Shown: one piece after another, positions 1 to 12,140 of the stretch
Position numbering within the stretch: position 1 is the first letter of the stretch
Layout: each line of letters opens with the position of its first letter
Notes under the pieces: generated by a model
What the model was told of the DNA's origin: nothing
The model's database searches: none
What the model saw: only the letters and a program-made list of their open reading frames with translations
Program-made: the position numbers and the translations under genes
Virus genome (UHGV): UHGV-0102870
Source of the DNA: a virus
Direction: 5' to 3' (one strand)
Length of the DNA stretch: 12,140 nt

Positions 1-279
1 AGCTTTAGCCCACTGGCCAACAGGCGCTTTCAGCCATTCGATTTCACTATCAATGGTTTTCAGGCTGTTGGTTTTGTTACCAATGATGCCGTCTTTAACC
101 GACCCGACCACTTCTGACACGCCGAAATCCACATATTCCAGAGAAAAATCCAGGCCGTCTTTAACCGGGAGGGCTTCACCGATGTTGATCTCTGGAAGTT
201 CTTTTTCTTGCAACTGCATATCACGCTCAGTTAGCGCTTCCTGCAGCACTTCTTCGAAATCTGCTGATTCCATAGGCAT
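1..279 (-). CDS. Partial CDS (N-terminal 93 codons, runs off the window edge); putative major capsid protein by position only
   Basis: ATG at 279-277 (alternative ATG at 273) preceded by GGAAGGAG about 8 nt upstream; open frame to position 1, translating MPMESADFEEVLQEALTERDMQLQEKELPEINIGEALPVKDGLDF...; sits immediately downstream of the head genes in the same operon. Product is a guess from gene order. Confidence 0.35.
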   Translation of the reverse strand, partial: MPMESADFEEVLQEALTERDMQLQEKELPEINIGEALPVKDGLDFSLEYVDFGVSEVVGSVKDGIIGNKTNSLKTIDSEIEWLKAPVGQWAKA

Positions 280-282
280 TGG

Positions 283-774
283 TTATGCTCCTTCCGTCTG
301 CTGAACTGCCTGTTGTACGTAGCCCAGGGTGATAGCCACGCAGTTATTACCCGCGCTCACATCTTCCACCCAGAAACCCAAATCAATATTTCCGGCTGCT
401 TCTGTCGTCACCTTTCCGGCATCGGCACCCGTCGCCACGATGTAAGCCGCCGCGCCACGAGTAAAATCAGCGTCATCGACTGTCAGCGCGCCGACGCAGT
501 CGCCGTGAGAGAAATGCCCTACGTTGACCTGCTTGGTGTGCGGTGCACCTTCGCCGTAAATGTCGCGCACCACAATCCCGTGAATGCGTTTGCCAGCTGC
601 GAGAGGCATCACGCCGCCGTCCGGGTTGACAGCTACGAACGTGCCGTAGGGCAATTTCGTTTCGGTCAGGTTCTCTTCCCCCCAGACTTTATCGTTAGAG
701 CTGGAGGCGCGTTTGATTGAACCTGGTTTAATAGTGCCGTCGGCACCATCCCAGTCAGTAAATCCGAAAGCCAT
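283..774 (-). CDS. Small head structural protein (possibly decoration or cement protein), 163 aa
   Basis: ATG at 774-772; Gly/Ala/Val-rich sequence with no TM segment; lies between the scaffold-like gene and the putative capsid gene; 3-nt gaps to both neighbours. Function inferred from synteny only. Confidence 0.45.
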   Translation of the reverse strand: MAFGFTDWDGADGTIKPGSIKRASSSNDKVWGEENLTETKLPYGTFVAVNPDGGVMPLAAGKRIHGIVVRDIYGEGAPHTKQVNVGHFSHGDCVGALTVDDADFTRGAAAYIVATGADAGKVTTEAAGNIDLGFWVEDVSAGNNCVAITLGYVQQAVQQTEGA

Positions 775-776
775 AG

Positions 777-1922
777 TTATTTACCCCCAAGGCGTTGAGT
801 TGCGGTTTTAGTGCTTTTGTTCGCGGAGTCGTTAAACAGATGAGCACCGATTTCACTGCGTGGCTTCGAGGTGGCTTGAATAGCCGCATATGCCGCGCGG
901 ACTTCGCTGTCAGTCATTGCTTTGACCTCAGCATCGTTAAATGCTTTAGTGCTCACCAGTACGGCGGCACGCACGTCACGCGCTGATTTGGCATCATTGA
1001 AGCTGACTTTAGGGAAGCGGGCTTTCGCGTCTGCCAGTGTGGTGCTGGTTTCGTTGCCGGATTTCAGCTGCTCCAGTTCTTCTTCCAGCGCTTTAACCTT
1101 CGCTTTCAGATCGGCGTTTTCGGTTTCCAGCGCAGTGATTTTCGCGTCCTTGTCGTCACCACCAGCGGCAGGATCTTCATCGTTCGGCGATGGTGCCCCC
1201 GTCATGCCTTCCAGTTGAGTTTTAAGGTCAGCGAGTTGCGCCAGCACTTCCTGAGCCTTTGCCGTCGCCTCGTCAGTCCCTTGCCCCTGGAGTTCTGCCA
1301 GTGCTTTTTCCAGCGCGGCGATCATGCCGACCAGTTCGTCAGGAGTTAGCGCTGCACCGTCCGCATCCTTCAGTTTTTTGCCCTTCAGGAAACTCAGGGC
1401 GTCAGTTAATGTTTTGAACATCGGCTTACCTTTTTTGTCGTTTAACTTACACTGAGGCCCGTAGCGCCCCTCTGCCACGCCCGCGACATGATTGCCGCGA
1501 ATGTTGATGTGGTAATACTTACCGCCCCTTTCCTCGAGTTCAGCAGGCTCATATCCAACGGATACTTCACGAATCCCCGTTTCTTCCAGCGTCTTAATTG
1601 CAACGGCATCCGTCAGAAAAACGTCGCAGACCACCTCACCACCCTCGATACGGGTATTGGCGATATGACCGGATGCTTTGTCTTTGTGGTCTGCTGCGGT
1701 GACTTCCCCGTCGTCGGGGTGCGTTATGGTGAACGGGAGGCCATTGAATGAAGCGAGTGTTTCAGGTTTTGATAATTCGTCGAGGGTGCGGACAACGGTG
1801 ATTTTTTTGTTGGCATCGCTGCCAGTTAATCCCAGTTCGTGACCGTAATATTCAATCGGCCCTGCGCGGGTGATCGTCGCAGTGGTAATCACATACCCCT
1901 GCGGTGTTCGTTTCCACTTCAT
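777..1922 (-). CDS. Putative prohead scaffold/protease-like protein (DUF2213-like N-terminal domain with Ala/Glu/Lys-rich coiled-coil C-terminal half), 381 aa
   Basis: ATG at 1922-1920; C-terminal half has heptad-like stretches (ALEKALAELQGQG..., ENADLKAKVKALEEELEQLK) typical of scaffolding proteins; positioned after the MuF-like gene and before the head proteins. Confidence 0.55.
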   Translation of the reverse strand: MKWKRTPQGYVITTATITRAGPIEYYGHELGLTGSDANKKITVVRTLDELSKPETLASFNGLPFTITHPDDGEVTAADHKDKASGHIANTRIEGGEVVCDVFLTDAVAIKTLEETGIREVSVGYEPAELEERGGKYYHINIRGNHVAGVAEGRYGPQCKLNDKKGKPMFKTLTDALSFLKGKKLKDADGAALTPDELVGMIAALEKALAELQGQGTDEATAKAQEVLAQLADLKTQLEGMTGAPSPNDEDPAAGGDDKDAKITALETENADLKAKVKALEEELEQLKSGNETSTTLADAKARFPKVSFNDAKSARDVRAAVLVSTKAFNDAEVKAMTDSEVRAAYAAIQATSKPRSEIGAHLFNDSANKSTKTATQRLGGK

Positions 1923-1925
1923 TGA

Positions 1926-2777
1926 TTAATCCCATGAGACGTAAGGGAGGGCCAGACATCGGCATTGGTAATCCTCGCCGGGTTTACCGATGAATGCCCC
2001 GATGGTTGAGCGTTTCTTCCACGTTTTGCCGCCGTCGTCTGAGTAGACCGTCGGATCGGAGTATTTACAGAGCATGCCGTTTAACGCGGAATGACTGTCA
2101 CGCTCCCGTTCGTCGCCAGTACCTCCCCACTCATACAGGTCAAGACCAAGAGCAACATTTCGCGCTTCAGTCAGGTCTGCGTTCAGTTTTGAGGTCTGGT
2201 CACGTGCGATTAGCCTGGCGCGGTTGCGGGTGACATTCCCGCGCTCCTTGATTATGTCGATCAGGTTTTCATGTCGGCCGCCGTCTTTCATGTTCTCGAA
2301 AACCTCCGCGCCGATATCGTGGATAAAGTCGGTATGGATGGAGGTGATCAGGTCGACATTGTCATTAACCGCCTTTTCCATTTCTGGCTTTATCGCGCCA
2401 TCGCCGAGCATCCCGGTCAGATCAATCCCAAAAGCCTGAGAGAAAGTGCGCTGAGTCTGCTCTTTGTTCTGCAGGTTTGCCCGCGTAACGAATCCGGCAG
2501 AGAGTCGGGCGGCGACCTCCTGAATTGAAATGCTCGCTAATCGCTGCATGACTGCCGCAAGGCGCGCTGTAATCGACAAAGGAGTGGTATCGGGCGCATC
2601 GGTGAGTGTGGGCTTGTCCAGCTCGTCCAGGAGTGTCTGAAGCATGCTATCGACAAACTCAATCAGCCTGTCTCGATACCAGACCTCTGCACGCTTGCTG
2701 GCGGTTGGTGGCCGCATCCGTCGGCGTCGTGGTTTAAGGCGCCCCTGTTTGCGCTCCAGCAGCTGTTTCAGGTCCAT
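1926..2777 (-). CDS. Phage head morphogenesis protein (Mu F-like / SPP1 gp7-like minor head protein), 283 aa
   Basis: ATG at 2777-2775 overlapping the portal gene 3' end; basic N-terminus (RLKPRRRRMRPP); immediately downstream of the portal gene, the conserved position for MuF-like proteins. Confidence 0.65.
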   Translation of the reverse strand: MDLKQLLERKQGRLKPRRRRMRPPTASKRAEVWYRDRLIEFVDSMLQTLLDELDKPTLTDAPDTTPLSITARLAAVMQRLASISIQEVAARLSAGFVTRANLQNKEQTQRTFSQAFGIDLTGMLGDGAIKPEMEKAVNDNVDLITSIHTDFIHDIGAEVFENMKDGGRHENLIDIIKERGNVTRNRARLIARDQTSKLNADLTEARNVALGLDLYEWGGTGDERERDSHSALNGMLCKYSDPTVYSDDGGKTWKKRSTIGAFIGKPGEDYQCRCLALPYVSWD

Positions 2778-4057
2778 GTGCCACCCCCTGCGACAATCGC
2801 CTTAATTTCTGCTTCGGTGACCGTCTTCAGTACGCCCCGGTTTATCATTTCCCTGATAGCAACTTCTTCCGTCAGGATTGAACCCGTTACCAGCGTATTA
2901 AATCCGGTGGCGTACTGGCTAAACCGGTTAGCTTCGTCAGCCTCATTAATACTGTCGATTGTCGGGTATTCGTAGGTAAGGCTTTCCGTTATGGCGAGTT
3001 TATCCAGCGTGAACTGGTCGGCGAAATCCTGCATTGGACGAAGCCGGGACTCCTGAAGTCCGTTAATCGTCTCGTAATAGGATTTATTGTCTTCCTCTCC
3101 GCTGCTGAACCCGCTGGCAGACTCACCAAACAGAACCGTTATGGGCCTGTCCAGAGCACCGGCCAGTACAATCGCCATTTTGCTGATCACATCCGACAGT
3201 CCGGTAAATTGCGCGTTTTTCTGCTCATAGCGCCCTTGAGATGTTGTATCACCAGCGTCAATTAGCAGCAGCCCGGTTGAGGATTTAGTTTCCTTCATCA
3301 CCCTGGCGTATTCGCGCACCTGCCCTTCCTGACCCGCTGCGATCTGGTTATTCATGCCGGGGATAAACAGCACATCGACGTTTGCCTCCTGTATGGTGTC
3401 TCCGGTGCTGAGGATTGCTGTGTCGAAGGTTTTGATATGCTCATAGGGCGCCTGAAGGTCTGACGTGCCAAACTTTGCGCGATCCTTAATGCTGTGATTG
3501 CCCAGCTTTGTCCGGCAGCAGCGGGAATGATGAAACCTGAGTTGCTTCGTCCCGACATCAAGTTGATACGTCAGCGGCTCACCAAAACAGTCCGAACGTA
3601 TGTCGGTGATGACATTACTGTCCGGCGTGTACTCCCCTTTACGGAACACCAGGAATTTAACGATATCTTCGCTCTGCAAATTGAGCGGCAAGGCTATCTG
3701 GTCATCAGCACAATCCGTGATAGCCACGATTAGCGAGTCACCCAACAGAGAGGCCCATCCCAGCGCGCTGTGAAAGACTGCGTTTAATTTCAGTTCTTTT
3801 TCAGCGTCAGCGATGCGTTTGGTTATGGAGCTATCGACGTCGCCCGAAAATTTACGGGGCAACTTCAGCATGTCGTCGGCGGTTTTGTTGATGTACTTTT
3901 TCACCACCCACGATTTTTTATACATCGCGAGAAGTTCTTTATCCGGCACATCTGGCCTTGTGCTGCTGTACCGTACCGCTCCGATCTTCTCGCCGAGCGA
4001 GGTCATTAAGCTAACCAGGCCATCATTCAGACGACCAACGATATTTTTTCTCGTCAT
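2768..4057 (-). CDS. Portal protein, 429 aa
   Basis: ATG at 4057-4055 overlapping the TerL stop (TAATG); size and position directly after the large terminase; acidic, helix-rich sequence recalled as DUF1073-type portal. Confidence 0.7.
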   Translation of the reverse strand: MTRKNIVGRLNDGLVSLMTSLGEKIGAVRYSSTRPDVPDKELLAMYKKSWVVKKYINKTADDMLKLPRKFSGDVDSSITKRIADAEKELKLNAVFHSALGWASLLGDSLIVAITDCADDQIALPLNLQSEDIVKFLVFRKGEYTPDSNVITDIRSDCFGEPLTYQLDVGTKQLRFHHSRCCRTKLGNHSIKDRAKFGTSDLQAPYEHIKTFDTAILSTGDTIQEANVDVLFIPGMNNQIAAGQEGQVREYARVMKETKSSTGLLLIDAGDTTSQGRYEQKNAQFTGLSDVISKMAIVLAGALDRPITVLFGESASGFSSGEEDNKSYYETINGLQESRLRPMQDFADQFTLDKLAITESLTYEYPTIDSINEADEANRFSQYATGFNTLVTGSILTEEVAIREMINRGVLKTVTEAEIKAIVAGGGTWT

Positions 4058-5475
4058 TACATGATGTCCAGTGGGCTGAGTGTTTTTCTCTGATACAAAT
4101 CGCGTAACCCCTGCGTCATTGCATCGACAACGTCATCGTTCGCGCCAACAGGGAACGTGGTAATTTCCTCAACCGTCTCGGTGATCCACGGAGCGATGTC
4201 TTTATGGGGAAGGAAAACGTTACCTGCTTCCCATACAGCGGTGATCGCATGCGCCCGGGCGACTTTGCTGCCGTCCGGTTCAACGGGAACGAGTCCTGCT
4301 ACGGTGCTTTTCAGTGAATCAATAACCGCCGGGCCGTTGGCTTTATCCTCCACCAGCTTGCGCAGGCCTTTGGGGTATTCGTCGGCCATGCGTTTAACGG
4401 CTTTGAGTGTTGCGGTAAAGCTCATGCGCGCGCGCACCTGGTGAAGCAGATAAGCATTGGCGCCTTTTTTCCCCCATACCTGCCCGACAACGTAGTCGGT
4501 GCCCTCGCTGTCTTTGAAGGTCATATCCCAGCTATGGACGACAATATCGAAGTTGGTCGGCAAGTCTTTCGGGAGGTAATACTTGATCCACTCGTCTTTG
4601 AAGATTGAGCCGCCGGCCTGTTTTGGTGACTGCTGATACATCGCAGACCAGAAGTAATCCCCGAGAATGGTTTTGGTTTCGAGCAGCTTTTCTTTCGGGT
4701 GCAGTTCAGGCACCAGCGCTTCACCCTGCTCGTTGATTGCAGGGAACGCCAGCACCTTAGCGCGCGGCGTGATTTCCACCACACGCCCGGATAAATCATC
4801 TGTCGCCCAGCGGGTCGCCATGATGATTTCGCCGCTGTTTTTCGACAGACGCGTTTTAAACGTGGAAACGTACCAGTTCCAGATAGATTTTTTGGTCGTC
4901 GGGCTGAGTGCTTCTTTGGCGTTTTTTATCGGGTCATCGATGATACCGAGATCGATTTTCTTACCTGTTAACGGGCCGCCTACGCCCGCACAGACATACG
5001 TTCCCTTATGGTTGGCTATACCGAATTCGTCAGTGTTACGCTTTACGGCCACACCATCAGCCGGCTTATTTCCCAACCAGGCACCCGGAAATATGTTGCG
5101 GTATTCCGGCGTGGACATAATGCGCTGAACATCGGCGTTCATGTCCCCGGCAAGGTCAGCGGAGTACGACAAAGCGCCCACGCGCATTTCAGGATATTTT
5201 CCGAAGAAATACGCTGGCAGGTAACGCGAAACGATATCCGATTTACCATGCTGCGGCGGCGCACCGAGAATCAGTATCGGGCGCAGCCCGTTCATCATAT
5301 CCAGCAGGAACTGATCCAGAGCGTCGCAGACCGTCTGAGAGAACTTGCTGGTGATGTATTCGGGATTAATGTACTGAATGAAGTCGTGGAGGCTTGCCCG
5401 CGCATTGCGTCGTTTGAGTAACTCGGCCGCTGCTTCCTGCTTACTTACCAGCGATAATTGCGGCGAGCTGCTCAT
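4057..5475 (-). CDS. Terminase large subunit, 472 aa
   Basis: Walker A-like LGAPPQHGKS, Walker B-like IDLGIIDDP, and C-terminal nuclease-domain acidic motifs (HSWDMTF, GANDDVVDA); overlaps the 3' end of the small-subunit gene. Confidence 0.9.
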   Translation of the reverse strand: MSSSPQLSLVSKQEAAAELLKRRNARASLHDFIQYINPEYITSKFSQTVCDALDQFLLDMMNGLRPILILGAPPQHGKSDIVSRYLPAYFFGKYPEMRVGALSYSADLAGDMNADVQRIMSTPEYRNIFPGAWLGNKPADGVAVKRNTDEFGIANHKGTYVCAGVGGPLTGKKIDLGIIDDPIKNAKEALSPTTKKSIWNWYVSTFKTRLSKNSGEIIMATRWATDDLSGRVVEITPRAKVLAFPAINEQGEALVPELHPKEKLLETKTILGDYFWSAMYQQSPKQAGGSIFKDEWIKYYLPKDLPTNFDIVVHSWDMTFKDSEGTDYVVGQVWGKKGANAYLLHQVRARMSFTATLKAVKRMADEYPKGLRKLVEDKANGPAVIDSLKSTVAGLVPVEPDGSKVARAHAITAVWEAGNVFLPHKDIAPWITETVEEITTFPVGANDDVVDAMTQGLRDLYQRKTLSPLDIM

Positions 5476-5920
5476 CAGTCAGATCCTCCGCGCTTACTGT
5501 GTGATTATGCTGTATGGGCTCACCATTCGGGCCTGAATGTTCAAGCTTCTGCTTGTTGCTATATGCCTCGCCAACTTCTTTCGCGGCCTGTTCGAGGAGT
5601 TGGGCCGTCATACCGATATTTTTCATATTCTCAGCGGTCATCGACATCCTTTGCAGGACACGCAGCCGATAGGCTTTATTGGCGATCGGGATATCGGAAA
5701 TTTCATTCTGGAAGCGTTCGCGAGTTGCGTTGAAAAGTTCGACCCACTTTTTTGCGAGCGTCTTACCGCTGGCCTTCGTGGGGTCGTGAGATTCAGCCTG
5801 CTGGCGGGTGATCTTGATCCCGAATTCTTTTTGGACAGCCTCGACCACCTGCGATGGCGTGTCATAGCACGCAAGCGACTGAATGATGAAGGCTTTCACA
5901 TCAGGTTTTAATGCAGCCAT
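5441..5920 (-). CDS. Putative terminase small subunit (DUF2280-like), 159 aa
   Basis: ATG at 5920-5918 with GGTGA upstream; small protein immediately upstream of and overlapping TerL; N-terminal region looks like a DNA-binding domain. Assignment mainly positional. Confidence 0.6.
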   Translation of the reverse strand: MAALKPDVKAFIIQSLACYDTPSQVVEAVQKEFGIKITRQQAESHDPTKASGKTLAKKWVELFNATRERFQNEISDIPIANKAYRLRVLQRMSMTAENMKNIGMTAQLLEQAAKEVGEAYSNKQKLEHSGPNGEPIQHNHTVSAEDLTDEQLAAIIAGK

Positions 5921-5951
5921 AAATCACCATTCGTCTTATACAGTCCAGTAT

Positions 5952-6584
5952 TTAAGCCAGTTTCAGCATGCACGTCCCGCACGCTCTGGCGATGTTAAGT
6001 TTTGCCACCTCTGCAGGTTGATTTGCTGCGTCCACCAGCTCTTGCACGTCGGCACTCGCTCCGTATCGCCGAACCACGCCAACGAACTCTTCAACGTCGT
6101 GGCCGCGTAGGTATAGCTTTGGCAATCCGGAATCGCGGTAGAACTTCGGGGAGCCGAATTCATCGGTCTCCTGCGCTATGTGGTAAAGCTCATGCTCTAC
6201 CAGCGCGCAGAATTCCAGGTCAGAGCATTGCAGGCAGAAGTCACCGGCCAGCGTGATAATGAAGTCCGGTTTATGTCCGAACCACTCATGCATCTGCTGT
6301 TCCATCCGGGCTTTTTGCCATCCACCAGCACGCATCATTACCTCTTCGGCCTGACCGAGAACGGCTCGCCCTTTTTTGGTGAATGCGGTTGCCGCCCACA
6401 AGAACGCTATATCAGCATCAGCGAGGTGTGCGTGGTCAGGGTTATGCAGATGACCGGAATCGGCGATGATTTGCTCCTGCACCCATTGCCATACACCATC
6501 AGCAGGAGCTAACCGAATGTACGGAGCGAACTCTCCGACGAATGCGGATGATGGCAGCGGGCGGAGATCATCTTCATTCGCCAT
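5952..6584 (-). CDS. HExxH-motif protein, putative phage metallopeptidase-like, about 210 aa
   Basis: Start taken at the internal ATG (6584-6582, MANEDDLRPL...) with AGGAAG 6 nt upstream; the upstream ATG at 6611 abuts the terminator hairpin and lacks an SD. Contains HELYH (HExxH) in VEHELYHIAQETDEFG. Confidence 0.55.
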   Translation of the reverse strand: MANEDDLRPLPSSAFVGEFAPYIRLAPADGVWQWVQEQIIADSGHLHNPDHAHLADADIAFLWAATAFTKKGRAVLGQAEEVMMRAGGWQKARMEQQMHEWFGHKPDFIITLAGDFCLQCSDLEFCALVEHELYHIAQETDEFGSPKFYRDSGLPKLYLRGHDVEEFVGVVRRYGASADVQELVDAANQPAEVAKLNIARACGTCMLKLA

Positions 6585-6610
6585 GGTTATCTTCCTGAGG
6601 TTTGGCTCCA

Positions 6611-6638
6611 TTAAAAAAGCCCCGCATTAGCGAGGCTT
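6611..6638 (-). terminator. Rho-independent terminator downstream of the small AT-rich ORF
   Basis: On the minus strand: 9-bp stem with one mismatch (AAGCCTCGC / GCGGGGCTT), 4-nt loop, then a run of six U followed by AA and two more U; lies 20 nt past the stop of the 6659-6955 ORF. Confidence 0.55.
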
Positions 6639-6658
6639 AAGACACTGATGAACATTAG

Positions 6659-6955
6659 TTACTTCAACTTAGCGAGATAGCTGATAACCATATCCAGGCT
6701 TACACGATCCTGTCCATCTGAGTACCAAGTATTAGGGGCTGGCTGATTGGCTTTGTACAGGGCATCAATGTTTAGGTTGATGTCAGTCACTTTAAAATCT
6801 CGATCATCAGGGTCAAGCTTTGATGAAATGATCTGACAGGAGCCTTCAGGTACTTTTTTGTGGTAACCAAGCTCATGGTTTTTACAGTAAATCTCGTACT
6901 TGATGGTAGACCCATCGTCCGTTTTCAAAATGAAAGAGTGAATTAAGTGCTTCAT
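6659..6955 (-). CDS. Hypothetical small protein, about 98 aa, AT-rich moron-like gene
   Basis: ATG at 6955-6953 (MKHLIHSF...) with a G-rich SD-like stretch 6 nt upstream; visibly lower G+C and different codon usage than the flanking phage genes; flanked by a candidate promoter and a terminator. No recognisable family. Confidence 0.5.
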   Translation of the reverse strand: MKHLIHSFILKTDDGSTIKYEIYCKNHELGYHKKVPEGSCQIISSKLDPDDRDFKVTDINLNIDALYKANQPAPNTWYSDGQDRVSLDMVISYLAKLK

Positions 6956-6992
6956 GAAAACCCCCACTATTAGTGTGAGTTATCACTTTAGC

Positions 6993-7001
6993 ATTATCAC
7001 A
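6993..7001 (-). promoter_or_regulatory. Candidate extended -10 promoter (TGTGATAAT) for the 6659-6955 ORF
   Basis: Minus-strand TGnGATAAT about 40 nt upstream of the ORF start; no good -35. Sits within two direct TTATCAC repeats (plus 6980-6986 and 6994-7000), next to an imperfect palindrome at 7001-7019. Confidence 0.3.
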
Positions 7002-7037
7002 GGCACTCAGTGAATGCCTGCTGTAATGCCTGGCTAT

Positions 7038-7382
7038 TTATCTCAGGAAGAGGTTGGCTGCATACTCGCCGTCAACGAAGACATCACATTCCTTTGCGTC
7101 ACGGGAAAACTTACAGCGGGCCATAACTTTTTTACCCTTATAGTCGCCGTTGTATACGTTCGTGTAGCTTTGGGCGAAAGCGGCCGAAAGACTTTTATCC
7201 TGGTTAAGGAATGAATCATCAACAACCAGGACATCATTAACCCACAACTTCAGTATTCCGTTTGGCATATTGGCACTAATGAGCATCTGCTCTCCATTGG
7301 GAGAGCGATAAGGTTGCTGTGCAGAATAGTTAGTGCATCCTGCAAGCAGGAGCGCAGAAAGCAAAACGGTAATACGCTTCAT
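7038..7382 (-). CDS. Putative lipoprotein (moron-like), about 114 aa
   Basis: N-terminus MKRITVLLSALLLAGC: basic n-region, hydrophobic core, lipobox L-A-G-C. AGGTGA SD 10 nt before the ATG at 7382; an in-frame ATG at 7388 is too close to the SD. Confidence 0.7.
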   Translation of the reverse strand: MKRITVLLSALLLAGCTNYSAQQPYRSPNGEQMLISANMPNGILKLWVNDVLVVDDSFLNQDKSLSAAFAQSYTNVYNGDYKGKKVMARCKFSRDAKECDVFVDGEYAANLFLR

Positions 7383-7498
7383 GGACATTCATTCACCTAA
7401 GTTAAATTATTGATTGATATGGTTTTAATATCACTAAAAATTAAACTATCAGCGCCTGGTTGTACACATGAAAATTGTTGTTATTTGAAGCTTAGCAA

Positions 7499-7969
7499 TC
7501 ATCTAATGCACTGCTCACGCACATACGCTTGCAGGCCTGTCAGTTGGCTGGTGATGGTTTCGATTCGCTCTCTGAGGGTGAAATAATCCCGTTCAGCGGC
7601 GTCAGTAAGTCGGGGGCCGGTTGCATCATCCAGGCCGGTGGCGCTGGCCGTTCCGTTCGCGGGACAGGTTGCGTTGAGCTGCAACCGACGTTTGCCAGCA
7701 GCAACATCACGCTCAAGCTGATCGATAGTGGCTTTGGCATCAGCCAGTTCTCCGGTGTATTTGGCATCCAGTGCAGCGACATCACGCTGGCGGGTCTGCA
7801 TGTCTTTAATGGTGGCGGTCGCCAGGAGGAGTTTCTCAGTGGCCTTATCGCGCTGGTCTCTGTAAGTGATGGCGTTGTCGCGGTAGTGGTTCACGAAGAA
7901 AGCCAGTGCGCCGATTAACGCCAGCACCAGCAACTGCAGCCAGTAACGCTTAACCAGTGCGCTAATCAT
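7499..7969 (-). CDS. Rz: i-spanin Rz, 156 aa
   Basis: N-terminal TM segment then coiled coil; clear similarity to lambda Rz as I recall it ([62 protein letters not shown]); start overlaps the endolysin stop. Confidence 0.9.
7540..7740 (-). CDS. Rz1: o-spanin Rz1 lipoprotein, embedded in the +1 frame of Rz, about 66 aa
   Basis: ORF lies entirely inside Rz in another frame; [20 protein letters not shown] signal with lipobox Cys; proline-rich mature part [24 protein letters not shown] closely matches lambda Rz1 ([25 protein letters not shown]) from memory. Start could instead be the ATG at 7707. Confidence 0.8.
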
Positions 7970-8406
7970 GACAGGAACAGAGCTCGCTCTGCCTCCCGCC
8001 GACGTGTCAGCCCATTCAGCACCTTCCCACCAGCTTTATTCCAGCGCAGGAACTCATCGGCTGCACCAGCGTAATCTCCGGCGTTGAGTTTTCGCAGGAG
8101 AGTCGATGTCGACAATGACCGCGCACCGAGGTTATACGTGAACGACACCAGGGCATCGAATTGCCCCTGAGTCAGGCCAACTTTAACCAGTCGTGACACG
8201 TCACTTTCGTAACTGACCATTCCTGTCTTCAGCAGGCGTTCTGCCGTTTCCTGCTTAATTGTCATCCCGGCACGGATTGGTTTCCCGTCGACGGGCTGAG
8301 TCCAGCCATAACCGATCGTCCAAACGCCGACGCTGTCCTGATAGGCAGTGAGCTTGCAACCTTCGAACTCTTTGATCAGGGCAATGCCTTTATCACTGGT
8401 TTGCAT
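7966..8406 (-). CDS. Endolysin, phage lysozyme (T4 lysozyme / GH24 type, P22 gp19-like), 146 aa
   Basis: N-terminal catalytic region [28 protein letters not shown] and C-terminal [12 protein letters not shown] match the P22 gp19 lysozyme family as I recall it; no N-terminal SAR/TM segment; overlaps the holin stop. Confidence 0.92.
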
Positions 8407-8710
8407 TCTTCATCCCCGTCAGTCGTTCCCAGAAGTACGTCAGTGCCACGGAGCCCATCGCCCCGCTGATACCAGACGTAACCAGAATCATGTAAAGGCT
8501 CAGCCCACTTTCAACGCTGATCAGTCCACCAATGAGACCGGTAAAGCCGGACACTGCAATTTGTGCCAGCGCGTTGATCCAGCTCCAGGTGGCTTTGTTC
8601 TGCTTAACGTCAATAAGGTATCGGACCAAGCCGCCCCAGCATGACAGAGCAAGGACAATCAGCCATGACACTCCGGCAATGCTTTCTTTATCTTGCATAC
8701 GTTTAGCCAT
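8393..8710 (-). CDS. Holin (three predicted TM segments, class I-like), about 105 aa
   Basis: ATG at 8710-8708 with a strong SD (GGAGGT) just upstream; three hydrophobic segments and a short charged C-terminus; directly upstream of the endolysin. The annotated ORF extension to 8824 uses GTG inside the terminator hairpin and is rejected. Confidence 0.75.
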   Translation of the reverse strand: MAKRMQDKESIAGVSWLIVLALSCWGGLVRYLIDVKQNKATWSWINALAQIAVSGFTGLIGGLISVESGLSLYMILVTSGISGAMGSVALTYFWERLTGMKNANQ

Positions 8711-8768
8711 ATCACCTCCGAAAGAACGGGGTGCTGTTTGTAGTAAGGGATCAGGCCCTCGGGACGAT

Positions 8769-9161
8769 TTAACAAGAAGGCATGTCGATGATGATTCCCG
8801 TGAGCCTGAAAACAAAAAAGCCACCCTTAGGTGGCTTGTGAGTGTACGAAGTCCGGATTCCTTTCTTCGCTTTTAATAGAGCGTTATCTTCTTTCAGGCT
8901 ATCTACTTGGTCTCGCAACCTTTCAAGTTCTTTCTCGGCTCTGTCACGGTCACGCTGAAGACCTTTTATCACTTCGCCTTGGGACGCCTGTACTTCTTTG
9001 AGAATCTGGACGTTAGCTTCGGACTCATCGACAGTGTCGATAATCCTAACAGCAAAAAACGATACGATAGCCATAAGCAGACCAACCATCGTAGTAAGAA
9101 TCCAGACCTTCACACCGGAAGCAGAATTTTCAGAGGCTTCTATAAGAAATTCCTTATGCAT
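8769..9161 (-). CDS. Hypothetical membrane-anchored coiled-coil protein, about 130 aa; possibly a gene remnant
   Basis: ATG at 9161-9159 (MHKEFLIEAS...), weak SD; one N-terminal TM segment (WILTTMVGLLMAIVSFFAV) then heptad-like charged region (RDRDRAEKELERLRDQVDSLKEDNALLKAKKG). The last ~25 codons are encoded by the terminator hairpin and U-tract (KPPKGGFFVF), so the 3' end is doubtful. Confidence 0.4.
   Translation of the reverse strand: MHKEFLIEASENSASGVKVWILTTMVGLLMAIVSFFAVRIIDTVDESEANVQILKEVQASQGEVIKGLQRDRDRAEKELERLRDQVDSLKEDNALLKAKKGIRTSYTHKPPKGGFFVFRLTGIIIDMPSC
8809..8837 (-). terminator. Strong rho-independent terminator (tR'-like) about 100 nt upstream of the holin
   Basis: Minus-strand RNA: perfect 8-bp stem AAGCCACC / GGUGGCUU with 4-nt loop, followed by UUUUUUGUUUU. 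Confidence 0.7.
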
Positions 9162-9697
9162 AGTAAAAATACCCAACGCGCGGCCGCGACGTTAGAACCG
9201 AGGGTATTTTAACTACATAAGGTTATGAAGATCTTCGAAAAAAATGAGATGGTAATCTGTTTGGTTATTTAATGAGCGAAAACAGCCAAAATCCCCATGC
9301 AGGGATGATAAAAAACGTCATTGTGTAAACGACTGCGGGCTGTAATTTATTCAAATTAAATTTCCTTAGTAGGGCTCTATGTGTCCTACAACATCCAACC
9401 TACCGAAAGACATTGATTGATACAAGAGGAAAAACACTACTTTTTATTCAAATTAGGATCGGTTTTGTATCCGATGGCGCGGCATTATACGGAGATAACC
9501 CAAGTTATCAACATGAATTGCCCTCATTTGCACGCAAAATGTGCTGTTTCTTCAAAAGAATGAACAGTTTTGATGGTGAACAGTTATCAACGCTTACGTT
9601 TAAAAAACAAACCATTAACACGCACAATGATTCACAGTTCAAAAAGTTCACATTTATGACCGCGAGATGGTACACAAGTTCAAAGAATTCACTTACT

Positions 9698-9731
9698 AAA
9701 ACAAAAAGCCCAAGGCGTTAACCTCAGGCTT
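9698..9731 (-). terminator. Candidate intrinsic terminator shortly downstream of the putative late promoter
   Basis: Minus-strand RNA: GCCUGAGG / CCUUGGGC stem (8 bp including two G-U pairs), 6-nt loop, followed by UUUUUGUUUU; about 50-80 nt downstream of the predicted start site. Confidence 0.45.
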
Positions 9732-9787
9732 GAAAACTCATTTACTGCCAGTGCATACAACAATGGCACAATATCAGATTTACACGA

Positions 9788-9816
9788 AATATATGCTATT
9801 TAGTTCATTTCTGCAA
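9788..9816 (-). promoter_or_regulatory. Candidate sigma70 late promoter (pR'-like) immediately downstream of the Q-like gene
   Basis: Minus strand: TTGCAG (-35), 17-nt spacer, TATATT (-10); predicted start near 9781. The -35 lies 9 nt past the Q stop codon, mirroring the lambda Q/pR' arrangement. Confidence 0.4.
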
Positions 9817-10489
9817 TACCTTGCTGATAATTTGCTGCCTTTTGTTGTGAACGTGATCGCGAAACATGATGTAGTGACTGTGAGTCCAGCCTCTTATACA
9901 AACTGACCATTGCATCGTAATGTTCCACGTAATTCTGAGACCAGTTTGTTTTATTAACGCCCACCAGCGCAGCCAGATCGCCATACTGATACACATCCCT
10001 CCCAGCTAACTCGTTTTTCACATCCTGCGCCGCCAGCCATATCAACTGACGCAACCGCTCGATAGTCTTTTTCGCCACCCTCTTCCCAGCCAGTTGCTGG
10101 CTGAACTGTTGCCAACCCCACTGAGTGATTTCAACCTGATAGCACCAGCGCACATTCTCGCTGTAGGTCCAGAGCAACCATGCTCTCTGATGGTCTTCCA
10201 GAGACAGGACAGCGCGGCGCCATGATGCGGTGCCGAACTCTACCGGACTCACCAGCGCGATTGACGAGCCCTTGGCGCGTGACTGACTGCCGCTCATCGG
10301 CGGGCCGTCTGGGTTAACCATGCGCTTTTTCTGCGCGTCATAGACTTTCTTCCGCCCCCGGCTGCGCGCCGTCGCGGTGAATTGAGCGTTCTCGGCGAAA
10401 GCGACCAGCTGCCCTTTCGTCGCCCCGCTGAGGTCTGCGGTCGCCACAATGAGCTGCTGACGTACGTATTCCAGTTGCTGACTGTTCAT
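9800..10489 (-). CDS. Putative late-gene antitermination protein (Q-like), 229 aa
   Basis: ATG at 10489-10487 with AGGAAG SD; position is diagnostic (after nin/RusA genes, immediately before promoter, terminator and lysis cassette). Not the lambda Q zinc-finger type; assignment is positional plus vague family recollection. Confidence 0.5.
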   Translation of the reverse strand: MNSQQLEYVRQQLIVATADLSGATKGQLVAFAENAQFTATARSRGRKKVYDAQKKRMVNPDGPPMSGSQSRAKGSSIALVSPVEFGTASWRRAVLSLEDHQRAWLLWTYSENVRWCYQVEITQWGWQQFSQQLAGKRVAKKTIERLRQLIWLAAQDVKNELAGRDVYQYGDLAALVGVNKTNWSQNYVEHYDAMVSLYKRLDSQSLHHVSRSRSQQKAANYQQGIAEMN

Positions 10490-10598
10490 GCGGCTTCCTT
10501 CTGTGGCTGGTTGGTTTTGGTCTGGCTGTGCTTTGCTATTGGCGGCAGGTTGGCGCGCTTAACGCTTTCGGCCTGATATCGGGTTATCTCGTCTCTGG

Positions 10599-10958
10599 TC
10601 ACGGTGCGCACTCCCCGATAATGATCTGCCCCTTCTCTCCCCAGACCTTTGTGATGCGGCAATCCCAGATGTGAGCATCATCCTCATAAAGCGCATCCAT
10701 CAGGGCTTTCAGCATGTTGTCGCAGTCTGGCTTGGCCTGGTGGGGCTTCCCGGCGAACTCCGCTCGTTTCTTCTTACTCCAGCTTGGTGGCATTGGTAGG
10801 ACGAATGTCACATGTGATCCGGATTCAGGCATGGTCAACTTGCGCAGGCGGACCTCATCGCAAAAAGCGCGGTAACGCATTACAGGTGGACGCTGCTTCC
10901 ACTTATCCGCGCGGGTCATGCGAGGCTTGCCGATTGGTGTGATGTCGTAGATTTTCAT
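10599..10958 (-). CDS. RusA-like Holliday junction resolvase, 119 aa
   Basis: Motif KPDCDNMLKALMDALYEDDAHIWD resembles the RusA catalytic signature (D-x-D-N ... DAL ... DDA) from memory; typical nin-region position; start overlaps the upstream stop (ATGA). Confidence 0.6.
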   Translation of the reverse strand: MKIYDITPIGKPRMTRADKWKQRPPVMRYRAFCDEVRLRKLTMPESGSHVTFVLPMPPSWSKKKRAEFAGKPHQAKPDCDNMLKALMDALYEDDAHIWDCRITKVWGEKGQIIIGECAP

Positions 10959-11239
10959 GCAGGCACCACCAAGCCACGACGGGCAATCTGAATAATGGTC
11001 AGGACGATGGCGCGATCCATTAACTGGCGGCGCTCGTCACGGCTAAGCCCCTTCCCGTTATCAATCTCTGAATGGCAGGTGACACAGATAGCGGCGGTGG
11101 CGCAGTCGTCTGTCTTCATGCCAATTCCCTTACCTTCATTGCGGTGTGCTACCTGTACGCCCCACGCTCCGCAAAGGACGCATTGCTCAATCTGGCCGAC
11201 TGCGGCGAGCCACTTCTTGCTGCGGTAGGTTTTACTCAT
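10955..11239 (-). CDS. YbcO-like (DUF1364-like) Cys/His-motif protein, putative nuclease, about 94 aa
   Basis: ATG at 11239-11237; Cys/His spacing C-x2-C ... H ... C-x2-C-H (CVLCG...VAHRN...CVTCH) suggestive of a zinc-binding HNH-like fold; located between phosphatase and RusA-like genes as in lambdoid nin regions. Confidence 0.5.
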
Positions 11240-11900
11240 GGTCACCACCTTGCACCTGAACCAGCGTGAGGTTTCCGCAAAACACCGCTCCTGTGTCGAT
11301 GTACATCTGGTTGGCATACTTCAGGGGCTGGCGCGCAGGGGTGTGGCCGAAGATAAACAGATCAGCACCGGCTATCGGCGAGACAATGCCGCCCTGAGCG
11401 TCGCTAACCCGCTCACGATTCCAGATGACCATGTCTTTCGGGACCGGCTTGTCGAACGCATATTCGTTATGCGGGTAGTCAGCGTGGCAAATTACGATTT
11501 TCCGATCGGAGGTAACCAGCTCGATGATGAGTGGTAACTCAGCTGCCTTGTGAACCAGAGCCTTAGCCAGCACCTCTTTGTCATAGTCGAGATTGAAGAA
11601 CCAACCGCCACCGTTTACCAGCCAGTGATTGACGTTTCCATACTCTGAAAGCCCATCAACCATCATCTGCTCATGGTTACCGCGCACTGCCCTGAACCAC
11701 GGCATAGTAATCAGATCCAGGCACTCGACGTTTTCCGCGCCGCGGTCAACAAGGTCACCAACCGAGATCAGCAAATCACGCGCAGGGTCGAACGAAACCT
11801 TTTCGAGCTCATTCATCAGCCGCGTGTAGCACCCATGCAGATCGCCGACGACGAAGATATTGCGCCAGTCAGCGCCATTAATTCGTTGATACATGCTCAT
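11232..11900 (-). CDS. Serine/threonine protein phosphatase (lambda NinI / PP-lambda-like metallophosphatase), about 222 aa
   Basis: Metallophosphatase motifs GDLHG, GDLVDRG, RGNHE and strong overall match to lambda phosphatase as I recall it ([65 protein letters not shown]); ATG at 11900 with GAGGAG SD. Confidence 0.9.
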
Positions 11901-12067
11901 GCTGATTTTCTCCTCGCTGCGAGACGCAGCCATTTCTGATCCACCAGGCGGGCGGTGTAGTCTTTCAGGGTCGGGATATCGGACGGCTTAACCGCGGGCT
12001 TAGGCTTGCGGCGCGCCGGAACGCGAAAGATTTCGTTTGTGATGACGCGGGAAAGTGGAGTTGACAT
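11897..12067 (-). CDS. Small basic protein, NinE-like, 56 aa
   Basis: Hand-translated minus-strand ORF not in the supplied track (under 60 aa): [63 protein letters not shown] upstream; its stop overlaps the phosphatase start (ATGA). Family assignment from memory. Confidence 0.5.
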
Positions 12068-12140
12068 CAGGCCTCCTGCTTATCGCGCAGCTGGCGCTGG
12101 CGGTGACGCTGGAGTCGGTGACGCTGCCAGCCGATCTGGT
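12067..12140 (-). CDS. 3' end of an upstream nin-region ORF (C-terminus only)
   Basis: Open minus-strand frame from the window edge ending ...QIGWQRHRLQRHRQRQLRDKQEA with TGA overlapping the NinE-like ATG by one base (TGATG). Confidence 0.3.
   Translation of the reverse strand, partial: QIGWQRHRLQRHRQRQLRDKQEA

Follow-up and report, generated by a model that had tools for sequence, protein, structure and literature searches.

A zincin-like putative metallopeptidase gene paired with a DUF2280 probable small terminase gene across phages

The window, by which I mean the whole 12,140-nt stretch of virus genome UHGV-0102870 that was analysed, encodes on its minus strand a 210-aa protein that is read from an ATG at 6584 to a TAA stop at 5954-5952. 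The gene and the features around it are:

5952-6584, minus strand: PF18894 zincin-like coding sequence, 210 aa (ORF list, Pfam, PHROG, homologues, AlphaFold model)
5441-5920, minus strand: DUF2280 protein, 159 aa, probable small terminase, TerS (Pfam DUF2280, E 4.8e-51)
4057-5475, minus strand: large terminase, TerL, Terminase_6N/6C (Pfam)
777-1922: DUF2213 protein, 381 aa, with a coiled-coil C-terminal part
6659-6967 and 7038-7388: small genes upstream of the PF18894 gene, no assigned function (ORF list)
6591-6596, minus strand: Shine-Dalgarno-like AGGAAG, 6 nt 5' of ATG 6584 (sequence reading)
6617-6638, minus strand: intrinsic-terminator-like hairpin, a 9-pair stem followed by a T run (terminator scan)

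The DUF2280 gene is the next gene downstream, in agreement with the first-pass annotation, which had placed the reading frame directly upstream of the small terminase gene. It is judged the probable small terminase: DUF2280 proteins have been deposited as 'terminase small subunit' in phages Magia, vB_E192a, and SA1, and the end of terS overlaps the start of terL by 35 nt. No solved relative of the DUF2280 protein was found. On the other side, the hairpin closes the upstream moron unit just 5' of the PF18894 gene; the product of 7038-7388 has a lipoprotein signal, and Rz, lysozyme, and holin genes lie beyond the two small genes. The DUF2213 protein may be a scaffold or a protease, and Rfam gave no match anywhere in the window.

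A longer reading of the same frame is possible from an ATG at 6611. The ATG at 6584 is the better start because homologues are mostly 205-212 aa long with alignments that begin at about residue 1-8, because AGGAAG at 6596-6591 lies 6 nt before it, and because ATG 6611 sits in the T-tail that follows the terminator-like hairpin (6638-6617).

The 210-aa protein matched PF18894 ('putative phage metallopeptidase') with an E-value of 2.6e-43 and 147.7 bits. Membership of this family was judged by the curated gathering score of 23.7 and a match over the entire profile, and the profile was covered whole (positions 1-134 of 134 against residues 41-197 of the 219-aa form). The protein also matched PHROG 513 (E 3.9e-98), whose label 'transposase' looks like a mis-annotation. 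PF18894, PHROG 513, and the RefSeq name 'putative metallopeptidase' all designate the same family. NCBIfam held no model for either the PF18894 or the DUF2280 gene. A total of 4177 homologues were found, and the relatives at 70-94% identity, from Citrobacter, Enterobacter, Pantoea, Salmonella, and E. coli prophages, bear that same RefSeq name; the window gene is typical of the family and departs from it in nothing. As a gene it is no novelty: its family is catalogued and automatic annotation already names it. Its role had earlier been called undefined, which still holds in that literature searches on the PF18894 family, on DUF2280, and on metallopeptidases with terminases returned two annotation-level mentions only, nothing functional, and no experimental role; the gene is nevertheless not an unrecognised one, given its curated Pfam family and routine RefSeq name. 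The added result is its context, namely a constant DUF2280 partner next to exchanged TerL, head, and upstream genes.

The residues discussed below map to the window as follows:

6180-6194, minus strand: H131-E132-L-Y-H135 (HELYH, an HExxH motif), presumed metal-binding/catalytic (direct reading, CAT GAG CTT TAC CAC)
6426-6434, minus strand: H51-A-H53 (HxH), a core in common with the short-form clade (97% and 95% conserved)
6087-6101, minus strand: H162-D163-V-E165-E166 (HDxExF), candidate third-ligand or second-shell residues before helix 168-174 (conservation and predicted secondary structure)
5970-5981, minus strand: C202-G-T-C205 (CGxC), C-terminal, terminase-linked clade only (clade comparison)
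6558-6563, minus strand: R8-P9 of an N-terminal RPxP(P), terminase-linked clade only (clade comparison)

Conservation was assessed in 131 diverse family members at 34-73% identity. H131 and E132 were invariant and H135 was 99% conserved, so that both the HELYH zinc-metalloprotease motif reported by the first-pass annotation (residues 131-135) and its expected conservation in homologues are borne out. The family splits into a clade of ~210-aa, terminase-linked proteins and a short-form clade: HExxH was present in 98-100% of both, HDxExF in 95% and 98% of the two, and HxH was kept in PHB04-type short forms as PEHEHL. H162, D163, and E165 were conserved at 98%, 93%, and 96%, respectively, and D141, which extends the motif to HExxHxxxxxD, in 87-92% of members; judged from this pattern, D141, H162, D163, and E165 are candidate additional metal ligands. 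In zincins the third ligand follows the HExxH in the sequence and is Glu in gluzincins but His or Asp in metzincin-like enzymes. Other features differed between the clades: CGxC occurred in 93% of the ~210-aa clade versus 2% of the short-form clade, and RPxP(P) in 80% of the terminase-linked clade versus 3% of short forms, with P9 being 89% conserved. The protein is under purifying selection. Synonymous sites of the gene vary freely along its length, hence it is the protein and not the DNA that is conserved, and no clear dip in synonymous variation, such as an embedded cis element would cause, was seen.

Some family members bear a fused N-terminal HTH ('long forms'), although this extra domain gave only borderline matches to generic HTH models; homology to the N-domain of DUF2280 was considered and dropped, there being no hhalign signal. 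The 210-aa form appeared rich in acidic residues when judged by eye, and no DNA-binding domain is recognisable in it.

An AlphaFold model of the 210-aa protein (pLDDT 95, pTM 0.90) placed the HExxH at the C-terminal end of a predicted helix, 122-134, and showed the zincin arrangement, in which the HExxH alpha-helix packs on a mixed beta-sheet with a backing helix. Together with the full-length PF18894 match, this model supports the description as an HExxH zincin-like protein, and the profile search and structure prediction that had been proposed as checks of a zincin fold both came out in its favour. The best structural matches were minigluzincins and M48-type zincins (projannalysin 4jix, selecase 4qhf, abylysin 4jiu, BepA 6sar, and HtpX 3cqb), which have in common with the model a beta-sheet, a backing helix, the HExxH helix, and then a helix that opens with a conserved Glu (E165/E166). 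The likeness to solved zincins is weak, with about 82 of 210 residues aligning: Foldseek against the PDB gave nothing significant, sequence searches of solved structures, whether run from the one protein or from a profile of 131 sequences, gave no match, and the sole match in a library of viral predicted structures was another PF18894 family member.

Other known enzyme classes fitted less well. SprT, Spartan, and Wss1 carry HExxHxxxxxH where the window protein has HExxHxxxxxD, Pfam found no SprT match, and the 210-aa form lacks a zinc-ribbon or DNA-binding subdomain; by signature and SprT/WLM model it falls outside the SprT/Wss1-like DNA-dependent proteases; a role in DNA-protein crosslink repair as in these enzymes found no support. 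There was likewise no Peptidase_M78 match paired with an XRE-type repressor, as would be expected of an ImmA/IrrE (M78) repressor-cleaving peptidase, and an HNH packaging-accessory endonuclease was dismissed as Pfam found no HNH domain and the fold is zincin-like.

The arrangement with DUF2280 proved to be constant. A DUF2280 gene lay immediately 3' of the PF18894 gene in 265 of 265 informative related loci, which comprised 186 viral or phage loci (186/186, with a gap of usually 30-32 or 58 nt) and 79 loci from bacterial genomes taken at one per species (79/79). These loci span Enterobacterales, Pseudomonas, Acinetobacter, Burkholderia-type, and Rhizobium phages; the pair is found in JBD44, PhabP_R1, VBM1, RHph_N28_2, BgManors32, and ENT47670, and was kept in three deeply divergent metagenomic lineages with the extra N-terminal HTH. 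Genus counts within the phage collection were equal for both genes (Acinetobacter 62/62, Pseudomonas 44/44, Vibrio 8/8, and Burkholderia 7/7). Upstream genes were freely exchanged and adjacency to lysis genes was not conserved, lysis genes not being its neighbours in JBD44 or in Acinetobacter, Vibrio, Rhizobium, and Burkholderia phages. The earlier description of a gene set between lysis morons and terS is correct for the window but does not make it a moron, since it is the adjacency to DUF2280 that is essentially universal: it is best read as the gene that opens the DNA-packaging module.

The two genes were also found apart. Salinibacter phages (181 records that amount to one lineage) have DUF2280 with no PF18894 gene and a membrane protein upstream instead; the idea that this upstream gene is a diverged PF18894 was rejected (hhalign probability 0.1, membrane-protein look by eye). 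Conversely, PF18894 occurs without DUF2280 as ~173-aa short forms in early/DNA-metabolism regions of PHB04-like phages, and also in P0234, which means that the fold does not by itself make a packaging factor. When satellite-like elements that carry the pair without TerL were looked for, five loci had space for TerL but no large ORF. None was a clear satellite: three look like decayed prophages and one looks like a possible TerS-TerL fusion.

Comparing identities among the linked genes indicated what travels with what. Median pairwise identity was 0.74 for the zincin, 0.69 for the TerS N-domain, and 0.16 for TerL. Zincin identity correlated best with the TerS N-domain (r 0.49), and identity of the TerS C-tail tracked TerL (r 0.42), versus r 0.14 for the TerS N-domain and TerL. 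One mosaic boundary runs through terS, the other lies 5' of the zincin gene. The TerL partners of the pair belong to at least three Pfam families, including Terminase_3, Terminase_6, and GpA, and the pair precedes unrelated head modules.

Short repeats were found around the start of terS:

5933-5949, minus strand: heptamer boxes R1 ACTGGAC (5949-5943) and R2 ATAAGAC (5939-5933), direct, 10 nt apart
5830-5836, minus strand: R3, an inverted box, GTCCAAA on the coding strand (complement of TTTGGAC), in terS codons 29-31

R1 and R2 lie between the two genes, in a spacer of 31 nt, and directly precede the terS ribosome-binding site. The window holds a degenerate copy that matches at only 4/7 positions. 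Related loci conserve the repeat, with covariation: 139/189 unique junctions had a direct repeat that matches at 6/7 or better, versus 23/189 shuffled ones. R3 is fixed in position at terS nt 81-85 and matched the unit of its own locus at 6/7 or better in 61% of loci, versus 15% when units were swapped between loci. The boxes stay with the 5' end of terS, not with the 3' end of the zincin gene. Going by their sequence pattern, the covarying boxes look like an SPP1-style pac site, for which they are a candidate. The SPP1 pac, made up of pacL, pacC, and pacR with direct-repeat boxes, overlaps the ribosome-binding site and the 5' coding region of gene 1 (PMC6316719; PMC4737164), namely the part that encodes the DNA-binding domain (PMC6316719). 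Common to both are direct repeats just 5' of the small-terminase start and an element inside the part that encodes the DNA-binding domain; the box sequences and the TerS family differ, and SPP1 has no upstream zincin gene. Pairing of the spacer boxes with the inverted terS box at the RNA level is unlikely, as the complementarity does not extend beyond the 7-nt unit, most of the mismatches examined are other than G-U, and two direct copies would be left unexplained; RNAalifold found no helix between them.

The reading I tentatively favour, with slightly more doubt than belief, is that the PF18894 product acts as a zinc hydrolase alongside the small terminase when DNA packaging is initiated, such that the fixed adjacency to DUF2280 would reflect a common function at that step. 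The protein would be a soluble, ~24-kDa, zincin-fold, metal-dependent hydrolase with a metal site built round H131, E132, and H135, for which D141, H162, D163, and E165 are further candidates, and its gene forms a fixed two-gene unit with the DUF2280 terS, divided by a short, repeat-bearing spacer. It may hydrolyse a protein substrate at or near the initiation complex that TerS builds on the pac region, a candidate being TerS itself or a protein bound to pac-region DNA and, less likely, a nucleic-acid-linked group, and so help the terminase to start or to turn over. The chemistry would presumably be proteolysis. The packaging reading is weakened because DUF2280 functions without a PF18894 gene in the Salinibacter phages, because PF18894 proteins in turn occur without DUF2280, because the likeness to solved zincins is weak, and because tight adjacency could stem from linkage to the pac/TerS recognition unit alone. 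Moreover, five conserved His together with the conserved Asp and Glu exceed the needs of a mononuclear peptidase, and the chemistry may therefore not be proteolysis.

Rather than working on the terminase, the enzyme could be a host-directed or anti-defence protease that cleaves a host protein such as an immune sensor or a terminase-interfering factor, and that heads the late packaging operon for timing only. Phages are generally known to encode zincins with other proteins as targets, reading past the moron terminator meets this gene first, short forms sit among early accessory genes as is typical of host takeover, and the conserved N-terminal RPxP could be a docking peptide. Counter-defence genes, however, are usually sporadic, whereas PF18894 stands beside a single TerS family in 265/265 informative loci, in several bacterial orders and with TerLs of at least three families, and stays with terS while everything upstream changes; the PADLOC defence models gave a chance-level match only (E 0.0033, 14 bits, 30 residues) and no match to any defence-related model. 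I regard this role as unlikely. The excess of metal-type residues common to both clades (H51, H53, H131, H135, D141, H162, D163, and E165) instead speaks for a hydrolase of zincin fold whose substrate is nucleic acid or a nucleotide and which, for example, aids the first cut or the processing of pac DNA ends, in an HNH-like part, as do the existence of HTH fusions, the VRR_NUC nuclease and DNA methylase genes that adjoin short forms, and a Vsr-type endonuclease gene just upstream in Acinetobacter phages (PMC7760358). This seems quite unlikely given that the closest structural matches are peptidases, that an HExxH whose Glu never varies is classically the mark of a peptidase, that TerL already has a nuclease for pac cleavage (Terminase_6C), and that the 210-aa form looks acidic by eye with no recognisable DNA-binding domain.

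The pair might also be held together with no common function, if the gene is co-inherited with the cis-acting pac boxes and the recognition half of terS that it lies next to, where recombination is rarely tolerated. A spacer of only about 31 nt with functional-looking boxes, mosaic boundaries that bracket the unit inside terS and upstream of the zincin gene, and a moderate zincin/TerS-N correlation, which indicates that the two are not strictly co-adapted, all fit mere linkage. The pair, however, survives a spacer of 283 nt (Rhizobium phage) or 527-555 nt, a terminator hairpin between the genes (Acinetobacter), and even the insertion of a 240-aa gene; the boxes follow terS, and the lack of a suppressed-synonymous stretch gives no sign of a long cis element, making linkage alone very unlikely. 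Capsid maturation and lysis regulation, both raised by the first-pass annotation, are hardly credible. Their only support is the position in the window between the lysis cassette and the head genes. Against them, the same pair precedes unrelated head modules, two long-form loci that were checked encode their own S78 prohead protease, the window itself has the DUF2213 protein as a possible scaffold or protease, and lysis genes are not neighbours in the phages named above.

Packaging initiation is usually described with TerS and TerL only, and a PF18894 enzyme that acts there would add a hydrolytic step to this process and offer a handle on how pac-recognition modules move between phages; if the link is only positional, the gene is an ordinary uncharacterised accessory gene. 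A bolder form of the packaging reading, possible but rather doubtful, is that DUF2280-type terminases need the zincin as a third component, and that zincin, TerS DNA-binding domain, and covarying boxes make up a portable pac-recognition module, able to be combined with unrelated TerLs. Were this true, it would define a new class of packaging accessory enzyme, of a standing comparable to the HNH proteins of HK97-like phages. HNH endonuclease genes (for example HK97 gp74) adjoin terminase genes in these phages, in association with cos phages and with particular types of TerL and portal. They resemble PF18894 in position alone, each being a small metal-dependent enzyme gene beside terminase genes in many phages, and so offer a helpful functional parallel for an accessory enzyme of packaging: the HNH fold is a beta-beta-alpha-metal nuclease, unrelated in fold and motif to the PF18894 zincin, and PF18894, unlike HNH, keeps to a single TerS family and combines with many types of TerL. 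The covarying boxes, finally, are a candidate for the pac site of many temperate phages, among them phages that infect Pseudomonas, Acinetobacter, Klebsiella, E. coli, and related hosts, and this would bear on generalised transduction.

The gene at 5952-6584 (minus strand) does encode the HELYH motif that the first-pass annotation had claimed; it lies at 6194-6180 (minus strand), residues 131-135 of a 210-residue product. Its start is likely the ATG at 6584, since homologues are 205-212 residues long, AGGAAG sits 6 nt before that ATG, and the alternative ATG at 6611 falls in the T-tail of a terminator-like hairpin (6638-6617). An alignment of 131 cluster representatives (34-73% identity to the query) showed that H-E-x-x-H is kept in the homologues, which upholds the proposal: H131 and E132 were invariant and H135 was 99% conserved. 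Besides HExxH, the positions H51, H53, W63, W89, G103, T111, D141, H162-D163-x-E165, R173, G175, and C202-G-x-C205 were nearly invariant, and the conserved D141 makes the motif HExxHxxxxxD. Judging from the aligned sequences, the motif is not there by chance.

The profile search suggested alongside the first-pass annotation matched PF18894 ("Putative phage metallopeptidase") along the full length of the profile, with a score of 147.7 bits (cut-off 23.7); PHROG 513, matched with an E-value of 3.9e-98, is labelled "transposase". The gene is a PF18894 member showing every testable feature of the family, and as an annotation it is ordinary: a word-indexed homologue search yielded 4177 relatives, an exhaustive search of 50%-identity cluster representatives gave 805 clusters at E ≤ 0.001, relatives carry the NCBI/RefSeq name "putative metallopeptidase", and the zincin gene is annotated together with a DUF2280 gene in 51 of 5426 complete E. 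coli genomes.

An AlphaFold2 model built on the 131-sequence alignment was very confident (mean pLDDT 95, pTM 0.90) and comprised a beta-sheet (59-81), a helix (88-102), a strand (108-113), a helix (122-134) ending in HExxH, and later helices from 168. Searching the solved structures by sequence found no related one, structural matches to solved zincins spanned only ~80-110 residues at 10-16% identity, and Foldseek gave no significant match. The predicted core thus appears zincin-like, with HExxH closing helix 122-134 as the first reading would require, in a protein far from every solved family. It falls outside the minigluzincin, M48, SprT/Wss1, and ImmA/IrrE groups, from all of which it differs in lacking a sequence match and in its third-residue signature.

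Members of ~173 residues (Bordetella phage PHB04 type) form a distinct clade which retains HxH, HExxH...D, and HDxExF. The N-terminal RPxP was found in 80% of the ~210-residue clade vs 3% of the ~173-residue clade, and the C-terminal CGxC in 93% vs 2%. The motifs kept in both clades leave a common core of five histidines plus conserved Asp and Glu residues, which, on the sequences, would exceed the needs of a standard mononuclear zincin. The short forms (L002/L191, which are PHB04, and L192-L196) lie among early/DNA-metabolism genes in phages about 60-165 kb in size; their neighbours there include a VRR_NUC nuclease, DNA methylases, and a GcrA-like regulator, and DUF2280 does not adjoin them. 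Long forms of 250-330 residues (loci L089 and L090, at about 2290-2340; proteins P0133, P0137, P0140, P0146, P0192, and others) have an added HTH-like domain at the N terminus that matches HTH_8 and HTH_Tnp_1 at a borderline level; this could be where the old "transposase" label comes from. L089 also has three copies of a 15-nt unit (TGGACCACCGTTTAG) across the zincin stop codon, before the usual heptamer boxes.

The window is late-region DNA from a lambdoid temperate phage, and its zincin gene recurs unchanged, among nearly identical neighbours, on a 43-kb IMG/VR contig (L003). All genes discussed lie on the minus strand and are listed in transcription order.

Genes of the window
11232-11933, minus strand, protein phosphatase-like ORF (identity judged from sequence)
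10599-10958, minus strand, RusA
9800-10489, minus strand, Q antiterminator
8393-8824, minus strand, LydA-type holin
7966-8406, minus strand, lysozyme
7499-7969, minus strand, Rz
7038-7388, minus strand, small gene for a 116-residue lipoprotein (lipoprotein signal peptide MSMKRITVLLSALLLAGC)
6659-6967, minus strand, small gene for a 102-residue protein
5952-6584, minus strand, zincin gene (PF18894)
5441-5920, minus strand, DUF2280 protein gene (terS, probable small terminase)
4057-5475, minus strand, large terminase (TerL)
2768-4057, minus strand, portal
1926-2777, minus strand, Mu-F-like head protein
777-1922, minus strand, DUF2213 protein with coiled-coil tail
283-774, minus strand, cement/minor-capsid protein

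The first-pass annotation had placed the gene directly before the small terminase, and this arrangement turned out to be general: a DUF2280 gene lay directly 3' of the zincin gene in 80 of the 80 closest IMG/VR loci, whose TerL, portal, and upstream genes were often not recognisably similar to the window's own. Once the set was enlarged by six annotated phages, metagenomic long forms, and loci gathered with Acinetobacter and Burkholderia phage seeds, 186 loci had the pair and only five did not, these being three contig-end cuts and two copies of phage PHB04. Among bacterial genomes, taken one per species, the pair was present in 79 of 80 loci, the exception being a 684-bp contig. In the GenBank phage collection, zincin and DUF2280 counts were 62/62 in Acinetobacter, 44/44 in Pseudomonas, 8/8 in Vibrio, 7/7 in Burkholderia, and 2/2 in several further genera. 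The two genes were usually separated by 30-32 nt in Enterobacterales and by 58 nt in Acinetobacter phages. Pairing with this one TerS family is near-obligate in Proteobacteria.

Exceptions were one 213-residue family member with no DUF2280 nearby, another with a 240-residue gene inserted between the two, and 181 near-identical Salinibacter phages that have DUF2280 but a membrane protein upstream. In Salinibacter phage 1_25 (L088, 3930-4480), DUF2280 apparently starts at 4001 (MARLRD...), which puts its start 75 nt upstream of where it is annotated; the preceding gene encodes 172 residues of membrane-protein-like sequence, not PF18894, and a single box-like sequence (GCTGGAC) is visible upstream. 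An Ewingella genome (L219, 6659-8746) has a 695-residue ORF after the zincin gene, beginning at the expected terS start; either TerS and TerL are fused here or the assembly contains a frameshift. In Acinetobacter phages (L084, L092-L171), the zincin stop is separated from the heptamer boxes by a terminator-like hairpin (GAGCC....GGCTC, then T8), and a Vsr-type endonuclease gene overlaps the zincin gene start (PMC7760358).

Median pairwise identity over 88 loci was high for the zincin (0.74) and TerS residues 1-105 (0.69), lower for the TerS tail (0.51), and lowest for TerL (0.16). The best correlate of zincin identity was the TerS N-domain (Spearman 0.49), and TerL identity was tracked by the TerS tail (0.42), not by the N-domain (0.14). 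The last ~25-30 TerS residues stopped matching between loci whenever the TerL type differed, which places a mosaic joint inside terS; in the window, terS and terL overlap by 35 nt (5441-5475). The TerL partners ranged over Terminase_3, Terminase_6N/6C, lambda-type GpA, and unclassified types. On these results, zincin, spacer, and TerS N-domain together make up the evolutionary unit, which is carried on interchangeable motors. The pair is independent of TerL type, head module, and upstream genes. Synonymous sites of the zincin gene varied freely (normalised synonymous entropy 0.45-0.88, mean 0.67, similar to terS), so the conserved entity is the protein and not a hidden DNA element.

A pair of direct heptamers, 10 nt apart, directly follows the zincin stop and lies close to the terS ribosome-binding site on its 5' side. 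Their sequence varied among loci while both copies agreed within a locus: CCTGGAC, ACTGGAC, TTATGAC, TTTATAC, CTTTGGA, or CAGGAC in Enterobacterales, GCTAGAC, GTTATAC, GGTTGAC, or CCTTGAC in Acinetobacter phages, and TTTTGAC, TCTGGAC, or TTTGGAC in Pseudomonas. A repeat matching at least 6/7 was present in 139 of 189 unique junctions vs 23 after shuffling. A third, inverted copy occupied a fixed place in terS (nt 81-85, codons 29-31) and matched its own locus unit at ≥6/7 in 61%, compared with 15% when units were swapped between loci; it sometimes tracked an amino-acid change (V-L-K with CAGGAC vs V-Q-K with CTGGAC). Loci L004, L024, L041, L116, L134, L231, and L248 are examples with three agreeing boxes, and in a Rhizobium phage the boxes stay at the terS 5' end though the zincin gene is 283 nt off. 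The window's own element is degenerate.

Boxes of the window
5949-5943, minus strand, R1, direct box ACTGGAC
5939-5933, minus strand, R2, direct box ATAAGAC
5836-5830, minus strand, R3, inverted copy GTCCAAA

I take the boxes to be protein-binding and, by analogy, most plausibly the TerS recognition part of a candidate pac site. In SPP1, pac has direct-repeat boxes and overlaps both the ribosome-binding site and the stretch of gene 1 that encodes the DNA-binding domain (PMC6316719; PMC4737164), a layout resembling boxes beside the terS ribosome-binding site with a copy inside terS. An RNA helix between the boxes is a less probable reading: complementarity does not extend past the unit, most of the mismatches that were examined are not wobble pairs, and RNAalifold found no helix pairing the boxes.

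The first-pass annotation was right about the zincin identity and in calling the role undefined, while the roles it suggested mostly did not hold. The zincin-fold protein is conserved and presumably catalytic, some family members carry a fused N-terminal HTH, and pac-like boxes adjoin the gene. My tentative preference is for an enzyme that works together with TerS when packaging is initiated; in the simplest version it would be a metal-dependent protease processing or clearing a protein at the TerS-pac complex, with the clade-specific RPxP and CGxC ends as candidate contact surfaces. Among functional analogues, the HNH endonuclease encoded alongside the terminase genes of HK97-like phages comes nearest, in position only. 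A protease directed at the host or at its defences, merely well placed in the operon, is unlikely; somewhat less probable again is a non-peptidase hydrolase working on DNA or nucleotides at pac, and pure linkage to the pac/TerS unit is more doubtful still. Capsid maturation or lysis control, both raised in the first reading, are highly improbable: head modules were varied, two of them with their own S78 protease, and most lineages had no lysis neighbours.

The literature search found no paper testing the PF18894 family or noting its DUF2280 pairing, annotation tables giving the only mentions; within the reach of these searches, both the pairing and the boxes, which are correlative findings, are undescribed. 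The zincin gene yields a clear, testable hypothesis of a hydrolase in packaging initiation, and the boxes yield a candidate pac site.

Upstream of the pair, the two small genes and the strong terminator-like hairpin 3' of them (6638-6617, minus strand) form a typical moron inserted between packaging and lysis genes; neither protein matched Pfam, PHROG, NCBIfam, or PADLOC. The ~45 nt between these genes (6987-7031) are 97-100% identical in otherwise unrelated phages, with near-identity in Klebsiella prophages, phi80, mEp390, Pectobacterium ZF40, and one Elizabethkingia phage record. This stretch holds a 6-bp hairpin (CAGGCA...TGCCTG) followed by TGATAAT, and may serve the moron as a promoter or terminator cassette.

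Follow-up and report, generated by a model that had tools for sequence, protein, structure and literature searches.

A covarying hairpin, proposed as an intercistronic connector, borders a moron-type cassette in a lambda-like prophage

Introduction

Lambdoid morons, in the concept of Hendrix and Juhala, are extra genes equipped with their own promoter and factor-independent terminator. Is the small, AT-rich open reading frame found between the lysis and packaging genes of the prophage described here such a gene, and what are the control-like motifs at its border? The window, by which we mean the whole stretch of 12,140 nucleotides that was analysed (UHGV virus genome UHGV-0102870), covers the late region of a lambda-like prophage, probably from Citrobacter. 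A sequence-only reading had proposed an autonomous moron, with an extended −10 promoter element and lambda-operator-like TTATCAC repeats upstream of the frame and an intrinsic terminator behind it.

We found that the supposed promoter belongs to a hairpin family, covariation-supported and strand-specific, with members in P22, phi80, ST64B, Fels-1, phiP27 and hundreds of prophages. The cargo alone is an ordinary moron with an orphan protein, and the value of the locus lies in the hairpin family, which marks the mosaic junctions of the region where lambdoid phages keep accessory and host-interaction genes. The reading we favour, with a probability of roughly 55%, is a moron-type cassette whose left border is a widespread connector hairpin, serving as an intercistronic RNA element and as a recombination joint. 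Should the hairpin prove to be a functional connector, modular exchange among temperate phages would gain a molecular basis open to testing, searches for cargo genes would gain a handle, and there would be a natural insulator part for use between cistrons. The locus also holds a lesson, namely that promoter-like and operator-like strings picked out of one sequence can be parts of a conserved structured element.

Results and discussion

A low-G+C island in the late region

All genes of the window are carried by the minus strand, and their order from the Q antiterminator to TerL is given in Table 1. Each feature described by the sequence-only reading was found in its place, and the open reading frame, its low G+C content and its terminator were all confirmed. 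The G+C fraction of the frame is 0.411, compared with about 0.55 in the flanking genes (0.552 in the metallopeptidase gene and 0.567 in Rz). The low-G+C island is wider than the frame, and includes the lipoprotein gene (0.462) and the spacer at 7389–7498 (0.282). This spacer, with 28% G+C, precedes the lipoprotein gene and contains the sigma-70-like promoter candidate in Table 1. The lipoprotein gene itself ends with a stop codon 7 nt before the exact 40-mer and 8 nt before the 39-nt hairpin, and the hairpin seems to belong to the unit of this upstream gene.

Table 1. Features of the late region, in order of late transcription
Feature	Coordinates	Strand	Remarks
Q antiterminator	9800–10489	minus	
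LydA-type holin	8393–8824	minus	
Lysozyme	7966–8406	minus	
Rz	7499–7969	minus	
Sigma-70-like promoter candidate, GTGATA-17-AATAAT	7406–7434	minus	consensus scan only
116-aa lipoprotein gene	7038–7388	minus	lipobox LLAGC and weak LPAM_1 match
39-nt junction hairpin	6991–7029	minus	exact 40-mer at 6991–7030
Leader of the 98-aa gene	6956–6990	minus	
98-aa orphan gene	6659–6955	minus	cargo of the moron
Intrinsic terminator fused to the SD of the next gene	6606–6638	minus	
Metallopeptidase-like phage gene	5952–6611	minus	
DUF2280 protein, likely small terminase	5441–5920	minus	
TerL	4057–5475	minus	

The cargo is a rare and conserved accessory gene

The gene starts at the ATG at 6955, with an SD sequence (GGGGG) at 6961–6965. 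The listed open reading frame reaches a GTG at 6967, which is not the start because the homologue clusters all begin at MKHL (16 of 16). These 16 clusters, retrieved from a search of 5.8 billion proteins, share 49–99% identity, are nearly all 96–98 residues long and come from Citrobacter, Enterobacter and Klebsiella, the closest being from Citrobacter youngae. A C-terminal block, NQPxPNTWYSDGQDRV, is invariant across the homologues. The family is small, since 1.84 billion representatives searched with a profile yielded just seven matches and hardly extended it.

The protein had been described as having no recognisable family, and homology and structure prediction bear this out, placing it in a rare orphan family. 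It has no match in Pfam, PHROG, PADLOC, NCBIfam or a PDB sequence profile. The AF2 model (pLDDT 84) is a four-stranded β-meander with two helices, for which structure comparison returned no informative neighbour or recognisable fold relative. In every locus fetched, homologues lie between the lysis and terminase genes, and the phages that hold them differ in their lysis cassettes and in their terminases (Terminase_4 with HNH, or Sf6-type). The 98-aa frame is thus a genuine, rare and conserved accessory gene of the hypervariable lysis-to-packaging region. From its position and orphan status, we would guess at a host-interaction or an anti-phage or anti-defence accessory.

The leader between hairpin and start codon contains a TTATCAC/GTGATAA repeat (6980–6986), an anti-SD sequence CUCAC (6975–6979) and the SD itself. 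It is homologous in the Enterobacter and Klebsiella copies, where approximately 45 nt travels with the 98-aa gene. In the minimum-energy fold the SD is paired inside a hairpin in all four of the leader types, with modest z-scores (−2.5 to 0.0), and RNAalifold on the four leaders gave just three consensus pairs, for which reason we treat an SD-sequestering leader hairpin as a weak lead.

The promoter-like string lies in a junction hairpin copied between phages

The hairpin that separates the lipoprotein gene from the leader comprises an outer stem (GCAUUA/UAAUGC), a CA/GA 2x2 internal loop, an inner stem (GCAGGCAU/GUGCCUGU) and a UCACUGA loop. Its sequence is a near-perfect (imperfect) 39-bp dyad and folds as RNA at −24.7 kcal/mol (z −5.0), and the covariance model finds one copy in the window (59.9 bits, E 4e-17). 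The stem is followed here by UAAAGUG and elsewhere by varied non-U sequence, and with no U-tract after the stem the hairpin was rejected as an intrinsic terminator.

Searching phage genomes with positions 6550–7450 returned matches, in phi80, mEp390, Pectobacterium phage ZF40 and Klebsiella prophages, in which approximately 45 bases matched alone, at 97–100% identity. The minus-strand 40-mer GGCATTACAGCAGGCATTCACTGAGTGCCTGTGATAATGC (6991–7030) is present without a change in phi80 and in Klebsiella prophages; among 5426 complete E. coli genomes, 94 have it exactly, as do at least 120 IMG/VR contigs. Among the matches listed, 122 loci with the exact 40-mer have 68 distinct downstream and 70 distinct upstream 30-mers. 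Counts of loci from these collections are lower bounds, to be read as 'at least', and the samples are not random.

Rfam 15, run over the whole window at E ≤ 1, has no family at or near 6991–7030, and a description of the hairpin was not found in the literature searched in full text by sequence and keyword, the phage L and BTP1 papers included. Compared by eye, the hairpin has no convincing likeness to boxB/nut, put RNA or the T-arm and anticodon arm of tRNA, nor to CRISPR I-E/I-F repeats, dif/Xer sites, Fur boxes or CRP boxes.

Covariation supports a structure on the sense strand of the late genes

Diverged copies occur in phiP27, cdtI, phi458, ST64B, Fels-1, FSL SP-016, P22, an Edwardsiella phage and an Actinobacillus phage. 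Others were collected with a degenerate scan that excluded the canonical copy and from the loci of the 98-aa homologues. Copies share a plan of a 6-bp outer stem (GCAUUA/UAAUGC), a 2x2 loop formed by 5'-CA and 5'-GA, an 8-bp inner stem and a loop of 6–8 nt, with the arm consensus GCATTACAG...YGATAATGC, in which G32, A33, A36 and T37 never change. Hardly any variation is seen in the outer stem and the CA/GA loop, while the inner stem is swapped wholesale, with matching changes in the opposite arm; its variants include CAGGCAU, CAGCCCU, GAAGCCA, AAGCUCAC, GGGCGCAU and others.

In a 51-sequence alignment, both partners have changed in 9 of the 14 pairs. The alignment scores 0.458 for covariation, compared with 0.05–0.09 for slid registers and 0.20 for shuffles. 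This covariance-model alignment was pre-filtered for pairing and so leans towards structure. For this reason, we recounted pairing while requiring the outer arms only, which corrects the filter in the inner stem only. Across the 61 distinct inner segments obtained in this way (among the matches listed), end-to-end pairing is 93%, against 72% (maximum 77%) when the arms are re-dealt.

Within the inner segments, G.U outnumbers A.C by 86 to 13. From this excess it follows that the folding strand is the sense strand of the late genes, and the asymmetry argues against both a duplex-DNA operator and an antisense RNA. We infer that RNA is the active form of the hairpin, although the strand asymmetry would be compatible with folding as single-stranded DNA too.

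The hairpin occupies a fixed place between late genes

In all annotated phages the hairpin comes after the lysis cassette, often with one or two small genes in between, and before the HNH, cos and terminase genes, and it always points in the direction of late transcription. The covariance model finds one copy in the whole phi80 genome and three in a whole Klebsiella phage, all three on the late strand of the lysis-to-packaging region, where they bracket a DUF2560 gene and the next small gene. The P22 copy lies between rha and orf80 and overlaps the annotated 'orf25', and no copy was found at the lambda right end. Among the matches listed, 52 loci carry more than one copy (two or three), always on one and the same strand, and the commonest spacing is approximately 311 nt, around DUF2560. 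Neighbouring copies within one phage have different inner stems in 37 of 40 distinct pairs, by which deletion between repeats would be limited. That neighbouring copies differ suggests that selection may act on the structure of the hairpin, and not on repeat identity.

A stop codon of a same-strand open reading frame (at least 60 aa) lies within 10 nt upstream of the hairpin in 135 of 210 distinct contexts among the matches listed; in the opposite orientation the count is 18, and random positions give 3%. The next start codon preceded by an SD is within 30 nt in 96 contexts, and a start codon can follow at 15 nt.

A loose pattern scan of bacterial genomes gave matches that were mostly chance. 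Of the 100 loci re-scored with the covariance model, nine were confirmed, all nine in Enterobacterales (Citrobacter, Enterobacter, Kluyvera, Leclercia, Mangrovibacter, Pantoea, Serratia and Yersinia).

The hairpin sits at mosaic breakpoints

A prophage of E. coli KFu022 is 99–100% identical to the window over 1.46 kb, from 8449 (lysozyme) to 6991. The identity spans Rz, the lipoprotein gene and the hairpin, and does not go beyond the hairpin's last base; the next gene is a different one, and the 98-aa gene is absent at this position from the otherwise near-identical prophage. Among the matches listed, the flanks form 81 upstream and 87 downstream clusters joined in 128 combinations, and the identical type-A hairpin joins 39 upstream clusters to 48 downstream clusters. 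In a few hybrid hairpins the two arms are mismatched, the 5' arm being of type B and the 3' arm of type A; exchange within the element would be expected to produce such hybrids. The inner-stem type tracks the upstream flank (88% of informative pairs) more than the downstream flank (22%), in counts dominated by a few large clusters. From these comparisons of related loci, the hairpin sits at mosaic breakpoints.

A proposed connector, read as RNA and exchanged as DNA

To account for these observations, we propose that the sense-strand late mRNA forms the hairpin immediately behind the stop of the upstream gene, where it would act as a standard intercistronic connector between late genes. The 3' structure that it forms could protect or delimit the upstream message, and the hairpin may insulate the ribosome-binding site downstream against its surroundings. 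As DNA, the conserved hairpin would be a short homology patch for swapping unrelated cargo between phages. A plain stabiliser needs no invariant outer stem or CA/GA loop, so a specific binding partner is likely, and this putative protein or nuclease would read the outer stem and the CA/GA loop.

The main rival is the promoter and repressor control of the sequence-only reading. Here, TGTGATAAT at 6993–7001 on the minus strand would be a weak extended −10 sigma-70 promoter for the 98-aa gene in the prophage, the terminator would end the transcript, and the palindrome or the TTATCAC repeats would bind a repressor. We consider this possible, with a minority share of the probability. The extended −10 is certainly present, yet it falls, together with the TTATCAC at 6994–7000, in the 3' arm of a hairpin common to hundreds of phages. 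It is the sole TGNKATAAT in the window, where 0.59 are expected and at least one arises in 90 of 200 shuffles; a promoter scan of the window found no −35 for it and did not call the site. With a chance-level frequency and no −35, the motif alone is not evidence of a promoter.

Conservation of the motif cuts both ways. This copy keeps TGnGATAAT, as do types A and B; one Klebsiella copy has the perfect form TGTTATAAT, and FSL SP-016 has TGCTGTAAT. The invariance within GATAAT extends to the two bases that matter most in a −10, its A and T. Against this, the TG is missing from types C and D (GACAAT, GATGAT) and from the CTTC-type, which accounts for many of the distinct variants. The Enterobacter and Klebsiella homologues also have their own TGATAAATT at a similar distance. 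Several contexts are awkward for a promoter: in 39 of them the next start is within 20 nt, too near for an SD-bearing leader, and nine loci, phi80 among them, have a terminator and a convergent gene directly after the element. A −10 element also leaves the invariant 5' arm and the CA loop unexplained.

A further point for this rival is the terminator, which in a Q-antiterminated operon makes sense only with a Q-independent promoter upstream, and some Q-independent transcription from upstream is therefore implied. Such transcription could equally start at the 7406–7434 candidate, in which case the lipoprotein gene, hairpin, 98-aa gene and terminator would be a possible two-gene island under that candidate.

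The repressor part of this rival fares worse. Two TTATCAC repeats are present on the plus strand as described (6980–6986 and 6994–7000), and the window holds five copies, compared with 1.13 expected, a count reached in 1 of 200 shuffles. A lambda-type operator is a 17-bp pseudo-palindrome of inverted TATCAC-type half-sites, arranged in tandem over a promoter and belonging to one immunity type. The repeats here are direct, 14 nt apart, and one is inside a hairpin shared by phages of many immunity types, and the lambda-operator reading was rejected on these grounds. No repressor gene is present within the window.

A broader form of the promoter idea, which we hold to be about as doubtful, is a composite of stem-loop and promoter like the PeSLs of T4, in which the outer stem must both pair and spell GATAAT.

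It is improbable, in our judgement, that the hairpin is a single-stranded-DNA recombination site, similar to attC, at which a recombinase moves gene cassettes in the lysis-to-packaging region. The conserved outer arms, variable inner stem, unpaired bases kept on both sides and strand specificity would all suit such a site, as would the position at the 3' end of small genes, the two or three copies that bracket single genes such as DUF2560, and the breakpoint at the 3' edge of the hairpin. There is, however, no linked recombinase, the element occurs in phages with unrelated integrases, and it has no likeness to attC R/L boxes. The hybrid hairpins look like ordinary homologous exchange within the element, for which the identity of a 40-mer suffices in Red/RecET-type recombination.

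A double-stranded DNA operator for a dimeric regulator is very improbable, for although the near-perfect dyad overlaps a −10-like hexamer, half-sites such as CAGGCAU, CAGCCCU, AAGCUCAC and GGGCGCAU differ so completely that no single protein could read them all, and pairing kept through G.U over A.C is relevant to a folded single strand only.

Likeness to known systems

The connector hairpin can be set beside several known systems. Like the lambdoid morons, the locus has an AT-rich extra gene with its own intrinsic terminator, placed between late modules and absent from a near-identical relative; unlike them, it has as its left border a shared connector hairpin and not gene-specific control DNA, and its promoter is only a candidate. 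The moron interpretation therefore holds for the cargo gene, its own terminator and the variable region, but not for private promoter and operator control.

PeSLs of T4-like phages combine a stem-loop with promoter-like repeats in hyperplastic regions, at the borders of orphan open reading frames and at shuffling crossovers (PMC2839356, PMC4122927). In these lytic phages, a strong and full sigma-70 promoter (−35, −10 and AT-rich upstream region) stands beside a terminator stem-loop (PMC2839356, PMC4122927). The hairpin described here is likewise repeated at orphan-ORF borders in a hyperplastic region and at recombination junctions. Unlike PeSLs, it has neither a −35 nor a U-tract, its −10-like hexamer is inside the stem, and it is confined to one region of temperate lambdoid phages. 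It is closest in idea to PeSLs, yet the complete promoter and the terminator stem-loop that define them are missing.

In shape, and in its placement after stop codons, the hairpin also resembles REP/BIME elements. These enterobacterial elements are transcribed, imperfect palindromes of approximately 35–40 nt that lie just after stop codons in operons, and whose lower stem is conserved while the upper part varies. REPs stabilise upstream mRNA, and the host chromosome has hundreds of them at scattered sites, whereas the hairpin is phage-borne, with one to three copies per phage in one region and a different consensus.

Integron attC sites have a conserved middle structure, conserved outer arms and kept unpaired bases, and are strand-specific and 3' of the cassette gene; they carry the boxes R''/L''-L'/R' (RYYYAAC...GTTRRRY) and are linked to the IntI integrase. 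The hairpin shares their architecture, with conserved arms and structure, strand specificity and a position 3' of a gene, but lacks the R''/R' consensus, an IntI-type integrase and any sign of site-specific crossover. No integrase gene is present within the window.

The intercistronic RNase III hairpins of T7 contain an internal loop, lie between cistrons of a long transcript and leave a protective 3' stem. By analogy, the junction hairpin may be compared with these as an internal-loop hairpin between cistrons of a long phage transcript, although it is shorter than typical RNase III substrates (14 bp plus the 2x2 loop). The hairpin belongs to none of the moron, PeSL, REP or attC families, and the 98-aa cargo is a moron.

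A second recurring connector at the right border

The intrinsic terminator that had been proposed for the frame consists of a GC-rich 9-bp stem at 6617–6638 followed by U6, the two together spanning 6611–6638 (−15.6 kcal/mol, z −5.2). It runs straight into UUUUUUAAUGGAG (6606–6618), which is the SD of the next gene. To judge from its recurrence in related loci, the right border of the cassette is a second connector, made up of a terminator hairpin and UUUUUUAWUGGAG.

We tentatively suggest, while regarding it as rather unlikely, that Enterobacterales lambdoids and at least one Pasteurellaceae phage share, in their lysis-to-packaging accessory region, a two-connector system that defines exchangeable single-gene cassettes. 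One connector would be the hairpin, its invariant outer stem and CA/GA loop recognised by some host or phage factor, and the other the joint of terminator and UUUUUUAWUGGAG. Such a system would explain how orphan accessory genes, for example that of the 98-aa protein, move between unrelated phages, and two-connector cassettes could then be seen as the phage counterpart of integron cassettes or of T4 PeSL modules.

In 2.3 Mb of related loci, all 24 copies of the composite TTTTTA[AT]TGGAG are on the late strand and none is on the opposite one, compared with a chance expectation of approximately 0.07 per strand (our own estimate); various GC-rich hairpins precede it and a start codon follows. The terminator hairpin travels with the 98-aa gene in the Enterobacter and Klebsiella loci, where base changes keep its pairing.

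Hairpin copies in other phages and prophages

The conserved 39-nt junction hairpin also accompanies a gene for an 81-aa DUF2560 protein, which typically has one hairpin on each side, the two differing in inner-stem type and lying ~311 nt apart; the gene and its bracketing hairpins form a one-gene cassette.

In P22, the start of the annotated 25-codon 'orf25' falls within the hairpin copy, and this reading frame is unlikely to be a gene. About 60 nt past the copy comes a terminator-like hairpin, giving the order rha-hairpin-terminator, as in phi80.

In the Enterobacter loci L256-L259, an intact type-C hairpin is followed by a sequence, CATTCGCTCACTGACAGTTTCAGATAAT, that by eye resembles a degenerated 3' half of a hairpin of type A; it lies about 50-80 nt upstream of the homologue of the AT-rich 98-aa gene. 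This apparent remnant suggests that the 98-aa gene formerly travelled with part of a type-A hairpin.

The canonical enterobacterial 40-mer of the hairpin is matched exactly in 'Elizabethkingia phage EKP1'. Since this sequence would be surprising in a phage of a Flavobacteriia host, the host assignment of EKP1 may merit checking.

Coordinates of the features described in this part
Feature	Location	Strand	Details
P22 hairpin copy	NC_002371.2 40310-40348 (= L388 1311-1349)		43 bits; between rha and orf80
P22 'orf25'	NC_002371.2 40329-40406		annotated
DUF2560 gene with bracketing hairpins	L260 2262-2612; L265 21463-22167		also many IMG/VR loci
EKP1 40-mer	OM284015.1 35844-35883		exact match
219-aa HExxH protein gene	window 5952-6611		Pfam PhageMetallopep, E 3e-43
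Second junction motif	window 6606-6618	minus	terminator hairpin + UUUUUUAWUGGAG
Leader of 98-aa gene	window 6956-6990	minus
Spacer between Rz and lipoprotein gene	window 7389-7498		110 bp; 28% G+C
135-aa ORF	window 8769-9176		TTG start; membrane-like N-terminus; in Q-holin AT-rich region
AT-rich stretch between Q gene and holin	window 8830-9800		G+C 0.37-0.45

A second junction motif and the leader of the 98-aa gene

A second motif recurs at gene junctions, comprising a GC-rich terminator hairpin of variable sequence joined directly to UUUUUUAWUGGAG, with a start codon 5-10 nt downstream. Besides the window, we found it in 17 contexts among the collected loci (L004-L266), and its count in 2.3 Mb of related loci is 24 for the late strand (the sense strand of the late genes) and 0 for the opposite one.

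In the leader of the 98-aa gene, an upstream CUCAC is able to pair with the Shine-Dalgarno sequence GGGGG. Minimum-energy folds of three further leader types contain equivalent pairings (CCUCAC/GUGGGG, GCCUCA/UGAGGC). Statistical support for the pairing in these leaders, that of the window included, is weak.

AT-rich stretches and the metallopeptidase-like gene

Several sigma-70-like sites lie on both strands of the spacer upstream of the lipoprotein gene, and this spacer may hold the real promoter of the AT-rich island formed by the lipoprotein and 98-aa genes. The late promoter and its terminator presumably lie in the longer AT-rich stretch that separates Q from the holin gene.

The 219-aa HExxH protein is assigned to PHROG 513, labelled 'transposase', and its counterpart in ZF40, gp39, is likewise annotated as a transposase; the label is probably a propagated misannotation.

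Follow-up and report, generated by a model that had tools for sequence, protein, structure and literature searches.

A lipoprotein gene behind Rz of a lambdoid prophage probably lies in a mobile cassette that ends in a conserved 39-nt hairpin

Lipoproteins carried as prophage cargo, among them Bor, Cor, and Llp, alter the encounters of bacteria with phages and hosts. Bor/Iss (PF06291) is small cargo in the Rz–cos interval of lambda, where bor lies on the opposite strand. Cor (of phi80, N15, and HK022) and Llp (of T5) are single-gene outer-membrane exclusion lipoproteins of ~80–100 residues that mask receptors; Llp blocks the receptor of T5 itself, saving released virions. Other known elements bear on the stretches between genes, such as the RNase III intercistronic hairpins of T7. 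Juhala, Hendrix, and colleagues reportedly defined morons in 2000, for HK97 and HK022. Morons are also treated elsewhere (PMC3594210), and the literature contains the proposal that lambdoid phages exchange modules through short conserved sequences that flank them (PMC2327257). Lipoprotein morons are well known from the slot that separates the lysis genes from the packaging genes; the family described here is itself uncharacterised and without a curated model.

The window analysed here, a stretch of 12,140 nt, carries the genes of a lambdoid prophage from Q through lysis to packaging, all on the minus strand (Table 1). Behind the metallopeptidase-family gene come a gene for a DUF2280 protein, which occupies the small-terminase position, then the gene for the large terminase subunit, and the head genes. 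The Rz1 embedded in Rz is 60% identical to lambda Rz1 (E = 5e-18), and because it is embedded there, the spanin pair is complete without the downstream lipoprotein. The initial annotation had placed a lipoprotein with the lipobox LAGC right after these spanin genes, behind an AT-rich spacer of 110 nt, and had read it as a moron unrelated to Bor. These statements are borne out by the evidence below and in Table 1. A further proposal, that an inverted repeat in the spacer is a regulator binding site, fares poorly. The lipoprotein might be a lysogenic conversion factor, as the initial annotation also suggested.

Table 1 Features of the locus, in window coordinates
Feature	Position	Strand	Remarks
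Q	9800–10489	-	Start of the gene order through the lysis and packaging region
Consensus-like promoter	9511–9484	-	After Q
Terminator-like site	8837–8818	-	Upstream of the holin
Holin ORF	8393–8710	-	Followed by lysozyme
Lysozyme	7966–8406	-	
Rz, inner-membrane spanin	7499–7969	-	PF03245, E = 3e-45; phrog_13
Rz1, outer-membrane spanin	7540–7740	-	Embedded, +1 frame of Rz
AT-rich spacer, Rz stop codon to lipoprotein ORF	7389–7498		110 nt, 28% GC
Probable mobile unit of ~500 bp: ~100-nt leader, gene, and hairpin	6990–7485	-	Local BLAST against Enterobacter sp. 638
Candidate sigma-70-like promoter	7406–7434	-	Consensus scan, 9/12 matches
Inverted repeat TGATAT-N7-ATATCA	7415–7433		Present; chance level, not conserved
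Conserved leader AATAATTTAACTTAGG	7396–7411	-	Just 5' of the Shine-Dalgarno sequence
Signal peptide with lipobox L-A-G-C	7335–7382	-	Cys16; rule-based lipoprotein test
Lipoprotein gene	7038–7382	-	114 aa and stop
Conserved hairpin, 39 nt	6991–7029	-	8 nt after the stop codon; 3' end of the cassette
ORF of 98 aa, after the hairpin	6659–6955	-	Sister prophages carry other genes there
Strong intrinsic-terminator-like hairpin with T run	6617–6638	-	Closes the low-GC island
Phage metallopeptidase-family gene	5952–6611	-	

The translation of the minus-strand ORF 7038–7388 begins MSMKRITVLLSALLLAGC. In homologues and in RefSeq the start is the second ATG, at 7382; the in-frame ATG at 7388 would give a protein of 116 aa, and the distance from Rz to the gene is 110–116 nt. 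The signal sequence, MKRITVLLSALLLAG-C, ends in the lipobox LLAGC, the cysteine of which is invariant. Both the window protein and 27 of 27 family members tested satisfy a PROSITE-style lipoprotein rule, which looks in the first 35 residues for a charged or basic n-region, a hydrophobic core, and an [AGS]-C lipobox. The Pfam model LPAM_1 also matches the signal region, below threshold. At position +2, the family has T, A, or S and never D. In E. coli, lipoproteins with a residue other than Asp at +2 are sorted to the outer membrane by the Lol pathway. Since residue +2 of the window protein is Thr, the Lol pathway should deliver the precursor, with its signal of the signal peptidase II type, to the outer membrane.

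The mature part comprises 99 residues and is predicted to form a compact eight-strand beta sandwich; the AlphaFold model is all-beta, with eight strands and a pLDDT of 86. Only three cysteines are invariant in the wide alignment, namely the lipid-attachment cysteine, C90, and C99. In the model, C90 and C99 are positioned on adjacent strands, where they probably form a periplasmic disulfide. Foldseek finds nothing at E ≤ 0.001 in PDB or BFVD; the fold searches return generic matches only, with scores at the level of generic eight-strand beta proteins. A profile search of PDB by sequence gives nothing significant, and its match to T4 Spackle (E = 0.29) is discarded as noise.

The family is small. 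Among 5.8 billion proteins, a single-sequence search retrieves 22 clusters at 90% identity and a profile search retrieves 35; a search of 1.84 billion clusters at 50% identity yields 28 representatives. Members with a taxon name are from Escherichia coli, Siccibacter, Enterobacter sp. 638, Pectobacterium, Dickeya, Yersinia, Xenorhabdus, and Candidatus Symbiopectobacterium, and each carries the annotation of a hypothetical protein. No model in Pfam, NCBIfam, or PADLOC fits the lipoprotein or its 27 relatives, with matches at the level of the signal peptide at most; the sole PHROG match of the lipoprotein is likewise limited to the signal peptide. By tblastn, no relative is found at E ≤ 0.01 in 50,697 phage records, phi80 among them, and none is found in 72,556 plasmids. 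The gene is present in only one of 5,426 complete E. coli genomes. The family is rare, and the lipoprotein, encoded by a single gene of 345 bp, is cheap to test.

Members of the family occur in widely different settings. In E. coli prophages, the identical protein is encoded directly behind the same Rz, in carriers whose head modules are of the Mu-F/terminase_6 type in some and of the lambda GpA/gpW/S49 type in others; two types of holin occur among them. In Enterobacter sp. 638, the copy (82% identity) is found 2.3 kb beyond Rz and follows rha and another gene. A copy of 64% identity is positioned between the holin gene and a methylase gene that follows Q. The copies of Yersinia enterocolitica (59% identity) lie in two prophage backbones, in the lysis–terminase interval on the opposite strand, an orientation that they have in common with lambda bor. 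The window gene, in contrast, lies on the late-gene strand. Further copies are found in Pectobacterium after an hns-like gene, in a conjugative element with PilS/shufflon, TraD, ParB/RepB, and MobA; in Xenorhabdus on a chromosomal island, beside RtcB and toxin–antitoxin genes; and on a contig with a P7-type repressor gene. In prophages, the family thus occupies three positions in both orientations, and it has no constant partner gene. Within the close group, at least four of six lineages adjoin Rz.

Local BLAST against the Enterobacter sp. 638 prophage delimits a shared unit (Table 1) that is 79.7% identical over 502 aligned columns. The sequence flanking the unit is unrelated, and the ends of Rz align separately. 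The base composition also sets the region apart, with a GC content of 0.37–0.49 across 6600–7500 and of 0.53–0.61 on both sides. The 98-aa ORF lies within the same low-GC island as the lipoprotein gene, and a strong terminator-like site follows it directly; this ORF has no match in Pfam, PHROG, or PADLOC.

Several features of the locus are those of a moron, as the initial annotation had proposed. The contexts are scattered, the gene is present in some and absent from other related genomes, and the base composition deviates from that of the surroundings. As in the morons of HK97 and HK022, an extra gene lies between otherwise contiguous neighbours, with its own base composition and a candidate promoter, and recurs on scattered, unrelated elements. 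The resemblance is incomplete at the two ends of the transcription unit. The gene's own promoter is only predicted here, and no U-tract terminator stands directly after the gene; instead, a conserved hairpin without a U tract follows, and the next true terminator comes only after the second ORF. Taken with the varied contexts and the absence of a constant partner, which argue against a conserved structural or lysis-accessory protein, these features make it very probable that the lipoprotein is mobile cargo and part of neither the lysis machinery nor the virion.

A role as an accessory of the lysis system, for example one that regulates or partners with the spanins or the endolysin, would account for the position immediately beside Rz/Rz1 in E. 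coli and several further close lineages. However, the spanin pair is already complete, lambda and phi80 have Rz/Rz1 without the lipoprotein, and no relative is found in the phage records searched. In addition, the family occurs upstream of the lysis cassette and also without lysis genes nearby. We therefore regard such a role as very improbable. That the lipoprotein is itself an outer-membrane spanin of the Rz1 type is rejected, given the genuine Rz1 inside Rz and the family members without lysis genes nearby.

The lipoprotein resembles Bor/Iss in being small cargo in the lysis–packaging slot. There is no sequence relationship between the two: BLASTP against lambda Bor gives E = 0.4, and the Pfam model Lambda_Bor has no match at E ≤ 1, in agreement with the initial annotation. 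A functional analogy, in which the lipoprotein confers serum (complement) resistance or acts otherwise on an animal host, is improbable. Besides the missing homology, the fold scores remain at the generic eight-strand beta level, and the family is largely associated with plants and insects (Pectobacterium, Dickeya, Xenorhabdus, and Enterobacter sp. 638), for which complement is irrelevant.

The spacer between Rz and the lipoprotein gene contains the perfect repeat TGATAT-N7-ATATCA noted in the initial annotation. This 6+6 dyad lies over the -35 hexamer and the spacer of the candidate promoter, and its exact pattern is rare in the window; both points would suit an operator at which a dimeric regulator controls the lipoprotein gene. 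However, when the spacer is shuffled 5000 times with dinucleotides preserved, 54% of the shuffles hold one or more perfect 6-bp inverted repeats with a gap of 0–15, and the two such repeats observed in the spacer compare with a mean of 1.04 per shuffle. Pairing is not conserved either. Counted over the six pairs in eight homologous upstream regions, 60% of cells are paired, against 59% in shuffles, of which 239 of 500 do at least as well. In distant contexts ~30 nt upstream of the start are alignable, and the dyad is absent there. A search for a second copy of the pattern in the 12-kb window finds none. The repeat is thus neither beyond chance nor conserved, and an operator at this place is hardly credible. 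The left arm of the repeat is better explained as the putative -35 hexamer of a sigma-70-like promoter.

This candidate promoter consists of a -35 element GTGATA (7434–7429), a 17-nt spacer, and a -10 element AATAAT (7411–7406). The same arrangement is found in four of the five other close lineages and is absent in Enterobacter sp. 638. The relatives have ATGATT, TTGAGG, or TTGATG as the -35 element, a spacer of 17 or 18 nt, and AATAAT or AATCAT as the -10 element; two of their -35 hexamers, TTGATG and TTGAGG, are better than GTGATA of the window. Transcription from the predicted start site would give a very short leader. The scan finds eight promoter-like sites in the region, against 4.7 ± 1.9 expected, an enrichment that is not significant. 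A promoter inside the cassette has modest support from the conserved arrangement.

No terminator-like site is found in the spacer between Rz and the lipoprotein gene, so the gene must share the Q-antiterminated late transcript of the lysis genes. Such co-transcription with the Q-dependent late operon follows from the anatomy of the locus. The weak promoter of the cassette itself would likely add expression from the repressed prophage, because it is kept in most close relatives and because some relatives lie antisense to the late operon or outside phages.

The segment just upstream of the Shine-Dalgarno sequence is strongly conserved. The leader AATAATTTAACTTAGG is almost unchanged before lipoproteins that are only ~60% identical and have unrelated genomic surroundings (L008, L012, L014, and L017), and AATTTAACTTA together with a downstream G is invariant in five unrelated genomic contexts. 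It resembles the leader of T7 gene 10, aataattttgtttaactttaagaagga, which contains a translational enhancer. By analogy, the lipoprotein leader may act as a translational enhancer in the same manner.

The explanation that we favour, with some reservation, is that of a self-contained accessory cassette of ~500 bp that encodes a lipoprotein acting on the envelope. The cassette would have entered an E. coli lambdoid prophage in the interval that separates Rz from the packaging genes. The lipoprotein would be made late with the lysis genes and probably also in the lysogen, and would reach the outer membrane. The conserved leader and the stable 3' hairpin point to an mRNA that is efficiently translated and has a protected or processed end. 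The lipoprotein would act alone at the cell envelope and would benefit whichever mobile element carries the gene. Prophages, a conjugative element, and chromosomal islands all carry members of the family, in bacteria that are enteric, plant-pathogenic, or insect-associated, and the trait conferred at the cell surface is therefore probably a broadly useful one.

As to what the lipoprotein does there, our tentative guess is the exclusion of other phages or donors through masking or alteration of an outer-membrane component, as with Cor, Llp, and TraT. The guess draws on the precedent of Cor, Llp, TraT, and Bor, which are other envelope lipoproteins. Cor and Llp, as phage-borne single-gene lipoproteins that act alone, serve as the model for this mechanism. 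The resemblance is one of kind only, since the window protein finds no match among the phage records, phi80 included, and no match to a PHROG exclusion family.

A different use of the same activity would be the protection of progeny, in which synthesis of the lipoprotein is confined to the time of lysis-gene expression and the phage's own receptor is blocked on lysing cells and debris, in the manner of Llp, which would spare the released virions. The gene lies on the same strand as Rz, directly behind it and without a terminator between, and the prevalence of Rz-adjoining lineages in the close group points the same way. That the E. coli copies all adjoin the same Rz would also suit a function late in infection. 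On the other hand, late transcription cannot drive the relatives that lie antisense to the late operon, in the conjugative element, or on the chromosomal island. Moreover, the identical protein is linked to different virion modules, and sequence similarity is absent from the phage records. We give this alternative little weight.

It is also quite improbable that the lipoprotein is an orphan immunity protein against a periplasmic toxin that targets the envelope, such as a type VI effector, a bacteriocin, or a lysozyme. The points in favour are that it is a small, periplasm-exposed lipoprotein encoded by a single gene on mobile elements, and that the Pectobacterium copy lies ~3.4 kb from a PAAR/pyocin-S toxin gene.

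The cassette ends at its 3' side in a hairpin of the sequence GCATTA-CAG-CAGGCA-TTCACTGAG-TGCCTG-TGA-TAATGC, which is more unusual than the upstream inverted repeat. Among sister prophages, similarity stops exactly at the 3' edge of the hairpin, which thus marks a mosaic joint. The same 40 nt stand after the stop codons of rha in phi80, gene 053 in mEp390, and a DUF2560 gene in E. coli. Copies are located in L002 (1814–1853), L020 (4001–4041), L021 (3001–3040), and L026–L145. A degenerate pattern retrieves the hairpin from at least 120 IMG/VR contigs, where it usually follows a stop codon directly and stands at a mosaic joint. One contig has the order lipoprotein, hairpin, another gene, hairpin. 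Searches for the hairpin in the Rz–cos region of lambda, and for a second copy upstream of the lipoprotein gene in the window, find none. A search of the whole window against Rfam 15 (E ≤ 1) gives nothing at the hairpin and nothing that bears on the cassette. In the literature searched, nothing specific is found for the hairpin sequence, the protein accessions, or descriptions of such boundaries or palindromes in lambdoid phages.

The hairpin is directional. After orienting the copies by their asymmetric positions, we find among the matches listed that a same-strand ORF of at least 50 aa ends between -1 and +8 nt from the hairpin in 81 of 120 cases, against ~7 opposite-strand ORFs that end equally close. 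The genes themselves vary and several are accessory, the upstream ORFs falling into 37 clusters and the downstream ORFs into 44 among the matches listed. The neighbours include DUF2560, Acb2/Tad1-type, DUF2514 (presumably a spanin), HNH endonuclease, and DUF2513 proteins, a BamE-like lipoprotein, a homologue of DNA polymerase III theta, and rha.

Two of these neighbours can be described further. Among the matches listed, an Acb2/Tad1 hairpin domain protein (PF24729, E = 2e-18) is the second commonest type that ends at the hairpin, with a gene of this type upstream of the hairpin at nine loci (L027 and eight similar ones). Acb2 and Tad1 are anti-defence sponges for signalling nucleotides. A BamE-like small lipoprotein is found in the cassette slot just after the same hairpin (L020, 3555–3932; L142), which suggests that lipoproteins of the envelope recur as cargo at this site.

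Covariation points to a structured RNA. In 35 distinct variants of the hairpin, 87.6% of cells pair, compared with 80.1 ± 0.8% in shuffles, none of 500 of which is as high; 29 of the 35 variants were retrieved with a pattern that fixed 26 positions and left free there only pairs 7–11 with 29–33, and the remaining six come from lipoprotein loci found independently of the pattern. Double changes number 35 cells against 12.6 ± 2.8 in shuffles, and controls in which the pairing is slid collapse. At pair 9–31, GC is found 16 times, GU 11 times, and AU five times, a path of substitution from G-C through G-U to A-U that is typical of RNA helices. Folded as RNA, the region has an energy of -26.5 kcal/mol (z = -5.1), with a long stem and an internal loop between the cistrons.

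In this architecture the hairpin is comparable to the intercistronic hairpins of T7 that RNase III recognises, in that here too a long stem with an internal loop stands between cistrons. It is likewise comparable to the exchange sequences proposed for lambdoid phages, in that it lies exactly at joints between unrelated genes. We infer that the hairpin is an intercistronic signal for RNA processing or stabilisation and also a patch of homology at the joints of the cassettes. More speculatively, and with rather low confidence, the locus may exemplify an undescribed cassette system of enterobacterial lambdoid phages, in which accessory genes are each closed by the same directional 39-nt hairpin near the stop codon that serves both as RNA signal and, being the one sequence conserved at these joints, as patch for swapping, and in which the lipoprotein founds a new family for exclusion or protection at the envelope. 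Being widespread, placed at mosaic joints, and oriented with the upstream gene, the hairpin may matter more than the lipoprotein, and it could give a sequence handle on the exchange and expression of accessory genes in lambdoid phages.

Two minor observations concern the region between Q and lysozyme. The translation of the holin ORF shows two close in-frame starts with basic residues between them (MAKRM...); a dual start is known from lambda S, which gives holin and antiholin. Upstream of it, the segment of ~1 kb between Q and the holin (8742–9762) corresponds to 200 bp in the sister prophage L003. The segment holds the near-consensus promoter of Table 1 (TTGATA, 16-nt spacer, TATAAT) and an ORF (8769–9176) that encodes a hydrophobic N-terminal stretch and a heptad-like charged region; the 3' end of this ORF crosses the terminator-like site upstream of the holin. 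The late promoter of lambdoid phages is active before Q acts. The segment may be a second cargo insertion, at a place where the pre-Q late promoter could express the ORF in lysogens.

Follow-up and report, generated by a model that had tools for sequence, protein, structure and literature searches.

In the 12,140-nt stretch of the virus genome UHGV-0102870 that was analyzed here (the window), about 1 kb of AT-rich DNA separates a Q-like antiterminator gene from the holin gene, which raises the question of what this DNA encodes and how it is expressed. The initial annotation had proposed that it is an insertion between a late promoter and a strong terminator. The segment is indeed compositionally distinct: its GC content is 0.401 at positions 8769–9816 versus 0.520 for the whole window, close to the minimum of the contig among 1048-bp stretches (the true minimum is 0.396, at 8911). 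A terminator scan found five terminator-like sites in 8300–10600, compared with 2.2 ± 1.5 after shuffling, and recovered both of the minus-strand hairpin terminators that had been annotated, at 9731–9698 and 8837–8809. No tRNA was detected in the window by ARAGORN, and a search of Rfam (E ≤ 1) for known RNA families returned chance matches only. Comparison with related prophages confirmed that the segment is an indel: in two prophages of the same Q family that lack it, the holin gene follows Q after 281 bp in E. coli 1218KP and after 453 bp in HL15, versus 1089 bp here. As judged from these comparisons, the region is made up of two separate predicted units, a Q82-type late regulatory cassette and a mobile promoter-to-terminator cassette.

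The first unit follows the Q gene (10489–9800, on the minus strand, as are all features below unless stated otherwise). The 229-aa product of this gene matches Pfam PF06323 over its full length (E = 8.6e-83) and PHROG 304, 'anti-termination protein Q-like'; PF06323 corresponds to the Q82 family (PMC9388147). A Q-dependent late cassette consists of the Q gene, the promoter PR′, a sigma-dependent pause element and a terminator (PMC9388147), and the elements found at 9816–9698 occur in this canonical order right after the Q82-family gene. The putative late promoter pR′ (9816–9788; −35 box TTGCAG at 9816–9811, 17-bp spacer, −10 box TATATT at 9793–9788) overlaps the 3′ end of Q and has a predicted start near 9781. 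It falls below the threshold of a generic promoter scan because its −35 box matches at only three of six positions. Its location, hexamers and spacing are kept in 16 loci of the same Q family, two of them without the insert, in agreement with its earlier designation as a candidate promoter. At approximately +6 to +14 from the predicted start lies a candidate sigma-dependent pause element (TGATATTGT, 9776–9768), which combines a −10-like TATTGT with an upstream TG. In an alignment of 16 relatives the sequence TGATAT(T/C)GT is nearly invariant, and the definition of the Q cassette suggests that this element acts in pausing (PMC9388147).

The hairpin that had been listed as a second candidate terminator (9698–9731) is present, but its role differs from the one assigned to it, as scan, relatives and fold all point to tR′, the intrinsic terminator of a short pR′ transcript. 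It comprises 11 pairs followed by TTTGTTTT (9731–9706 in the terminator scan) and lies at the same place in relatives, including those without the insert, where the stems differ yet stay complementary through compensatory changes. The 85-nt pR′–tR′ RNA folds at −26 kcal/mol (z = −2.9). The 1 kb once thought to separate pR′ from its terminator thus shrinks to about 85 nt from the predicted start, and the cassette lies downstream of tR′. By its sequence, 9816–9698 is a canonical Q82-family pR′–pause–tR′ unit, kept in relatives without the insert, and in the absence of Q it should yield only the RNA of about 85 nt. It differs from the lambdoid model in its length, the pR′–tR′ unit of lambda being about 194 nt, and in the presence of a second terminator further downstream, which is that of the inserted cassette in this phage and a resident one in relatives. 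Between tR′ and the cassette promoter is an optional AT-rich spacer (9697–9521) with 16-nt direct repeats at 9692–9677 and 9651–9636, as well as a second TTGATAACT. This spacer is common to loci L001, L007, L008, L017 and L019/20 only; in L041–L046 the cassette begins about 30 nt past tR′.

The second unit extends from promoter to terminator (~9520–8809) and is present in 42 distinct loci. Nearly all of 44 loci share a block that begins just ahead of the −35 box and ends at the T-tract of the terminator. Two loci of the same Q family (L002 and L003) lack the insert, L001 carries it with a different lysis cassette, and in E. coli M172-1 it is found at 97–99.9% identity ahead of a different lysis cassette. 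The cassette is always located downstream of a Q gene and upstream of lysis genes. The Q genes belong to PF06323, PF03589 and PF06530, with one of the DUF1133 type and one without a Pfam match, and the holins downstream belong to four Pfam families. Protein-cluster names identify carriers in Citrobacter, Klebsiella, Raoultella, Enterobacter, Serratia, Edwardsiella, Pantoea and Cronobacter, in addition to E. coli, which makes at least nine enterobacterial genera in all; the Q genes ahead of the cassette come from three unrelated families. Searches of 50,697 deposited phage genome records by megablast, blastn and tblastn did not find it. An insertion sequence or transposon was considered and rejected, as there is neither a transposase nor a pair of terminal inverted repeats; the only repeat flanking the cassette is the T-tract plus 3′ arm common to both terminators. 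Beyond the cassette terminator lies the conserved leader of the lysis operon (8808–8711), common to phages and prophages without the cassette, followed by the first lysis-cassette gene, which encodes a LydA-type holin (8710–8393; PF16083, E = 2e-21). In HL15 a different terminator occupies the position of the cassette terminator and is followed by the same CAGGCTC..GGGAA..CATC flank.

From its sequence and distribution, the cassette is probably a mobile 'moron', a term that we use as defined by Juhala and Hendrix, with a predicted promoter and terminator of its own. Morons are independently expressed insertions bounded in this way, examples being lambda bor and lom and the 'ant moron' of P22 (PMC2629481). 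Like them, the cassette is present or absent among related phages, extends from promoter to terminator, has a lower GC content than the DNA around it and lies within an operon of the same orientation. Unlike them, it is strictly confined to one slot, from Q/tR′ to the lysis genes, across the three Q families, and its terminator is located inside the last reading frame instead of after a stop codon, in a gene whose start is conserved and apparently non-canonical. The slot is also that of the Q-proximal cargo of Stx and related phages (stx genes and tRNAs between Q and S), and here too a promoter of its own and Q read-through could both express the cassette; the cassette differs from such cargo in having no toxin, tRNA or known virulence or defence domain. 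The suggestion that this is a cargo slot is supported by other loci, which carry tRNAs or a methylase there; in E. coli SUISSEKPC3NDM5, for example, tRNA-Asn and tRNA-Arg follow the cassette in the same slot.

The initial annotation had described about 450 bp of the segment as lacking a convincing ORF. This stretch in fact holds the best σ70 match of the region and a conserved 29-aa ORF (9354–9265). The putative cassette promoter P1 (9511–9476), identified by promoter scan and conservation, matches the consensus at 11 of 12 positions; it has a −35 box TTGATA (9511–9506), a 16-bp spacer, a −10 box TATAAT (9489–9484) and a GC-rich discriminator, GCCGCGCC (9483–9476), and its predicted start is at 9477–9475. 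It is the only promoter-like site whose position is conserved in all 35 of 35 distinct loci, with a spacer of variable sequence, and it is found in 41 of 42 loci, the remaining one being truncated. A conserved candidate promoter of its own is consistent with the earlier proposal of an accessory unit. The 16-bp spacer and the GC-rich discriminator resemble, as we presume, those of rRNA promoters, and by this analogy P1 is likely to be a strong promoter during growth and to be sensitive to ppGpp/DksA. No opposite-strand promoter-like site is position-conserved anywhere in the cassette. An internal promoter at TAAAAT (9212–9207) was rejected, because it has neither a −35 box nor an extended −10 and is better read as the 5′ arm of an intercistronic stem. 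The cassette promoter, the 29-aa gene and the absence of a stop codon ahead of the terminator in the second gene had all been missed initially.

P1 is followed by a conserved 5′ leader (9475–9355) that contains a 5′ hairpin (9475–9458), the blocks AATTTGA, AAAAAGTAG, CTCTTGT and GGTAGGTTGGA, and a small hairpin, one pair of which covaries, before the Shine–Dalgarno (SD) sequence TAAGGA (9368–9363). An alignment of 21 loci revealed no codon periodicity in the leader, and a plus-strand ORF at 9413–9721 was discarded for this reason. ORF1 (9354–9265) encodes a 29-aa hydrophobic peptide, MNKLQPAVVYTMTFFIIPAWGFWLFSLIK, predicted to lie in the membrane; it starts with TTG 8 nt after AAGGA and ends at its own TAA stop. 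Its length is exactly 29 codons in every locus; the sequence occurs in 16 variants, and in divergent loci it starts with ATG. Its codon-position entropy (0.48/0.15/0.71) and its dN/dS of 0.21, versus ~1.2 in flanking non-coding controls, indicate coding constraint. Searches for a family in Pfam, NCBIfam, PHROGs, PADLOC and PDB profiles gave coiled-coil noise only, and the peptide has no lipobox. ORF1 is separated from ORF2 by a stem-loop (9215–9161) with an inner hairpin at 9193–9175 (AACG-u-CGC[GGCC]GCG-CGTT) and outer arms at 9215–9202 and 9174–9161. The inner helix is 93% paired, with compensatory changes at five of seven pairs (CGC/GCG versus UCU/AGA), and the outer helix is 71% paired. 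No terminator was found between ORF1 and ORF2.

ORF2 (9161–8769, with a TAA stop at 8771–8769) is the membrane coiled-coil ORF noted initially, and at 9161/9176–8769 it proved to be a real gene: its family comprises 31 protein clusters, with a dN/dS of 0.18 versus ~1.2 in controls and a codon-position entropy of 0.58/0.42/1.07. The product is predicted to be a bitopic membrane and coiled-coil protein with a transmembrane segment encoded at ~9107–9048, and the AF2 model (pLDDT 62) is a single helix (residues 7–99) followed by a disordered tail. Pfam, NCBIfam, PHROG, PADLOC and PDB profile searches gave coiled-coil noise only; the database names 'TraF' and 'FtsB' stem from faint matches. Identity as an Rz/Rz1 spanin was rejected, the PHROG coiled-coil matches being weak (E ~3e-3) and BLASTP against the window's own Rz giving E = 0.36. 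The window already has Rz at 7969–7499 and a candidate embedded Rz1 ORF at 7785–7540, the lipobox of which was read from the sequence. Homology to ArfA or BrfA was also rejected, as there was no Pfam or NCBIfam match beyond coiled-coil noise and the protein is a transmembrane segment plus one long helix. Two distant transmembrane/coiled-coil matches (P0043 and P0045) are located on contigs too short to be informative.

Translation of ORF2 appears to begin at a non-canonical codon. An SD sequence, AAGGA (9155–9151), precedes an ATA codon at 9143–9141, and in 35 of 35 loci the codon 7–8 nt past TAAGG is either ATA (32 loci) or ATC (3 loci). In 11 of these 35 there is no in-frame ATG, GTG or TTG upstream of the ATA, and L009 has a TAA one codon upstream, so that the conserved start is apparently AUA (9143). 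In-frame ATG or GTG codons occur a few codons upstream in about half of the loci, including this window (ATG at 9161), and could be real starts. RefSeq begins the ORF2 CDS at an internal ATG because the conserved start is apparently non-canonical.

The 3′ end of ORF2 contains the cassette terminator (8837–8809; stem AAGCCACC/GGTGGCTT, loop TAAG, tract TTTTGTTTT), which encodes K-P-P-K-G-G-F-F-V-F in the ORF2 frame. It had been annotated as the strong terminator upstream of the holin, implicitly that of pR′; the hairpin itself is confirmed (8 pairs plus TTTTGTTTT at 8837–8818 in the terminator scan, with a fold of −13.8 kcal/mol, z = −4.1), but it belongs to the cassette and lies inside its second reading frame. 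It is found in all loci, its stem taking the forms GCCACC/GGTGGC, GCTGCC/GGCAGC and GGTCGCC/GGCGGCC. In the alignment, 96.4% of cells are paired, and three pairs show double changes. The hairpin is in frame in every locus, and the codon phase of the T-tract differs between loci. Conservation of the ORF2 protein ends exactly at the T-tract and is followed by unrelated tails of 2–55 codons, the in-frame stop lying 12–171 nt (median 59) past the first T in the 42 distinct loci and 48 nt past it here. None of these 42 loci has a stop 5′ of the hairpin, although one point mutation would suffice. Directly 5′ of the hairpin, the IPLTLN codons vary synonymously (codon-position entropy 0.44/0.59/1.14), which indicates that ribosomes read up to the hairpin. 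No conserved stalling motif was found at the hairpin, as other variants have AASGQ or VADGG in place of PPS/PPK. In the outgroup L067, whose slot is occupied by the same two genes, the TAA of ORF2 precedes its terminator by 13 nt. The in-frame terminator is therefore a derived and retained state, and the lack of a stop is not needed for the basic function of the protein. This architecture, its conservation and the constraint on both reading frames were observed directly in the loci compared.

In the literature searched, a layout without a stop before the terminator is described only for the ribosome-rescue genes ArfA and BrfA, where an intrinsic terminator inside the ORF gives rise to a non-stop mRNA and tmRNA tagging (ArfA, PMC3989581; BrfA, PMC6881298). 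ArfA of E. coli and BrfA of B. subtilis have a terminator or an RNase III hairpin in the ORF, are made from non-stop mRNA and are repressed by trans-translation. As in these genes, the hairpin of ORF2 is conserved upstream of the stop, the natural transcript should be stop-less, and the C-terminal residues encoded past the hairpin are dispensable or variable. By contrast, ORF2 encodes a prophage membrane coiled-coil protein that has no sequence or functional relation to them and is not a ribosome-rescue factor; the resemblance, by analogy of layout, is one of mechanism, not of family membership. A phage antiterminator could moreover restore the stop of ORF2, a layer that ArfA and BrfA do not have.

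The reading that we favor, with moderate confidence, is that the region comprises two units and that the cassette, through a weak AUA start and an in-frame terminator, produces a non-stop ORF2 mRNA in the lysogen, the stop being supplied by Q read-through. Promoter activity, the point of termination, tmRNA involvement and Q read-through are what we infer here from the arrangement of the elements. Transcription from P1 would yield an mRNA of about 670 nt encoding the 29-aa peptide, with a normal start and stop, and then a bitopic protein with a coiled coil, about 110 aa in length. In the lysogen, the terminator would keep cassette transcription from reaching the holin gene, and the weak start of ORF2 would admit few ribosomes, so that the terminator would not be suppressed. 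Ribosomes on the terminated RNA would reach its 3′ end without meeting a stop and would be released by tmRNA or ArfA, and the level of ORF2 protein would remain very low. Upon induction, Q-modified polymerase from pR′ would pass both tR′ and the cassette terminator, and only after such read-through would the ORF2 mRNA have a stop (8771–8769), allowing a complete, untagged protein to accumulate beside the lysis proteins. Ribosomes are known to repress terminators located toward the end of an ORF, and the RNAs that do end there set off trans-translation (PMC4824070). Because polymerase can partly pass such terminators when the ORF is translated (PMC4824070), both non-stop and read-through ORF2 RNA may occur in vivo. 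Much more tentatively, the cassette might work as a two-input switch, in which ORF2 protein accumulates only upon read-through by a Q of any family or when the cell has no trans-translation capacity left, as might happen under translation stress or upon superinfection by another phage.

The consequences for ORF1 can be considered in the light of zntR-arfA, where the non-stop ORF represses the upstream ORF via trans-translation-coupled decay and insertion of an intercistronic stem-loop abolishes the coupling (PMC10107115). The cassette would likewise give a bicistronic mRNA with a normal ORF1 and then a non-stop ORF2, but it differs in that its two ORFs are separated by a stem-loop that is conserved and covaries. 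Given the effect of the inserted stem-loop in zntR-arfA, ORF1 may be insulated, not co-repressed, and the stem-loop of the cassette may protect the ORF1 portion of the transcript from decay after non-stop translation.

The alternative that survives best, although we think it unlikely, is that the missing stop is incidental. The cassette would then be an ordinary moron or late gene, in which most ORF2 protein comes from transcripts extended by Q antitermination or by leaky read-through, translation ends at whichever stop comes next and a variable tail is tolerated, P1 serves mainly ORF1, and trans-translation plays no regulatory part. The unrelated tails of 2–55 codons are as expected under neutrality, and the location of the cassette, always downstream of Q, guarantees a Q-dependent full-length mRNA; the normal stop of L067 and the disorder of the C-terminal 30 residues in the AF2 model would also fit. 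However, P1 is conserved in every locus, and as no terminator separates ORF1 from ORF2, its transcripts extend into ORF2; each firing of P1 must therefore give a terminated ORF2 mRNA that lacks a stop. Furthermore, a single point mutation would be enough to introduce a stop 5′ of the hairpin, but 0 of 42 distinct loci have one, and purifying selection acts on the codons right up to the hairpin.

A different role for the hairpin, which strikes us as improbable, is that of a translation-sensing attenuator. A ribosome close behind the polymerase would block hairpin formation, transcription from P1 would then leak through to the genes for the holin and the other lysis proteins even in the absence of Q, and the AUA start would set the rate of the leak. 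A ribosome does repress terminators in the later part of an ORF, to about 40% efficiency in one construct (PMC4824070), and the hairpin lies about 306 nt into ORF2; the conserved weak non-AUG start and the invariable position of the cassette directly upstream of lysis genes would suit such a device. Against it, Q-independent holin from a strong constitutive promoter should harm lysogens, and there is no conserved stalling motif at the hairpin. In addition, read-through would often not reach the holin, as several loci have extra cargo, terminators or tRNAs before it: L017 and L019 have a tandem terminator, L042 has a resident terminator, and L037 and L066 likewise have intervening cargo, terminators or tRNAs.

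It is very unlikely that the cassette is a type I toxin–antitoxin-like system, with ORF1 as a small hydrophobic toxin under a long regulatory 5′ UTR and an antisense or nearby sRNA. ORF1 is, on its sequence, a hydrophobic 29-aa peptide ending in Lys, presumably similar in size to TisB and ZorO, and the leader of about 120 nt carries conserved blocks and a hairpin beside the SD sequence. By contrast, the cassette has no position-conserved promoter-like site on the opposite strand and no Rfam match, the SD sequence of ORF1 is good and apparently exposed, and ORF1 is always linked to ORF2. It is scarcely credible that the segment is a decaying remnant, or an AT-rich spacer that arose by chance, with functionless motifs. 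It would fit this view that neither protein matches a known family and that none of the 50,697 deposited phage genomes contains the cassette. Against it, purifying selection acts on both ORFs (dN/dS 0.18–0.21 versus ~1.2 in controls), two RNA helices show compensatory changes, the promoter hexamers are kept in 35 of 35 loci and the cassette is maintained across all of the genera named above.

The occurrence in a mobile prophage cassette of the layout otherwise described for ArfA and BrfA suggests that non-stop control is used more widely as a means of regulation. Should the non-stop reading be correct, antitermination could act on the fate of a protein, and we know of no other case in which it controls more than the presence of the mRNA, nor of any other phage-borne stop-less gene. 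It would also provide a concrete link between lambdoid prophages and tmRNA. According to an old observation, some lambdoid phages depend on tmRNA, and the cassette offers an experimental handle on this dependence. If the non-stop reading is wrong, an ordinary and previously undescribed moron remains. In existing records the 29-aa gene carries no annotation at all, and ORF2 is annotated with arbitrary starts and C-terminal tails.

Every gene of the window is encoded on the minus strand, and together they make up the late region of a lambdoid prophage: a Metallophos-family gene (PF00149), a YbcO-like gene (sub-threshold match), RusA, Q (10489–9800, −), holin (8710–8393, −), lysozyme and Rz, followed by two orphan ORFs, a metallopeptidase gene, terminase, portal and head genes. 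With its 12,140 bp, the window is a complete metagenome contig; at least 24 further contigs contained the same phage. The initial annotation had described 8769–9816 as AT-rich and possibly an indel. Its GC content was indeed 0.401, compared to 0.520 for the whole window, making it essentially the contig's lowest-GC kilobase. In complete E. coli genomes with the same Q family, the Q-to-holin distance was 281 bp (1218KP) and 453 bp (HL15), against 1089 bp here, and E. coli M172-1 carried the insert at 97–99.9% identity ahead of an unrelated lysis cassette. A four-way alignment revealed that the end of Q, the promoter proposed initially and the first terminator were common to all four sequences, and that the stretch from ~9697 to the T-tract at ~8818 was missing from both 'empty' relatives, as expected for an indel. 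At the site of the terminator at 8837–8809, HL15 had a different terminator and then the downstream flank seen in the window, and a 15-nt direct repeat, consisting of the T-tract plus the 3′ arm of both window terminators, occurred in copies 889 nt apart, indicating that the insert joints lie in terminator tails.

Q belonged to PF06323 (E = 8.6e-83). This family is named Q82, and its cassette has been defined as the Q gene, PR′, a sigma-dependent pause element and a terminator (PMC9388147). Alignment of 17 sequences with a related region around the late promoter pR′ revealed a conserved −35 box, TTGCA(A/G), 17-bp spacing and a −10 box, (T/C)A(T/C)ATT. Downstream, at ~+6 to +14, TGATAT(T/C)GT, a −10-like hexamer with an upstream TG, was kept, and the terminator tR′ followed at a fixed distance, its stems varying by lineage with complementarity kept. 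The conservation of these elements identifies 9816–9698, by sequence, as a canonical pR′-pause-tR′ unit with a predicted RNA of ~85 nt. The promoter called in the initial annotation, TTGCAG-17-TATATT (9816–9788), was thus conserved among the aligned relatives, but was absent from the output of a consensus scan because its −35 box matches at just 3/6 positions. The scan did return terminators at 9731–9706 and 8837–8818 (−), each followed by a T-tract, exactly where two had been called, and both folded as predicted; between 8300 and 10600 it found 5 terminator-like sites versus 2.2 ± 1.5 in shuffles. The one at 9731–9698, initially taken for a second candidate terminator of the insert, is tR′ itself, shared with relatives that lack the insert.

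A search with the product of ORF2, a membrane/coiled-coil gene (9161–8769), returned 31 protein clusters, with named sources in Citrobacter, Raoultella, Klebsiella, Enterobacter, Edwardsiella, Cronobacter, Pantoea and Serratia; with 3 species-representative genomes, 41 viral contigs and 14 metagenome loci added, the set came to 42 distinct sequences. BLAST against all loci delimited a shared block from ~9545/9520, just upstream of a −35 box, to ~8810, at the T-tract. The promoter P1 (TTGATA-16-TATAAT, 9511–9484) matched 11 of 12 consensus positions in the scan, far better than the promoter called initially, and was the sole sigma-70-like site of conserved position (35/35 distinct loci). Its hexamers were fixed (TTGAnn, TAnnnT), the spacer sequence was variable, and a GC-rich GCCGCGCC followed the −10 box. 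Promoters of the rRNA type, which are sensitive to ppGpp/DksA, are typified by near-consensus hexamers together with a 16-bp spacer and a GC-rich discriminator, and we infer that P1 is probably one of them. The 177-bp stretch between tR′ and P1 (9521–9697, −; GC 0.36), present in one subgroup of loci only, contains 16-nt direct repeats GTGAA(C/T)T(T/C)TTTGAACT at 9692–9677 and 9651–9636, a second copy of TTGATAACT at 9591–9582 and an inverted repeat GCACATTTTGCGTGC at 9544–9530, and could be a regulator-binding region for P1. In the outgroup locus L067, four tandem GGTTCTAGAT copies and two AAACGATACTA copies downstream of tR′ and ahead of the cassette promoter (2640–2700) may represent an iterated operator.

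The segment initially set aside as 450 bp without a convincing ORF turned out to contain P1 and a conserved 29-codon frame, ORF1 (9354–9265), encoding a hydrophobic peptide (MNKLQPAVVYTMTFFIIPAWGFWLFSLIK here, 16 variants overall). ORF1 is exactly 29 codons long in every locus and starts with TTG (ATG in divergent loci) 8 nt 3′ of a conserved TAAGGA. Its codon-position entropy was 0.48/0.15/0.71 and its dN/dS 0.21, versus ~1.2 for the flanking leader and spacer in an arbitrary frame; it is absent from the RefSeq annotation. In the leader (9355–9475, −), the blocks AATTTGA, an A-rich AAAAAGTAG run, CTCTTGT and GGTAGGTTGGA were conserved without covariation, and a perfect 13-nt repeat, TAATTTGAATAAA, occurred at 9455–9443 and across the ORF1 start codon (9358–9346), a hint that ORF1 translation may be regulated in trans by an RNA or a protein. 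The ORF1–ORF2 spacer forms an inner helix, AACG-u-CGC[GGCC]GCG-CGTT here and AACG-a-UCU[GCGC]AGA-CGTT in other lineages, that was 93% paired with compensatory changes in 5/7 pairs; an outer helix (9215–9202 with 9174–9161) was less well supported, with 71% pairing. A conserved TAAAAT at 9212–9207 was rejected as a −10 box since it has no −35 box; it is the 5′ arm of the outer helix.

A second TAAGG(A/T), followed after 7–8 nt by ATA (32 loci) or ATC (3 loci), marks the probable start site of ORF2, and coding periodicity started at this codon and was absent upstream. In 11 of the 35 distinct loci, the frame from the preceding stop to this codon lacked any ATG, GTG or TTG, and in L009–L011 a TAA is found one codon upstream of it. 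This lack of a canonical start explains why gene callers pick differing ORF2 starts. The RefSeq start in E. coli SUISSEKPC3NDM5 is an internal ATG, and the extra in-frame ATG of the window, at 9161, has no Shine-Dalgarno sequence. Conservation of the ORF2 protein, spanning a TM helix and a coiled coil up to ...GIPLTLNSEPPSGGFF (GIRTSYTHKPPKGGFF here), ended exactly at the terminator T-tract, beyond which the tails were unrelated and 2–55 codons long. The hairpin encodes KPPKGG and the T-tract FF. Across the 42 distinct loci, the first in-frame stop lay 12–171 nt past the first T (median 59; 48 here), where the transcript should already have been released. The hairpin stems covaried (GCCACC/GGTGGC, GCTGCC/GGCAGC, GGTCGCC/GGCGGCC), with 96.4% of cells paired and double changes at 3 pairs. 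Differences in the IPLTLN codons just 5′ of the hairpin were mostly synonymous (entropy 0.44/0.59/1.14), indicating that ribosomes must read up to the hairpin. In the divergent L067, whose Q-proximal slot is occupied by the same gene pair, ORF2 ends KGKK-TAA with a terminator 13 nt later; therefore the in-frame terminator is a derived state, and it was retained throughout the main clade. On this sequence evidence, the non-AUG start of ORF2 is conserved and a terminator replaces its stop codon, a combination for which we found no description for any phage gene in the literature.

The region consists of a standard Q82-type pR′/tR′ unit and a moron (~9520–8809) that is widely shared and previously undescribed. 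We are highly confident of this architecture, which the collected loci display along with its conservation and its coding and structural constraints. The initial annotation was right in spirit, since an accessory unit does occupy the Q cargo slot, but it had merged the pR′/tR′ unit and the separate moron into one layout. The gene upstream of the cassette was a Q of the Q82 (PF06323), lambda (PF03589) or 21 (PF06530) family or, in two further loci, a DUF1133-type gene (L019) or one with no Pfam match (L037); the first lysis gene downstream belonged to PF16083, PF04971, PF05106 or PF16931. Between cassette and holin, L037 (3974–5077) and L067 (3588–4628) carried an N6/N4 DNA methylase gene, and E. 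coli SUISSEKPC3NDM5 (3919–4075 of its locus) carried tRNA-Asn and tRNA-Arg. The cassette is rare: it was found in 25 of 5,426 complete E. coli genomes, a search of 50,697 deposited phage genomes turned up no copy, and the family comprised 17 clusters at E < 1e-10 in a set of 1.84 billion representatives. A tandem second intrinsic terminator right after that of the cassette was seen in L017 and L019 (~3843–3885) and in L042 (~3900–3980), where it is the resident one, also present in cassette-free relatives; thus, in this phage group, Q often has to override two or three terminators in the late-operon leader.

The model genes of Keiler et al. reportedly carried an intrinsic terminator within the ORF, giving a non-stop mRNA and an SsrA-tagged product that is degraded. 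The same fate has been described for ArfA (PMC3989581) and BrfA (PMC6881298). Terminators late in a translated ORF are suppressed by ribosomes, and the RNAs that do end there trigger trans-translation (PMC4824070); when a downstream ORF is non-stop, coupled exonucleolytic decay reduces expression of the upstream ORF, an effect abolished by an inserted intercistronic stem-loop (PMC10107115). By analogy with these experiments, we propose a logic of trans-translation and a Q-supplied stop, to which we give an even chance of being correct. In the lysogen, P1 transcripts would end at 8837–8809, sparing the cell holin expression; with the weak AUA start, too few ribosomes would translate ORF2 to mask the terminator, the small number of ORF2 chains made would be non-stop products cleared by tmRNA, and ORF1 mRNA may be shielded from non-stop-linked decay by the spacer stem-loop. 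After induction, Q-modified polymerase from pR′ would pass both terminators, and the ORF2 stop at 8771–8769 would be gained. The cassette's strict position behind Q genes, whatever their family, is consistent with a need for processive antitermination. It is unlikely, though conceivable, that the missing stop is incidental and ORF2 protein is made only from read-through RNA. An improbable role for the ORF2/terminator pair is that of a translation-sensing attenuator leaking P1 transcription into the lysis genes. A type I toxin-antitoxin system, for which no conserved antisense promoter was found, is very doubtful, and the selection and covariation statistics exclude non-functional junk.

Searches of Pfam, NCBIfam, PHROGs, PADLOC and PDB with ORF1 and ORF2 gave only coiled-coil noise, and neither resembled the window's Rz. 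The AF2 model of ORF2 consisted of one helix (residues 7–99) and a disordered tail. Since both genes are predicted to encode small membrane proteins, an envelope role is plausible, candidates being superinfection exclusion in the lysogen or lysis modulation late in infection.

Rz/Rz1 is separated from the metallopeptidase gene by a second AT-rich block (6620–7500, −; GC 0.42), at a position comparable to that of lambda bor, and this is probably another moron slot. It holds the orphan ORFs 7388–7038 (−), with a signal peptide and the lipobox LLLAGC, and 6967–6659 (−), neither with a significant match in Pfam, PHROG or PADLOC. The holin N-terminus, MAKRM, has Met codons at 8710 and 8698 with Lys-Arg between, and looks like the S107/S105-type dual start (holin/antiholin) of lambda. 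The holin Shine-Dalgarno sequence GGAGGTG (8722–8716) is able to pair with CACCCCG (8733–8727), in a fold no better than those of shuffles (z = −0.5). A 38-aa ORF between RusA and Q, overlapping both gene ends (10486–10602, −), was called in one public annotation (L050) of this phage, and small YlcG-like or hypothetical genes are annotated at the RusA–Q junction of related prophages.

What the first reader, a model, noticed from the sequence alone, without database searches (positions are those of the whole stretch)
8769..9161. Membrane-anchored coiled-coil ORF whose 3' end runs through a terminator hairpin
The ORF encodes one N-terminal TM helix followed by a charged heptad-like coiled coil, the same topology as an i-spanin, yet an authentic Rz/Rz1 pair lies downstream. 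Its last ~25 codons are the terminator stem and U-tract, so a transcript ending at the terminator would lack a stop codon. It may be a remnant truncated at a mosaic junction, a protein made only from antiterminated transcripts, or an uncharacterised membrane protein such as an exclusion or lysis-timing factor.
Basis: partly seen in the sequence, partly recalled or inferred. Interest (0 to 1): 0.55.

Follow-up and report, generated by a model that had tools for sequence, protein, structure and literature searches.

The report
Phage gene that outruns its terminator
A small membrane-protein gene carried by many enterobacterial prophages is built so that its message normally ends at a transcription terminator before any stop codon is reached, a rare design that should keep the protein off unless the phage's late antiterminator reads through the terminator.

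Summary
The ORF lies on the minus strand (9161/9143 to 8769). It encodes one TM helix and one long helix, and it runs through a strong intrinsic terminator (8837-8818 plus T tract). It is not a remnant. It is the second gene of a ~0.71-kb mobile cassette (about 9511-8807) found in lambdoid prophages across Enterobacterales. The cassette always sits in the late operon, in most loci just after the late antiterminator gene. It has a conserved sigma-70 promoter, an unannotated 29-codon hydrophobic ORF, a long covarying hairpin that pairs with the big ORF's Shine-Dalgarno, a conserved AUA/AUC start, and the terminator. In all 45 distinct variants (37-100% identity) the frame stays open through the hairpin. 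The stem changes by compensatory substitutions. The first stop lies at least 10 nt past the stem, in unrelated flanking DNA, at random-looking distances. In this window the tail is a translated holin leader. Three distant relatives have a normal stop before the terminator, so the extension is dispensable for the protein core. Best reading: own-promoter transcripts are non-stop, as for ArfA and BrfA, so their product is tmRNA-tagged. Only Q-antiterminated transcripts supply a stop codon. The function is unknown, and nothing here was tested experimentally.

The parts
9706..9731 (-). tR'-like intrinsic terminator between Q (10489-9800) and the cassette. It insulates the cassette from unmodified upstream transcription.
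   Evidence: Terminator scan; fold -15.3 kcal/mol, z -2.9. 39 of 50 distinct upstream contexts in related loci have such a terminator within 250 nt of the cassette -35.
9476..9511 (-). Cassette promoter: -35 TTGATA (9511-9506), 16-bp spacer, -10 TATAAT (9489-9484), GC-rich discriminator GCCGCGCC (9483-9476). This is the left edge of the mobile cassette.
   Evidence: 11/12 match to consensus. Both hexamers and the discriminator are conserved in 41 distinct variants while the spacer varies, and also in the most distant variants. Similarity to other loci begins sharply here.
9355..9475 (-). 5' leader of the cassette transcript, with a small covarying hairpin (9475-9458) and the small ORF's Shine-Dalgarno CTAAGGA (9369-9363).
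   Evidence: Alignments. In WIN the stem is ATCGG/CCGAT, and the two arms change together in other variants (for example ATTGAAG/CTTCAAT in L017). This was read directly and has no statistics.
9265..9354 (-). Unannotated small ORF: TTG start, 29 codons, (M)NKLQPAVVYTMTFFIIPAWGFWLFSLIK. It is a predicted single-helix membrane peptide.
   Evidence: Always 29 codons with a conserved stop; the start is TTG in 21 and ATG in 7 of 28 variants. Column entropy by codon position is 0.48/0.14/0.80. The collection calls it only 'hypothetical protein', and PGAP does not annotate it.
9137..9230 (-). Long imperfect hairpin between the two ORFs. The anti-SD CCUUAU (9222-9217) pairs with the big ORF's SD AUAAGG (9156-9151). 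The middle helix is AAAAUACCC/GGGUAUUUU and the apical helix lies at 9193-9175. It may be an RNase III substrate.
   Evidence: MFE -30.2 kcal/mol, z -3.2. The SD region is drawn into the base of the hairpin in most of 28 variants folded singly (in L049 and L079 the pairing covers AUAAGGUG). 78.3% of cells are paired against 35-48% in slid controls; the covariation score is 0.254 against 0.04-0.08; the apical helix is 97% paired with 6 of 7 pairs compensatory. The hairpin is retained in the normal-stop relative L080 (-36.2 kcal/mol, z -4.3). The RNase III role is inference.
9141..9143 (-). Probable non-canonical start codon AUA of the big ORF, 7 nt after the SD.
   Evidence: The SD, then 6-8 nt, then ATA (ATC in three variants) is conserved. 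At least 11 variants have no in-frame ATG/GTG/TTG between the upstream stop and this codon; in L029 the stop is 2 codons upstream. Met25 is replaced by Leu in L060, L063 and L065. Coding-type periodicity begins at this codon (N-terminal 13 codons 0.52/0.42/1.00). ATA makes up only 11% of Ile codons in the window's genes. AUA and AUC initiate at 1-2% of AUG in E. coli (bioRxiv 10.1101/063800).
8769..9161 (-). The ORF of the finding (130 aa from ATG 9161; 124 aa from ATA 9143). TM helix 9104-9048, long helix to about 8865, disordered S/T/P-rich linker, hairpin-encoded KPPKGGFF, then a 14-aa tail.
8807..8837 (-). Intrinsic terminator inside the ORF (stem 8837-8818, T tract 8817-8807). This is the right edge of the cassette.
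   Evidence: All 45 variants have one, with at least 6 stem versions. On a model-fitted alignment, 97.1% of cells are paired against 30-64% in slid controls, and 4 of 8 pairs show compensatory changes. Similarity between loci stops right after the T tract.
8714..8806 (-). Holin leader DNA that supplies the ORF's last 12 codons and its TAA (8771-8769). It is not part of the cassette.
   Evidence: Window 8831-8712 matches cassette-less Klebsiella and E. coli phages at about 81%. In those phages the same leader follows a different terminator directly upstream of the holin gene.

Best explanation
The ORF is a genuine gene. It is the second cistron of an autonomous two-gene 'moron' cassette (window about 9511-8807, minus strand) that recombines between lambdoid prophages. 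It always lies inside the late operon, co-oriented with it, and in most loci directly after the late antiterminator gene.

Shown from sequence:
- The cassette carries its own conserved sigma-70 promoter and ends at a conserved intrinsic terminator.
- The big ORF has three conserved expression handicaps. Its Shine-Dalgarno is paired inside a long covarying hairpin. It starts at AUA or AUC. Its frame runs through the terminator with no stop codon inside the cassette.

Inferred from established knowledge of intrinsic termination and trans-translation:
- RNA polymerase starting at the cassette promoter stops in the T tract (about 8810). The few ribosomes that initiate run to the 3' end of a non-stop mRNA.
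- tmRNA-SmpB rescues them and the product (ending ...KPPKGGF) is ssrA-tagged and degraded, as for ArfA and BrfA. In a lysogen the 29-aa peptide can therefore be made while the big membrane protein is kept essentially absent. The terminator also shields the lysis genes from the cassette promoter.
- After induction, Q-modified polymerase coming from pR' ignores this terminator. The ORF then acquires whatever stop codon the flanking DNA offers (here TAA 8771-8769 in the holin leader), and a stable protein with an arbitrary disordered tail can accumulate. Antitermination thus acts on this gene twice, as RNA read-through and as supply of the stop codon.

Guess:
- The heavy repression suggests that the TM-plus-coiled-coil protein, with or without the 29-aa peptide, acts on the inner membrane late in infection (lysis timing, or exclusion).
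- It is not shown whether the non-stop design is selected for or merely tolerated.
For: - Real gene: 31 homologues were found with the single sequence and 70 with the profile, all in Enterobacterales. Only 17 representatives reach E<=1e-10 among 1.84 billion. Third-position-dominated variability holds from the AUA codon through the linker. Stops are excluded specifically from frame 0: 0/31, against 30/31 and 24/31 in the other frames.
- Cassette: similarity among loci starts at the -35 and stops after the T tract. The promoter is conserved while its spacer varies. GC is 41.5% against 52% for the window. Cassette-less phages have Q, a terminator and the same holin leader. E. coli M172-1 has the same cassette at 99.9% with different lysis genes.
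- Context: the cassette always lies in late operons, after Q proteins of several families and before varied genes. 39 of 50 upstream contexts have a terminator.
- Terminator before the stop: all 45 distinct variants show this. The first stop lies 10-133 nt past the stem. Tail lengths have median 18 and mean 19.6 codons, against a random expectation of median 15 and mean 21. The stem covaries while the encoded peptide changes (PPSGGFF, AAPRGGFF, AASGQLF, VADGGLF, AAPRAAF).
- SD sequestration.
- AUA start.
- Extension dispensable: three relatives end right after the coiled coil, with a stop and then a terminator 13-55 nt later, yet keep the small ORF, the hairpin and ATA. AlphaFold puts residues 100-130 in a disordered tail.
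- Precedents: BrfA has a rho-independent terminator inside its coding region and is tagged and degraded unless trans-translation fails (PMC6881298). ArfA is also made from non-stop mRNA (PMC3989581). pR' is constitutively active but terminated during lysogeny (PMC7547250 abstract).
Against: - There are no expression data of any kind. Promoter activity, 3' ends, termination efficiency, translation from AUA and tmRNA tagging are all inferred.
- Ribosomes translating the latter part of a coding region can repress an intrinsic terminator (PMC4824070), so translated transcripts may read through.
- SD sequestration and the AUA start persist on Q-antiterminated RNA, so late expression may also be low.
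- Three relatives with ordinary stops show that the non-stop design is not needed for the protein's function. The short-sequence NJ tree cannot tell one stop loss from two stop gains. A frozen accident followed by spread of a successful cassette is therefore possible.
- The position of pR' in this window (TTGCAG-17-TATATT, 9816-9788) is read by eye only.
- The function of both proteins is unknown. There is no family or defence-system match.
Confidence: 0.55

Rival explanations
1. Frozen accident without regulatory meaning. A deletion or stop loss once fused the ORF to its terminator, and the cassette then spread. The protein matters only when made from Q-antiterminated late transcripts. The rare non-stop products from own-promoter RNA are mopped up by tmRNA with no selected role.
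For: Three relatives have a conventional stop followed by a terminator. The broader weak superfamily consists of 90-118-aa proteins that appear complete, with their own start and stop. Tail lengths look random. The linker is the least constrained coding part (entropy 1.00/0.76/1.37).
Against: No variant among 45, spanning 37-100% identity, has regained a stop in the roughly 20 codons before the T tract, although single mutations could create one and the other two frames are full of stops. Non-stop members lie on both sides of the midpoint root of the tree. The trait co-occurs with two other conserved down-regulating devices.
Confidence: 0.2
2. Translation-gated terminator. The point of running the ORF through the hairpin is that a ribosome following the polymerase prevents hairpin formation. 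Whenever the big ORF's translation is unlocked (hairpin cleaved or melted), transcription from the cassette promoter continues into the downstream late or lysis genes without Q.
For: Terminators in the latter part of coding regions are repressed by translating ribosomes (PMC4824070). The cassette always lies upstream of late genes and is co-oriented with them. The ORF's translation looks switchable through the SD-sequestering hairpin.
Against: An AUA start (1-2% of AUG) makes tight ribosome-polymerase coupling unlikely. Downstream genes are heterogeneous: holins of five families, a methyltransferase, tRNAs and Rz. Relatives with a stop 13-55 nt before the terminator keep the hairpin and ATA.
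Confidence: 0.12
3. Sensor of trans-translation capacity, following ArfA logic but used by a prophage. The membrane protein is made continuously as a non-stop product and destroyed. It accumulates, released by ArfA or ArfB, only when tmRNA is saturated or inactivated, for instance during infection by another phage or translation stress. It then damages the membrane (abortive infection or altruistic lysis).
For: The gene architecture matches ArfA and BrfA. The promoter is near-consensus and could be active in lysogens. The location is a moron hot spot next to lysis genes. The product is a membrane protein with a partner peptide.
Against: There is no PADLOC hit and no evidence of toxicity. The strong translational handicaps argue against a constantly produced sentinel. 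Relatives with normal stops exist.
Confidence: 0.08
4. Remnant or pseudogene truncated at a mosaic junction, or a chance ORF antisense to a real gene.
For: A mosaic junction does lie immediately after the T tract, and the last 12 codons are translated holin leader.
Against: The conserved part has the same end point in all 45 variants. Codon periodicity is on this strand. Stops are excluded specifically from this frame. The promoter, small ORF and SD hairpin travel with the gene.
Confidence: 0.02
5. A second, divergent i-spanin (Rz paralogue).
For: There are weak PHROG hits to Rz-like spanins (E 0.003 and 0.09). hhalign against the window's Rz aligns the TM helix and coiled coil (E about 1e-3 pairwise, 22% probability). 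In Edwardsiella the cassette sits directly upstream of Rz.
Against: There is one helix rather than two helical domains. No embedded or adjacent lipoprotein partner is present. The gene lies upstream of the holin in nearly all loci. An authentic Rz/Rz1 pair is present. The probability is below any membership threshold.
Confidence: 0.03

Closest known systems
BrfA (Bacillus subtilis) and ArfA (E. coli): genes expressed from non-stop mRNA
   Same: An intrinsic terminator (BrfA) or a hairpin cleaved by RNase III or causing premature termination (ArfA) lies inside the coding region upstream of the stop codon. The normal product is therefore made from non-stop mRNA and tagged by tmRNA (PMC6881298, PMC3989581). 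Here too the terminator precedes the stop in every main-clade member.
   Different: ArfA and BrfA are cytoplasmic ribosome-rescue factors, and the logic is feedback on trans-translation itself. They keep a fixed stop a few codons downstream. This gene is a phage membrane protein. Its stop is supplied by arbitrary flanking DNA. It sits in an operon where a dedicated antiterminator can bypass the terminator. No sequence similarity exists. Tagging was not tested.
Lambdoid 'morons' (e.g. bor, lom, stx) at the Q-lysis junction
   Same: It is an independent transcription unit with its own promoter and terminator, has a different GC content, is inserted between late-operon genes, and is absent from otherwise related phages (definition from PMC3594210; features shown).
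   Different: It has two cistrons with elaborate post-transcriptional locks, and its terminator lies inside the second ORF. The function is unknown.
i-spanin Rz
   Same: It has an N-terminal TM helix followed by a charged coiled coil and is encoded next to lysis genes.
   Different: It has a single helix, no o-spanin partner frame, a different position in the cassette, and no significant homology.
infC/pcnB-type non-AUG (AUU) initiation and SD-sequestering leader hairpins (e.g. the lambda N-leader RNase III hairpin, from my own knowledge)
   Same: A near-cognate AUH start codon gives low initiation that I expect to be sensitive to IF3, and a long leader hairpin occludes the ribosome-binding site.
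   Different: The codon is AUA or AUC rather than AUU. No autoregulatory protein is known, and RNase III cleavage is only inferred.
Type I toxins of about 29 aa (TisB, ZorO; from my own knowledge)
   Same: The small ORF is a 29-aa hydrophobic peptide behind a long structured leader with a weak start codon.
   Different: No antisense or divergent sRNA promoter was found. There is no sequence similarity and no evidence of toxicity. The peptide is co-transcribed with a second membrane protein.

Membership tests
Non-stop-regulated genes (ArfA/BrfA type) | A terminator or processing hairpin lies inside the ORF, upstream of the stop codon | tested here: met
   Hairpin 8837-8818 plus T tract lies 36 nt or more before TAA 8771. 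The same holds in all 45 variants, with the stop at least 10 nt past the stem.
Non-stop-regulated genes (ArfA/BrfA type) | The mRNA actually ends inside the ORF in vivo | not testable with these tools
   This needs Term-seq or 3' RACE.
Non-stop-regulated genes (ArfA/BrfA type) | The product is ssrA-tagged and accumulates when trans-translation is disabled | not testable with these tools
   This needs Western blots in delta-ssrA and ssrA-DD backgrounds.
Non-stop-regulated genes (ArfA/BrfA type) | The part encoded beyond the truncation point is dispensable for activity | tested here: inconclusive
   Tails are unrelated and of random length. Relatives end right after the coiled coil. The tail is predicted to be disordered. 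Activity itself is unknown.
Phage moron | Own promoter and own terminator flanking the gene(s) | tested here: met
   The conserved -35, -10 and discriminator and the conserved terminator mark the exact limits of inter-locus similarity. Promoter activity was not measured.
Phage moron | Present or absent among otherwise related phages, with deviant base composition | tested here: met
   Cassette-less phages have the same holin leader. The same cassette occurs with different lysis genes. GC is 41.5% against 52%.
i-spanin (Rz, PF03245) | Sequence membership in the family | tested here: not met
   There is no Pfam hit. PHROG Rz-like hits have E 0.003-0.09. hhalign against the window's Rz gives 22% probability.
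i-spanin (Rz, PF03245) | Cognate o-spanin lipoprotein gene embedded in, overlapping or adjacent to it | tested here: not met
   No same-strand alternative-frame ORF of 40 aa or more lies within 8769-9161. The upstream small ORF has no lipobox cysteine.
i-spanin (Rz, PF03245) | Two periplasmic helical domains separated by a hinge | tested here: not met
   AlphaFold gives one continuous helix over residues 6-99 (moderate confidence).
FtsB/DivIC (name given by JGI; faint PF04977 hit in one relative) | Sequence similarity to FtsB | tested here: not met
TraF_2 (PF13729; NCBI name 'conjugal transfer protein TraF') | Pfam hit above the gathering score | tested here: not met
   The window protein has no PF13729 hit at E<=0.01. 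The precomputed hits are marked weak. The context is phage, not conjugative.
Type I toxin-antitoxin (for the 29-aa ORF) | Antisense or divergent sRNA gene | tested here: inconclusive
   No promoter-like site lies on the opposite strand within 8807-9516 in the consensus scan. A weak promoter cannot be excluded.
Known anti-phage defence systems (PADLOC 2.0) | Profile match | tested here: not met
   Only coiled-coil noise was found (E>=0.006) for the big protein, and nothing for the peptide.

The most novel reading that the evidence does not exclude
The cassette is a previously unrecognised phage regulatory device in which antitermination supplies the stop codon. Transcripts from its own promoter are non-stop, and their product is destroyed through tmRNA. 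Transcripts made by Q-modified polymerase are productive. Accumulation of a potentially toxic membrane protein is therefore gated at the protein level by the lysis-lysogeny decision. A stronger variant is that the protein also accumulates whenever trans-translation is overwhelmed, which would make the prophage a sensor of ribosome-rescue capacity.
Probability: 0.35. Interest if true: 0.8.

Novelty: new variant of a known kind. Interest (0 to 1): 0.62.

Why it matters
The natural genes I know to be deliberately expressed from non-stop mRNA are the ribosome-rescue factors ArfA and BrfA. A conserved, horizontally mobile phage cassette with the same architecture would extend that principle to phage development. 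It would give a concrete substrate through which tmRNA could influence temperate phages; from my own recollection, some lambda-P22 hybrids and Mu depend on tmRNA for reasons never fully explained. It would also show how a terminator can act as transcription stop, module boundary and protein-level switch at once.

The analysis brings other points to light. There is an unannotated, highly conserved 29-aa membrane peptide, and a probable AUA-initiated gene that gene callers start at the wrong codon. Several public annotations of this family ('TraF', 'FtsB', 'CwlO-like', 'Atg14 domain') appear to be wrong. The cassette sits where lambdoid phages carry lysogenic-conversion genes such as stx, so its unknown function may affect host phenotype.

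Tried and rejected
- Family and structure searches gave only generic coiled-coil noise. These covered Pfam, PHROGs, NCBIfam and PADLOC for both proteins, a PDB profile search, and hhalign against FtsB and Rz.
- No fold search was run, because AlphaFold returned a single long helix with pLDDT 62 and any match would be meaningless.
- Rfam on 8600-9900 gave nothing below E 0.1. The window has no tRNAs.
- Phage GenBank records do not contain the cassette by DNA or by protein, for either the big ORF or the peptide.
- The 29-aa peptide is too short for the large protein search. An exact look-up found only 'hypothetical protein'.
- Cassette promoter as pR': rejected. The same promoter follows Q proteins of several unrelated families, and in Edwardsiella it follows an endolysin.
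- Hairpin as a conserved C-terminal peptide motif: rejected. The peptide changes while base pairing is kept, and the hairpin is read in at least two frames.
- Frameshift or slippage in the T tract to reach a nearby stop: rejected. No close stop exists in the other frames just downstream in the window (read).
- Met25 as the true start: rejected. It is Leu in three variants, and coding periodicity starts upstream of it.
- The long-range pairing between the discriminator and codons 9-11 proposed by RNAalifold was not pursued. It is 5 bp over about 400 nt, and the 5' partner is probably not in the own-promoter transcript.
- The Pas sRNA literature was checked and found unrelated.
Full report
**1. 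What is at the coordinates**

The ORF is on the minus strand. The ORF listing gives 8769..9176, with an ATG at 9161. The minus-strand gene order is as follows:
- late antiterminator Q (10489-9800, PF06323, 9e-83)
- an intrinsic terminator (9731-9706)
- a 640-nt stretch with no annotated gene
- the ORF
- a LydA-type holin, lysozyme and Rz (PF03245) with an embedded Rz1 frame
- morphogenesis genes

The encoded protein has one strongly hydrophobic segment, residues 20-38, with a Kyte-Doolittle mean of 2.24. It has a heptad-like pattern over residues 40-101. AlphaFold models one continuous helix for residues 6-99 followed by a disordered tail.

The hairpin AAGCCACC-TAAG-GGTGGCTT plus T tract (8837-8807) was picked up by the terminator scan and folds at -13.8 kcal/mol, z -2.9. 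It is encoded by codons 107-118. The stop TAA lies at 8771-8769.

**2. The ORF is a conserved gene, and the hairpin is always inside it**

The large protein collection returned 31 relatives with the single sequence and 70 with a profile. All come from Enterobacterales: Citrobacter, Klebsiella, Raoultella, Enterobacter, Escherichia, Salmonella, Serratia, Yersinia, Edwardsiella, Pantoea, Cronobacter, Kosakonia and Atlantibacter. An exhaustive HMM search of 1.84 billion representatives found only 17 at E<=1e-10, so the family is narrow.

In the protein alignment, conservation runs up to '...PP[SK]GGFF' and then every sequence goes its own way. I collected 85 loci from genomes, viral contigs and metagenomes and looked at the DNA, with these results:
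- In all 45 distinct variants (37-100% identical to the window protein) the frame passes through a terminator hairpin.
- The stem exists in at least six versions kept by compensatory changes: GCCACC/GGTGGC, GGCTGCCC/GGGCGGCT, GGCTGCC/GGCAGC, GGTCGCC/GGCGGCC, ACCACC/GGTGGT and GGCTGCCC/GGGCAGC.
- The first in-frame stop lies 10 to 133 nt beyond the stem.
- On an alignment fitted to a covariance model, 97.1% of stem cells are paired against 30-64% when the partner is slid. Four of eight pairs show double changes. This alignment leans towards the modelled structure.
- The peptide encoded by the hairpin changes with it (PPSGGFF, AAPRGGFF, AASGQLF, VADGGLF, AAPRAAF), so selection acts on the RNA structure.
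- The reading frame is specifically protected. In the last 69 nt through the T tract, 0 of 31 distinct segments have a stop in frame 0, against 30 of 31 in frame +1 and 24 of 31 in frame +2.
- After the hairpin the tails have median length 18 and mean 19.6 codons. Random sequence of that composition would give median 15 and mean 21. No stop codon belongs to the conserved unit.

**3. The ORF is part of a mobile two-gene cassette**

DNA alignment of diverse loci shows that similarity begins abruptly at a promoter and ends abruptly after the T tract. The promoter in the window is TTGATA, a 16-bp spacer, TATAAT and the discriminator GCCGCGCC (9511-9476), an 11/12 match to consensus. Its hexamers and discriminator are conserved in 41 distinct variants while the spacer is free to vary. 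The most distant members keep it as well.

The unit is about 0.71 kb and has 41.5% GC against 52% for the window.

Its location is consistent. It always lies in the late operon of a lambdoid prophage and is co-oriented with it. It follows antiterminators of several families (PF06323, PF06530, DUF1133-like, and an unassigned 214-223-aa protein). It precedes varied genes: holins of five Pfam families, an N6/N4 methyltransferase and tRNAs. In Edwardsiella it sits between the endolysin and Rz. Thirty-nine of 50 distinct upstream contexts have another intrinsic terminator within 250 nt of the cassette -35.

Two comparisons fix the right-hand junction:
- E. coli M172-1 carries the same Q and cassette at 99.9% identity, but with different lysis genes.
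- Two phages without the cassette (Klebsiella ST512-KPC3phi13.5 and E. coli vB_EcoS-733R5) have the window's holin leader ('CAGGCTCACGGGAATCATCATCGA...') directly after a different terminator.

The window ORF's last 12 codons and its stop are therefore a fortuitous translation of a holin leader. These properties fit the definition of a moron (PMC3594210).

**4. What else the cassette holds**

(a) A small ORF lies at 9354-9265, behind the Shine-Dalgarno CTAAGGA. It encodes (M)NKLQPAVVYTMTFFIIPAWGFWLFSLIK. It is always 29 codons long, starts with TTG in 21 and ATG in 7 of 28 variants, and has column entropy 0.48/0.14/0.80 at codon positions 1/2/3. It is more conserved than the big ORF, is not annotated by PGAP, and has no family.

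(b) A long imperfect hairpin (about 9230-9137) lies between the ORFs, with MFE -30.2 kcal/mol and z -3.2. Its base pairs an anti-SD CCUUAU with the big ORF's SD AUAAGG. In most of the 28 variants folded one by one, the SD region is drawn into the base of this hairpin. On the MAFFT alignment, 78.3% of cells are paired against 35-48% in slid controls. The covariation score is 0.254 against 0.04-0.08. The apical helix is 97% paired with six of seven pairs compensatory. Its shape, about 30 bp with internal loops, suggests an RNase III substrate, but that is inference.

(c) The start codon is probably AUA. The SD, then 6-8 nt, then ATA is conserved, with ATC in three variants. At least 11 variants have no in-frame ATG, GTG or TTG between the preceding stop and that codon; in L029 the stop is two codons upstream. 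Met25 is Leu in three variants. Coding periodicity is already present in the 13 codons after ATA (0.52/0.42/1.00). ATA is a minor Ile codon in this phage, 11% of the total. In E. coli, AUA and AUC initiate at 1-2% of AUG (bioRxiv 10.1101/063800). The window's ATG at 9161 overlaps the SD, has no SD of its own and is probably not the start.

**5. Relatives with an ordinary end**

Three distant members end right after the coiled coil (...ELKGKK* and ...LSALEKR*): Serratia rubidaea L080, metagenomic L081/L082, and L083. They have a stop followed 13-55 nt later by a terminator. They keep the small ORF, the SD-sequestering hairpin and ATA.

Weaker hits form a loose superfamily of 90-118-aa proteins with a TM helix and coiled coil, which appear to be complete proteins with their own start and stop. 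The functional core is therefore the TM helix plus coiled coil, and the linker and hairpin-encoded extension are dispensable for it.

A neighbour-joining tree on this short core puts the normal-stop forms on two separate long branches, with non-stop forms on both sides of the midpoint root. The direction of change is unresolved.

**6. Mechanism**

Shown: the anatomy described above.

Inferred from established knowledge:
- Intrinsic terminators release RNA in the U tract, so own-promoter transcripts lack a stop.
[quoted passage not shown] That is exactly how BrfA (terminator inside the ORF) and ArfA are controlled (PMC6881298, PMC3989581).
- Q-modified polymerase from pR' reads through terminators, and pR' is constitutively active but terminated in lysogens (PMC7547250 abstract).

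The model that follows has two states. In the lysogen the small peptide can be expressed, the big protein is blocked three times over, and the terminator protects the lysis genes. After induction, read-through RNA gives the ORF a stop codon and a stable, if weakly translated, product.

I give this composite 0.55. The weakest links are these:
- There are no expression data.
- Translating ribosomes may weaken the terminator (PMC4824070).
- It is doubtful whether the design is selected or merely tolerated.

The function of the proteins is unknown. No defence, lysis or other family matches. hhalign gives 22% probability against the window's own Rz and 1.7% against FtsB.

**7. Comparison with known systems and novelty**

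The expression architecture works like ArfA and BrfA, but the gene is unrelated to them. The stop codon is not fixed. A dedicated antiterminator operates upstream. As a genetic element it is a moron. As a protein it resembles an i-spanin only in topology and fails the membership tests.

I found no report of a natural phage gene with a conserved terminator-before-stop arrangement in the searchable literature. That library is incomplete. I rate it a new variant of a known kind, with interest 0.62.

Noticed in passing
window 9476-9511 (-): The cassette promoter has the hallmarks of rRNA/tRNA-type promoters: a 16-bp spacer, a perfect TATAAT and a GC-rich discriminator GCCGCGCC that is conserved across the family. 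It may therefore be growth-rate or ppGpp sensitive. This is inference from promoter rules and was not tested.
   Followed up: partly
window 9788-9816 and 9706-9731 (-): A likely late promoter pR' (TTGCAG-17-TATATT) overlaps the end of Q and is followed about 50-75 nt later by a strong terminator. This would give a very short pR' RNA. The promoter was read by eye only.
   Followed up: partly
window 8714-8806 (-): The holin leader is shared at about 81% with cassette-less Klebsiella and E. coli phages. It folds stably (-34 kcal/mol, z -2.5), with the holin Shine-Dalgarno GGAGGUG paired to CACCCCG. This may be a conserved translational control of the holin.
   Followed up: partly
window 6650-7450 (-): A second low-GC island (40-46%) lies just after Rz/Rz1, in the position bor occupies in lambda. 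It holds a lipoprotein ORF 7388-7038 (MSMKRITVLLSALLLAGC..., lipobox LLAGC) and a 102-aa ORF 6967-6659. Neither has a Pfam hit.
   Followed up: no
window 9476-9483 with 9112-9119 (-): RNAalifold pairs the promoter discriminator (transcribed only on read-through RNA from upstream) with GCUUCCGG in codons 9-11 of the big ORF, with a double compensatory change in the most distant variant. The pairing is five base pairs over about 400 nt and may be chance.
   Followed up: no
family members P0002, P0006, P0013, P0029, P0070, P0073: Public names for this family ('conjugal transfer protein TraF', 'cell division protein FtsB', 'CwlO-like', 'Atg14 domain-containing') rest on weak coiled-coil hits and appear to be wrong. 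Gene callers also pick inconsistent starts: upstream ATGs inside the hairpin, or Met25 inside the TM helix.
   Followed up: yes
L023 (E. coli M172-1, NZ_CP058714.1 4150130-4150850): Q and the cassette are identical to the window at 99.9%, but they are joined to a different lysis module (two holins plus a GH19 endolysin). This is a clean example of module exchange exactly at the terminator.
   Followed up: yes
P0077-P0093 (exhaustive search hits): A loose superfamily of 90-118-aa proteins with a TM helix and coiled coil shares the motif '..V.FF..R..N.[VI]D' just after the membrane helix, and the proteins appear complete, with their own start and stop. Their genomic contexts were not examined.
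   Followed up: no
PDB profile search, NavAb chains: The family profile repeatedly aligns (E 0.05-0.8, not significant) to the S6 pore helix plus C-terminal four-helix coiled coil of bacterial sodium channels. This is an architectural analogy only: a TM helix continuing into an oligomerising coiled coil.
   Followed up: no
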